Below, piece by piece: positions 1 through 64,000 of a DNA stretch of 64,000 bases. The position numbers and the translations under genes are program-made. Positions within the stretch are counted from its first letter, which is position 1; every line of letters starts with the position of its first letter. The notes under the pieces were generated by a model. It ran no database searches. It was not told where the DNA came from and worked only from the letters and a program-made list of their open reading frames with translations. Source of the DNA: Mayamaea pseudoterrestris (lineage: Eukaryota); the NCBI GenBank assembly GCA_027923505.1, contig BROI01000005.1, forward strand, positions 868,001-932,000. Reading direction: 5' to 3'.

Positions 1-320
1 CGTCAGCACCAGCGTCATCGAAAAATGAACATTGATACCGACACTCAATGGTAAGTTCGCATGATCCTAGCGAACATGATCGTCTGTCTATCAGTCTCGT
101 TTTCTGATTTATTTTCTGCCAATATTCAGGTCTTATTGAGATAGTTTGAGGAGCTGAAAAAGAAGCGCGATTACTTGCGGAAGGCGCAGATTGGAAATCA
201 ACGGGAGCAGACAAATGAACAAGAAATTCTACGATCCGCGCGTCTGGATCCGCAAGGCCGAGAGGCAATGGTGACCCGCGTTGAAACTGCATGGATAAGC
301 TGAATAGCGAGGAACGTATG
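1..320 (+). pseudogene. 3' fragment of class II fructose-bisphosphate aldolase, frameshifted (pseudogene or low-quality consensus)
   Basis: Manual translation gives KMNIDTDTQ(W), an intron (gtaagt ~51 to cag ~129), then KRDYL..AQIGN..GADK.NKKFYDPRVWIRKAE..AMVTRVET. This matches the FbaA-type C-terminus. It contains several indels and an in-frame TGA. Confidence 0.8.
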
Positions 321-759
321 AACCAAAGACGGAGGGTGCGACGCCCAGCTGGGATCCCTCAAGAATCTGAATCATCACGTTGGTGCCTTGGTGCATTACT
401 TGGGTCAGCGGTCATGCTCATCCTCAGAAGTAAGTCATAGCACTTGCATAGTGCTTGTTTTGCAGTTGAGACTGCTGATCAGGGAATGTCCATATTACCT
501 GTTATATGGTATATTGACAACCACTCTCTCGGAGTTTATAAAAACATAGGCAATTGTGCCTGTTGTTAGTACCGTGGTTGATGAATTGACGGAACTGGCG
601 ACGGAACTTTAGTTATTTGTTACTTGTATGTCGTCTACGTATGCATCGTATAGTCAGGGATAATTTGCTGAATATAGTCGAAGGCAAAACAATCACTTCA
701 ACCTGTTTTCAAGTAACCATACCAGAGAAGCCTGGCAAGAATATAAAGATGTATGAACG

Positions 760-3370
760 TAGCTATTTCCCACAGCACGCCCAGCCCATTAATATTATTC
801 AGGCTGCGCTACATGATGGTATTTTGGTGTCGGGGGAAGTATTTGGTGACAACTTGTACTCAGCCGCAGATGCGACATTGAAACCCTACAACAGGCGTAG
901 GTGCTCGTACACAGAGGTGCCAACATCATTATTCAGGGCACGCTACAAGAGTAGGCTGAGTATTTGGTGACAACTTGTCACCAGTCTCAGCTGCAGATGT
1001 CATGACATTCAAACGCTACAGCAAGCTGTGGTGCCCAAAATACACCATGAAGGGGTGCCAACATCATTATTCAGGCTACGCTACAAGAGTGGTACACTTG
1101 GTTGGTGTCTCAGGATTGACAATGTATTGTGACAATTGCGGAGATGTCAAAAGGGAATTAGGTGCGCTACAAGATGTAGGCTTGGTGTCTCAGGGGTTGG
1201 CAATGTATTTGGTGACAACTTGTCACCAGTCTCAGCCCGCAGCGACGACTACCAAGTAACACACCAGAATGGTGCCAGCTTCATTATTTAGGCTGCGCTG
1301 CAAGGTAGGCGGCTGGTGTCTCGGGGGATGACAATGTATTTGGTGACAACTTGTCATCAGTTTCAGCCCGCAGATGTCGTGACATTCAAACGCCCCTACA
1401 GCAAGCCCTGTAGGTGCCCAAAATACACCAGAATGGTGCCAACATCATTATTCCGGCTGCGCTAGAAGATGGTAGGCTTGGCTGGTGTCTCAGGGGATGA
1501 CAATGTATTTGGTGACAATTTGTCACCAGTCTCGGCCCACAGATGTTGTGACATTCAAACGCCCCTTCAGCAAGCCCTGTAGGTGCCCAAATTACACTAG
1601 AATGGTGCCAACATCATTATGCAGGCTGCGCTACATGATGGTATGCCTGGCTGGTGTCTCAGGGGTTGGCAATGTATTTGGTGATAACTTGTCACCAGTC
1701 TCAGCCTGCAGATGTTGTGACATTCAAACGCCCCTACAGCAAGCCCTGTAGGTGCCCCAAATACACCAGAAGGGTGCCAACATCATTATTCAGGCCACGC
1801 TACAAGATGGTATGCTTGGTTGGTGTCTCAGGGATTGACAATGTATTTGGTGACAACTTGTCACCAGTCTCAGCCCGCAGATGCCATGACACCCAAACCC
1901 CCCTACAGCAGGCCCTGTAGGTGCCCAAATTACACCAGAATGGTGCCTACATCATTATTCAGGCTGCGCTTCAAGATGGTAGGCTTGGTTGGTGTCTCAG
2001 GGGTTGGCAATGTATTTGGTGACAACTTGTCACCAGTCTCAGCCCGCAGATGTCGAGACATTCAAACGCCCCTACAGCAAGCCTTGTAGGTGCCCAAATT
2101 ACACCAGAATGGTGCCAACATTATTATTCAGGCTGCGCTACAAGGTGGCATGCCTAGCTGGTGTCTCAGGGGATGACAATGTATTTGGTGACAACTTGTC
2201 ACCAGTCTCAGCCCGCAGATGACGTGACATTCAAACCCCCCTACAGCAGGCCCAGTAGGTGCCCAAATTACACAAGAATGGTGCCAACATCATTAATCGG
2301 GCTGCGCTACACGATGGTATGCCTGGCTGGTGTCTCAGGGGTTGGCAATGTATTTGGTGACAACTTGTCACCAGTCTCAGCCCGCAGATGTTGAGACATT
2401 CAAACCCCCCTATAGCAAGCCCTGTAAGTGCCCAAAATACACCAAAATGGTGCCAACATCATTATTCAGGCTGCGCTACAAGATATTAGGCTTGACTGGT
2501 GGTTCAGGGGATGACAATGTAATTGGTGACAACTTGTCACCAGTCTCAGCCTGCAGATGCCATGACATTCAAACGCCCCTACAGCAAGCCCTGTAGGTGC
2601 CCAAAATACACCAGAATGGTGCCCGCATCATTATTCAGGCTGCGCTACAAGATGGTAGGCTTGGCTGGTGTCTTAGGGGCTGACAATGTATTTGGTGACA
2701 ACTTGTCACCAGTCTCAGCCTGCAGGTGGCGTGACCTTCAAACCCCCCTACAGCAGGCCCTGTAGGTGCCCAAAATACACCAGAATGGTGCCAACATCGT
2801 TTTTAAGTCTGAGCTAAAAGATGGTATGCCTGGCTGGTGTCTCAGGGGTTGGCAATGCATTTGGTGACAATTTGTCACCAGTCTCAGCCTGCAGATGCCG
2901 TGACATTCAAACCCCCCTACGGCAGGCCCTGTAGATGCCCAATTACACCTGAATGGTGCCAACATCATTTTTAGGGCTGCCCTACAAGATGGCATGTGTA
3001 TGGCCAAATTAAGCCAGAATGGTGTTATCTTCCTTGTTTTAGGTTCGCTACTAGATGCATTGCCTAGCTGGTCCCTTGGTAGACTGCAATGTGATTGGTG
3101 AGAAGTTCTCACTAGTTCCAATTTAATAATGTTGACACCACTCTGGAGTAATTTGGGCACATATGTGGCTTGCTGTACGGGCATTTGAATGTCAAGGCAT
3201 CAGTGGGCATTTGAATGTCAAGGCATAAGTCACCATTCATGTTGCAGTCTAATGAGACACCAGCCAGACATACCATCTTGTTGCACATCCTACACAATGA
3301 TGTTGGTACTGGTCTTGTATTATTTGGGCATATACATGCTGGTATGTTGGGTAGTGGTTCCAGGTATGGC
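760..3370. repeat. 169-bp tandem repeat array (10 regularly spaced copies plus degenerate flanking copies) with a terminal inverted copy
   Basis: The anchor GGTGACAACTTGTCACC (or a 1-nt variant) recurs at 1342, 1511, 1680, 1849, 2018, 2187, 2356, 2525, 2694 and 2863, exactly 169 bp apart. Irregular copies lie at ~845, 966 and 1211. The segment ~3130-3370 is a diverged reverse complement of the monomer. Confidence 0.95.
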
Positions 3371-3517
3371 TCGTCGAACAAGTACCGCTGCGAGTCCCGA
3401 ACGTATCATTGGCACATGGCGCGCGCCCGCGATTGCGCAGCTCCATCGCATCGTCGGAAGGAATAAGGAACGGGTGCAACAAAGGATAACACAGTAGCCA
3501 ACACTGGGACATTGACA

Positions 3518-5665
3518 ATGGCCGAGATGACTGGAGCGCAAACGTTGCCGAAACTGAATGATCGAGTCCGCGTCAGCGACTCACCTGGCTGCTGGTGGCT
3601 CGCCAAGGTTGTCGAGAACGCACAACAGGGAACGGACGTTTGCGTCCAGATACAATGCAACCGCGACACGATCGTCCGTTCATATCCATTGAAGAAGGTG
3701 CAATGCATTAGCATCAACGATTCTTCGTGGCTAAATGGCCTGGATGTGGATATTTTATTCAAGAACAAGAAATATGCAAATGGCACAATTATCGTGGTTG
3801 ATAAGGTAGTTTGGATAAAGTACTCAGACACGGTGAAGGACAAACGACCGTTCAAAGGGATTATTGATCATTTGTATGATAAAGCAGAGCAATATGATTT
3901 CAACCACATGCCTTGGAACTACAACGGACCAAAGATTGAGATGGGAACTGAGATGTATAAAAAATTTCATGGTAAGTGATGAGTAACATCATTGACAGGC
4001 AGATTTGGGAACGCTGATATGCTAATCATTAACCACACTCACATACATTTTTGTCTTTCAAATTAACTGTAACTGCCAGTCGGCTGGTTTTACGGAGTAG
4101 TTGATGACGGTCCAATTTTGATTGACGGCGGGTACGCTTTTCACGTCACATACTCAGACGGAGACGACGAATACCTTTTGCCAGAGGAAGTTGCTTCTTT
4201 TGCAAAACTCGCCGACAAACAGCGCAAGCTAGAAATTGCTGGAAAGGATCCGAAAAAGTCGATGCGATTCGGCATGCAATCGGCGGCGGATGCGCTTAGG
4301 AAGCGTCAGGTGGAGTACGAAGGAGGCGCAAATAACGGCGACGAATTAACTCTAGAAAGGAAGGAAGCCTATGTCGATGAGAAGCCACCGACGACGACGA
4401 CGAGGAAGCGGCAGACGAAGAAGGCGGAAGTGGACTTTGACGACGAAGCGGCGAACGATGACGACGACGTCCGCAGTCGAGGTGGTCGTCGCATGCGTAA
4501 AATGCGGGGCACAAAGAAGGGAAAAGTGAGTGCTGAAACGAAGCAATCCAGTCGCGTGTCTGTATCTAATGATAAGGATTTGGATGAGATTGACAGTGAT
4601 TCTGAGGATCTTAGTGTCGTTGCCGTGCGCGACGCGGAGACCAAGCCTGCTTTGGTGAAGCCAGATGCGCCACCAACGCCAGGTCACAGAGAGCTCGGTG
4701 CATCGCTAAGTAGCATGTTTGGTGGCAGCTTACATTCAAAGTATTGTTCATCGGGTGCGCAGAGCATGGAGCGGATGCTGGCGTTTCACAGACTTCATAT
4801 TAGCCAAAAAGAGCGAATGAGTTTGATAGATGCGCTTATGTTCGGACCAATGGCCCAGACCAAAGCTACTCGCTTCCCCGACAAGCATCGTACAGCAGCT
4901 GTTGTTAGAGTTGCTGTAAATCAGCTCCAGGTGCCCGAAATGCATGACAAGTTTGCTGCCGACGTGCTTGTCAACTGGAAGTGCATGTTTGAGCAATCTA
5001 TGAAACCCCTTTTCGCTGCGGAAGGCGACGAAAAGCGAACAAACCATGATGCAGTAAGTCGGATCGGAGAAACCCTTTATGTCAAAGCGCATTGCATGGA
5101 ACTTTTGGCCAGAATGCTCGAGCATGAACAACAGCGATGCGCTCCGTCTAGTGACGCCATTTTGAAACGAATTCTACTATCGGGGATTGCTCAGAGTGGA
5201 AACACTGGGAGTAGAGGCGCACTCGAACTGGCTGTCAAGGCTTATACGTATACATTTATCAACCACGGAAATCTCATTGCAGGACGAACTAAAATTTTGT
5301 CCTCGATTTCTGAAGGTCCGACCAGCCTCTGTCTCGAGCAAGCCAAGTCCGCAGCCGTCCGCTTGTACCGCGCGCTTGGAAAGATCGTAAGCATTTTCGC
5401 CTGGCTTTACGGCATCATGGAGTCGGAAAACGTCCTAAGCGTGAGCCATTTAATTGCTTCCTCGTTTTTAATCGAGCTTAACACGACGTCATTCAATCCT
5501 GTGCCGTTTTTGGAGAAGTCTGATGGAGATGCTATTGCAAAGTACTGGAAAGAAATCAAGCTACAATATATTACAGGACTGGACCGTGACCTTGTGCCTC
5601 AGCTACGGCCTCACTTGGCAGACAAGCTGAAAGTCGCAGTAGCTTACAACTGCATCTTTGAATGA
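3518..5665 (+). CDS. Nuclear protein with Tudor-like domain(s), acidic/basic linker and helical C-terminal domain; 2 exons (3518-3971, 4080-5665)
   Basis: Intron 3972-4079 (gtaagt...cag) joins the ORFs in frame to give EMYKKFHVGWFYGVVD...FHVTYSDGDDEYL, a PTM/DIR17-like Tudor pattern. Confidence 0.7.
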
Positions 5666-6889
5666 ATGAGAAGTAGTCAATGACAGTCTACGACGAAAAT
5701 CTTTCCCGCTTCAGCCTCTTTACTAAAATCATGTAATGTTTATAATCGTATCGATAGTCATATGCTTCTAGAATAAAAAGTTAAAGCATGCTGGCTACAC
5801 GCCCAATTTAGGCTTCGTTCGTTTTGGTAATAGGGGCAGCATGAGAGGTGGCGGCAGTAGTATCACGCTAAATCTAATCGCTAAATCTAATGAACTCTGC
5901 ACCAAGTTCGATCACCCCTTCAAATGAGATCATCAAACAAATCTAAAGTATTTCGTTGCATCGTGTGGTGTGTCCGCATTGCCTCCATAATGGCTGGTGC
6001 CTCAATCATTTCCTATCTGTAAAAGTGAATGCCCTAACCAAGGGTGGGAGCAAACGATGCGGCCTTTTGTAACACGAGACGAGATTAGCGCGTGACATAA
6101 TTATGGCAAGTTGACTGACGGTGAATGACATGTAAGGTCCGGAAGCGTGATGCCGCCTCATCGGCGATAAGGTCGTCCGTCAATGATTACCTGTCTGCAT
6201 TTTCAAACTGCATTCACTGGAAAAGCATCATCGATAGTTCAACTTCAGGTTGGACGAATGCAACGTCTGTGTAGGTTACTGCATGACTCGATCGCACTAC
6301 TTGAAGCCATAACATGCAATACAACGGGTTTCGGGATGCGGCAGCAGTCGAAGCAGAAAGTGAAATCTTTCACTCGCGAAACGACGAGGAAGCAATGGCC
6401 TCGCGAAGTGAGAGTCACTTGTACGGAATACCAGCAACACTTTTCCAAGTGTGGATGTACTGGAACAGGAATCGCAGGTCATTTGCGAAACCGACTCGCC
6501 CTGGGCATGAGCTATCCCGACACCCGTCATGATTGTGGATTATTGCGCGCCATGGCAATGCTTTCTTTGGCCATGCGTATATCTTGTGCTGCCAATAACT
6601 TTAAGTCTGATTCAAAATCGTTTTCTAGAAGGACGAGCATGATGTTGTGGGTGTGGAGATGAAGAAATGTGCGGAGATGATGAAGGCTTTCTCCCATCTC
6701 ATGGTGGTGGTCGCGCACATCGATACGAGTATGATGTCACTACGACGTCGCCTCTATAACGATGCGACACCAGCGCATTCCATGATTGACTCGTCGGCCA
6801 TGTGAAAACGACCGCGCATTTGCAATTGGGGCAGCTTTCATGTTGCATTTTTTAATAACGATCAGTCGCACGATACATGCATAGACACC

Positions 6890-8695
6890 ATGCACGCAGA
6901 AGACAATAACGATTCTTCATTAGCGAGATGTTCTGGTGTTTCAGCAACGCATGAACAAAATCAACCAGCATCTGCATGTGCAGAATCGTCGACGAGCCGA
7001 CCGAGAAAGGCAAAGCAGCATCGCAAACGACACGTCATGCCTGGTCCTGCAGGATTGCTATTTCAACAATCTCAGACGCATATGCTGAATTTTTCATCCA
7101 AGCGGTCAAAGAGCAGCTTCGATCCTTTAAATGTAGATTCTCCGCCTCCCAGCCAAGACGAGGAAGACGATCTCGCCTCAAATACAAAGCCAATTGACTT
7201 CGACTTGGGCTGCAACGCAGTAGCAGGCGTCTCCTTCTATAGTCCCGCATGGATGGTCATGCAAATCGAGCTCGGCTTTCGCACGCCGTCGCTTCAGGCT
7301 TACCTCAGCAACGAGCAAAAATATAAGATCCTTCGGCCGTGTTATCCAACGGCGTCGCACTACCTCGTTCCAGATGTCCTCAGCGGCAAGGCAGATTGGA
7401 ATATCAGTCCTCGTTCACTACTTGTACTGGTTCAGAACAACAAAGCTCTAACTGACAATCTTTGGACTGTTACATTAATAGATGAAACCTGTGTTACTAT
7501 GGAAGCTTGGATTCAGCCATTCTTTGTCAAGCGAGAGCAGCAACGGAGTTACTCGCATCAAACAATGATACGGCCGGGCCTAGTGTGGCTAGTTCAAGAC
7601 GCAACCATCATGCTCATGGCGAACAAGGACCGCAAGAAAAAGACCCAACGCATGCTGCTCATCAAGCAAGAGAACATTCAGCAAGTCTGGTCGCCCTCAA
7701 TGGCGGACGACGTCGGTGAAACTGCATATAGAGAATGGGTAGAAAGCAGAAATTCTTTGACTGTGCAAGCGACCAAGCTCTTTAATGAAACGATGTTTCA
7801 AGAGGATGAAAGGCGTGTTTGCGATCAAACAGCGGCTGCTGCCTTTGACGGGCCGGCGGCTTTACAAAATGGTCCCCAATTGAAGACTAACATTCAACTA
7901 CCGACCGACGCCGTGCTTCCATCGCTAGCTTTGCTTCAGCCGAGTCATAGACCAATTATTGAGGCATCAGATCATGTAGCTGCAACAAATGTCGAGCAAC
8001 AGCAGCAAAGAGCGGCAGTTGACAACGGGAAAGCGGCAGCAGGACTTCCGACACGAAAAGGGTTTGCTCAGCCTTTCGCGCGTTCAATGGCCATGCCAGT
8101 AGACACGGTCAATCAAGCTGTTGCTATTGAGCCATCGCATGTGAACTTGGTCGCACCATCGTCATCAGCAACCGTTTATTTGGATGGTGAAGTTAATATT
8201 ACTCGTCACTGGCCAAATTCCCGACAATCACCTCGACCAAAATTGGGAGCTACGGCGAATAATGGTCTCGTCAAACACTCTGTTATGAATCAGCAGCATA
8301 ACGCCCCGCTTCGGACAGGTTGCGCCTCGTACACTTATTCGCAACTGAGAGGCACATCCACCTCGAATTTGTTGTTGGGACATGCGCTTAAAGCTGGAAC
8401 GGACGCTGCTGCTGAGCTCAAATTGACACCAACACTTACATCGCACGCGGCATCGTCGAATGTGATATCGACCGTATCAGGTCTTTGGAATATGACTGAT
8501 GCTGAGCTGGATATGCTAGACGAGTCAGATCAGGAAACTTGCACCGAGAAGGATTTGGACATTGGACGGGTTAGTGCATCGACTGCCACGAGAGTATTTG
8601 CCACGAAAGGCAATGGGCAAGCAATATCGTCATTATTTCAGCCTGGTGTAGACGCTGGATTTGATCTGGATGGTTTTAACGATGAGGACGAATAA
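6890..8695 (+). CDS. HROB: HROB/MCM8IP-like (C17orf53, DUF4539 OB-fold) protein
   Basis: 601-aa ORF with a PGPAG motif followed by an OB-fold-like segment (LLVLVQ..WTVTLIDET..MEAWI..IRPGLVWLVQDATI..LLIKQENIQQVW) and disordered flanks. Confidence 0.65.
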   Translation: MHAEDNNDSSLARCSGVSATHEQNQPASACAESSTSRPRKAKQHRKRHVMPGPAGLLFQQSQTHMLNFSSKRSKSSFDPLNVDSPPPSQDEEDDLASNTKPIDFDLGCNAVAGVSFYSPAWMVMQIELGFRTPSLQAYLSNEQKYKILRPCYPTASHYLVPDVLSGKADWNISPRSLLVLVQNNKALTDNLWTVTLIDETCVTMEAWIQPFFVKREQQRSYSHQTMIRPGLVWLVQDATIMLMANKDRKKKTQRMLLIKQENIQQVWSPSMADDVGETAYREWVESRNSLTVQATKLFNETMFQEDERRVCDQTAAAAFDGPAALQNGPQLKTNIQLPTDAVLPSLALLQPSHRPIIEASDHVAATNVEQQQQRAAVDNGKAAAGLPTRKGFAQPFARSMAMPVDTVNQAVAIEPSHVNLVAPSSSATVYLDGEVNITRHWPNSRQSPRPKLGATANNGLVKHSVMNQQHNAPLRTGCASYTYSQLRGTSTSNLLLGHALKAGTDAAAELKLTPTLTSHAASSNVISTVSGLWNMTDAELDMLDESDQETCTEKDLDIGRVSASTATRVFATKGNGQAISSLFQPGVDAGFDLDGFNDEDE

Positions 8696-9685
8696 GAGCA
8701 AAGCATTTTGTGAATCGCTTCATCACAGTCGTTTGAAACGACTTGGTTCATCATAGTTGTCCATGGCGCGTCTAATATCATGTTTTCTGACAAACTTCTA
8801 CAACCCAGTATAGCACTTCACGACACACTAAAGTGTTTGTTCATCTTTCACTCCGTCCACATATATACTTAAAGTGCCAAAATCGTCTTCAATAAGGTCC
8901 AATGAAGAACGCCGGCCGATAGTAGGTCAACGTAGCAGGAAAGCCAGCTGCACCCGCAGATGCCAACGCCGCAACTTAACCTGGACTATACCTGTTAGTC
9001 CCCATCGAATGCGAATAGAGGTCGCGCACCTGGGATCGCGGATAGGACTTTCCGGAGTTACGGCAATTCTATGCGAGATGAACCGGCAGGCAGTTCTTTT
9101 GTGGACGAGTGACTTTCAAGGAACTGATAGCATAAGTAGCTCACAACAACTGCTCCACAAAGTAATTTAACAAGCGTTGAAAACCCAAGTACCGTGTGAA
9201 ATCCGACAATCTCGCCGAAGGCCACGCCCTACACGTATAGACCTGACGCAAAAAGGCACCAGAACAGACTTCGATTGTTTTTTTGGTGTCGTCACACCCG
9301 TATTGCACAGCAAAACAACAGCGACAGCGACAACCGCCAAGGATTACACCAGTGCAGTCATTTGGTCGACATTATGGCCGCTAATAGATCGGGTCTTGTA
9401 AAAAAGTCCATCTAACTGCCCATTGTAATGTAGGAGCGTGAGTATGCTCGTTGTCATTTCCGCCACGTAAAAGCACATTGCCGCGAAGTATTTTCCGATT
9501 CAAAAGAGCCAGATCGCAAAGACCACGACCCGAGGCGCGTCTCGTTGTTATTTTCGTACCAACTCTGAGAAAGCTGTAGTGCTTTACAGCGGGTCATGCT
9601 GATCGGTCTCGTATTTGCAACAACTCATCGAGGCCAGACATGAATAACAAGACGGAATTAAGTTGTGTCATGAGTTTCCACCGCA

Positions 9686-9778
9686 AAGACTTTCCGACCT
9701 GCCCTCAATCTTCCACTTTTGGATTTCAAGGCAACCTTGACACAAACCGAAAAGATTGAGGGCAGGTCGGCAAGGCCT
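9686..9778. other. Long hairpin / inverted repeat
   Basis: CCGACCTGCCCTCAATCTT (9694-9712) is the perfect reverse complement of 9752-9770. There is an inner stem TCAAGG-caa-CCTTGA. Confidence 0.85.
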
Positions 9779-10102
9779 TGTTAGAACAGAGGTAACTGTA
9801 CTACAAAATGGGAAAGGCAACATGAACAGAGTCGACCAGTCCAGCACTCGTTTTAAGCGCCAATCCAAGCGGTTCCATGTTGAGGCCAAAGAGAAATAGG
9901 AGAAAAAACCACAGGATCCATAGCCTCGATTATGATAGCTAAACAGGCTGCTAGCGTGTTGGGTGCATTGAATTTGATTGCCGCAGGGATGGTGACGTCG
10001 TGGCTGGCGAGTGATTGCTTTCGCTGGCTTGCTTCATCAACCACCACAAAACTCGGGCAGAAAGAAATATATCTTTTTGGCGCCCCCCCAAAAAAGAAAA
10101 CT

Positions 10103-10304
10103 TAGAATATATCTTGCGCGCCCTTGAAGCGACACTAATGATTAAGCAGAACAGAGTCAATAAAACCACTTTACTTATTTTCTCCAAGAAGTGATCGTCC
10201 TCGATCCACTCCTTCGGTTGCCGCTTACCGCGCTTACTTAAATGTGACCGTCTTCGTGACGTCACCGCTGCCGCTTCGGTTTGGGTTCTCATCCATGCTC
10301 AACA
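10103..10304 (-). repeat. 3' LTR, missing its terminal 9 bp
   Basis: Identity to the 5' LTR stops at ...ATATATTCTA. GATCCAACA is absent and no target-site duplication is visible. Confidence 0.9.
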
Positions 10305-11830
10305 CACTCCTTTGGGCCGAGTAGTACTTACTGCTCGAGGCCAGATTCATAACCAGGTTGCGGAGCTTGCCAAACTGGGCTCCCTGCAATGGTTTCGTGA
10401 AGAAATCCGCGACCATGTCTCCGGTCGGACAATGCTCAATGTTGACTTCACCAGCTGCCACGCGATCTTTCACAAAGAAGTACCGAACATTCATGTGTCG
10501 CGTGCGCTTTGTACTTGAGCTTCTGCCATTCTTTTCCAACAGCATTGAACTCATATTGTCTTGATACAATTTCGTGTCTTTGACCCCGAAACCTTGCGCC
10601 TTCAGAAAATATCCTGTCCACAGCAACTGCGGTAGCACATCATGAACTCCCACAACTTCGCTCTCCGTCGAGCTTCTTGTTACCAACTTCTGTTTAGCCG
10701 ACGTACTGTACACTGATCCTTGGCCAAGTGTCATTGTTCCACCAGTGTGACCCTTCATGTCTGGGTGCACCGCGTACGACGCATCCACCCACCACTGGAC
10801 TATCCCGGACTGGTCCGCCTTCAGCGTCAACACCATGTCCACGCTTCCGCGTAAATATTTAATCACTCTTGCAGCCTTCTTATAGTCGTCTTCGTCAGGC
10901 TGCTGCAGCCTCGTGCTCAAGAAAGAAATCGCTGTGCGAATATCCGGTCGCGCTCGCTGACTCAGATACAGACACTGCATCACAATCGTCACAAAAATCT
11001 GCTTCTTCGCTTCGCTCAACATGACAGGATTTTCCGATATCTGAAACAAGTGACTGGCTGCCGGAGTAGCTGCCGTTCCATCCATGTCGTCTGGCGCATG
11101 ATGCAGGATGTTCTTCACATAGTCAACCATGTTGATTGCTACTTCTCAGGCTTAGTATGGTCAATACCATGCCGAGGTAGTCGTGCACTTTTCCGCGTGA
11201 CTTATTCATTGGAGTCTCCTTGCCAAACTCCTCATCCATCTGCGCGATGAACTCATCCACTACGCTCACGTCGACGTGCGAAATCTTCAAATCGTCCACG
11301 TGCCATCCCACGGTGATTTGCTTCCCATTGACAATCTTGTTGCACACACACGGATCGTACGGGTTCTTCTCGAAGCCCCACTCAAGCAATTTTGCGGACA
11401 ACTTCTCCCAGAATAGTCGCGCTGCTCGAAGCGTACCATAAAGCGCCATGAGTAATTCAACATACATGACTTTCTCGCCATTCTCCATTGTGACGCAAGG
11501 CTCGTACATCTCGCGATCAATTTCCAACAGTAGCTCCACCATCTTCCCAGTGAAACGAACGTGCACCAACTCATCCATTTCCGCTTGCATGAAAGCACCC
11601 GGTACATCAACCACAGCAACCTCGCGCCCTTCCATAGCGTCAATGATAGCTGTCAGAAAGATGGCCTCTGTCGCTATCGTTGGAGATGCTGCGTCTTCCT
11701 TTGCAGTGTATGCTCGTTGCTTGCGTCCATCCGCGCATCCGCGTCCTTTCCCAGTCCCGAATCTCTTGCGCTTGAGAAACATCAAATACGCCAGAGCGTC
11801 CTTGCGCTGCTGCGGAGTCAGAGTGCATTG
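10234..11830 (-). CDS. Copia Pol, part 2 (reverse transcriptase and RNase H), broken by apparent single-base deletions
   Basis: Motifs GCADGRKQR, DVPGAFMQA, ALYGTLRAARLFW, WHVDDLKISH, WVDASYAVHPDMKGHTG and ADFFTKPLQG. Frame breaks occur at ~11825 and ~11145-11165. Confidence 0.92.
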
Positions 11831-14800
11831 GGGACTGCCTTCATGACGTGCCTGTCGTGTAGCTGCTGCATTTCCTTGCGCACTGCCTCCACTCCAGCAT
11901 CGCCAAAAGCCTTTAAACCTTGTCGCATATTCATCTGTGCCGTGACGAGTGGCTCCGACACTTCCTCTGCAGCGTCGAGCGTGAACAAATGAGCGAACGA
12001 GCGAGGTTTGCGCGCACGCAGGCCATACCGACCAGTGCGTGGGCCATAGCGCGCATCGAAATCCTCTTCGTCTGCAGCAGCTGGCACTCCTTCAATTTCG
12101 CCTTCATCGGGCACTCCTTCAATTTCGCCATCATCCACGGCTGGCGCGTCGTCAAGTTCGCCGTCAATGGCCTCACCATCCTCGTCGTTCGGCACTCCTT
12201 CGATTGCGCCGTCAGCACCATCGTCGTCGTCGTCGTCGTCATCGGTCGCATTCACTCCTTCGCTTCCGCCGGCAGAGTCGTCGTCACCGCGAGAAGCGTC
12301 GTCATCATAATCAGAGTCATCATCATCCTCGGCGTCATCTTCGTGCCACATGACTGGCTCAGCAGCCTCCGCAACACGGTGGCGGTCCATGAACACGATG
12401 CCCGGATTGGCCTTCTGTTGACGAGCGAGACGATGCACGCGCTCAATGACATCATCAGGCATGGGCAAAGGCGTAGCGTGCCCACGATTCAGAACTTTGC
12501 CCGAAGACAAACTGAGGAAATAAAACCCACCCTGCACATTACCAGTCGGGCGCAGAGCCAGCGCACCGATCGTGCGCGCCTGCATGTCATTGCTGTGCGA
12601 CTCATGCGTTTGCACATACTGACCAAATTCATACTTGCAATGCCGATTAAAGTCAACTGTCTGACCAGTCACAATAGTGCGTGGACTGAGATCCTTCGAA
12701 ATGCCACGCTCGTTCGGAAACGCATTCAACCAAAACACGGCAGACTTCGTCATTTCGATAACCAAGCGTGCCGGCACGTGCTTAAATGGCAACGTGTTGT
12801 ATGTCGCGCGCACCCGTTCTTTCACGACACGGATAAAACGTTCAATTTCGCCAACGTGTTCATCCTCAGATGTCGCATTGAGCGCCACTCCGAGATCAGC
12901 CAACGCGCCAAGCATTGGAGCGAACTCCCCATCCATCAGAGCCGCGACGACACGGAACCCACCGCGTGCGTAAATCTTCAACACAGACTCGATTGCCTTC
13001 AACATAACCGGAAGCGTACGGTTTTGAATCACCTCAACCGTAGCAAAACGAATGCTGCGGGAGAACGTCACCAACATAGGGACTTTGTTGATATACATGA
13101 TGTCAGCACAAAGAGTAACGTCTCGATAGCGACTCATGATAGCCGGTGGAAGCTGCTCAACAATCGCAGGCTTCACCAGATGCGACGCGCGACGCGTCGT
13201 CTTTCCTTTTAACGAGCCAACATCTGGTCCAAAGATGTGCTCAGCAGCCAGGATGTCGGCCTTCGTCACAGGACAGTTCGGCAACTGATTGCTAGTAACG
13301 ATGCGCAGGTAATCCTTGAGGCTTGGCCGTCCAATTTTGATTTGCAGTTCCCTAGCTCTAACAGCGCGTAAATAGTCATCATTGGTGTAGTTAGTACGGT
13401 TATCGTCTACCGTAGTCAACATCGCCACTCCATCCTTGACATCGCTGCGCTTGCCCTTCGAAAAGCTCTCGCAAACATACAGCCCAGAGTCAGTCTCGAC
13501 AAACTCTCGCTGCTTACCATCCGGCTTCTCCACAACGAACATTGGACGATCCACGCCGTGCATGAGATACTCCACGGTAAACTTCTTGCGGACTTGCGCC
13601 AAACTCAAAATGTTCGCCAGTCCCTGCGGATACCACCACACCGGACCATAGCCCTCCAGGTCGCCCATCATGTTCGTCCTTACTGTACCAGCGTTGCACT
13701 TGATCACCATCCACGTTGGCACCGGGCGAATGTTCGTCAGCATCTTGGCGTTGCAGAACAGATCCACTGTCGACTGATTGTCCAAGAGCACAGCCTTCTT
13801 CGAGATGTTCACCTTCGGCGGCTGCGCGAACATGTATCCGACCTCATCGTCGTCATCGCTTTCTTCCTCGCTACCCAGCGTGAAGTGCTGCGCCCCACTA
13901 GCCTCTGCAGCCGGCGCACTCTCCGTAGACTCCGTTCTCGTAGGACAGTCTCGCTGCACATGACCAACCTGTTGACAGGTCCAGCATCTGGGAGGGTCAC
14001 GCGCTGTACCAGTCGTGTGAAACGCCACGCCCTCGTTCGTTGGCAACGTGGCTTCTCCATCCGCATGCTCACGACGCTGCATGATGTTGTATGCATCGTG
14101 GATCGTCAACGGGAAGTTGTCGTGCCCGTCGAGGTAGCAGTTGCGCAAGTGCTTGCAATACCCAGCGTATTCGCCCGTTGCGCCACGCACGAAAAGCATC
14201 GCAAGCTCGAGCTCTTCGGCGGCCTTGATATCCTCCTTGTTCGCCTTGTTACGATTGTCATCCTTGGCAATGTTCAACGCCACAATCTCGTTGTGCATCG
14301 TGACGCCAACCGCCTTCGCCACGTCTGCCAGCGTGACCATGCTTTCGTAATATTTCTGCAGGCTTTCGCGCGCTCCTTGAGTACGTCCGAACAACTCAGC
14401 TTGAATGTCCACGACTTGATCCACAAGTTTGCAGCGCCCTTCGTACGTATGCGAGATCTCCTTGATAATCGCCAGCAACTTAATTCCGTCCGTGTCCTCC
14501 TCGGCGTCTCGGAACTTGGCGTGCGACTTGACACGATCCTTCATACGCTCCGTGCATTGTCCATGCAACACGGCGTAGAGACCAGCGAGGAAGTCGGAGT
14601 ATACACGCACGCGCTCGACATGCTCTTTCTTGTCGGCCTTGTATTCCTCGAGCATTATGGACCAGTCCGAGTCCGTCGTGTCGGCATCCTTCGTTGGACG
14701 TGCAGGCTCGTCAGGAATCTCCAGTTCCACGTTGCGCATGCCCTTGAGCAGCTCCTTGGTATATTTCTTGTAGGAGCGCCCGACGAAAGTGATGATCTCG

Positions 14801-15078
14801 TTCGTCGTACGGATGAATCCATCGGGATCGCGCGAACCGTTATAGTCGTAGATGAATCCAGCGAGCGTCGGCTCGCTTCCTTGGAAATTTCCACTCGGCG
14901 CACGACTCGGTCCGTTGAGTCTGTTACCATTGCCTTGATTCCCGGAACGATTCCCAGCACGATTCCCACGACGATAATGACGGTTGCGTCGGTTTCCTTC
15001 GCTTGCTGGCGGAGCGGGAGGTGCACCTCCACCGCTCGACGCCGCTCCTGTCGTCGGAGTATTGCTCGTCGAAGACAT
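11818..15078 (-). CDS. Copia Gag-Pol, part 1 (Gag, CCHC knuckle, aspartic protease, integrase, acidic linker)
   Basis: Motifs CWTCQQVGHVQRDC, LLDNQST and the integrase core (ADIMYIN..MDGEF..EHVGEIERFIRVVKER). Confidence 0.95.
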   Translation of the reverse strand: MSSTSNTPTTGAASSGGGAPPAPPASEGNRRNRHYRRGNRAGNRSGNQGNGNRLNGPSRAPSGNFQGSEPTLAGFIYDYNGSRDPDGFIRTTNEIITFVGRSYKKYTKELLKGMRNVELEIPDEPARPTKDADTTDSDWSIMLEEYKADKKEHVERVRVYSDFLAGLYAVLHGQCTERMKDRVKSHAKFRDAEEDTDGIKLLAIIKEISHTYEGRCKLVDQVVDIQAELFGRTQGARESLQKYYESMVTLADVAKAVGVTMHNEIVALNIAKDDNRNKANKEDIKAAEELELAMLFVRGATGEYAGYCKHLRNCYLDGHDNFPLTIHDAYNIMQRREHADGEATLPTNEGVAFHTTGTARDPPRCWTCQQVGHVQRDCPTRTESTESAPAAEASGAQHFTLGSEEESDDDDEVGYMFAQPPKVNISKKAVLLDNQSTVDLFCNAKMLTNIRPVPTWMVIKCNAGTVRTNMMGDLEGYGPVWWYPQGLANILSLAQVRKKFTVEYLMHGVDRPMFVVEKPDGKQREFVETDSGLYVCESFSKGKRSDVKDGVAMLTTVDDNRTNYTNDDYLRAVRARELQIKIGRPSLKDYLRIVTSNQLPNCPVTKADILAAEHIFGPDVGSLKGKTTRRASHLVKPAIVEQLPPAIMSRYRDVTLCADIMYINKVPMLVTFSRSIRFATVEVIQNRTLPVMLKAIESVLKIYARGGFRVVAALMDGEFAPMLGALADLGVALNATSEDEHVGEIERFIRVVKERVRATYNTLPFKHVPARLVIEMTKSAVFWLNAFPNERGISKDLSPRTIVTGQTVDFNRHCKYEFGQYVQTHESHSNDMQARTIGALALRPTGNVQGGFYFLSLSSGKVLNRGHATPLPMPDDVIERVHRLARQQKANPGIVFMDRHRVAEAAEPVMWHEDDAEDDDDSDYDDDASRGDDDSAGGSEGVNATDDDDDDDDGADGAIEGVPNDEDGEAIDGELDDAPAVDDGEIEGVPDEGEIEGVPAAADEEDFDARYGPRTGRYGLRARKPRSFAHLFTLDAAEEVSEPLVTAQMNMRQGLKAFGDAGVEAVRKEMQQLHDRHVMKAVPNAL

Positions 15079-15105
15079 GTCTTTTCACTCGCTTCTTGGA
15101 GAAAA

Positions 15106-15316
15106 TGTTGGATCTAGAATATATCTTGCGCGCCCTTGAAGCGACACTAATGATTAAGCAGAACAGAGTCAATAAAACCACTTTACTTATTTTCTCCAAG
15201 AAGTGATCGTCCTCGATCCACTCCTTCGGTTGCCGCTTACCGCGCTTACTTAAATGTGACCGTCTTCGTGACGTCACCGCTGCCGCTTCGGTTTGGGTTC
15301 TCATCCATGCTCAACA
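15106..15316 (-). repeat. 5' LTR (211 bp, TGTTG...CAACA)
   Basis: Terminal inverted TGTTG/CAACA; 15115-15316 matches 10103-10304. Confidence 0.9.
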
Positions 15317-15792
15317 CAACGACGTTGACTCTCATTCCTTTGGCTACTTCCTCGCCTTGAACTCATCGGCCTTGCACCAGCGCGTAAATTAATCAGACTG
15401 CAATGACGGAGTAATAGATTGGCTGAAGGCAGATTGATATTGCAAGGCGCTTCAGTTGATTTCCCATGGTGTGTCAACGATTCGGCGGCAGCAACCCTTG
15501 CGGCATGCTCATGCTGTCGTTGTCGACGAGCTGGAACACTTCAAGTATCCATGAAACGGAGGATCAGACGCTATATATTGATGGATCTATGACAGCAGAC
15601 TCCAAGGGTCTGCTACGCGGGTAGCTGTACTCCATTTAGAGCGTGTAATGGACTGGAATCCTCGTTTGAGTGAAGGATGCACGCGCATTTACACGGTCGC
15701 TCGCGAGGAACAAAAGGCTCATTTTCAGTAGTGTACACTATTATCTAGCAGTCCATTATCATTAATAACATCATATTATAGCTTGTAAGTGG

Positions 15793-17286
15793 TTGCTACA
15801 TTGTAACTATGCTCCTATTAGGTGTCAGTGGACGTTTTGGTGGGTGGCCGTCAATTTAACACGGGCTATCGCGTGGCAAATTATCGCGATCCGGACCTCG
15901 TATAGAGACGGAGAAGAGCCACTGCGAGTTGCCTTCGTTGCCGCCATGAATGCCAAGAATGGCCGCGTTCAATGGGAATCGCTATCTGACGATGAAATGT
16001 TAAATCCAAAACCAAAGCTTCCCTTGCCACTACAAGACGATCTAAGGTCCTCCTTTGCCAGACGGCGACGGTCATTCAGTCACTCGATAAGCCGTAATCG
16101 TCATAGACAAGTACAGCAAAAAGAAAATTGCATGCACTTTTATCGACGGAGCATTCTTGCGTCGGGTATTTTGCCTTTCTTGTACTGGGATCACATGTTT
16201 GTTCAAACCAAGGCTCTGCATTTTGACTCGCAGCAAAAGCTAGAGAAGCAGTTTTATCATGCAAAACGTGCAGGAAACAAGATGAAGAGCTCGTGGTTTA
16301 CGGGCAAGCAAGGCAACGCTGCGCATCGTCATCAGCCAATGTTGCACTATGGCAAACCGAATGTTGTGGCGACAATTAATGAACACGGGTTGCAGATTCG
16401 CTCAATACGAAATGGCAGACTTCTTTGCCATTTGTCCTTCTGGGCAAACACACTGTATACGGACCTGAACCACGACGGCACACTTGATAGTGTCAGTTTA
16501 GTAATGAGTGGACGAAGCTTGCGCGACGACGACGACCAAGGCGAGAAGCGAAAGTGGGTCAGCAAATTGATTAAGAACATTGCCAAAGTGCGAGGCGATG
16601 TTAATGCCATGCGGCAAGTGGAAGCGGCGATTGAGACGCAAACCATTCTTGAAGCACATTTGTGTCACCTCACTGTCTTGTCGGGATTGCCAGCCAAGGA
16701 GGAACTCTTTTCGACCTTTCTTTGTGGACCATCGAACTTGCACGACGCTGAGGAATTTCATGCCTCTCCTGCGCCACCCCTCGTCGTCGAGGCCATTCAT
16801 GGTAGCGCACGGGATGTAGTTGTGGCTGTCAGCACGGGCTATGTAACTCGAGTACATGGAACCACTGGCCGTGTTGTTTGGCAGAACGGCCAGCTGAGGG
16901 CAAGTGATCCATTGTGGGAAGACGATGCTGTTTCCGCACTCACGCGAGTTCAATCAATGATGCTAGCGCCGGAGAGTCGACCTATTTTGCTTCATGGTGA
17001 AAGAAGCCTTGCTATATATTCCGCTCGTCATGGGAAGCTGTTAGAATCTTTGTCCTACCCGCAAAGTTCACGGTCGAAGCCAATTACTGATGATTTTAAT
17101 GGAGATGGCACAAGCGATGTGATTATTGGAACGGATGATGCACTGTGGGGATACATTATCCACGTGCAAGTGGGATCCCCCTTACTGTTTAGGGTTGCCG
17201 TTGGTCTTTTGCTTATGCTCATGATGCTTGCACTTCTGCGAAATCGCTTTGGACCGCAGCCAGGCCGTCGAAGTTCCGACGCATAA
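15793..17286 (+). CDS. FG-GAP repeat / beta-propeller membrane protein, NERD1-like; true 5' end not found
   Basis: Motifs PNVVAT..HGLQI..GRLLCHL, DLNHDGTLD, SGLPAKEELF and DFNGDGTSDVII, plus a C-terminal TM helix, resemble plant NERD1-type proteins. No signal peptide or N-terminal region is visible. Confidence 0.7.
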   Translation: MLHCNYAPIRCQWTFWWVAVNLTRAIAWQIIAIRTSYRDGEEPLRVAFVAAMNAKNGRVQWESLSDDEMLNPKPKLPLPLQDDLRSSFARRRRSFSHSISRNRHRQVQQKENCMHFYRRSILASGILPFLYWDHMFVQTKALHFDSQQKLEKQFYHAKRAGNKMKSSWFTGKQGNAAHRHQPMLHYGKPNVVATINEHGLQIRSIRNGRLLCHLSFWANTLYTDLNHDGTLDSVSLVMSGRSLRDDDDQGEKRKWVSKLIKNIAKVRGDVNAMRQVEAAIETQTILEAHLCHLTVLSGLPAKEELFSTFLCGPSNLHDAEEFHASPAPPLVVEAIHGSARDVVVAVSTGYVTRVHGTTGRVVWQNGQLRASDPLWEDDAVSALTRVQSMMLAPESRPILLHGERSLAIYSARHGKLLESLSYPQSSRSKPITDDFNGDGTSDVIIGTDDALWGYIIHVQVGSPLLFRVAVGLLLMLMMLALLRNRFGPQPGRRSSDA

Positions 17287-17363
17287 CATAATATTAAACA
17301 CAATACTAGCGCTCCGTTTTGCGTCGTCTATAAATTGCTTACAGGTACTCGTACAATGATTCG

Positions 17364-18884
17364 CTAAATGAACGACTCGTGTGATCTTTGACGGTTGTTG
17401 CCGCGACTCTTCCGAAGCCTTTCATCCAACGGCGTTTCAGCAGAGCCATCTCCCACTCCATGATTTTGACTAATCAAATCGCTGAGAAATGAAGCTCGAC
17501 CAGGAGTCGCTCCACGACCCTCGTCATCGTGAGTGCTGCCAGAGGCTTGCACACCCTGGGACAACAGCACCTTGACGTGCTCGCGACGCATAAGCGCATC
17601 TTGCTGCATGTTACGCAATGCAATCGATCGTTCTTCGGAAGACATGCCCCGTCGCTGACTAGCCTTCCTACGAGAAATCGTGACCGCATCTTTTTCATCT
17701 CGTCGTCGCTTTAACAAGTTCTTGTCAGGGCCAAAATCGGAATTAATGCGAACAGCGTCTCCTTGCAAGCCGTATTTGTCGCCTCGAGCCGTTACTTTAA
17801 AGTCGTCATCTTGGTCGAAACGTTGCAAAAATGTCTTTTTTGGATCGGGACTACTTGTGTGGTCATGGTGATGTGCATGCAGCCTTCGGTGGTCGTGTTC
17901 TGCTTCGCGACCGCCATTGTGACTTTCTTCATGTTTGCCGACGGAATTGCATCGACTGACGTCGTATCCTCCATGCTCTCTTCCATGAGCAGGAGTCGGT
18001 GACCGACTGTTTTGGTTGTCATGGTCCATTGAACTGTCACTGTCACTATTTCGACGTCTTCGCCGCCGGCTGTCACTTTCGTGACGTCTCAGGCTGCGAC
18101 TGCGAGACCTTCTTCCCTTGTGCCTCGAAGATCTTTTGCGAATTTCGTCAAAAGAAGATTCGGAAGATGACGCATCATGTCGGTGGCGTCTGGAATGCTT
18201 CTTGTGTTTTGACTTGCGCTTCTTCTCCCTCTTGTCAGCCTTGCGCTCCCTCTCCCTCCAATCATTGTCCTTGTGAATATCATTACCGCTCACCATAACA
18301 GCAGTTTTTCTTGTGACTTTTGCGTAAAGTTTCGCTTTCTGCTCTACGGCTCGATCCATCTCGCGTGACTTCAGCATGACGGCATACATCGGGTCTTCCA
18401 TGCGCAATCGAAAGGCTTCATTCTTCTCTGCCACGGATGGTTCGGACCATGCGGCTGCTGCTGTTGTCGCTGGGTTGCTGTCAGATGTTTTTTCCTCGTA
18501 ATGCTTCTTTTGTTCTAACAATACCTTGTTAAATCCGCCCTGCTCACCAGCCACAGCTGCCAAGTCACCTTTAGTCAATCGCGCGTCACTACCGATCGCC
18601 TTGCCTAGCAAATACTCCTCCTGTTCCTTGACAATATCTTCCTTGGCACACTCCTGACCATGATTATACATCCAGTCAATGCCTCTATCATATTGTGAAG
18701 CAGACTTTCCTGCGATTTTTGCTAATTCCTCCTGCTCTCGTTCCTGCTGAATCTGTTTGGCAAGTTCATGCGTCCGACGGTCTTCCTCAACCTTGCGTTG
18801 CTCGGCGATCCATACTTTCTCTTGATTAGCCAAATTTTGAGGATTAAATCCCTTTTTCGACAAGAACTTGAGGCCAGCGACCAT
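17364..18884 (-). CDS. CWC25: Pre-mRNA splicing factor CWC25 / CIR N-terminal domain protein
   Basis: N-terminal LKFLSKKGFNPQNLANQEKVWIAEQ, then IDWMY, EEYLLGK and RMEDPM, followed by an RS/H-rich tail. Confidence 0.8.
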   Translation of the reverse strand: MVAGLKFLSKKGFNPQNLANQEKVWIAEQRKVEEDRRTHELAKQIQQEREQEELAKIAGKSASQYDRGIDWMYNHGQECAKEDIVKEQEEYLLGKAIGSDARLTKGDLAAVAGEQGGFNKVLLEQKKHYEEKTSDSNPATTAAAAWSEPSVAEKNEAFRLRMEDPMYAVMLKSREMDRAVEQKAKLYAKVTRKTAVMVSGNDIHKDNDWRERERKADKREKKRKSKHKKHSRRHRHDASSSESSFDEIRKRSSRHKGRRSRSRSLRRHESDSRRRRRRNSDSDSSMDHDNQNSRSPTPAHGREHGGYDVSRCNSVGKHEESHNGGREAEHDHRRLHAHHHDHTSSPDPKKTFLQRFDQDDDFKVTARGDKYGLQGDAVRINSDFGPDKNLLKRRRDEKDAVTISRRKASQRRGMSSEERSIALRNMQQDALMRREHVKVLLSQGVQASGSTHDDEGRGATPGRASFLSDLISQNHGVGDGSAETPLDERLRKSRGNNRQRSHESFI

Positions 18885-19649
18885 GATAATTGAAGATTTC
18901 TCAGCTTGGGATTCGTAGTTTCGTAGTTGGGTCAATGGCTATGGTCAATTGACGAATTTCACGCCAGGATGATGTCATGTCGTACAGGTAAACGAATCGG
19001 AGAAAAGGTTCGTTATCCCAAAGAAGTGATGTGTCCGAGACACTGATTTTATAATCCCCCTTATTGAAATGACCATTAAAATGACGTTCCAGTGAAGCTC
19101 TACTTAACCCCTAATTGAAGTACTGCATTGTGCCGGTGATTAAATTAAATACTCCAGTAATCACATTTTGCTTGACCATGGCGTGCGGTGGCGCAAACTT
19201 TCTCGTCCGAGGCTTGCCGGCATTACAGATGAAACTGCAGGACACTCTGACAGTAACTTATCGTCATAATGGCTTGCAGAACAACTTAAAGTACACTGAA
19301 AAAGACCGGTGGTCGATCGATGTTAACACTATAATCTCTTGCCAGTGAGAAAGCGACAATACTCGCATTTTACAGCAAATCCGTCGGCGCAACAAGCAAT
19401 CAACAGGTTCAAATTTTTGCTCACGGCATGCTTTGGTATGTAAGCTATTAGATAACATGCTTACACGCTACTTCCACAACATTTCTTGGTGCGAACAGCT
19501 CGAGAATTCGTAGGACCACACATAGGCACACCCCGCCCGTCTACGTGCGACGTAACAATGACCCACGACCTACAGTCGCAACTTTCATGTCAAGGAGTAT
19601 GATATGTTAGTATTGAACCTAAAATTATAAAATACGTAACATGTTACTT

Positions 19650-21726
19650 TTACGGTGGCTGATATCCACTGGATGACGTAACTACTTGGTCGCTTTTGGT
19701 ATCCGAAAACTCTTTCAGGAAGAAACGCCGACTCTTCAAGTCAAACATCTTACGAACTGGTGGGTCGCTACCGCTAACAAAGCTGACGAAATTGAGCGTA
19801 TTGATCAGCCAAATGCTTCCAGCCCGACCAGTCGCACCACTGTCATCCCAAATTTTGTGTAAGTAAGTGCTGTCCTTGCACCACGAAACAGGGACGCAAC
19901 GCATACACTTTACCGACGGCTGATCCTTCGTTTTGGTGCCGACAAAACCAAGCGCGACAAATTCTTCGCTCGGTGGGACTGGTTCCCATCCGTAGAATTG
20001 ATTGGCCCCATGGGTCAAACTCCAAGCGAGGCGAAATCGAGCAGGATGAGGAAGGAAGCGATCCAGAACGTGAGGTAACCAACTACTTCCTCCGACCCAT
20101 CCGCCAGATGTATCCGTCACTTCAATGCAAAGACGATCCGTACTATCGCGATTGGGATTGTCGTAGCCCTTGCCACAATAGTGCCCAAGACAGACAGAAG
20201 CCTTGTTTTGCTTAAACCCGCCAGAAGCAATGTCTGGCTTCCAAATACTGATCTTGTCGCGTGACATGCTGCCTTGGCTGTTCCAAACTTTTGTAAACTT
20301 CGTAACTTTTCTGACTTTGACCTTGATCGATGCAAGAACAGGTTCAGGAATCTTGACAGCCCTCTTTTCTTCATTGCCCAATGGCATTGGTGGAAGGGCC
20401 AGCCCGCCATTGAATGCCACCGTGTTCTTAAAATCAGCATCTTCCTCAAAGGCCACGGCCATTTTGAATTCGTCAAGGTTGATGTAGCCATCCTGGTCCT
20501 TGTCGAGCTCCTTCATAAAACCGGCAATGAGAGCAGAATCTAGCTTTAACTCAAGCCATTCCATGCCACGGCGAATGTCCTCGGCGCTTAGTAATCCGTC
20601 TCGGTCCCGGTCAATTGCAGCAAACAAATCACGAGGATACATTCCGCGCTTCTTCAAAAGTGCCGTGATACGTCCAGCGGCAATCTTATAGTTTAGTAGG
20701 TGATGCTCATCTGCAGTGATAAAGATTTTCGAAAGAGCAGTCGTTTCGGGAGGTATCTGTTTGCGCCGCCGGTTACTTCGAACCTCAACAAAGTAGTTAT
20801 ACCGACGCTCAAGCTCGTTATTCTGGAGTGCCCTCAGCAATAGCGTCAATTCGCGAGGCTGATAGTTTACTTGGCTGTCAATAAAGCGAAAACATGCCTT
20901 TGATGTTTGGTCTTGATGACTCTGGGCCGGTTCATATCCATATGTGCAGTCGAGTAATGTGCGTTCTGATCTCAAGGCAACAGTTGTATCCTTTCCGGGA
21001 ATTAGCGGCAACGAAGATTGCTGATGAAGCACGGCTCGCATACATTCTGCTTCAAAGAGGGACAGTGCCACGTAGTAGCGACCCGCTTGAACTCGGTAGA
21101 ATTGACGTTGCGTGAGGTAATGCTTAAGCTCGTCAAAGGTGATTACCCGGTTAGAAAAATTTGGAATCGACTCAAAAAATTTGTCGCCGTCAGCTCCATC
21201 AACATCAACATCGACGGCTCTTAAAACTTCCTTTAACTCCGTGACAGATATGCTGCCAGTGCCGTCGCTGTCAGCTCCCAAAAAAGCCCTTCGTAGTGTC
21301 GCCTCCTGCTCCTTTGAAAAGCCTTTCCCAACGGCGGCTATTTCTCGCAGGGCATTTTTTGAAGGACAAAAGTCCATCGTAACGATGACATTCTTCAATC
21401 GCCTATGAGTCGTTAAGCTCCACTTCTTTTCGTAGTAATTGTTAGACATGAACATGTAGTCGGGAAGCTTCAATGAAATGGCCTTTGAAAACATGTAATT
21501 CTTGACTGAAAACTCTGAAGCAGGATAAAAACATTTCTCCCACGACTTGGGAATCGTTTCGCCACGAGATTTTGACTCTTTTAAGCGCTGTTCATGATCA
21601 GGGTCGTCGTCCTTTCGGGTCACGGACAGCGATGCAACTGACCACGGTACGGCAGCTTCTCCATCGCGCGAATACTTCTTTTTCTTGGCGCTTTCGCTGA
21701 CGACTTCTTCCTCTTCCTCCTCTTCT

Positions 21727-21758
<32 letters not shown>

Positions 21759-24700
21759 CTGTGAAACAGAATTAAATATTAGCGAGGCATCGTGCGAGAA
21801 GCTTTACGGCAAAATGGACAGAACGCACCTGTTCCTTCAAAACTTCCTCTTCCGACACTTGCTCTCGCTGCATGTTGACCTCTTGGTCTTCCTCTGCTGC
21901 TTCTTCAATTGAAGGTTCGCCAAATCGGGCCTTGGTCTGGCTTTCAGAGTTCACTAGGACCATCAGTATCTTGTCAATGACAGCCTTGTCGTAGTCGTTT
22001 GTAATGAACTCCTGTCGCCGCAACACCCCGTTCCGGAGCGTCTCGGATAGCGGCACTGGTACAGGAATGCTGTTTGGTACGTTGTAGTCAAGCCTCTCAG
22101 TTAGAATGTCTATACACTTTTGGATTTTCTCGATGCCAATCAGCTTTGTCGAGGCGCCACTCCCGAGCGTTCCAGACTGAACAATCGCCAGAATCGCTTC
22201 AGGATCTTCTTCGAACAAGTTCAGTCCTTCTGGATTTGTATTGACATCGCCCTCGATTTCGTCTAGTCCTGATCTACTCTTTGCCTTGGCTGCAACAATA
22301 GCGTTAAATTCTTTCGAACGCGATGCAAACGCCAACTGGGTGAGCTCCCGAAAATGTTCCGATAGAAATGCGTATCCACGCTTTCTTGGTATGTTGTCGA
22401 TGCTTTGTTGACAAAGCATCCGGAATTGCATGTTTTCACTCCGCATTCCGTTCACGGTAAGCCATGCAGAGACATCAATTAGCAACTGCCTACTTGACTG
22501 TGGTCGCTCGAATGAAGGCGGCGCAGATGTAATTTTGTGTGTCGGCAACGACGCAAGAGACAAGAGATCCTCGCCGTGCGAAATTGGCGCTGGTACACCC
22601 GGGTGGTGAAGTGGTGACTGTACCGGTTGACGACTTAACAGCCTCGCCTGCTGATCGTGGATCAATTTTAGCACCTCAGGTATGACGAAAAGTTCAATAG
22701 TCTGACCTTTACCAATTCCCCGCATCCTGAATGCTCCTTGAGCATAATCGCGAAAAGTCATGTCTTTGCCGAGTGTAAGTGCTGCGCGGGCGTCGATGCA
22801 TTGGTGGATGTCCATGCCTGTGGTGTGGATTTGGTCATAAAAGGAAAATCGTCGGTCTGGCGAAATTCCAGACTGGTTCAGTCGAACCACGTTCATTCCT
22901 TGCCGCATCAAGATCATCTTCCGGTCTTTGTGGTCTAAGAAAACTACTCCCTCGAAGTGTTGTGCCAAGCCATGAGACAAAAGGTATCTCGCGACATCGA
23001 AATTGCTCATGCCAGTGACAAGTGCTCCACAATCAAGTAACACATGGAAGGGTGGGTCGGCTGTCGCAATGTCGTCGAGCAACTTCGCGACAGTCCAATC
23101 GACTCCAAGCAGTCGACTAGATACAATGGACTCTGAAGTCAAGTAGGCAATTATTTGACCGTCTACGCCTTCATCGTATTGGCATTGGCCTAGTTCCTGC
23201 ATAACAATAGACATGCTGTGTCAGCAACAATCATGTGATGAGTATCATACTTCGCAACTGTTTAACGTACTTCGGGCAATAAATCGGATGGGGTACCGCT
23301 AAAGCCAACTCTTTTTGAGAACAAGATGTCACCGCCAAGGTCTTGTCCAGATGCGCTAATTTTCTCGTGATTATGCTCCATAGTCAGCGGGAAGACAAAT
23401 GTGTCCAAGTAGTACTGAATGACTTGGGGTATTCGCTTTAAAAGATTAAAGGTGACACTCATGTGCTGATCATCTTTTAAATCAAGCAAGTGGAGTGGCC
23501 AGATGTCATCACTCCCGCGGCCACCGATCCTGCCGGACATTGGAGCTCGAAAAAACGCGTCCTCCGAAGTCTCATCTTCACTTCCTGGAACATGACCACT
23601 GACGTCTTCGCCTTCTTTCGGTCCTCGGACCTTCCCGCCGGCTTCTTCAACCCAACACTTATAAAGCAACGCTGCTGGGCGCTTGTGGTAAGGACCGAAC
23701 TCTGCATCAAGTTGTTCCCGGAGCGTCAGGAGGCAATTTTCAAAATCTGTAAAGCGCATACCCTCATATCGATAGGCCATAATCGTAAGACCAATGACAA
23801 TATCTGGGTGACTGAACTGACTGGCTCGACTAGGAATGTCTTTTCCAATAAATGGGATAGCACATAAACGTCTCGCGAGGGAGACATTGGGGTCGCTCTC
23901 GAGCGCTAGCTTAATATCCTGCTTCGAGAGCAGACCAAATGACACTCTGTTTATCTTGCTCATCACGTGCGGCAGAAAGTTACGGATCAAGTCGTGGCTG
24001 AGATTGACCATCTTCATGTACTCGTCATCGAGAGCAACGTGAACCGCCGAAGCTGCCTGTTTATCTTTCAGTGGACCATTGACCATGTACGAAATCAGAT
24101 GCCTATCTTCCACGGTGGGAAGTCTCTTGTTTCGAAGATAGAGGAGCTGCCAGCGGGCCATGAGCGGCTTAAGGTTCTTATGATAGAACGGCTTGTTCAG
24201 TAAACATAGATGGGGTGTGTGTTGAAAATGTTTTTCGCCGACGCCTTGCTGTACGGCTGACCGAATGTGATCAAGTATGGATATGGCCTCACGACTGTCT
24301 TGGAACTTAACCGACATCTTTCCTGTAGCAGCATAAAACACTGCATCGATGAGATGGTAGAAAATGTCCCATCGGAGCCCGATACCAAGCTTTCCCCGAG
24401 AAAAGTCGATGGGATCCTTGATACCAATCGGCCAATTTAGTTCGGATTTCAATGGATGCAAGATGAGGTCGACCTCGTCAAGAAGCAACACTCCCGACCG
24501 GAACAGCTTCAAGATCTCTACCGAATAGTACAACTCTTGTGGCTCCACTTCAGTCTGGACGATTTCCATTGAGTCGCGGAAGCGTCGAGCAATCGCTGAC
24601 AGGGAGAATGCACCAAAAAAGCCATTATTAGTAATCCGCCGCCTCGCTGAGCCAAACTTTTTCTCCTCTAATATCTTCATCATCTCCACAAACTTTAGTT

Positions 24701-27700
24701 CAAACGACTTGATGCTAGTTGGGTTCGCGCATATTACAGCCTTGCTGTCACGCGCCTTGATCAACTTCAGATAGAGCTCGCGTGTGACGGGCGTGCCTCG
24801 ATTAAATGTAAATGTGAATACGGGCTTTCGAACAACAGCGGCAAACTTTTCTCGCATCACCCCTCGTGAAAACTCAAGTAGAGCATGAGGAACCACCTGC
24901 GTGACTAGTGACTTTCCGTCAGCCAACATTAAAGCTAGAAGAGGCGTAACAACCGTTGTTTTTCCAGCGCCCATGATCATTTGGGTGCACATGGATTTAT
25001 CGTTGCGCAGGGAATGCATAAGCTATATAATAAAAACCGAGGCGACTGTGAGCCCAGTCGAATTCGTCGCATGTAATTTCGTAAAACATCATACATACCT
25101 TGTCGACTAAAATAACTTGACTCTTTCGCAGCATTAAATTATATGTGAACTCAAAAACGAGATAGCGCGGGTCAAAGATGAAAAAATTCCCATCCGTCGC
25201 GAGCTTCATAAAATGACGTTCAGTCGCAACATCTTCCGAGACCTTCGAAGCTTGAAGGTTGATCTCTTTGCAAATTCGATTTTGCTGATCGTGCTCATTA
25301 ATGGACCGCACGCTACGTAGCAAGATGATCAGCTTCGAAAGACTAAAAACGAGCAGGTGGTGAGGTGAGGTACTAGAAAAATAAGCTAAATTCACGGCAC
25401 CCTAATAGTTTACCTTGACAGTGCGCGATGGGTCTGGGCAATACGAATCGAAGTCAGCATCGCCACAACCGTAAGACTCGTAACCGTCTTGTACGCTATA
25501 GACGACATGTGCGGGTTTTGCGATCGAATGTCGTGCTCGGCGGTAGTGGACAAGATTGATGCTACCAAAAGTTCAAACCATGGCGCAGGCTCGCGATCCC
25601 CAGCTTGACCAAGCCGAAATCTCAAAAAATTGAGCTCTCCAATGTGATCGATAACATTTTGATTGTCGCTACGTTCATCACTTGTTGCAATTGCCAGAGC
25701 TCGTTTCATTAAGTTCCAAAGCGATTTCCGGTCAAACTCCATCGCTTGGTTCAATGACTTAATCAATTTACTCAAATTCGCTGTCGCTTTGCTAAGCGAC
25801 ACCGGGTCGCGATGCAAAGACACAATTTCGGCGGGAGTAAACCCAATGAGTGTCGGAACCGTCTCCACATTCGTTTTCTGGCCATACTTAAACACATCAT
25901 CGACGAGACGTCGAATTGTTGCCTGAGAACAATGAGTTTGTGACGCGCGATCGCCAGAAACGTCAAACGGCAAAGTTATGGGAACTGCGGGCTTGGCAAG
26001 CTGCGCCCGCGTCAAATGGCTAACAAACTGGTCGAGTTTTATGGGAGCTAGAGGCGTTGTTGCGAATGCTTGAAGTTGCTTAAGCGGAATGTTGACAGCG
26101 GCGCAATTTTGCACGTCAAGGTAAAAGCTTGACTGCGAATAATCTGAAATGCGGGGACAAACCCAGAGGCGATGCTGAGAATATGATTCAGGCCGGCTGA
26201 GGATCATTGTCGAACGAGGTATCGATTCCTGCCAAATATTCGTGTTTTTGATCATTGCGCGAACACCGTCTTGAATGAGGAAGTTGTGGCACTGATCGAT
26301 CAACCGTGTGACTGAATCTTTGCCAGCAAACATGCCCTTAATCTTGCTCATTCCGCTATCGACTTGAAACTTTGGAAGATTTGGATGGGACGCAATGGCA
26401 GGGTTTTCAGCCAAAATCTTCAAGATAGACATTTCCGCTGACATGCTCTTGAAATCAGATGGGGGAAGTATGCGGAAAAGTATCCGACCCCAGTTAAACG
26501 GTCTGTCGCTTGGATGCACTTTAAACTTAACTGTTCCCGTCATGAGATCATATAGCAAGGGGAATCCATAACGAGAGGATGTCATTTCAACACCAGACGA
26601 CAATGCCATGTTGACAAACTCGAGTGCCTTTAACCCCCCGTATGCAATATCATCCTGCGCATAGCACCGCAACCGTGTGAGCAAATGGGGCCATTTCAGT
26701 CTATCAGCCAGATCATTCGAGCGTACTTACCTCCTCTGGCCGACTGTATGCGGCACCAAAAAACTTTGCTGATAGCATAGTCTTCTTAGGGTTCTCGAGG
26801 ATTGTATAGTCAGCACCAAAATCAAAATTTTCTACTAGCGGTGGCTTCTCCTTTCCGAGCTTGACTGTGAGTGTCTTGTCTTTGGTTAAGGTCGAGAGCG
26901 TCATGACGGCAGCCACAAACGCCTTTCGATTTAGCAGCAACAATGGCAGTCGACTACTCTCCTCATGCGCCGAACACATTTGCAATATAAGCATCTCTTC
27001 GTCTGTCGTTAGTCGACAAGCCGATGAAACAAAAGCATGCTTCCTTACATAAGCCTCCATCTCTTCAACAATGCTCCATGGACACTTCATGGATGACTCA
27101 GCACCAAGACCGACTGTGACGGTCGATATCTTTAGTCGACAGGCATGTGCATCAGGATGATAATCATTACCTAGAAACTCTAGCTGGTTGAATATTTGTT
27201 GCTAAAAGAAAACAAGACGACGTTATGAGAAAAAGGAAGATCGGATGTGGCAAACGAACATATAATGAACCTACCTCTTCAGCAGTCAGCTCCTCACTAA
27301 CGCAGGATTCTACCATCTTAAACACTTCGCGATACGAGCCCGTAATAAAGTACATCAGGAGAAGGTACAGCGATGAAGCCAGCGATGGGGTCGTGAGGAA
27401 TGCTCGCGAGTTATGAACAGGGTATAAGTACGAACGCACTTCGCCAATGTTACTGATCCAATCTTGATTTCTTCGGTCTAAAACAACTTGTACAGAAAGA
27501 TGCATTCCATCCGTATGCAATCGTCGCGGCAATGCGCAACTCGGTAGAAGTACAAACAAGTCGTTATCAGCATTCTGCAAGACAATGAAGTGTGATATGG
27601 TACCCAACAAGCGTTCCGATAGTTCGCGCGCTTCCGTTGATGTCGCTATGTACAAACCATCGTAGTCGTTACTGTAGAGACGGTAGTCCACTTGGCCGTC

Positions 27701-30700
27701 AATGTCTTCAAACCTTTTTGCCTTGAAAGCAAGGTTGATTCTGGGCAGCTCGACAAGATCGATAGTTGCTTGGGCATGCACAGATTTTATAGCAGACGAG
27801 CTCCAGATAAGGACATTTGAAAGATTATCCAATCGGGACAGAAGCATACCAACCCGCTTCAGCAAAGATGACGGCGTTTCTGTCAAAATATTCAGGAGAG
27901 TCAGTGTCGGTCGATTCGTGTCGATTGTTTCAACTTCGTGATCGGTCCCAATAACTGGTACCCGCTGGATCAACGCTTCTGCAGAAGAGTTACAGAAACC
28001 AGTCTTGTCAAAATCAGATCCCTTCGACAGCGTAATTCGCAGACGCGTGGAGAGTGCCTCCTCGGGTGCTTGGGCCGCTGCTGCTTCCTCATTGTGTTCG
28101 TCGTCGCCATCTACCAAGAGAGGCTTCTCGTATCCGATTATATCATCGCTTTCATCTTGCCAAAAGACATACTTCTCCACCAGCGCCGATGGAAGCAAGC
28201 CAGCCAAAAACCGTGGCGGTACAAACGTTTGAGTGCCGAGATTCGTATTTAACGCTCGGGTAACTATAAGAGTCGGAGCTGATTCTACCGTCGTCATTGG
28301 CACCCCTGCAGAGAGCGAAAGGATACCGCCTACGCGGTCGGGGTAAGGCTCGCCATTTTCCACTTCGTGTAAACAGACCGAAAGGTTCGATGAATACTCC
28401 AGCACTCGCATGTGCCGCCGACCGTATTCCACAACATTATATACAGCGATGACTGGCGGATGTTGCCAAACAACCACCTCCTTCAACGTATGGGTCATCA
28501 TGGACGACTCGCTCTTGCTCTTGTTCTCCATCCATCCTGACAGGACCGAGTACGCGGCAGTTGTCTGGTCTTCCGAAGACATATATAGCGTCACACCCGG
28601 TAAAATCAGTGGCAATTTGTTGTTTAACGTATCACCCAGCCATTGCTCGCCGTTGCGGAGATTGTCAGGAAATTTACGGCTCAGCTTCGCATCAAACGCG
28701 CCTTTAATGTCATAATAGTTCCGCTGGTCGGGGGCCCACGAGAGTACATCATAACGCCGGCCAACAAGACGCCACCAATACCGATTAGTTGTGTGCATCA
28801 CTTCAGCGCACGCCACATCGTCCGAGCCTCCAAGAGCCGCATGTTTTGTTACAGCGAAATCCGGATCATCAATAATGTGCTGGTCAAGGAGCGACATTTT
28901 GTGATTCTGCAGTGTAAACTCACTTAGTTGCATGTTCACTTCGATTCCAACAGCCTTCGTCGTGACATACAGCATCCATTCTTCGTACGATTGGCCAGGT
29001 TTTGGAATCCTGTACGACCCGTCGCGAAGCTCCGCATCCTCCGTGTCAGGGACGAATCGGCCGTAGCACGTCGGGTGCGCAATACTCGCCCAATGACGCT
29101 CCTGCATTTTAACATCCTCCGACTCTCGCGTTCCCGTTCCAGTCGCAATGCGCACCACTGCTTCCATCGCCCGGTCGCCGTCTTTCTTCTGCTCCCGGAT
29201 GAATCGAAGCAGATTGTATCGATGCGTTTGCACAATTCCAAAAATTTCCGATTGAGCAATCTGAATTGATGGCGGCGGCTGGGTGGGACTTGCCTTGTCC
29301 TGCAAATCGTCGTAAACCTTGTTGCTAAATTTATGGTTGATCGTCAAGTAAACCTGCGACGACATCAAAATGGACACGGCGCGATAATCGAGATCTTCAT
29401 AGTCGTAATTCTTAAAGACATACATCAGATGGGCGTGCGTTAAACAGTTGACATCCACCGCCTTGTTTCGGGACGGGTCAATCCAATATTCAAGCGTAGG
29501 GATAGCTTGGGCGTCTAGCATGCCGCGAATCTTCTTGAGAGCGGTTTCGACTTTGATATTGTCCATCGTCTCTAACCCGCGCGGCCGTGGCTGCCCAGGT
29601 ACGCACTTCTTTAACGCATACTTTAAATATCCCTCCACACGGACAGCTAAACGAATAGTGTAGAGTATCAAAGGACCGGAAGATGACTTTCTCGTGTATC
29701 TGCCCACATCCATGTCAAGCGCGCGTTCTAACATTTTCGAAATGCAGCTCGTCAACACATCTGGCGACTTGGCAATTTCATTAAACAAGGTGCCATGCGG
29801 CGTAGCTAATATGCTTTCCAGTCGATCAATGTCAACAACGGGAACTTCAGAAATGTAATCCTTAAAATCGGCGGGCTTCCAACGACCTGGCTCAAAGAGG
29901 GCTGCATCAACAATAATCTGCATAGTCTTGGCCTTTAAAGCGGAAAGTCGATTAGGATCTCCATTAGCGAAAAAGTCTAAAATGAGCGGAATTCTAATAT
30001 AGGGGACGGTCAAAAACTGAACAAACTTTTCCGAATCAGACGGAGTCAGAACGTGCCCAAACGTTGGCAACTCCTTGTCCTCAAGATGCAGAATGTCGTC
30101 TTCCGTAACAACGGACACAGGCTTCGCTCTAAAAGTTACGTTTCGCGTGTCAGTGGCAGCCTCAATCGCAACGAGCCGTCATAAGCGCACACCATAAGCT
30201 TACCGTTTATTGCTAATCCACTTTTCACCACACGAGTTGACAACTGTGTTCGGGTCGCACGACGACAGTCGGGAACGCTCGATCCTTGTCTTCGCACTAT
30301 ACAATTTCAGAAACCCAAGAAATTTCTTGTCCTTGTCCCGGGTCGACTCTTCCTGCTGTGCGACGCGCTCTACAAATTCCTGAGCATGCGATTGAAACGC
30401 TGTCACGTTGTAAAGCAGTATTGGATCGTCCTTTTCCTTGCGTACGACAGTCCAATGCAGCGTCGCGTCTGAAGGCAGCCATGTATGACTATCTGGTACG
30501 TCTGGTGAAGCCTGCTTACCAGACACGGCGTGCTTGAAATGAAACACAATGTCACGAAAATATTCCATTTCAGGCAACACTTCGTATAGCGATCCGTTCC
30601 GTCCGGAAATAAGATTCGCGGCGTGATTCATTGTCGCTTCCTTCGTCGGGGGAAACGGTCGTCGGAATGCAAGATTAATTGATAGTTGATCGACCAAGAC

Positions 30701-33570
30701 CATGTCTCCAGCTAGAGGATGGAGGTACTTGTCAAAGTTGAAGATTGTGTTTCGCTTCGTACCATCGTCTTTCATGCAAAGGCACCGCAGATAATCAAGA
30801 CATTGAAATCGCAACGAGCAAATATTTGGGTCATAGATCGGCAAGTTTGAACCAAGCGTGTCAAATGCTCCAGCTTCAATACCAAACGGTTCGGTCGGAC
30901 CTTCGCACAAACCAGAGTAGTGCAGGGCAAATGCGCTTGGATCATCCACCGCAACGACGCGGCAAATGGAATCGGCCACACACGCAGCACAAGCCAAGGT
31001 GATCGATCGCATGGCTGTCAAACCACGTGATTCCTGAACCCGCGCAGTCGAAGCCGAATATATCCGACACAAACGTCGAATTAGAAATAGCAAGTTCAAC
31101 TGGGTTTCCCGCCGCATATCACTCCTTCTCCAAAAGCAAAATTTAGGGTCCGAGTTTGGCATCGGCAAGACCGTCGTCAAAGCGTACTGAGCTGCAGACG
31201 CCGCAAAGGCTGGCGAATTCTTTATCAAACGTCGTTGCTGTAACAGCAAACTGCAAGCATCAGCAATGCGCTGCATGTAGGATGACGCATTCGCATAATT
31301 AGTAGCCACAGGTGGGAGCTCCTCGTCGGTCAAGACGGGTGGAATAATGATTGGATCCGGCCGCGGATCGCCCATCAAGCGCTTGACGACAGAATCGTAG
31401 TCGTCCCTCCTCAATCGACCAAATAATGGATGCGCTGCCGAACCTGCGCCCGTCGCCAGAGACAAGATTTTTCCCTTCGCAAAATCGTCATTCATCGCTG
31501 CGCCCGCAAGTCCATGCGAATACTGGTCAATGGCCTTGGCTGACGAGAAGTTTACCTTCAAGATGACCTTGTCGAGCAGATCCCATACATCCGACAAGGT
31601 TGACCCAAGCGTTCCGTCACCAACTGACATGGGATCAATCGTCGACGCATAGTTGGCCAAGTTACGACCGGCAAGTTTAAGAATGCGCGTGTCTTCCGGA
31701 TCCATCGAGTGTGGACCAGCCGCCTCGATTTCTCCGTACGCCAAATCCATGGCTGCTGTCTTGACGTAGAGTTGAGCGTACTTCGCCGACTTGCCGCCTA
31801 TAGCCGGCGTCGTTGTCAGCGCCAATAGTGCCATTGGGTGATACGATTGATGCGATGTTGAGTTTGGTACTTCCAGGTAATCAGCGGGACCTTGATCCAA
31901 GTTTGACAGTAGCGGACGCGAGTTGAGCGCTGGCAGCAGCTTGGTATACAAAAAGGCTGCAGTGTTTTTACGCGACGGGTAGACTTGCATACGAAACAGC
32001 AGTATCCAAAAGGATGAATCCATAATACGATCACCAGGAATATCCCACACAGTCATGCCCAACTGCTTCAATTCTTTGCCAGTTTCCGAATCAAAACTCG
32101 CTGGATGAAATTGCAATCCGTCCTTGCCAGTGTTGCAAACCGTAAAGCTCCACTTATTGTTTCCGCAATTGCGCAAAATGTACAAGCAAATGTACGTGTA
32201 TTCTGGTTGCTGCCAACCACCAGGCAACACCAGTTGCTGATTGACTTGCACATGCTCAAGCATGGATAAAAAGACATTCATGTAATTGAGAAACAATGCA
32301 TCCAAATTGGATCCTGACGCACCAGCCGAGTGTGGCAGTAAAGAAATCAACTTGATACATGCTTCGACAGCAAAGTGGTTGGATCGCAAAAATCCAAGTG
32401 GGTTCAATTTGTTGTTTCGTTGCGCGTAGCGTCCCCTCGCAGACGCACTTGCCTTGAGTGTTTCCGCACAAACGTAGCCAACAAAGCCAAGCGCGCGTGA
32501 CAATTGCTCATACATGGCCGGTCGGTCTTTTAGCTTGTCAGGATGAACAGGCTTCTGTTGAATGTACGAGGTCAAGTCAAGCATGGACCAAAAAGGTGGA
32601 ACGCGGAAGATTGGTGAAAACTTTCGTTCGGGCAATTGGTTGCTTGTTCCAGCCAAAAAGTCGTAGGGATTAAACAAGACGGTTGTGTCTTCTGCGGCCG
32701 GTTCACCGGTTGTATTTTTCGTCAAAGTGACTCCACTCGCTCCCAGTCCTCCAGCAGCAGTTTGTGCATTGCGTCCCGCGTTGAATTGTTCAAGCTGTGT
32801 CTTTCTAATTTCTTCCTTTTCCTTCAACATGCGCGCTCGTATTTTAGCCTCCTCCTGCTCGCGAGCGTGCTTGGCTTGAATGTCTTGTGGCGAAAGTTGT
32901 CGGACGGCTTGCTTGGCCGAAGGGTTTGTCGCCGCTTCCGCAAACGCTCGTACTGGTGGAGTTGCAATCGCACTTGATGGCGGAGAAGCATTGGCAGAGG
33001 GCGAGGTTGAAGCTGTCGGCGTGTTTCGATTGCTGCTGGAGTTCTTGCTGCTACTATTAGTATTGCTTGGAGTTGTAGCAATCCCCATGCGTGCCAACGC
33101 AGCGGCCGCATCATCCGACGGGCTCGTCGCAGAATTCGCTGTTGGTGACTTGGCTGAGACTGGAGTCGACAATGATGCTGGACTCGCCGTGTTCTTTGTA
33201 CTTGCAATGGTTGCGTTCATGTTAAGGAATGACGATGACGTATGAATGGGCGGAAGACTGCTTTTGTCACTTGATGCGGTCAACGTTGGCGAAGTCAACG
33301 ATAGCGTACTGGTGCCTGCTGGTAACGAATCCAGGCCAGCAAATGGATCCGGCGGTTCATACGCTGGTTGCGGAGTGCGAACTGGTTGTTGCTGTTGAAA
33401 TGCCATGGCTGGCGGTGGTCCTTGATGTTGTTGTTGCTGCTGCTGCAGATGAAAGGCTGCTGGAGGTGGAGGATTTGTTCGTTGCTGCGGCATGGCAGCA
33501 GAAAAACTCGCCTGCTGCATCCTTTGCTGCTGAAAGACTCCTGGCGGCGGCGGTCCTCCCGTAAATCCTA

Positions 33571-33602
<32 letters not shown>

Positions 33603-33826
33603 GGCTGCTGCATGATAACATAGGATGGCGGAAACCATCCTTCCGGTCCACCATTGATCACGCTGCCCCACCACCAAGCTCCCTGCTGATGCGGCTTGGC
33701 GAGGAGGACGGTTCCAGCATGAAAGGACAGTTGCGACTGGCGCGGGTCTCCTTGAAAAGCATGCTTGGCAACGTACTGGCCGATGGGGGTATTGCTGCTG
33801 CTGATGTTGTTGCTGCTGGAGGACAT
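19650..33826 (-). CDS. Giant multidomain protein (~4553 aa): SH3, polyQ, DUF3638/DUF3645 P-loop helicase-like module, polyE, EF-hands, Vps62/DUF946-like C-terminus
   Basis: Exons 33826-30204, 30128-27275, 27201-26731, 26654-25414, 25342-25099, 25022-23271, 23196-21829 and 21758-19650 join via GT-AG introns to 13662 nt in frame. Motifs: WWWG..GWFPPSYV, QMIMGAGKTTV, LLLDEVD, IPFIGKDIPSRASQFSHPD, GFSGTP, QGAFRMR, DxDxDG EF loops, PPSEEFVALG and IWDDSG. Confidence 0.88.
21706..21758 (-). repeat. GAG/GAA trinucleotide run encoding poly-Glu
   Basis: (tcc/ttc)n on the plus strand at the start of exon 8 of the giant gene. Confidence 0.9.
33571..33612 (-). repeat. CAG microsatellite encoding poly-Gln
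   Basis: (ctg)n on the plus strand, translating as QQPQQQQQQQQQQ. Confidence 0.9.
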
Positions 33827-34238
33827 GGTAGCTGCTGCTGATGCTGCGTCTGCTGCGTCGTTGCCGTCGAGCCGCAGCTACCTTCCTTAAGCTACTGCTG
33901 CTGCGTACTCTCTATACTCTATGACTCTGTATATGATACGAGTTGCTTGCTGATCGCTGCTCTTGACTCTCGATTGGCGTAGATCGGCCCGCTGCATACA
34001 CTATCATACGGTGTTTAGCGCAGCATGCTTTCGTGATTGGCGAACGGATACGGACGTTTCTCGGGCGCGCCAGGATCGACGGTTATTGCTGACGTCACGA
34101 GCTCCACCTTAAAAACGTCACGCACCTCTCGTTCCGCGGGCGAGCGAGTCGACGTTCCTCTCGCAGGATCACAACAACTACTGTTACCTTGTACCTATCA
34201 TACCGGCTCTCACACTACAGTAGCTGCCTCATAATAAC

Positions 34239-34949
34239 ATGAGACCTCTCCATTTTAGCAGTCTACTGTGTCTACTAATCGCTGCTACTTTGCTTGCAAT
34301 CGTTCCAGTCGACTCATGGATCAGCAGTCAGCATCCCCATCATCGAGATACTAGCAGCAGGAGCAGCAGTCGACGAGCAACTAGAAGATTATCCATGTCC
34401 ACTACCGACAGTAACAGCAATCTGCACGGACAAAATTCTTGCTTCATGCCACTCAAGCAACTTGATCAAGACTATTATGCGCCCAGAATCATTCACGTTG
34501 CCGGAACCTTTCCAGGAATTACGAAACAAGAAATACTCGCAACACCACCATCGGAACCATCGCCTGATCAGGGACAATGGTCATATGACTTTTGTACCTC
34601 ATTGCAAGTAGGAAAAGTTGCCGTTGAAGGAAGTCAAATCGTTCATGCCGTCCAAGATCCAGTCATTGTCATTGCAGAACATTCGTCGCTGAACATTCCG
34701 TTACCCAAGGAACTCACATCGGTTGATCTTATCGTACTCGTCGATCGATCCAATCGCCGCTTTGGAGAGCGAAAGTTCTTGCTTACGTATACTGCAACCG
34801 ACGGGGTTGTCATTGGAGCATACAATACCAAGGCGGATCTACCACCTGACTGCGAAATCCTTGGACAAGTGGCCATGGTGCAGGTGCCGTGGTTGCCGGC
34901 AATGCAGCCAACCAAGTCTGGCTTTATGGAAGTCGATGAATACTTTTAG
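34239..34949 (+). CDS. Uncharacterised protein with signal peptide and probable plastid transit peptide
   Basis: Hydrophobic N-terminus, VDS-W cleavage-like site, S/R-rich transit-like stretch, then a globular region. Confidence 0.75.
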   Translation: MRPLHFSSLLCLLIAATLLAIVPVDSWISSQHPHHRDTSSRSSSRRATRRLSMSTTDSNSNLHGQNSCFMPLKQLDQDYYAPRIIHVAGTFPGITKQEILATPPSEPSPDQGQWSYDFCTSLQVGKVAVEGSQIVHAVQDPVIVIAEHSSLNIPLPKELTSVDLIVLVDRSNRRFGERKFLLTYTATDGVVIGAYNTKADLPPDCEILGQVAMVQVPWLPAMQPTKSGFMEVDEYF

Positions 34950-35095
34950 ATGCTTACTTGTTTCGTTACATCGTGTCCTCCCTTTCTGCCATGTACGGTA
35001 GGTGTAGCTTTTAGTACTGTACTCCCTGCGTTTTACTACATATATTTAAACTTAAAACATTTGGCACCATTGACCCCAAACTAGTCGTGCAAGAA

Positions 35096-35997
35096 TCACC
35101 CAGTCTCTACATCCGTGGGATCATGCACCATGTTCCCACCTCCGGCTTTGCGGACGCGGCCAGCTGTCTCGACGCGCTCGTGGTAGTCCTTCAACAAACG
35201 ATTGTAGACGCGGTGCAAGCAGCACAATCCCATTAAGAAATACAGAATTCCAAATCCCATGATAATGTAGGACACAGCGCGCGTGTAGTTCAGCGCAATG
35301 TCGTATCCACGATCATTCTTGTAGCGAGATGTTTGGGAAGGATCAGAGTTTTCTTCAAGCGTGCGATCGTTCAGCTGCACACTCACCACGCCGATGAAAA
35401 CGTAAAAGAGCCCTCGCATGGGCCAATGTCCAAGTATCATGGACTCACGCGTATATTTTGTCCACTCTAGCTCGCTCAGAATGATGCCAAGGCACGCTAA
35501 AATCAAATAGGCATTCAGCACATACTCAATGGCGCCTTGACTCTCGTAGACCATGGCAAGAATTTCGCCAATGGCCAAACAAAGAGCAGCAGTGGCTGTC
35601 AAGACGGAAATAACGATAAATATCTTGTGAAGAAGCTTGCGATGGGGGTGGACAAGCTCATTGTGCGCCGCCTTTGTCTGGTCCTTGCGAATCTGTTCGG
35701 CCGTTTTCTTGTTGGCGGTACTGTCCTTGGTGACGGTTGTGTCATTCGTCGTCGTTGCTGCTGTCGTCGTCGTGTTGTGGGGTGAGTCGACTGCTGTTGT
35801 ACCTGGAGCTTGGACCGGCGCCGAAGCCTGGGCCTCCTGCGTATGAAGGTCTTGGCTGCAGAAAGTGGTACGAAACGAAAATGAGTGAGCAAGCAAGCAA
35901 TGAATAACGAGACAATTGGCGCGACAGAATACGACTACGAGAAATCTGATTGCGAGAGATCAGCAGCTACTCACTTAATTTCTTCTTCCTTCATCAT
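35096..35997 (-). CDS. COPI-associated / TVP15-like Golgi membrane protein; 2 exons (35997-35975, 35855-35096)
   Basis: Four predicted TM segments and the motif LGHWPMRGLFYVFIG. A gtgagt...cag intron keeps the frame. Confidence 0.7.
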
Positions 35998-37024
35998 GAT
36001 TGCAACGCATTGTGATCATCAGAAGACCTTAAAGGTCAAACTCTAGGGTGTCAACTTCCAGGGAGGTCGACCGGATGATCGAATGCATTCGTCGTCCAAG
36101 ATTTTCGAGGCCGATCGATGAACAATGTCGCATGTCACGTTTAGGAGTCCCGTGTGAGTACCGATGACTGCATATGACTTTTGATCGTTGGCATAGTTGG
36201 CATTGACGAATGAAAACACTTTTGATTGCATTGTCAAATTGTCATACGAGTTCGTCACAGAATCACCATGGCGAAAGGAAACCGCTGTAATGCCAACTGC
36301 TACAATCGTTTATATACAGGTACTGTCGTAAAACTGGGTAACGATACAACATGAAGATGTCGCAAACGTAAGTGCATGGAAGGTGTCCGGAGAAAACCAG
36401 TCGCAAAATTACGCGAAGACCATCACATGCCGCACAACTTGGTGCGGGCTCGGCTCAGCCATCGGACGCGCAGCATCAGCACAAATGTCTTGCAGATTGT
36501 TCTCAAAGAGTTCAAATTCAATTAGTATTCCCCCTCGCACTGGCAGGTCAGTATGGTGATCGTTCTTGCAGTTGCGCTCATTGTCGACGTCGTGCACGTC
36601 GAACGGTCGGACGGCGAATGTATGACGAGGCATGAGGCACCGGTCCCATTAGGGGACTATATATTGATTTCATCAGAGGTTCTATTGCCTAAATAAAGAA
36701 TGTTCAGCATTTACTGTTAAGTCAGGTTTGAGGCTCTGTTGGTAATTGCGAGATGACATGACTGGTGACTGACAGTTGCATGCATAGTTGCATAGCAGAC
36801 GAGTGAAATGCAGACGGGCTTCCCGGCCAAACAAATTTTGTTTTAGTTAATAGTGTAAGCGGTTAGAAAACGTCCTGTCGGTTACTATTCTGCGCACACC
36901 ATGTCCGAACTCATACGCAATCACATCGACAAATTTGGAATCGTAATTAGCCGACATGCGTGTACAGTGTCATCGTATGACAACTATCAGTTTATAGCAC
37001 GGATATGACCACAAGACGTTAATG

Positions 37025-40000
37025 TCAATCGCTGTCATAATCGCCCCAATCGCCAGCGACAGCAAACGATTCGTCCGACGATGGTGCACCAACCTCCATG
37101 GCCACAAATTCATCCATTACGACAAGCTTATTTTCCTCGTCGCCATAGGGACGTTCATGAAACCCTTTCACAGTTAACACATTCATGTTCCCGTCAATAC
37201 GATTTATGTCATTATTCGGTACATAGGAAGGAGTTGGCCAGTTGTGCGTGGCCGCCAAGCGATTGAGCGTCCGCATTGCTTTGGTTGCAACCTGACGCAA
37301 TCCAGTGATACGAACATCCTGACGCTCCAGCTTCTGGAAAAAATCGCAAAGGCTAGTCACTCGGCCGACGATGTTCGCGGCAATGCCATATAGAAGTTCC
37401 CTCAATTGAGCAAGAGCAGTACTACCTTGTATGGTTTTTGAAAGAGAAGCAACATTCAGTCCACGCCACTCGATGCACCGTTTCACCACGGAAACTCCAG
37501 CAAGAACCGCGCGATGGGATGCTTGGCAGACTGCAGTAGCACATCTGGGAGAAAAGGCGTGACAGCTATCGCAATATACGTCGAGCAGCTGCTTGAATAA
37601 AGTGGCAGATGAAAGATAGTGCCAAAAGGGCCTTTCATCGTAACCATGTATATCCATTGACGCTATTGCCCAGACAGTAAGGTCAAGAGCAACCTTTAGC
37701 ACTCCGGCGCATGTCCCGTGAGTAAGAAAAGGAATCGCCGGTGGCGGCGGTAACGCCTCCTTTTTGACAGCATTTCGCTTGAGACCGCCCTGTCTGACAA
37801 TGCTTATCATTGAACGTTTCGCACAAAGCGCCAACTCCCCCAACAGGTAGTTCATATGCCTCAGGTAGTGAGAAATTCGTTGCAACAACAAGAGTAAGCC
37901 GAAATGCTGTATCAGCCGCTTGTTGCTGGCCATGAAACTATCTTCAGCTGTCAAAGCCACCAAATGCTCATCCAACTGGAGCTTTAACTTTCTTCCTTCT
38001 ACATCTGTCCATTCATAACGTCTCACACGGAAATGAGACATGATAGTTGGCTCCACAAAGTCATAAGAGTGATTCTGTTCACCGACGTAGATCGTATGAA
38101 GGGATGCCCAGCTTAAGCCAATGACGTCGTCGGCGGTTGAGTCAGCGCAGTGGGGCATCATCGCCGCCGTCAGTATGTCCAGAATATAAGTTGCAACATG
38201 CTCATTGTCGGTAATTTTAAGCCACTGAATTGCCAGTGGCATGACCTTGAATTTGCTGGCATTTGCGTATGGGTCGTCGTCGTTCAAGAAGGCGAGCACA
38301 AGGCGAAGATACGAAAGAGTCAGCGAGACTACTTGCAAAACAACATCTGGAAATTCTCGCATAGGCTTTATAGCTGTTTGTAGTCGTAGCGTTGGGAGGA
38401 TCTGCACGAGCCTTTGACTAGATTCCGCACATTGAGCAAGCTCAACGCTTTTCTGGTCGCCTGGTCCGTTGCGCTGCAGCCAGATAACGAGCGAACAGAC
38501 CATTGTCGTTCTAAATTCAACCAGAGCTCGGTCAGGTCCATCTTTAAATTTTTTGATGTCGGCGAATGAACGTAACATCTCCGTTTCGTCGTCTGCGTCA
38601 ATGACGCAGGCCCATAATACTCGCCGTGGAAGTCGCTCCTTATCGAAGAAAATTGCCGTGTCCAGAATCTTGAGATACCTGATCAAGCATGCAAGATTTT
38701 CGAGAGCAAAGTCTTTAACAGTTGGCATGATAGGCCGAGCTCGCGCCTTGCCGCTTGGGGATTTCTCGTCCGAGAAATTGTTGTTCAGGACGTCTTGTGA
38801 TATTTTAGCAAGATCGGAAACAGCACCAAGCCGCCGACGCATGTCAAATAATTTCCAAACTTGCAGTGACAGTAGTCTCTGACGAACCCTATTGCTATCG
38901 TGGTTATCATTGAATTGCCACGCGTGGCTGTCGTCAAACGCATTCTTTAAAACTGCAGCCGTTAAAGCTGCAGCAATCAACAGAGAGTGCGAATATCGCA
39001 GAAGCGAGTCCACCAGAGCAACGAGGTCGCTTTCACATAGCACCGTGCGTGATGAGTTCCAAGCCACTCTAAGATCTACCTCAAATAGCGACTGCTCGTT
39101 GAATCGCATAAATTTGCGTCCAAGAGCGTCAATAACACCGGGAAACTGAGGATCCGAAAAAGCTATGCCAGCGAGTAACCAACCGTCGAATCTCCAGTTC
39201 TTTGAAGTATTTGTCCGTCCAAGTTGCAGATACAAGTCTAAGAGGTCAAACATCCAAAGGACGGCTGGTTTGGAATCGTAAACATTAATGCTAATCGCAC
39301 GACGCATGTAATAAGCCACACAAAATTCAATTGACTTGACTGGCTTCTCGGATGCTTTAATCTTGAGAAACCCCGGAAAATGTGTATACGCTGCCACAGA
39401 AGGCCTTTGATCAAGATCACGTCTTTGGACAAGCCCTGTATTTGCGAGTATCACTTTCAAGGCCTGAAACATGGTATGTCTTGCCGTAGGGTACTTTTCG
39501 ATCCATTCCCGGATAAATTCTATACCAGCAGCGCCAACCCTCGGGTCCACCATGCATCGCGTTTTCGGCAACATCAATGTCAATACCCATTCATTAACGC
39601 GTTCCTGTTCCTCGGGTGGAAATTGTGACAGTGCTGCCGGACATCGTATTATTTCCGTGGCCAGAGAAATGGCTCGAACAGCGAAAGTCGCATCGTAATC
39701 GGTGCTACTAGCTGTACTGCTTGTCACCTTACTGTTAGTCAAAGAGAAGAGCTGCCGCAAGAGCTTGTATAGTGAATTACTTTCACCAGGCAATATTTTG
39801 TCATGCTCGGGCGAATGGATCCGCACAAGCAGCCGACAAAGTTCTTGATAGTGATGGTCATCTGAGGGTGACGACGAGAGCAAATGATCATTCAGGATGG
39901 TTTTGCAAGCACTGAATTCTTCCACGGAGCATTCTGCCAACGTTTCAAGGATGTCGTAGATATTAGTCGAAATTGTTTCGTCGTAATGAGCGCCGCATTG

Positions 40001-41200
40001 GACTGGGTCAATCAAGGCCATCAAAGTTCGTATAACATCCATGCGCACCTCGCGATCCAGCATCAAGTATAACATGATAATCATTTGTCTTGTAATGTCA
40101 ACAATGGATCGGTCGGCAAATTGCGCGGTTCGCGTAATCGTCAAGTGATATGGCAACACGAAGCGCATGAGCGAGTGCGCCAAACGCCGACACATGACAC
40201 CAGTCGTCTTGTCCACAACCTCACCGTGATGACTCGAGCAATCCGACAAATGCAGCACATAGACTTGGAGTGCATGGAAAGGGAACAAGTCACCTCTCAG
40301 CCAAATGTGCATAATGTTTTCGACAGGTTCTGCAAAAGTATCAGGTAGTTCGGAACCGAGCAAGGTCAAGAGTATGACTTCCAGCACAGTGATGATAGTC
40401 CCAGATTCTTCCTGGTTTTTGCCAGCATGCTTGACATACGATTGCGACATCCAAAGCCCAGTTGAAGCGTCTTGAAAGCTTTTGCAAAGTTCATGAGCTA
40501 TCTCGGTCAAAATATCGGACGAATGTCGTGTTGCCTGCATCAAGTGCATTCGCTGTTTGAGAGCCGCCCAAACTGCGGCAATGTGTTCATCCGTCATTAC
40601 CAAGTAAAGTATATTGCGTACGATGGCAATGAGATCCGAACTGCGGGCGGTCACGAGCTGCTCCGTGGCAAAGTCTATCACTTGGTCACGCGTTTCGTCG
40701 CCAAGGTGCATGCGTGTCATTGACTCCAAAAAGGAGAGTAGACTATTCGGCTGCTTTTGAATAGTGTTCTTTAGAAGGATAAAGACTTGATGGACGATTT
40801 GTTCCTCTAGAGGATCTTGATGAGGTGGCATGACTGTTGGCAGACGACTGAGAATAAAATGTAGAATTTCGAATCGTCGAAGTTGCGACGAATTCTGGAG
40901 GACTCTCAGCAAAAGTAGTCGGAGCTGTGGAGTTGCAAAAAGACCAGAATCCACAAATACATCTAGCCAAACTTGTTCATACTGTTCCATTTGTAAATTG
41001 TCTTGTTCAAAGTGCGAGTCCAGCGATATCAGACTGGCAGCAAACGCATCGAGTAGGTGTTGACAAGCAGCATGACGGGCTGCGTCGCTGCATCGTTCGT
41101 CGGATAGAATGGCAAGGTTTTGCGATAACGATTCCTTCAAGTGGGACCAAACGTCGCTTACTGTATCGAAACCGAGCGATTCATTCATTAATCGGTTCAT
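37025..41200 (-). CDS. Large helical protein with a FANCD2-like segment
   Basis: Intronless 1391-aa ORF. The stretch SLLSFLESMTRMHL..DLIAIVRNILYLV..AAVWAALKQRM resembles the FANCD2 N-terminal solenoid; the rest is not recognised. Confidence 0.5.
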   Translation of the reverse strand: MNRLMNESLGFDTVSDVWSHLKESLSQNLAILSDERCSDAARHAACQHLLDAFAASLISLDSHFEQDNLQMEQYEQVWLDVFVDSGLFATPQLRLLLLRVLQNSSQLRRFEILHFILSRLPTVMPPHQDPLEEQIVHQVFILLKNTIQKQPNSLLSFLESMTRMHLGDETRDQVIDFATEQLVTARSSDLIAIVRNILYLVMTDEHIAAVWAALKQRMHLMQATRHSSDILTEIAHELCKSFQDASTGLWMSQSYVKHAGKNQEESGTIITVLEVILLTLLGSELPDTFAEPVENIMHIWLRGDLFPFHALQVYVLHLSDCSSHHGEVVDKTTGVMCRRLAHSLMRFVLPYHLTITRTAQFADRSIVDITRQMIIMLYLMLDREVRMDVIRTLMALIDPVQCGAHYDETISTNIYDILETLAECSVEEFSACKTILNDHLLSSSPSDDHHYQELCRLLVRIHSPEHDKILPGESNSLYKLLRQLFSLTNSKVTSSTASSTDYDATFAVRAISLATEIIRCPAALSQFPPEEQERVNEWVLTLMLPKTRCMVDPRVGAAGIEFIREWIEKYPTARHTMFQALKVILANTGLVQRRDLDQRPSVAAYTHFPGFLKIKASEKPVKSIEFCVAYYMRRAISINVYDSKPAVLWMFDLLDLYLQLGRTNTSKNWRFDGWLLAGIAFSDPQFPGVIDALGRKFMRFNEQSLFEVDLRVAWNSSRTVLCESDLVALVDSLLRYSHSLLIAAALTAAVLKNAFDDSHAWQFNDNHDSNRVRQRLLSLQVWKLFDMRRRLGAVSDLAKISQDVLNNNFSDEKSPSGKARARPIMPTVKDFALENLACLIRYLKILDTAIFFDKERLPRRVLWACVIDADDETEMLRSFADIKKFKDGPDRALVEFRTTMVCSLVIWLQRNGPGDQKSVELAQCAESSQRLVQILPTLRLQTAIKPMREFPDVVLQVVSLTLSYLRLVLAFLNDDDPYANASKFKVMPLAIQWLKITDNEHVATYILDILTAAMMPHCADSTADDVIGLSWASLHTIYVGEQNHSYDFVEPTIMSHFRVRRYEWTDVEGRKLKLQLDEHLVALTAEDSFMASNKRLIQHFGLLLLLQRISHYLRHMNYLLGELALCAKRSMISIVRQGGLKRNAVKKEALPPPPAIPFLTHGTCAGVLKVALDLTVWAIASMDIHGYDERPFWHYLSSATLFKQLLDVYCDSCHAFSPRCATAVCQASHRAVLAGVSVVKRCIEWRGLNVASLSKTIQGSTALAQLRELLYGIAANIVGRVTSLCDFFQKLERQDVRITGLRQVATKAMRTLNRLAATHNWPTPSYVPNNDINRIDGNMNVLTVKGFHERPYGDEENKLVVMDEFVAMEVGAPSSDESFAVAGDWGDYDSD

Positions 41201-41343
41201 GCGTTAGGCGTCACTGCCATGTACAAGTGCAACATGTGATCACTGGTGAAGCAGCATCCATTATCATCTTCGTCGTCCTTGCCGACAGGCGGTCGAAAAT
41301 GAGTTGCGCTCCGACAGTTCTGCAACATGCACGATTGATCTAA

Positions 41344-42424
41344 TTGCGCTGCGACACTTGTAAATTGGTGGATTCGCTCGCATTTCGCATCCTCACCTCG
41401 AACCTCGACGCTGCCGAGGGCGTACGATTAGTTAATGCTTGCGCTATGAACCAGAGCGAACTCGCATATCTGCGACACGATGACGGATGTACGCTACCGC
41501 GTGTTTGGTGCTGTAATTCACAGCTTAGAGAGCTTGTATTATCATTTGCACGAGAATCCGACACTTTGTGACCGAAACTCATGTTTGACTCATTCGCACA
41601 GTCCTTTCGTTCCGTGCCGGTACCACTAGCGGCTGTAGTTATGCGCATGGCCGCGCGACTCCTCGCCATTCACGATTACATTGCATGGACTTTGCATCTT
41701 GCACCTGGCCACCTTTTTGCACGCTACCAGAGCTACTTATCAGCTGCAGAGACACGACAAGAGAATATTCATTTGCTGGATTGATTTGAATTCAATCCCT
41801 GCCCGTATCTGCATCGTTCAACGAGTGAAATGGTGAAATTCTACACGACAACACCGTCGGCGATGACGACAAGACAAAGTCAACAGGTGCGCTAACGCCC
41901 ACTACATCGAAATGAACCAAACTCTCTATACTAAGTCGCTTCTTCATTTATTGCAAAAACGGTTGCTGCATCAAGAAATCAGCAGGAAAGACAACGAACG
42001 ACCAAACGTGTACGCTACAGCTTTGGACGCATTTGCTCTGCGTCTTGTCGATATGCTGCCGACCACCACTGCTATTCCAGCGGATATACTTGCTACTAGA
42101 CGATTTGACTTGATCAATGGACACTGTCATGAGATTTCCGAATGCTGACCATATCTCATAGCGGATGTCTTTGAGTTGAGCCTCGTTGCCTTGGGAGCAG
42201 CCCGTCGCACAGGCGACTTGCTCATGAGCGGCAGCGATGCGAGTGTTTGGATCTTTGCGCAATCGGATCGAGCTCAACGCGAAGTTTATCTCCAAGAGCA
42301 AATATTAACATCTTTATTGCAGGACTCAACTCTCAAGTGGGATACGATGGAAGGGGGCCCGTCGCAAGGTAATTTGTGGTTGTGCAATGTCGACGAAACC
42401 ACCATCGAGTACCGGTATGGGTAA
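41344..42424 (+). pseudogene. Probable degraded gene (protein-like frames interrupted by stops and a frameshift)
   Basis: ORFs 41344-41571 and 41581-41784 share one frame. ORFs 41912-42148 and 42176-42424 share another. Single TGA codons separate each pair. Confidence 0.35.
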
Positions 42425-42770
42425 TGGTTAAGACGCACAAGCTAATATACCGGTAGGGTTAATATTATAGTAGAATGGTATCTGACGAAGCGATTTCTAA
42501 GTAATAGTTTTGGCTCTCTGCTGGTAGCTCCCGCTAGCTATCATGACAAACTTTCAATGTACGCCGTCGTACAGGTACCAATAGACACCGGTACGACATC
42601 AACGATGGGAGTTGGATTTGACCGGGTCATGTTGGATGGGCATCATCATCCAAGAACACACGAGTCAAGCACGATTTGGATCTTTCGATGTGATCGTCAA
42701 TGTGGCCATCCCCACATATCTCGCGACTTGGTCAACCTGGTCAAGTCAGAAACACTACCGACTACAACAT

Positions 42771-43245
42771 CATGGTCGAAATCATTCCTGAATCAAGGCA
42801 GCAGAAACTGGCCCGCAAGTCCGCCAACGCTTGGACCAAGTTTGTCGGCGTATGCATGACTTCGGAAACTCTTGCCAAGATCAAGGCTAAAGAATTGAAA
42901 CTCAAGCATCGGAAGCAGCTCTTTGGCAAGCAGTACTTTGACTTTGTCCAACAAGATGCGCCTCCGGAGACGCTCGAGCGATGTTTTGCGTTGGCTCGCA
43001 CCGATATTGATTCCTTGGAAGCCAAAATTAATCTGCTCAAGGATCGAAAGGCTGCCATTCACTTTCAGGTGAGGAACAAAATGGTGCACAAACCGAATCG
43101 CTGGGATTCAGAACAGTCCTGTGCCAAAATGATGGAGCAGCTAATGACGACGGAGCCTACCGATGTTTACGAAGTATACTACGATGAGGTTGAAACGGAT
43201 TATGTCGCGTACGCCACTCCTGTTACTAAAAAGCTTGTCAAGTAA
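42771..43245 (+). CDS. Hypothetical coiled-coil protein
   Basis: ATG at ~42771, a K/E-rich helical ORF and an AT-rich 3' flank. Confidence 0.55.
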
Positions 43246-43843
43246 TACTGCCACTGCTTGTGCGATGAAAATCAAAGTGGGCCCGTTGATGTTCTTCCTT
43301 TCTTCTCGGCTTTCAATACATATGAACACCTGTACACTGTATTATAATTAATTAATCAACGATCTGGTTACATTCAACTTTTTGCCTTCCAAAAATGACT
43401 AGCAGTGGGAATGGGCCAGCAAATTTGATATCGAGTGTCGTCTTGCTCGGCTGAGCAGATAAAAAGACTATTTGTCGTGAAGCGACTCCCAATTCACGAG
43501 GAGTCTGCAACATTCTTCATTCCACCACTTGCTTCACGAACCGACAAAAGAGGTTACAGACTTCAACTTCTTACGTAGAGTATGACAGGGCCCATGGGAC
43601 GCTACAAAGCAACAAAAATTCATTGTTATCAATCGCAGACTTATTACGCTCCCAGAACCTTGGACAAGGGAGCGCACCTTTCCAGAAAAACTTGCATCTT
43701 AGCATCACGCGTCGCGTGTTGACTCAAGAGTTCTATTACGGTAACCCGACCTTGCGTCTCCTGCTTTGTCTCTGCAGGCGTTGACGCTTTCGCAACATCG
43801 TATGCACTCTGACGAGTATGACATCGAATTCCCCGCGAAGCAG

Positions 43844-44491
43844 TCACTCAATAACCTGTCGGTTCATGCCAAATCGTAGCGTGTACAATCCAGTATCCAG
43901 ATCGTCCCACAAAAAGCAATCGCTTCGATTGATAGCGTTGTTGTTGTTATCATAATGGTCCACGGAAAAACCTCCATCCGATACGAAATCACGAGCCAAG
44001 ATGCCGCCATCAGTCAGGCCAGCTCCTATACGATGAAGCACCAGTTTAAAGGTCAGCGAATTAGAGGACGAGGCCCGACCGTGATCGACATTGAGAACCT
44101 TTAAAATGAAATCTCTCATGCGTCGTTCCAATCTATCTACGTCAACACTGTGAGCTTCTTGGTCCCATTCTGTGTCAGGCGACAAGGCGATGTCTATGGT
44201 GTATCGTTCAAGCTCATGCTCAGCACCATTCGATTCTTGCAAGATAATCAATGCCACTTGAACCATCATCTCGCTGAACAGCGTCTGTACAGTGACAATC
44301 ACCGAGTCTTGAATGTACTTGATTACGCCAGGATGGCGATTTGCAAAGCATTGTACGCCAAAGAACCGAGTCGGCGTGAACGAATTCGCTGGATACACCC
44401 GTCGCTGATACAATATCTGATGAGCACATGTTTCTATTGCTGCGTGAAGCAGCTTCGTCCAACGTTGTTTTAGTGTTGAGGTAGATGACAT
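43844..44491 (-). CDS. REV7: HORMA-domain protein, REV7/MAD2L2-like
   Basis: Motifs IETCAHQILYQRRVYPANSF..RFFGV..RHPGVIKYI, LERYTIDI, LERRMRDFILKV and TFKLVLH. Confidence 0.85.
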   Translation of the reverse strand: MSSTSTLKQRWTKLLHAAIETCAHQILYQRRVYPANSFTPTRFFGVQCFANRHPGVIKYIQDSVIVTVQTLFSEMMVQVALIILQESNGAEHELERYTIDIALSPDTEWDQEAHSVDVDRLERRMRDFILKVLNVDHGRASSSNSLTFKLVLHRIGAGLTDGGILARDFVSDGGFSVDHYDNNNNAINRSDCFLWDDLDTGLYTLRFGMNRQVIE

Positions 44492-44798
44492 TTGCTGCTC
44501 ATCTTTCGGGCCGAAGATTGTGGTTTGCTTGTGTGTTTTCACAAGCAGCAAAAAAATGGCGCGTCGTCGCGGTTTTTGAGTACCGCTGCGTCAGAGTTGA
44601 CGTTTGGGTCTGACTCACGATCAAGCGCGCATTGACGACCACCATTTTTTACTTTTGCACAGATTCGAACGGCACCTTTACCTTGAAACAGGACCTGTTG
44701 TCGTGAAGTGCATTCTAAGTGCAAAGTCAGAAGGCTGGCCATTTATAACGGCCTCGTTTCACAGGGTCATAGGCATCGCCAACACAAAGAAGGAAGCT

Positions 44799-45107
44799 AT
44801 GAGTCGCTTCACTCGACTCGCCGACATTGCTCAACGCGGTGTGGTTGTCGGCCTCATGGGAATGGCGGGTTATCAGTGCTACCAAATTGCCAAGTTTACA
44901 ATGGAGGGACGAGTGCAGAGCCCGTACATGGAATCTACATACTTTAAGGATGTCGAAGAAAAAGTAAAGGAGGAATATCGAAAGGACCAACTCACCGACC
45001 ATCGAGATTGGTACGCGTCAGAGGATGACAGCTATTTGAAGAACCAAGTACGAGCGAACATTACATCGCCGGAGTTTAAGAAGCGATTGGAAGACGAGCG
45101 GAATTGA
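44799..45107 (+). CDS. Small single-TM protein, COX14-like
   Basis: N-terminal RLADIAQRGVVVGLMGMAGY resembles the COX14 pattern; 102 aa. Confidence 0.5.
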   Translation: MSRFTRLADIAQRGVVVGLMGMAGYQCYQIAKFTMEGRVQSPYMESTYFKDVEEKVKEEYRKDQLTDHRDWYASEDDSYLKNQVRANITSPEFKKRLEDERN

Positions 45108-45577
45108 CTCTATTTCATATTAGGACGAACTGGCTGTGACATTGATGTTGAACAGTCAAGACGAAGACGCGTAGCATCATTCATAACGTACATGTAATTT
45201 TGACTCATGGCTTATGAAGATGTTATAAAATGATCGATCGCTCGTAACGTATGTGTCGCGCTGTGTTATAATCTACGTTCGAGAAACAGAAAGGTGTCAC
45301 TACTATCTCCTGATCACGTGCTCGCTCGCCAGCCGCCGAAACGCGAAAACACTATGACAGGAAAACCACGATACTCGTAGATAACATGGTACAAAGTAGA
45401 CTAGCAATTGAACGCAGTGTGCCACATTGTAGAATACTGGCTAGACTCGTTCATTATTAAGCCATATTGCTACTTATTTGCATTCCGCAAAACTGCCTCC
45501 GCTCCGCATCGTAAGAATCGTCATACCCGCGTTAAACAGGCTTTTCTTTCATGTAGTCGCAGGTGCAGACTTACATT

Positions 45578-46960
45578 TTAACTACTGCGCCAGCCAAAGA
45601 GGTTAGCGACAATGATTGTAGTGTCGTCAATGACTTGTTCCTCGTGCATCCACCTGGTAGCGGCTTCCGTGACAAGAACATCCACTGCGTCGGTTGGACT
45701 AGGCTGGCCTTCAACCATTTCAGCACACTCTTGATTGTCCACAAACTCCCAAAGCCCATCCGTCGCAACGACGAGGAAACGGTCAGTGTCTGCGTTGAGC
45801 TCAAACTCGGTGAACTCGGGTTCAGAAATTACACCAGCCGAGTGGGCAACAACGTCTCCCAGGGAACGACTCATCGCAAGTCCAGGAATGTCCATGTGGC
45901 CCAGCCAGACTCGAGGCGGACCGTCTACGCCATCGTCATATTCGACGGCAAACACACGTCCGCCGCAGGCAAGGATGCGTTCCTTTTCTTTGGGGCTGTC
46001 AGGCTTGTGATCAAAGGTAATATCCTGCGCAATCAATGTGCCGCTCTTCTCTTCCTTGCCCAAGATGACTCTCGAATCACCAACGTTGACTCCTGTGACA
46101 GAATTTCCTCGAATAATGGCCATGGAGAGCGTTGTTCCGGAGAATTCCGAATCGATGCGATAATTGCGAAGAAGATTTCGCTCCACCTTGGCAATGGCAT
46201 CAGCTGTCGCCTTCTTGTGGTCATTAACCCAATCTTGATGGTTAAACATTTCCGGAATTAGCTGATCGCGAAAGGTCTGCGAAACACCGTCTCCATGTTC
46301 TCCGTGACCATCCAGAACGCACAGGACCAAGGTATTGGTTTGCGGATCATCTGCCATGATGAGGGAATCCTGATTCTTCTTGCGGGGATTGTAGGGGGCA
46401 TGCCCTTTCTTGGATACGCCAGAGTACTCGGTAACGGCGCATTTGACTAAAGTGACTGGGGCCGCTCGTGCTGGAGGAGGCTTGCTGGAAGGTAGAAGCT
46501 CCTCCGGATCCATAATCTTGGAGTCGGCGCGACCATCGATGTTCTCGGTTGCTCCCGTACTTCCAGTCACGGTTAGACGGCGGCGCATCTTTTGGAAGGG
46601 TTTTCCAATAGCTCCCATCTGCGTTCCAGTTGCAAGAAGAAAGGGACGGGTGAGTCGCAAAACGATGGAGTACGATAGTCGACTTTCCATTCAAAAGGGT
46701 ATCACTTTTAATGCTGCCGCTGCAGACGCACTCATCACGAATCAATTGTGACTTGAGCCTTAATAGCCTATTGTGTTCAATTACAACATGCAGGCATTCA
46801 GGACCTTGACTAAGTCCGATGACTTCGAAGTCATTCTCAATTCTTTCGCCATCTGAATTAGACGTACCACTCCTTTAACTCCTGGCTCCGTCTTTCCCTT
46901 GGAGGGCGGGGGCTCGTCACCATACCCATAGCCATTGTTGGCAGTTTGCGGCGTGCTCAT
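45578..46960 (-). CDS. PP2C/PPM family protein phosphatase; probable exons 46960-46868 and 46618-45578
   Basis: Motifs NQDS, VLDGHG, NVGDSR, DHKPD, GLAMSRSLGD, ATDGLWE and DDTT. Confidence 0.93.
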
Positions 46961-47296
46961 GGTTGAATGATGCGTCTCTTGCTCTCTTCTTTGGCCGAGG
47001 TTGTTGCAGTGTTGATCACTGATGCCTGCAAGGCATCCATATCCATTCGCCTCACGCCTCGTGCCTCGTGCGTCGACGAGAGCTGCGGAGTCGCACAATT
47101 TCAGTCTGTGAAAAGGAGTACTCTGTCGTCGGTAGAAACTTATGCCCTTCTCACACATTCAAGTCACGACTGATGACTAAGAATGACCGCCTTTCCCTTC
47201 TGTCATACCGGTACAAATACGACGTGGAAAATATCGACGCAATCTTCATGTTGTGTCAATGAATCCAGTAGGGTATAGCGACCCTCAACAGTTACC

Positions 47297-48660
47297 ATGC
47301 ACAGCTCTCATGACGACAAAAGCTTGAGAGAAACGTGGCGAAATTTCTTACGCGCCTTGAAATCGCCTCAGCCATTCAACCCCTTTGTTTGGATCTTCAG
47401 CTTCGCGCTGGCGCTGCAAAGAGATTTTTTTCGGCGACTTGGTCTCACGGTTTACACAGACAACTACAAACATCGAGTTCTTCCTATCATACCAATATTC
47501 GCAATCTCATTAGTCGCTATATGTGCGTTGTCTTATCCGCTATCGATCCGATCAGTTGTGAAGGAGCGTTGGTGCCCAAAAGAATGTGGAAGCAGCGCAT
47601 CGCTTCAAAACACACAATCCATCAACAGTAACTACCGAGACACACAATGCCTTTGGATCCATTTTCATGACATTATGATACTATATTTGCCAACCATGAT
47701 TCTTTTTCATTTCATCAATGCTTGTTGCTCGTCGCCTGGAGTCGCATTGGCTAAAAACGCTCCCGACGCATGGATGGCTCACCTTGCGCAGGGAGGTTTC
47801 GTTGGATGGAATATTACTCTTGATCGGGCCGCTGAACGACGGCGCGTCATGTTATACGGACGAATGGTGCTTCAGGCGATGGAAGAACCACATCAATCGA
47901 CTAGTGCACAAGGCTATCATGCCTTTCCCACTCCCTTTGCTTCTTACTGCAAAACGTGTGACATTATTCGACCTCCGAGAGCGCACCACTGCAGCACAAG
48001 TGACCGATGCGTACTACAATATGATCACTTTTGTATCTGGCTGAACAACACTGTCGGTTACAACAACTAGTAAGTTGGGGTGGATGCGTCATTACAACAC
48101 AGCGTCTGCTAACGTTTAACACCTCTTTCGGTCATCACAGTCGGTCTTTCTTTTTGCTGCTTTTCTACGTGATGATTGCATGCTGGTACGGCGTTGCTCT
48201 TCTTTTTCTACCATTTTACGAGCCACTCAAAGCAAGAATAAATGACCATGGTTGGCGTTGGCTATATTCAAATGGAACTGGCCTCCTGAATTTGCCACCA
48301 CTCGCTGAGTTCTTTCGAATGAGTCTATCGGGAACACTGCCAAGTGGAGCGGTCATTGATATCATTTATCCTCTACTGTTTGGAGTTGGCGCAATAATGT
48401 CAGCGTTTTTTGGATACCACGTGAAATATGTATTAATGGCGCGGACAACCCTTGAACATCGTGTCATTCTAGACCGATCGATACATTATTTGTTCCACAC
48501 TGGCTCATCCGGACCGACCCTTGTCAATCCTTTCGACCAAGGCTGGCGAGTAAATCTGTCGCAGGTACTGGGGCCCAACCTTTGGCTCATCTTTTTACCA
48601 GTGACAGTACAAATCCCGCCGCCATTCGTTTTTAAAGGGAGCAAACACAAGCGCAATTAA
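47297..48660 (+). CDS. DHHC-family palmitoyl acyltransferase (DHFC variant); intron 48070-48140
   Basis: [42 protein letters not shown] after splicing, plus TTLE and NPFDQG motifs. Confidence 0.92.
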
Positions 48661-48742
48661 GCGGCACCCGATAATGGTCTGCGCTGCACGAGGGCGCTTG
48701 GTAAAGGCTACCGGTAGTCCTTTTCATGCATCTGTGATATTT

Positions 48743-51700
48743 CTAGGATACGCTTCTACTGCTTACACTGCCGCTCGCAATGCTATTGCTCCTACTCCTT
48801 GACGAAGTCGACCCTTTTGAGTAAAACAAGAACTGCAAAAGCCACTTTAGACCAAATCCACTTTCGCCATCTTGAATTCCGCCGTCAATGCGGTCCAATT
48901 CGTCAGCTTTAGCATATAAAGTGGCGCCCCATCGTAAAGAAATGTGATAAGTGTCACACGCAGCATCGTATCGCTTGACCTTCCCTTCTCCGAACGAAGT
49001 AATGACGTCATCTCCTACGGCGGCCTTGAGCGGACATACTATCCAATTGGCTTGCAAGTAACAAGCCATACCAGCAGTCGGTATCGTGACTATATGTACA
49101 CCGGTTTTAGGGTCCACTGATGCGAGAGTCCCAGACAGCCCAAGCTTGGTCAGCACCGAATATCCTAAAACAAAAGCGAAAGGTTTCGTGAGGAATCGGC
49201 GCAAAAAAGACACCAAATTGTTTGCAATTACCGGTTGTTACTCGCCCTCCTGGCACCCAACAGCCACTCGGTGACGGATACAGTTCTTTCTTAGAAAGGC
49301 TGTGGCAAAAGAGCCATTAGCCAGCGCGCATTGGGACAGTGACACCTCATAAAAACCATCTACGGAGCGAAAAGCCTTGATGACGCCGTCACCAAATAAT
49401 GTCGAGACAGACGCGGAATCCTTGTAATATTGCACACTGAGCTTTGGTTCGAGCGGCTTATTTTTCTTGACTAGCAGCGGGCTTAGTAATGTTCGGGACG
49501 ATTCGACCATTTTGCCAATGGCAGAGGTCGATTGCTCGATTGCTGAGGAAAATATCGAGGGTCTCTCTGCCTTCTTATCCTTCCACCCTCGAGCGCTTTC
49601 AACGGTACAAAAGAGTTGTGGGTGTGCACCATTGGCGAGCTTCCAGTTTTCAAGCCGCATCCCGATTGTCGGCGTCATCGCTGCTTTCTTGCCGCGTGGC
49701 CGTGTCGGTGGCAAAGGTTGAAAGACCCGCCCCTTTCCAAAGGGGGTGTTAATTATGGTGCCATCAGCATATGGGAAATCCAAAGGTTTCTCGGCGAGAC
49801 TCAGCTGCCATACGAGTTTTGAAAACAAACTATGGCTTACGTGCTTCACTGTTTCAAGTCGCATGTATCCAGTGGCGTGCCAGTTTACCATTTCGACAAC
49901 TACGCATCCTTTCTTCTCCCTCAACTCGACAATTCTCCCCGGACCGTATGGCGTCGTGCACTCATCACCCGCTTTGAATATCGCACACTTGGGCGTCGGA
50001 GTTTGAAGGAAGGGGAAGAGGGATGCTCGTGATTTGTCTGAAAATTTCGGTAGAGTTGGCGCGGTATGCTTTGATATAAATTGCCCGTGTACACTAGCAT
50101 GCACGAATCCTCTGCCATTCATTACATTGCCTTTTTCATCTCGCTTCAAAAGTGCTTGCATATTACAAATAGCACGCAACGTACCCGACTGATCAGCTGA
50201 CAATGACTGCGTTCCAGTCTCAATCGCGCCATCTGAGCACGAGCGAACAGGAATGTCTCGCCTACCACCTGCTGCTGATGCCTCGGAGCTAGGCTGCCCA
50301 CTTTCCTGACTTGATTCGCCAACACTTTGCGCTTCTGATACGACTGGTTGCGTGTTTACGTGCGACTCCCATTGTTCTGAGACAAGGTCACATAAACCGC
50401 TCGTTTCCACATCGGTGCTTGACGCGAGCACATCATCTTCCTGGCCTTCGTCTACTTCGTCAACAGTCTCCAAATGGATTGCCTCAGTCTGCGACCGAAC
50501 CAGCGGCGGCACAACTGAATTTTTCGGCCGAATAGTGGCGTCCTTTGTCTCCTTCAAGTATTCCGCTACCTGGATATGAAGTGGTCGCCAGTCCAACTCG
50601 ACTTGGTAAAGATCAAAAGTCGGGTCGAATCCACGAATAATTGCGAGCCCATAAGGAGTTCTCACCTTCTCTCCGATGAAGTAACGAGGATCTGCTTGTA
50701 TAAGATCAGCCGGTTGTTCACAGTGCCTCGTCAAAAAACAGTTTGCTTCCCACAAGGACTGGTTCAACTCGTGGCGACGAGACGACTTCATTGCGTCTGA
50801 AGTCCAATTGTTGATCTGCATGAAGTCCTTCGCAGCGTCGCTGCAGATTCGTCGAAGCCCGCGAATTCTAATCATTGGGGGATTCTGATTCGCCGCTCTG
50901 AGCGCTGCTTCAACAAAATTGCGAAAGAAAATTACTCGTCCCCTGAATTCCTTTTCTCTCCATCGTTTCGCAGCGTAGCCATACGTCTGGCGAATATCCT
51001 GCACGACGTGAACAAACAGAGTCTCAAATTCATAAGGAAATGCATCCCACATTAACTCCCCCGCTCTCACATCTCCTTGCCCATTGTCGCAAACAAACAC
51101 ATGCTGATATTCAGGATAAATTGAGACGTATCGACGGAAGTTATCAAATTTTTTCTTGGCCAACGGTTCGAAATCGTTTTGATACAAAAACTGCGATCCC
51201 GACGTCAAGTCCCCAGCGAGTAGGCTCGGCATCGTATGAAGCCCTTGACGACCATCGCCTCGACGTGTCCGAAGCTTCTCAAACTTGGCAAAGTTTATCT
51301 TCTCACTGATATCCTTATATAAATGCGGGCGCGCTGAAAGAAAGACCAAATTGCCAACGCTATTCTCTTTCCATTCTTCAGGCCCTTGCGTCCCAATGTC
51401 GAGCTCTCGATAGAATCCTAGAACTCCAGGATACACCGTCTTCCTCGGATAACGTCTATCAACTCCAGCCGGATACATACCTCCGCTGCAATAAAGTGTA
51501 TCATCAACATCGGAAAGCACCTTTCGCCACTGCATAGGGACGATGTGCCGAGCGCGCCGGGTACCCATTTGGATGTTTGTCTGCTGAATTGCAGCTTCGC
51601 GCCGAATGTGGTTAAGAATGTCCTGCCGGACACTCTCTGATCTGATGTCGTCGTATATAAGCTTGTTCATACAAAAGTAATCTCCCTTTGCATCCATTAA

Positions 51701-52537
51701 TGTCTTCAACTCCGACAGCTCGTCTTGGTGCGTCTTGAGAAGAATGTTGCGGACCCAATGCTCGGCGCGAGGATTTGCACGAAGCTTCAATAACTGTAGG
51801 GAATGCAGAATAATGACCCGGCTTACAACAGAGAGTATGGGAAGTCTTTCTATGGCTAACAGATTGATGAGCTCGGTTCGATTTTTGCCGTTAAAGTGTC
51901 GATGATCTTTGATCTTGTAGAATAGCAGTCCCAGCTTTACGTGGCCGATGAGGTAATTGAGTGCGCGCGCATCGCATTCCTCAAAAACAGTAATGATTTC
52001 TCGCTCTTTGAGCAAAACGAATCTTTGATTGATAAAGTTGTTGATTGTCGAGGGGATGAGCAACTGGTCAATTTCTTGCAGGCAGGAATTGATATGGTCG
52101 AGCTGTTCCTCGACCGGAATGCCCAAGTCGCGAAGACGAATGAGCGAAGTGTTTGCCGTTGACGATCGTCTAATATTTGTTTGCTGGCTTATAGAGATTC
52201 GATGTGTATATCGGTCCCATACATGCATAAAATACCCCGAGAGAACAATTCCGATCAATCCCAACCCAGGACTGTAGAGACCGAAGGCCACAGGCGAGTC
52301 GGCCGCAAAGAATAGTGCCGTGCTGAGAAGAACTCCAAAACCGGTCCAAAAACGATTTTCAAACTCTTGAGCGTAGTGCAGCCCCGATTCCTCGTACGCG
52401 ATGAACAGATAGAGAGTGTAGAGCAAACTGACCAAACAAGAGCATGTAATCGGAGCAATGGTAAACAGTGCGAGTAGAACCAATACTGCCGTCACCAACC
52501 CGCCAAGGAGTATTATCATTGCCGCAAACCTATCCAT
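48743..52537 (-). CDS. Membrane protein with APP1-like/HAD phosphatase domain and repeated TP(Y/F)GxG beta-barrel modules; intron 49245-49165
   Basis: N-terminal TM helices; motifs SDVDDT, FLSARP and DNGQGD; repeats TPYGLA, TPYGPG, TPFGKG, TLFGDG and TSFGEG. Confidence 0.72.
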
Positions 52538-52901
52538 GGTAGATGAGTTATCTTCCTCTAATGTTGCTCGACACAAGCGATGATCGCTGCTTTCGAATTC
52601 GCGCCAGACGCCCGACGTCACCTGTCAAGAGGAATCGGACGCTGCCCACAGTTTATTGTCGTCGGTGCTACAAGGGTAAAGCCGCTTTGTCGATAAAAAC
52701 AGTACAAGCTCAGCAGATTCGCATCTATTCCTACGAACCGTCATGATGGTTTCTCTTGCTTCTTGCTCCGTCGTCGCAGTCGAAACCGAGCCGAATCGCA
52801 TTGGTTTTCACGCCGTCCAGCCGCCGTCAGTTCAATATCGGTGCGCCTAGCCGCTCACACAGCTACCACGAGCCTCATTATTTTTTGTATTTCGCTCGAC
52901 C

Positions 52902-54791
52902 ATGATGCAAGGTGGAGCACGCCCGGGAATCATTCTCCTTCGCGAAGGAACGGATACGTCGCAGGTATCTAATTCTGATTCATGAATATGAGAGAGTGAT
53001 TGCTGAGTAGATGATGCCGGCCGACAGCGACAACATTGACTAACAAAAGGAACTCATTCGCTGGTCGCTCACATCATTCTCTCGTTCATAACACTTTTAC
53101 AGGGAATTCCGCAACTCATCAGTAACATAAATGCATGCCAGGCTGTCGCTGATGCAATCCGATCGACACTAGGTCCAGCCGGCCGCGACAAGCTCATTGC
53201 CGGCCCGACGGGCGTCACCATTTCCAACGATGGCGCAACTCTCATGAAGCTTCTCGAGATTGAACATCCAGCCGCTCAGACACTTGTCGACATTTCCATG
53301 AGCCAGGATGCCCAAGTCGGAGATGGAACGACTAGCGTAGTACTTTTGGCGGGAGAGCTGCTTACACGGCTCAAATCATTTGTTGAAGAGGGCGTTCACC
53401 CGCAGGTCCTTATGACGCATGTCCGCGCGGCCGGACAACTGGCAGTCGATAAAGTCAAGGAACTCGCTATTGAAACGCCTCCGGATGATCTTTACGACAT
53501 GCTGATCAAGACTGCATCCACGGCTTTGAATTCGAAACTTATTTCTAGCCACAAGGATCTTTTTGCACCCATGGTGGTGCAAGCGATTACTTCCCTGCAC
53601 AACGCTGGAGCCATGGATGAATGGGAGAGACTCGTTGCTATCAAGCGAATTCCTGGAGGAGATGTACGACAAAGTTTCTTGGTCAGCGGGGTCGCCTTCA
53701 AAAAGACGTTTTCCTATGCTGGTTTTGATCAAATGACCAAGAAATTTTCTCAGCCCAAGATTTTGCTGCTCAATGTTGAGCTCGAGCTCAAGTCGGAAAA
53801 GGAAAATGCAGAAGTTCGCATCACTGATCCAGACCAGTACCAATCCATTGTCGATGCAGAATGGCAAGTTATTTATGACAAGCTAGATGCGTGCGTGGCT
53901 TGCGGAGCTAATATTGTTCTGTCAAAGCTACCCATTGGTGATCTTGCCACTCAATACTTTGCCGACAAGGGACTATTTTGCGCGGGTCGAGTTGCCGACG
54001 ATGACTTGAGACGTGTCAGTAAAGCCACGGGAGGAACTACTCAAACAAGCTGCACGGATTTGAGCGTCAGTGTGCTCGGAACTTGTGGAACGTTTGAGGA
54101 ACGACAAGTAGGCGATGAACGTTTCAATGTGTTTACCGAGTGTCCGCAAGAACTAACATCAACCATTGTTTTGCGCGGTGGAACAGAGCAGTTTATAGCC
54201 GAGAGTGAACGCAGTGTTCATGACGCTTTGTGCGTTGTCAAGCGATCGTTGGAATCTGGCGCTGTTGTAGCAGGTGGCGGAGCCATTGAAATGGAAGTTG
54301 CCAAGTTTCTGCGAGATTATGCGCTTACAATTGACGGCAAGGGGCAACTCATTGTCGGAGCCTACGCTAAAGCTCTTGAAGTCATTCCTCGCCAGCTTTG
54401 CGATAATGCCGGTTTTGACTCGACCGACATACTTGCTGGATTGCGCAAGAGACATAGCCAGGACGCGGACGGAAAGTGGTACGGCGTAGATGTCGCCAAG
54501 GGAGATATTTGCGATACGTTCGAGTCGGGTGTCTGGGAGCCGGCATCGAACAAGATCAATTCGTTTGACGCGGCAACGGAAGCCGCCTGCGTCATTCTAT
54601 CGATTGACGAAACGGTGATCGCACCACGATCACGCGATCCTGGCGCCCACCAATCGGGGTTGATGGACCAGAATAGTAAACCTATGAGCAGTATGATGAA
54701 CAGTGCCATGGCTACTGCCAGTTCTGGCGGCGCTAGGAGTGGACAACTAGGACCAGGCGTAAGCTACATGAAGGGGCGCGGTGGCGGCTAA
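52902..54791 (+). CDS. CCT7: T-complex protein 1 subunit eta; intron 52965-53102
   Basis: IILLREGTDTSQ|GIPQLISNINAC, GDGTTSVV, AFKKTFSYAGF and LELKSEKENAEVR. Confidence 0.95.
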
Positions 54792-54849
54792 TGAATAATC
54801 TACATAAGTTATACGACCAGACAAATCTTTGTATCCATTGCTACTTTGC

Positions 54850-56319
54850 TCATCGGTCAGCTCGCTCGTTCGCTTTTCGGTGCTGTGTATGCGTGCCTTC
54901 TCCAATCCACAATCTGCAGTCCGGTAAATGCGTCTTTTCAAATCCATGATCGCTCTTTGTATCCATTGCGTAGTTTGCTAACCAGTCAGCTCTCTCGTTC
55001 GCATTCCGGTAAATGTGAACAAAAGTGCATTCATCAAACTTGGAAGCGACTTCTCTGGTGGGTTCATACAGCGCCTTCAGTTTCTGATCTTTAACTCTGT
55101 AAACACCGGTAACCTGCTTGATAATAAGCTCGCTGTCTCCTTGACATCGGATCTTTCTTATACCAAGCGACAGTGCGCATTTCAAGCCGAGCAACAAGGC
55201 CCAGTACTCGGCACAGTTGTTGCTCATTTGATCAAGAAACGACCACCCACACCATATCTCCTTATCTTGATTGTCATACAGCACCATGCCCGCACCGGCA
55301 ATTCCAGTCGGGTTACTTCTAGCGCCGCCATCAAACTCTAGCCGATAGGTTACGTCTGGGTCGATTGTCTGTTGCCCAGCATCGTGATCATTCTCCAAGG
55401 GGTTTGCTCCGTTTTGCATTTTCTTGTGAAAATGTTGTGCCATTGGTTCGTAAGAATCGAGAACTTGCAAAGACTTTCCAGTCGCAAGGGCTTTTTTAGC
55501 CAAGTCGCTGGCGCGGTGATTATCTAGAAAGCCAATGTGTTGGGTAGAAAAGCTTGCCAGTCGCTCCCTATATATCATAAATTTCCAATATATGTTTTTT
55601 AATGATTCCTTTTCGACTGCGAATGTCCCAATGATTTGTTGCTGAATGACATCGTGGTCCAGTTGAAGAAGAATGTTGTTAACTCCTTTTCGTAAAGCGA
55701 ATCTCATGGCCAAAACGAGTGCACAGTATTCCGCCTCGAAGACACTTCGATTGCCCCGTAAATATTTGCGCGCCTCCCAAGAAACGCTTGGATTCTTTTC
55801 GTCAATTAACACAAACCCAACCCCGGTGCCGTTGCTACTGTGACTTGACAAGCCTTTAACCTGGAGAATGTATCGTCTGTCAGGACTGACGAGATCGGGT
55901 CCGGGTGGTTCATGTCGTTCTGCCAATGTTGAACTTGATTGGGTAGTCTGTACATCCGTGGCATGATGCGTTCTTTGTTGCGTATGTTCCGTAGATAACA
56001 AATCTAGCAAGCGAGGTACTAGATCCTTCTTCGTCCCCGAAGTGTCGCGCTGTCGACGGTGCAACTCACATCGAAGATCGGCGACGCACATTCGATGAAC
56101 CGCAGATCGAGTCAAAGTGATACCGCCTGGAGCGTCTACAGTCACTGGAGCTCCTTCAATGAATGCTTGAATACTTCGTTGTCTTTCAATCGAGGACGAC
56201 AGAAACCTTTTCCAAGCAATGGTTTGCGTGAAAGAAACGAATCTCGATGACAGCGCTGACAGTGAGTACGAGGGCAGCCTCACACCATTCCGCCTAGTAA
56301 GTGATGAAGCGATCGACAT
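54850..56319 (-). CDS. SAP domain plus two RNase HI-like domains, probably organelle-targeted
   Basis: R/S-rich presequence; SAP-like VADLRCELHRR..TSGTKKDLVPRL; domain 2 reads FDGGARSNP..NNCAEY..QGDSELII..HIYRNANERADWLAN; domain 1 is homologous. Confidence 0.85.
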   Translation of the reverse strand: MSIASSLTRRNGVRLPSYSLSALSSRFVSFTQTIAWKRFLSSSIERQRSIQAFIEGAPVTVDAPGGITLTRSAVHRMCVADLRCELHRRQRDTSGTKKDLVPRLLDLLSTEHTQQRTHHATDVQTTQSSSTLAERHEPPGPDLVSPDRRYILQVKGLSSHSSNGTGVGFVLIDEKNPSVSWEARKYLRGNRSVFEAEYCALVLAMRFALRKGVNNILLQLDHDVIQQQIIGTFAVEKESLKNIYWKFMIYRERLASFSTQHIGFLDNHRASDLAKKALATGKSLQVLDSYEPMAQHFHKKMQNGANPLENDHDAGQQTIDPDVTYRLEFDGGARSNPTGIAGAGMVLYDNQDKEIWCGWSFLDQMSNNCAEYWALLLGLKCALSLGIRKIRCQGDSELIIKQVTGVYRVKDQKLKALYEPTREVASKFDECTFVHIYRNANERADWLANYAMDTKSDHGFEKTHLPDCRLWIGEGTHTQHRKANERADR

Positions 56320-56969
56320 TGCAAAGGAAAATTGCAAGGAGACGAAGACGAATTCTTTAAACCTCCGCTTCCCAAGTAGGCAGATGCAACGTATCATGCC
56401 AATCAATTGAACAGCAGCCGTTGATGCATCGAATGAATGAATGCACTGCTCGTGGTGATGCCATCGCAGGAAAGTTTATCGCACCGGTAATGACTGCGAC
56501 ACTATGCTGCTACTCTACGCTGACGGTAGTTGCGCTTTTGGAGGCGCCAACGCAAGGATGGTCGTTTCCACTTGCAACTGAATGTGCACTCCTTGGATCA
56601 AGCCATTATCAAAAGCATCAAAGTCTGCCAATCACATCGAAAGGATTTTAGCTGCAGGTTGCATGCACAACCAGGAGCCGAGAGCCCAGCTGGGAGTAGC
56701 ATGCAGCAGACATGTTGCCATCACTATCCATACCTGCTATTGTAGTTAAACTTAAATACTAACCACTATACTGTCAGGAGAAATGTGCGACAAATGAGAC
56801 GAAAATATCACTGAAAAATGAATGTGCATGTCGTACTGCGTCTCGCCTTCCCAACCCGCAACACGCAGCCATCAATCAATCTCTCTCTTGGCAAAGCATA
56901 CACTGTACCTCCTCCTTATCCACGCGTAACTGGAGCAACTTGATTGCACAGACAAACTTAAAAAGTGGC

Positions 56970-58327
56970 ATGTCAAGTACCAGTGAGAGACGCGGCAAAA
57001 TCTTCTCAGCAGCAGTTGCAATCATGACGCTTGCAGTTTCTCACAGAACAGCATTCGCCTTTTCGCGATCATCGGCATTCACTCGTCACAACTTTGGACG
57101 GTCAACGCGACATTATGGCATGACGCTCCACATGAAGTTACAGACGGCCATCGTTGGCTTACCAAACGTCGGCAAGTACACGAGCATCAACATTGCAGCG
57201 AAAACCAGCCTTTAGGCGAGACTCACACTCACGACCACGTCATTCGATCATTACTTTATCCACTCCGCTTTTCAGGCAAGTCGACCCTGTTCAATGCTCT
57301 CACCCAGACTCAAGGAGCAGAAGCTAGCAACTATCCATTCTGTACCATTGAACCCAACGTTGGTATTGTTGAAGTTCCCGACGAAAAGCTTCAAACGCTG
57401 GGCGTGCTCAACAAATCGGAAAAGGTCGTCCCTGCTGTTCTGGAGTTTGTCGATGTTGCTGGACTCATTAAAGGAGCATCAACGGGAGAAGGACTTGGCA
57501 ATCAGTTTCTTGCGAGTATTCGTCAATGCGACGCTATCGTGCATGTCGTCCGATGCTTTGAGGATGATGATATTATCCACGTTGATGGATCGGTCGACCC
57601 AGTCCGCGACGCCGAACTAATCAATTTAGAGCTAGCGTTTGCGGACTTGGCGCAAGTGGAAAAGAGATTGGAACGTGTTAAAAAGGACCGGAAACCGAAC
57701 GAAATGGAAAAGAATGCCTTACAGAAACTTTACGACACTCTGATGAAGGATGAACCGGCGCGAAATGCACTGCTGGAGGAAGACGAGGAGCTGGCCGTAA
57801 AGAGTCTAGGACTGTTGACGCGAAAGAGTATGATATACGCTGCTAATGTAGCAGATAGTGACCTGGCGAACGGTAACGAAATGGTGGAACGACTGCAGGT
57901 TATTGCCGAAAAGGAAGGCGCCAAGCTCGTAGTTGTTTCAGCCCAAGTTGAGTCGGAGCTTGTTGATCTGAACGACGAGGAGCGAGGGGAATTTTTGGAG
58001 TCGCTTGGCGTATCGCTGGAAAACACTGGTCTGAGGATTTTGGTGAGGGAAGCGTATGACATTCTCGGCCTGCAAACATACTACACTAGTGGCCCAAAGG
58101 AGACTAGGGCCTGGACAATAAAAAAAGGATGGAAAGCTCCTCAAGCTGCTGGTGTAATTCACAATGATTTCGAACGAGGATTCATTCGTGCTGAGACTGT
58201 TAGCTACGATCAGCTTATTGGTTGCGGTAGCGAGCAAGAAGCAAAGGCGAAAGGACAGTTGCGAAGTGAAGGGAAAGAATACGTTGTACAGGAAGGCGAT
58301 GTAATCCTATTTCGATTTAATGTTTAA
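56970..58327 (+). CDS. ychF: Obg-family ATPase YchF, probably plastid-targeted; intron 57172-57275
   Basis: Motifs IVGLPNVGKSTLFNAL, NYPFCTIEPN, DVAGLIKGAS.GEGLGNQFL and a TGS C-terminus EGKEYVVQEGDVILFRFNV. The presequence contains AFA-F. Confidence 0.95.
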
Positions 58328-58424
58328 TAGGAAGTCGTAGCTTTTGCTGAATAAAAAAAATTGAGTTTTGCTGGGCCATCGTACTACTTGTAGTGTGTAT
58401 TGCTAAGCAAATCCGTCGCCTCCA

Positions 58425-59927
58425 TCATCTCGGTTGAAATGCCCACAAGCCAAGTGCAGGGTTACGAATAAAAAAGAATTCTCCATCACAATTACTGTTC
58501 CAGCCATCCTCGAGCGTCAGCAAGTCGTAGTGTTCATACATGGCTTGCAAATCGCCGTATTGAAAGCCAACTTGTTCCACTTCTTGGCGAGTCAAGCCGC
58601 CAGGACAGTACGTGACGGTGAAGCGTCCTTCCGAGCTTCCATGAATTAAGTGCGCGACCGCTGACAGATTTTCACGAAGCTCCCGATTCTCTTTCATGGA
58701 CTTCATGACAGCAGGTGTGCCACAGTAGCCATACTTGCGAATAAGTCGGTCAATAGTATCATCCTCTCCAAACCGGCAAACACCTGGCGCTAGAATGATA
58801 ATCTCGCCTCCGTCGGCAATGGCCATGCGTGTGCGGTAGATGGCCTTGTTGCCCAGCCACGTGCTGTGGAACTCCTCCACATCAAGAAGTACTACCATGC
58901 GCATTACGGGCTTTTCAAGCAAGGCAAAGTTCACCTTTAAGCTCAAATCGCAGGCCGCCAAGTAGCATCGTATGTCCCTGCCGATAAAAAGTCCGCGAAC
59001 GCACAATTCCCCAATCTTGGCTGGGTCAGGCGAGACCACAGTCAAAATGTACCAAAGGTCCAATTCTTCCTCCAGATATGTTTGGCTGGCGTGATTGAGT
59101 ATGTCTCGTAGCGGATTGCTCGTTTTCCCCATCATTCGCTCCATTCCATGAACCGCCCCAATAAAGTGACTGAGATTGATAGCTTCTACTCCTCCAGTGC
59201 CAATAAAGAGGTTCTTGTTGTAGCTATGTAAAATAGGTCAAGGATATGGTTAAGTTCATGATGCGCCGCAAGACGACTCGCAGCTATCTTAACAAACCAT
59301 CCAACAAATTTTTTTCAGTAGTACAGAAGCTACTTACTTTGCCATACCCATGACCTCATGAGGAACAACTTGCCCAATCGACAAGACGAGTGACTTGAAT
59401 GGTCGATGCTGCGTTTCTGGATTCTTCAACCGTCGGTCCCACACGATTTTGTTGACCTGCACAGGCCATGGCTCATTCACCATTCCTCTCGTCGCCGTTC
59501 GCACCATTTCAGCTGGCGAATGGCCAATAGTAATGACGTCGTTTCGCCAGTCGTGGATTAAAACCGGCGAAGGATCCATGGAAGCAATGTGTGGTCCAAA
59601 CATTTTCGAGATTTCATCCTTCGTCATGGGCGCGTGCGTCCCAAGAGCCGGTAGGATGTCAACGTTAGGCACCTTATGTGACATAGCAGCGGCAGGATCA
59701 TTATCAGCGCGAGGTATGAAATTGTAGTGCTCGCAGATTATGCGTGTAAGTGTGCCAGCCTTCGAGTGGAACCGCGTAAAATCCGGAGGAATGAGCAACA
59801 CGTCGTCGCGCTCGCCGACAAACTCTAGAAAGTTTTTTAGCTGCAATTGAAGCTCTTCATCAGAGAGTGAAACAGTTTCCGAGCCGATGGCGCAAAAGAA
59901 TCCATCCTTGACGGCTTTCGTCGCCAT
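58425..59927 (-). CDS. LarA (lactate racemase, DUF2088) family racemase/epimerase; intron 59337-59224
   Basis: Motifs LLIPPDFTR.HS, PALGTHAPMT, HDWR, GQVVPHEVMGMANYNKN, STWLGNKAIYRTR and AHLIHGSSEGRF. Confidence 0.8.
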
Positions 59928-61018
59928 GCTGCTGCTGGATGCTGGCAAGGAACAACTCGAGTGGTTCAAATATCGCAGGAAAAAGACCCACCGGTATTCA
60001 ACAGCTACTTCTGTCGTAGATCCAACAAAGCTACGAGGACGGGACGTTTGGTCCTTGTAGAAGTACACACTCCCTCTCTTTCAGCTGAATGTGTGTTGAT
60101 ATACTAGTGTACTAGTAAAGTGGAGCGAGAGTCCCATTGGCCAATGTCTTACATAGTTTTGAATAGCATGCGAGTCTTAACTGTAAGCGTGAATCCATTG
60201 CAACACCAAGTGGTCATGCAACGCAGCAAGCATCGTCGTAGATGTCGTCAATATGGACATACTTACTGTACATTTTTGAATACGCTAACTATGATGCGAC
60301 GAGACGCTGCTTGCTGTCAGTGATTGACTCTTGTGATGAGGTGCGTGCGCGCTGCCGCGACATCAAGTAACTCTATTCGTAAGTATTATTTCTTCACGAA
60401 CATTCGGCGTCAGACGCCCACTATTCATACTACTTCTTGGTCTTCACCTCTTCACTCTTCAACCGACAGTAGTTGACGACCAGTCACGTCGGGAACGGCG
60501 GTTGCGAGGCGGAACGCTTGCACGTGTGAAAAACGAGTGAACTGTTTGGTTGGCGTAGCTTCAAATTTGGCTACGACAACTCACGTACAAAACTCTACGG
60601 TAGAAAAACAGTTGGAGACTTCGGCTGCTGGCTTAACAAAGACCACATATAAGTGAGTTGCGGCCGCTTTGACGACTCCCTCTACAGGTATGTTCCCGGC
60701 AGCCTCTGCAAGCCCAGTTGATTGTAAATCTTTTCCACTTGGCCTTGCACGCAGTAATAGTCCTTTAATGTATGTTTGTAGGGACAGGGAGAGGTTTGTT
60801 TGCGTTTTATTTGTTGATATACGAACAACATATTCCACGCATCTCCCATGGCAGGGGCCTTGCGAAGAGAAGCTTTCATGTTCGAGAAATCGGCGGATGT
60901 GCTATTTGAAACCGGCGCGCGCGCGATTCGAATCAAACGGCTGATCCCCACGACGCTCTCACGCACACACCATTGTCTCCGTCTCTTGTCACTCTTGTCG
61001 ACAGATACATAGTTTACC

Positions 61019-61889
<871 letters not shown>

Positions 61890-62310
61890 AATCAATAAGC
61901 TGGCTGGATTTGGGTAGAAGCGGTGGTGGACTGCACTGATGAGTCTGTTGCGACGGACCGATCACATTTCTTCGTAATAAAAATTCGTGCCACGAATCAT
62001 TCGACGCTCGGTAACACTGTAGAGCCTAGTAGAATCAAGTCTGCATATATATGTGGCATTTACTCGTGCATATGTTATAATAGACTGCATGTCAAAGTAG
62101 CGGGGCTGCGTCAAGAATTTTTATGCTGCATGCATGCAACCTGAATTTTACGTCGCACTGTAGTCGTGAGTACTGTTCTGCTATGTCACTACAAACATTA
62201 ATGGACTATCAACAAAAACACTCGTTCACGCGGTATTATACTGCCCTACGTGAAGCATCTGCAGGCTGACAGCCCGAACAAGGTATACGCCACATCGGCG
62301 AACGCCATTG

Positions 62311-63990
62311 TCAAGTATGCTGAGCGTCGTCAACCTTTAATCTCTCGTTAGCTGGATCATCTTCATCATCGGATAAGGCGGACGGCACAGTGTCCGTCAT
62401 CTCCAACTCAGTATCACCTTCTCCCGATAATGGAAGCTCCATTGCAAAAGCATATTCCTTGGCGGAAGGGTTTGGTTTCCACAAAAAGGCGATGCCGGAG
62501 AGCACCACAAAGAATTTGAGTTCAGCTGCAGCCTCGACAATCCACTCATGCTCCTCTCTTACGATACCGTCCTCGTTGTATGCATCAACCAAGCTAAAAA
62601 CTGCCATGAATGTCGAGAACAAGACGCCAAAAAGGAAGATCATTCGCAGCTTTAGATATCGTGCAAGCTTGCGACTCTGGCGCATGCCCTCTAAATACTG
62701 CATGGTACCATCTAACGCAACCAAGATCCAAATGACAAAGATGATATCAATGGCGGCTACGACAAAAGTCAGAATGGTGGCAGCATCAAATAATTTGACC
62801 TCTGTTTGGAACGACAAGGTTTGCATGTCTTGGACAGCAAAGAGAATGACGAGTCCGCGACTAGCGACAACTCCCACGTATACGACAGCCAGGCTAATGA
62901 TCTTCTTCGTAGCGGTCCCGAGTGAGTCTCGAATGACGCCCCACCCTAATGCGACCATGACTAGGAGAGCTCGCGCAGAGCCGTGCTTCATGCTTCCCAA
63001 GATAATGCCAAGGTACGTCAAGTATTCCTTCCTCTCACCAACCCAATTCCATGTATGGTAGTCAACGCCTCGAACTGTGACTTCGATCAAACCAAGAAGA
63101 ATGGTGATAAAGACGAAATTTTCAATGTCAATGCGACTGGATTCGTTCTGCTTCATGAGGAAGGCATACCACATAATTAAAGCAAGATATCCGGCCAGAA
63201 GCAGCGTATAAAAGTGCATGAACTGAAAAAGCTCGCCAGGCAAATTTCCGTGCCTTGACTTCCAAATAGCCTTTCCTGTAACCATAATATCCCGGCCTTC
63301 CTCGTCGCAATTAGCAAAAAGAATCACATAGCGTCCAGTTTGGTCCAGTTCCAGTTCTCCTGACCGAAGCTTCTTGGACATGCCTCCTTCCCTTGGTACG
63401 GTAATGGATCGAGTGGTCCCTTCAAACAGAGTTTGATTAATAATGAGTCGCTGCCATTGCCTGTAGTCGGATCCATCGCACAGTCCGGCATCAACAGCAC
63501 CCTGACTGCAGCACCAACGCAGACCACCACTACTATTCTCCGTCTCCAAAATGCCTCCAACGCCAATTTTAGTCCAGTCGCAACCTTCTCTACTATTTGC
63601 GCATTGTTCTGGTTGCTTAAAGACAACAATATCAAGGTAGCTCGCATCGACTTCGACTCCTCCATCCAGTGTTCGATGGTGCCGTTCCCTATCGGACCCC
63701 TTGTCATCATTATCAGCGAGACTTGCATCGTCTCCCATCACGGCATCTCTTGCATCATCGTCTTGTTTGTTGTTTGTATATGCTCCGCTGACGGCTACAA
63801 ATTTGAGGGATGACAGATCGACCGATGCGTCCGGGCCAACGACATATCCATCAGCGTAGTGAACGTATAGATCGGTCGGCGGCATAAGAATCTCAAAATT
63901 TTGAGTTTCTGCCTGCACTCGGTATTTTACGAGCAGTATACCGAGCAGCCACGTTTTGGAACGACTCTTGATAGGCACACAAGCCGCCAT
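62311..63990 (-). CDS. GOST / lung seven-transmembrane (TMEM87-like) protein
   Basis: Signal peptide, luminal domain ending WKSRHGNLPGE, seven hydrophobic segments (LGWGVIRDSLG) and FLWKPNPSAKEYAF. Confidence 0.88.
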   Translation of the reverse strand: MAACVPIKSRSKTWLLGILLVKYRVQAETQNFEILMPPTDLYVHYADGYVVGPDASVDLSSLKFVAVSGAYTNNKQDDDARDAVMGDDASLADNDDKGSDRERHHRTLDGGVEVDASYLDIVVFKQPEQCANSREGCDWTKIGVGGILETENSSGGLRWCCSQGAVDAGLCDGSDYRQWQRLIINQTLFEGTTRSITVPREGGMSKKLRSGELELDQTGRYVILFANCDEEGRDIMVTGKAIWKSRHGNLPGELFQFMHFYTLLLAGYLALIMWYAFLMKQNESSRIDIENFVFITILLGLIEVTVRGVDYHTWNWVGERKEYLTYLGIILGSMKHGSARALLVMVALGWGVIRDSLGTATKKIISLAVVYVGVVASRGLVILFAVQDMQTLSFQTEVKLFDAATILTFVVAAIDIIFVIWILVALDGTMQYLEGMRQSRKLARYLKLRMIFLFGVLFSTFMAVFSLVDAYNEDGIVREEHEWIVEAAAELKFFVVLSGIAFLWKPNPSAKEYAFAMELPLSGEGDTELEMTDTVPSALSDDEDDPANERLKVDDAQHT

Positions 63991-64000
63991 GGTCGAAATG

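Follow-up and report, generated by a model that had tools for sequence, protein, structure and literature searches.

Complementarity and covariation between the LTR and the primer-binding site suggest self-primed reverse transcription in a diatom Ty1/copia-type retrotransposon

Introduction

The Schizosaccharomyces pombe retrotransposon Tf1 begins reverse transcription from its own RNA: the transcript's initial 11 bases anneal to its primer-binding site (PBS), with an RNase H cut between bases 11 and 12 (PMC7175516 and PMC4600332, both in part). Self-priming is established for Tf1 and Tf2 and has been proposed for the Tf1/sushi group, all of which are Ty3/gypsy elements. The original prediction for the locus described here set this against copia elements, which were said normally to use host tRNAs. 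That holds as a general statement but needs a rider, since self-priming has already been predicted for the TAR lineage of plant Ty1/copia elements, including Houba and Osr-1, where the operational criterion is a complement of at least 10 bp that starts 0–5 bp past the 5′ LTR (PMC6317226, in part).

Two other groups of copia elements are relevant to this comparison. Fungal GalEa elements carry a "conserved hairpin site" in place of a PBS, and, according to the pertinent part of that report, an LTR segment complementary to the site was sought and none was found (PMC5445492). The CoDi elements of diatoms are copia-like, with a single open reading frame (ORF), short TG/CA LTRs, a length of ~5.2 kb and 5-bp target duplications (Maumus et al., 2009; PMC2806351, in part). 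A term search of the main text of the CoDi paper returned no mention of the PBS, of tRNA or of self-priming.

Here we describe an element on the minus strand of a 64-kb window (the whole stretch of DNA analysed, in which position 1 is the first letter). It is a diatom LTR retrotransposon of the Ty1/copia type, recently inserted, whose reverse transcription very probably starts, in the manner of Tf1, from a piece of its own RNA. Like Tf1, Tf2 and members of the Tf1/sushi group, including Tj1 of S. japonicus, it has a PBS directly past the 5′ LTR that complements an LTR segment taken as the 5′ end of its own RNA. Unlike Tf1, it has the copia gene order, with integrase before reverse transcriptase (RT); the pairing arms of the diatom elements are 14–21 nt long rather than 11, pairing starts mostly from the second predicted base, and the diatom case is known from sequence alone. 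With the plant TAR elements it shares the copia superfamily and a self-primer predicted by the same criterion from an LTR-to-PBS complement, the difference being that TAR hosts are land plants and the host here is a diatom. It resembles CoDi elements, by description, in its diatom host, copia-like character, single ORF, short TG/CA LTRs, length of ~5.2 kb and 5-bp duplications. It is like GalEa in being a copia element without a tRNA-type PBS and unlike GalEa in that the LTR complement is its main feature.

Results and discussion

Boundaries of the element and its LTRs

The element runs on the minus strand in the order gag, protease, integrase, RT and RNase H. Within the window copy, an exact direct repeat pairs 15318..15115 with 10306..10103 over 204 nt at 100% identity. 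This repeat stops 9 nt short of the ...TCCAACA at which the original prediction had ended the LTR, because AGTTTTC..., and not GATCCAACA, comes after the 3′ LTR. Boundaries were read from three other sources: the LTR ends of related metagenome loci (L numbers, described below), a contig from X4 and loose contig ends from X2, these being two of four runs of unrecorded type (X1 to X4). Relatives with both LTR ends within a contig start with TGTTG and end with CAACA, with 5-bp target duplications in L004 (ATTAC/ATTAC) and L036 (GCAGC/GCAGC). One X4 contig spans exactly 15106–15316 (211 nt), and loose contig ends from X2 fall at 10305 and 15317. Taken together, these place the 5′ LTR at 15316..15106 (211 nt, TGTTG...CAACA), with the 15-nt complement described below overlapping its last A. 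The predicted ...TCCAACA end is thus right for the 5′ LTR; the 3′ LTR of the window copy (10103..10304) matches the 5′ LTR exactly over its 202 nt but is without the last 9 nt.

TG...CA ends, a polypurine tract and a 5-bp target duplication are all present for the family, as seen in L004 and L036. The polypurine tract region of the window copy, AAAGGAGTG (10305..10313), abuts the 3′ LTR, and the ...AGGAGTG that precedes TGTTG recurs in L004 and L036. A target-site duplication is absent from the window copy, where CGTTG on the 5′ side has no match on the 3′ side, and the 3′ LTR end is aberrant, with 29 nt (10074..10102, minus strand) occupying the expected place of the LTR end GATCCAACA. These 29 nt are rich in runs of T and of G, and 10088–10062, also just past the 3′ LTR, resembles the LTR end. 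In a single X4 contig of low depth, 10073 follows directly on 15106, with the other letters of the contig unaccounted for; we treat this one joint as a lead only to a complete 3′ LTR in X4.

Coding capacity and signs of activity

The coding region is split over three ORF pieces in the present assembly. The first, of 1086 aa (11818..15078), encodes gag with a CCHC zinc knuckle (Pfam zf-CCHC; ORF residues 364–379, ~13942–13989) and then the protease/integrase block. RT follows in a different frame (11126..11785) and is of the copia type (Pfam RVT_2, E 3.9e-16, above the family cut-off). The last piece, of 298 aa (10234..11130), occupies the RNase H position, ends within the 3′ LTR and has no Pfam match. 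Sequence profiles gave no integrase, either from Pfam at E up to 5 or from the PDB sequence profile. An AlphaFold2 model of 12379–13401 (ORF residues 560–900; 15-sequence alignment, mean pLDDT 71.5) gave Foldseek matches of which the best (E 2e-9, probability 1.00) were to retroviral integrases and intasomes, and, judged by this modelled fold, the segment is the predicted integrase region. Because it sits 5′ of the RVT_2 region at 11126–11785, the gene order is that of copia.

Contigs from all four runs carry one extra base after 11146 (C), 11161 (C) and 11829 (G), and the three ORF pieces together with these three 1-nt insertions form a single ORF of 1615 aa, alongside the 1600–1750 aa of the relatives' polyproteins. 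The presence of the extra bases in every run indicates that the frame breaks of the window are assembly errors or mutations private to the window copy. The closest named protein is from the diatom Mayamaea pseudoterrestris (98% identity), and further named relatives belong to Nitzschia, Fragilaria and Fistulifera.

Contig depth was read over 9900–15500. In X3 and X4 it is ~2,800–61,000 over the element compared with 0–8 on the flanks, with LTR depth not exceeding that of the interior, a profile that looks more like RNA than like DNA. In X2, depth is ~1,180 inside and 30–180 on the flanks, with the LTRs deeper. The depths in X2 to X4 suggest very high expression, many copies or both. On the basis of its identical LTRs, the 1615-aa ORF that is intact with the three insertions, and the high depth in two runs, the element looks live. 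One contig each in X3 and X4 follows the LTR and the first 9 PBS nt as far as 15098 and then continues with 221 letters that match nothing in 9900–15500; these contigs may come from an LTR-sharing variant or derivative.

A nearly invariant R-S-V-L lies at the C terminus of the polyproteins (alignment columns 2041–2044; window 10301–10312) and is encoded by AGGAGTG + TGTTG. These nucleotides belong to the polypurine tract and to the start of the 3′ LTR, the ORF stopping ~70 nt into the LTR, and this apparent protein conservation is probably a nucleotide constraint.

A perfect complement between the LTR and the PBS

At the inner edge of the 5′ LTR lies the putative PBS, ATTTTCTCCAAGAAG (15106..15092, minus strand), whose first A is the last LTR base and beyond which the gag ATG (15078) follows after 13 nt. 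It is the exact reverse complement, over 15 nt with 0 mismatches, of CTTCTTGGAGAAAAT (15203..15189, minus strand) within the LTR. The original prediction had described this complement as perfect, and direct reading, a pattern search and a stem search all bear it out. The pattern search of the 64-kb window returned exactly three sites with 0 mismatches: these two and a second copy of the primer arm within the 3′ LTR (10191..10177). Among 100 dinucleotide-shuffled versions of the window, not one reached three matches, even with up to 2 mismatches allowed. The stem is also the sole perfect one of at least 9 nt in the 450 nt examined, and its ends are fixed, with A15204 opposite C15091 and A15188 opposite C15107 and no extension on either side. 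Measured by the plant criterion given above, the window element has 15 nt of perfect complement beginning on the last LTR base.

The predicted RNA from 15204 to 15091 has a minimum free energy fold in which the full stem closes the structure (−31.8 kcal/mol; z −3.68 relative to 200 shuffles). In this fold the remaining predicted R and U5 form an 82-nt loop (15107..15188) closed by the stem of primer and PBS. When the predicted RNA is folded with both arms and a single base outside each of them, the stem closes the structure in all 24 elements that carry it (the window element and the 23 relatives described below). Rfam returned no family at gathering score across the 64-kb window.

The complement is kept, with changing sequence, in related elements

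A search with an alignment of 25 polyproteins as query yielded 80 metagenome loci with 28–57% protein identity to the window element. All 80 loci, 286,088 nt in total, were scanned over their full length for perfect inverted complements of at least 13 nt with loops of 20–150 nt, which yielded 27 stems. Twenty-three of these have the layout found in the window, and four lie elsewhere (L004 17276, L017 2407, L037 1607 and L066 5040). In 16 of the 23 loci, and likewise in the window, the second arm starts on the last A of the LTR-terminal CAACA; in the other 7 it starts directly after CAACA, CAATA or TAACA. The first arm lies 29–126 nt upstream of the second. Arms are 14 nt long in 6 loci, 15 nt in 10 loci and the window, 16 nt in 6 loci and 21 nt in L055, and pairing is perfectly Watson-Crick in all 24 stems. 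The LTR ends of L004 and L036, fixed by their target duplications, put the second arm exactly at the U5 border.

The sequence of the arms is far less constant than their position. The 24 elements have 22 distinct arm sequences, the only shared ones being those of L017 and L036 and of L060 and L061, and L009 differs from L032 by a single compensated change. We measured covariation in 17 of the 24 elements, namely the window element and 16 loci with loops of 86–126 nt. For these 17 sequences RNAalifold predicts the LTR–PBS stem alone, with compensatory changes in 13 of its 14 pairs. Alignment cells are paired in 93.6% of cases, compared with 57.0% in shuffles, and the covariation score of 0.859, compared with 0.224 in shuffles, was matched by none of 500 shuffles. 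When the partner was shifted by 1–3 columns, 37–61% were paired. The unpaired cells of the alignment are due to one-column register slips, each element being perfect in its own register. Sister elements had been named by the original prediction as a check on its proposal that the element primes itself. Across them, 23 of 80 loci retain a perfect complement of 14–21 nt while its sequence differs, with the covariation just described, and the self-priming reading is thereby supported.

The 57 loci in which no stem was found are mostly short contigs that start inside the polyprotein. The contigs of L003, L011, L026 and L037 start at most 54 nt before the junction, so that the first arm would fall outside them. 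Three loci (L065, L067 and L080) have 700 nt or more of sequence before the expected gag start, yet the stem is absent from them even with mismatches allowed.

Further structure was seen around and away from this stem. CTRGTTTAC after the first arm is common to most long-loop elements. By eye, the R-U5 loops of the long-loop elements have two small recurring hairpins with covarying stems, one directly past the primer arm (e.g., TAGTTT...AAACTA vs TGGTTT...AAACCA) and one in U5 (e.g., TGTCT-CAT-AGACA vs TGTTT-TAT-AAACA); they are reminiscent of the extra structures required in Tf1 primer cleavage. L017 (2407–2519) and L037 (1607–1717) have a second perfect inverted complement, of 15 and 13 nt, respectively, with a loop of ~85 nt, in the coding region just before the integrase block. 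These coding-region stems differ between the two loci by one change, compensated on both arms.

A predicted transcription start beside the first arm

Transcription initiator sequences follow the consensus YYANWYY. The TCACTTC of the window matches this consensus with A15204 as +1. An initiator-like TCACTT with an AT-rich element upstream was part of the original prediction, and both are present, TCACTT at 15206..15201 and CATTTAAGTAA at 15256..15246, which is 42–52 nt upstream of A15204. TCA, part of a conserved (C)TCA motif, lies at or directly before the first arm in 20 of the 24 elements, the remaining four having CCA, TTA, TTA and ATA. The A of TCA is the first base of the arm in L014, L016, L019 and L071 and the base before the arm in the other TCA elements, so pairing in most elements starts one base past TCA and not on it. 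RNA is accordingly predicted, from motif and position, to start at A15204, the A of the conserved TCA that adjoins the 5′ side of the primer arm. Relative to this predicted start, U3 would comprise ~112 nt (15205..15316) including CATTTAAGTAA, and the arm (15189..15203) would be RNA nt +2 to +16.

Contigs from X1 bear on the RNA ends. They cover 10166 to 15193 only, with nothing on the flanks, on 15194–15316 or on 10103–10165, and the two ends of the cover have just 16 nt of LTR sequence in common. An overlap of 16 nt is shorter than the word overlap of the assembler. The cover is shaped like a transcript running R-U5...U3-R, a weak hint given that contigs do not prove RNA ends. Its ends and their short overlap would thus tentatively put the RNA 5′ end at 15193 to ~15208 and the 3′ end near 10166, and the contig end at 15193 lies 11 nt downstream of the predicted start. 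If the X1 ends are RNA ends, R would therefore be ~27 nt long, of which ~11 nt would be left after primer cleavage, which is short for the first strand transfer. The unitigs of X3 and X4 break at the LTR borders and are uninformative on the start.

Alternative explanations for the stem

We next consider whether the stem could have a role other than that of a self-primer. It might be a structure of the 5′ leader, acting in packaging, dimerisation or translation control, while the real primer is a host tRNA or tRNA fragment at the same or a nearby site. Long-range stems are frequent in the leaders of retroelements, which speaks for such a structure. There is also precedent in copia lineages for priming by half-tRNAs (PMC6317226, in part), and, as a tRNA gene scan gave no hits in the 64-kb window or in loci L001–L060 of the 80, these sequences offer no tRNA gene for comparison. 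Against this stand four features of the elements. The site adjoining the LTR is wholly different between the 22 arm variants, so that no single tRNA fits them; it does not start with TGG; and perfect Watson-Crick pairing over 14–21 nt in 24 of 24 stems is more in keeping with a site copied from its primer than with a helix that is merely selected. The fourth is the little space left before the gag ATG. We estimated this space, with the gag ATG guessed, in the 18 stem-bearing loci among 27 chosen for a match from query residue 199 or lower. The second arm lies 2–56 nt from the guessed ATG in 16 of the 18 loci, 142 nt in L002 and 259 nt in L004, the tightest gaps being 2 nt in L015 and 7 nt in L056. 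Judged from these distances and the 13 nt of the window, the arm apparently fills most of the space between LTR and ATG and leaves no room for another PBS. We consider a leader structure combined with a tRNA primer quite improbable.

A second alternative accepts the LTR segment as the primer but has it act in trans or originate from somewhere other than the capped 5′ end, for instance from abortive or processed LTR transcripts or from the R copy near the RNA 3′ end, so that RNase H would cut no fold-back. The identical arm in the 3′ LTR would be compatible with this, as would the fact that the start at A15204 is a prediction. An intramolecular primer at the RNA 5′ end is the better fit for the initiator-like TCA conserved directly before the arm and for the loop that constantly folds back in 24 of 24 elements, and, counted from the predicted start, the X1 cover breaks off 11 nt into the RNA. 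These features make a primer of this other origin highly improbable. That the stem is due to chance, or is an inherited inverted repeat without a role, is scarcely credible: the A+T-rich arms raise the background of inverted repeats, but only 4 other stems of at least 13 nt occur in 286,088 nt compared with 23 at one position, and neither the covariation (0 of 500 shuffles) nor the count of matches (0 of 100 window shuffles) was equalled at random.

A model for self-priming

Self-priming from the RNA 5′ end is thus the reading that we carry forward, and it leads to the following model. Transcription would start from the A of the conserved TCA in the LTR (A15204). Nucleotides +2 to +16 would then fold back, with the R-U5 segment as an 82-nt loop, and pair with the 15 nt whose first is the last LTR base; the potential for this pairing is seen in the sequence and covaries across relatives. 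By analogy with Tf1, the RNase H of the element would cut past the paired stretch, and the 3′ end of the short RNA released in this way would be extended through U5 to give a minus strong-stop DNA that starts with (T)GTTGG.... Copying ...CAAC from the 3′ end of the arm gives just this (T)GTTGG..., which fits the observed LTR end CAACA. In a last step, which follows the general retroviral scheme, plus strong-stop DNA would copy the primer while it is still attached, so that the PBS is rewritten from the primer. Such recopying would account for perfect pairing in spite of the drift of its sequence between families.

The position of the second arm is central to this model. Because the 3′ end of the primer defines the LTR end, primer binding must take place at the site next to U5. 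Here that site differs by family yet always matches its own LTR at a fixed, start-like place, which is the Tf1 arrangement. With 22 arm sequences in 24 elements, one host tRNA provides no explanation, while self-priming of the Tf1 type does. The diatom copia element, which like at least 23 relatives from environmental DNA carries such a site, thus most likely provides the primer for reverse transcription itself, in place of a host tRNA. Against self-priming stand the three loci that lack the stem, the short R that the X1 ends would give, the start of pairing one base past TCA in most elements, and the missing target-site duplication and aberrant 3′ LTR end of the window copy.

A broader proposal concerns the lineage as a whole. 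A deeply diverged group of diatom copia elements (80 loci, 28–57% identity) may have abandoned tRNA priming, with the first ~15 bases of its own RNA as primer and a PBS that is rewritten in each cycle, so that the pair drifts freely as a family-specific, self-matching tag. In this general form we regard the proposal as doubtful. If it is true that the whole lineage self-primes, these elements would need no host tRNA and would escape any host control aimed at primer-binding sites of the tRNA type.

Relation to described elements

Within the accessible portions of the literature on self-priming, on diatom LTR retrotransposons and their primer-binding sites and on self-primed copia elements, we found no published case of self-priming in a diatom element. 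Self-priming in copia is not new in principle, having been predicted for plant TAR, and the diatom case appears, from these portions, to be unreported. What the present analysis adds is a concrete priming model for retrotransposons that form a major group in diatoms; its start (A15204), primer (15203..15189) and PBS (15106..15092) are all predicted. Whether self-priming is an ancestral trait of copia or a recurrent one can now be asked with a second copia lineage, from a distant host group. Convergence with Tf1 was proposed in the original prediction; should plant TAR prove to be a relative, self-priming may instead be old within copia, and no late convergence.

There is also a practical consequence for annotation. 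An LTRdigest filter that keeps only LTR candidates with a tRNA-type PBS has been used on diatom genomes (PMC7466962, in part). Pipelines that filter in this way may discard elements like the one described here, which a search for self-complementarity between LTR and PBS would recover.

Other repeats in the window

Two further repeats were seen outside the element. About 330 nt past the 3′ LTR lies a perfect, G+C-rich inverted repeat of 19 nt with a 39-nt loop (9694–9712 / 9752–9770). At 1163–2963 the window contains a tandem array of ~11 copies of a 169-bp unit that are 75–91% alike.
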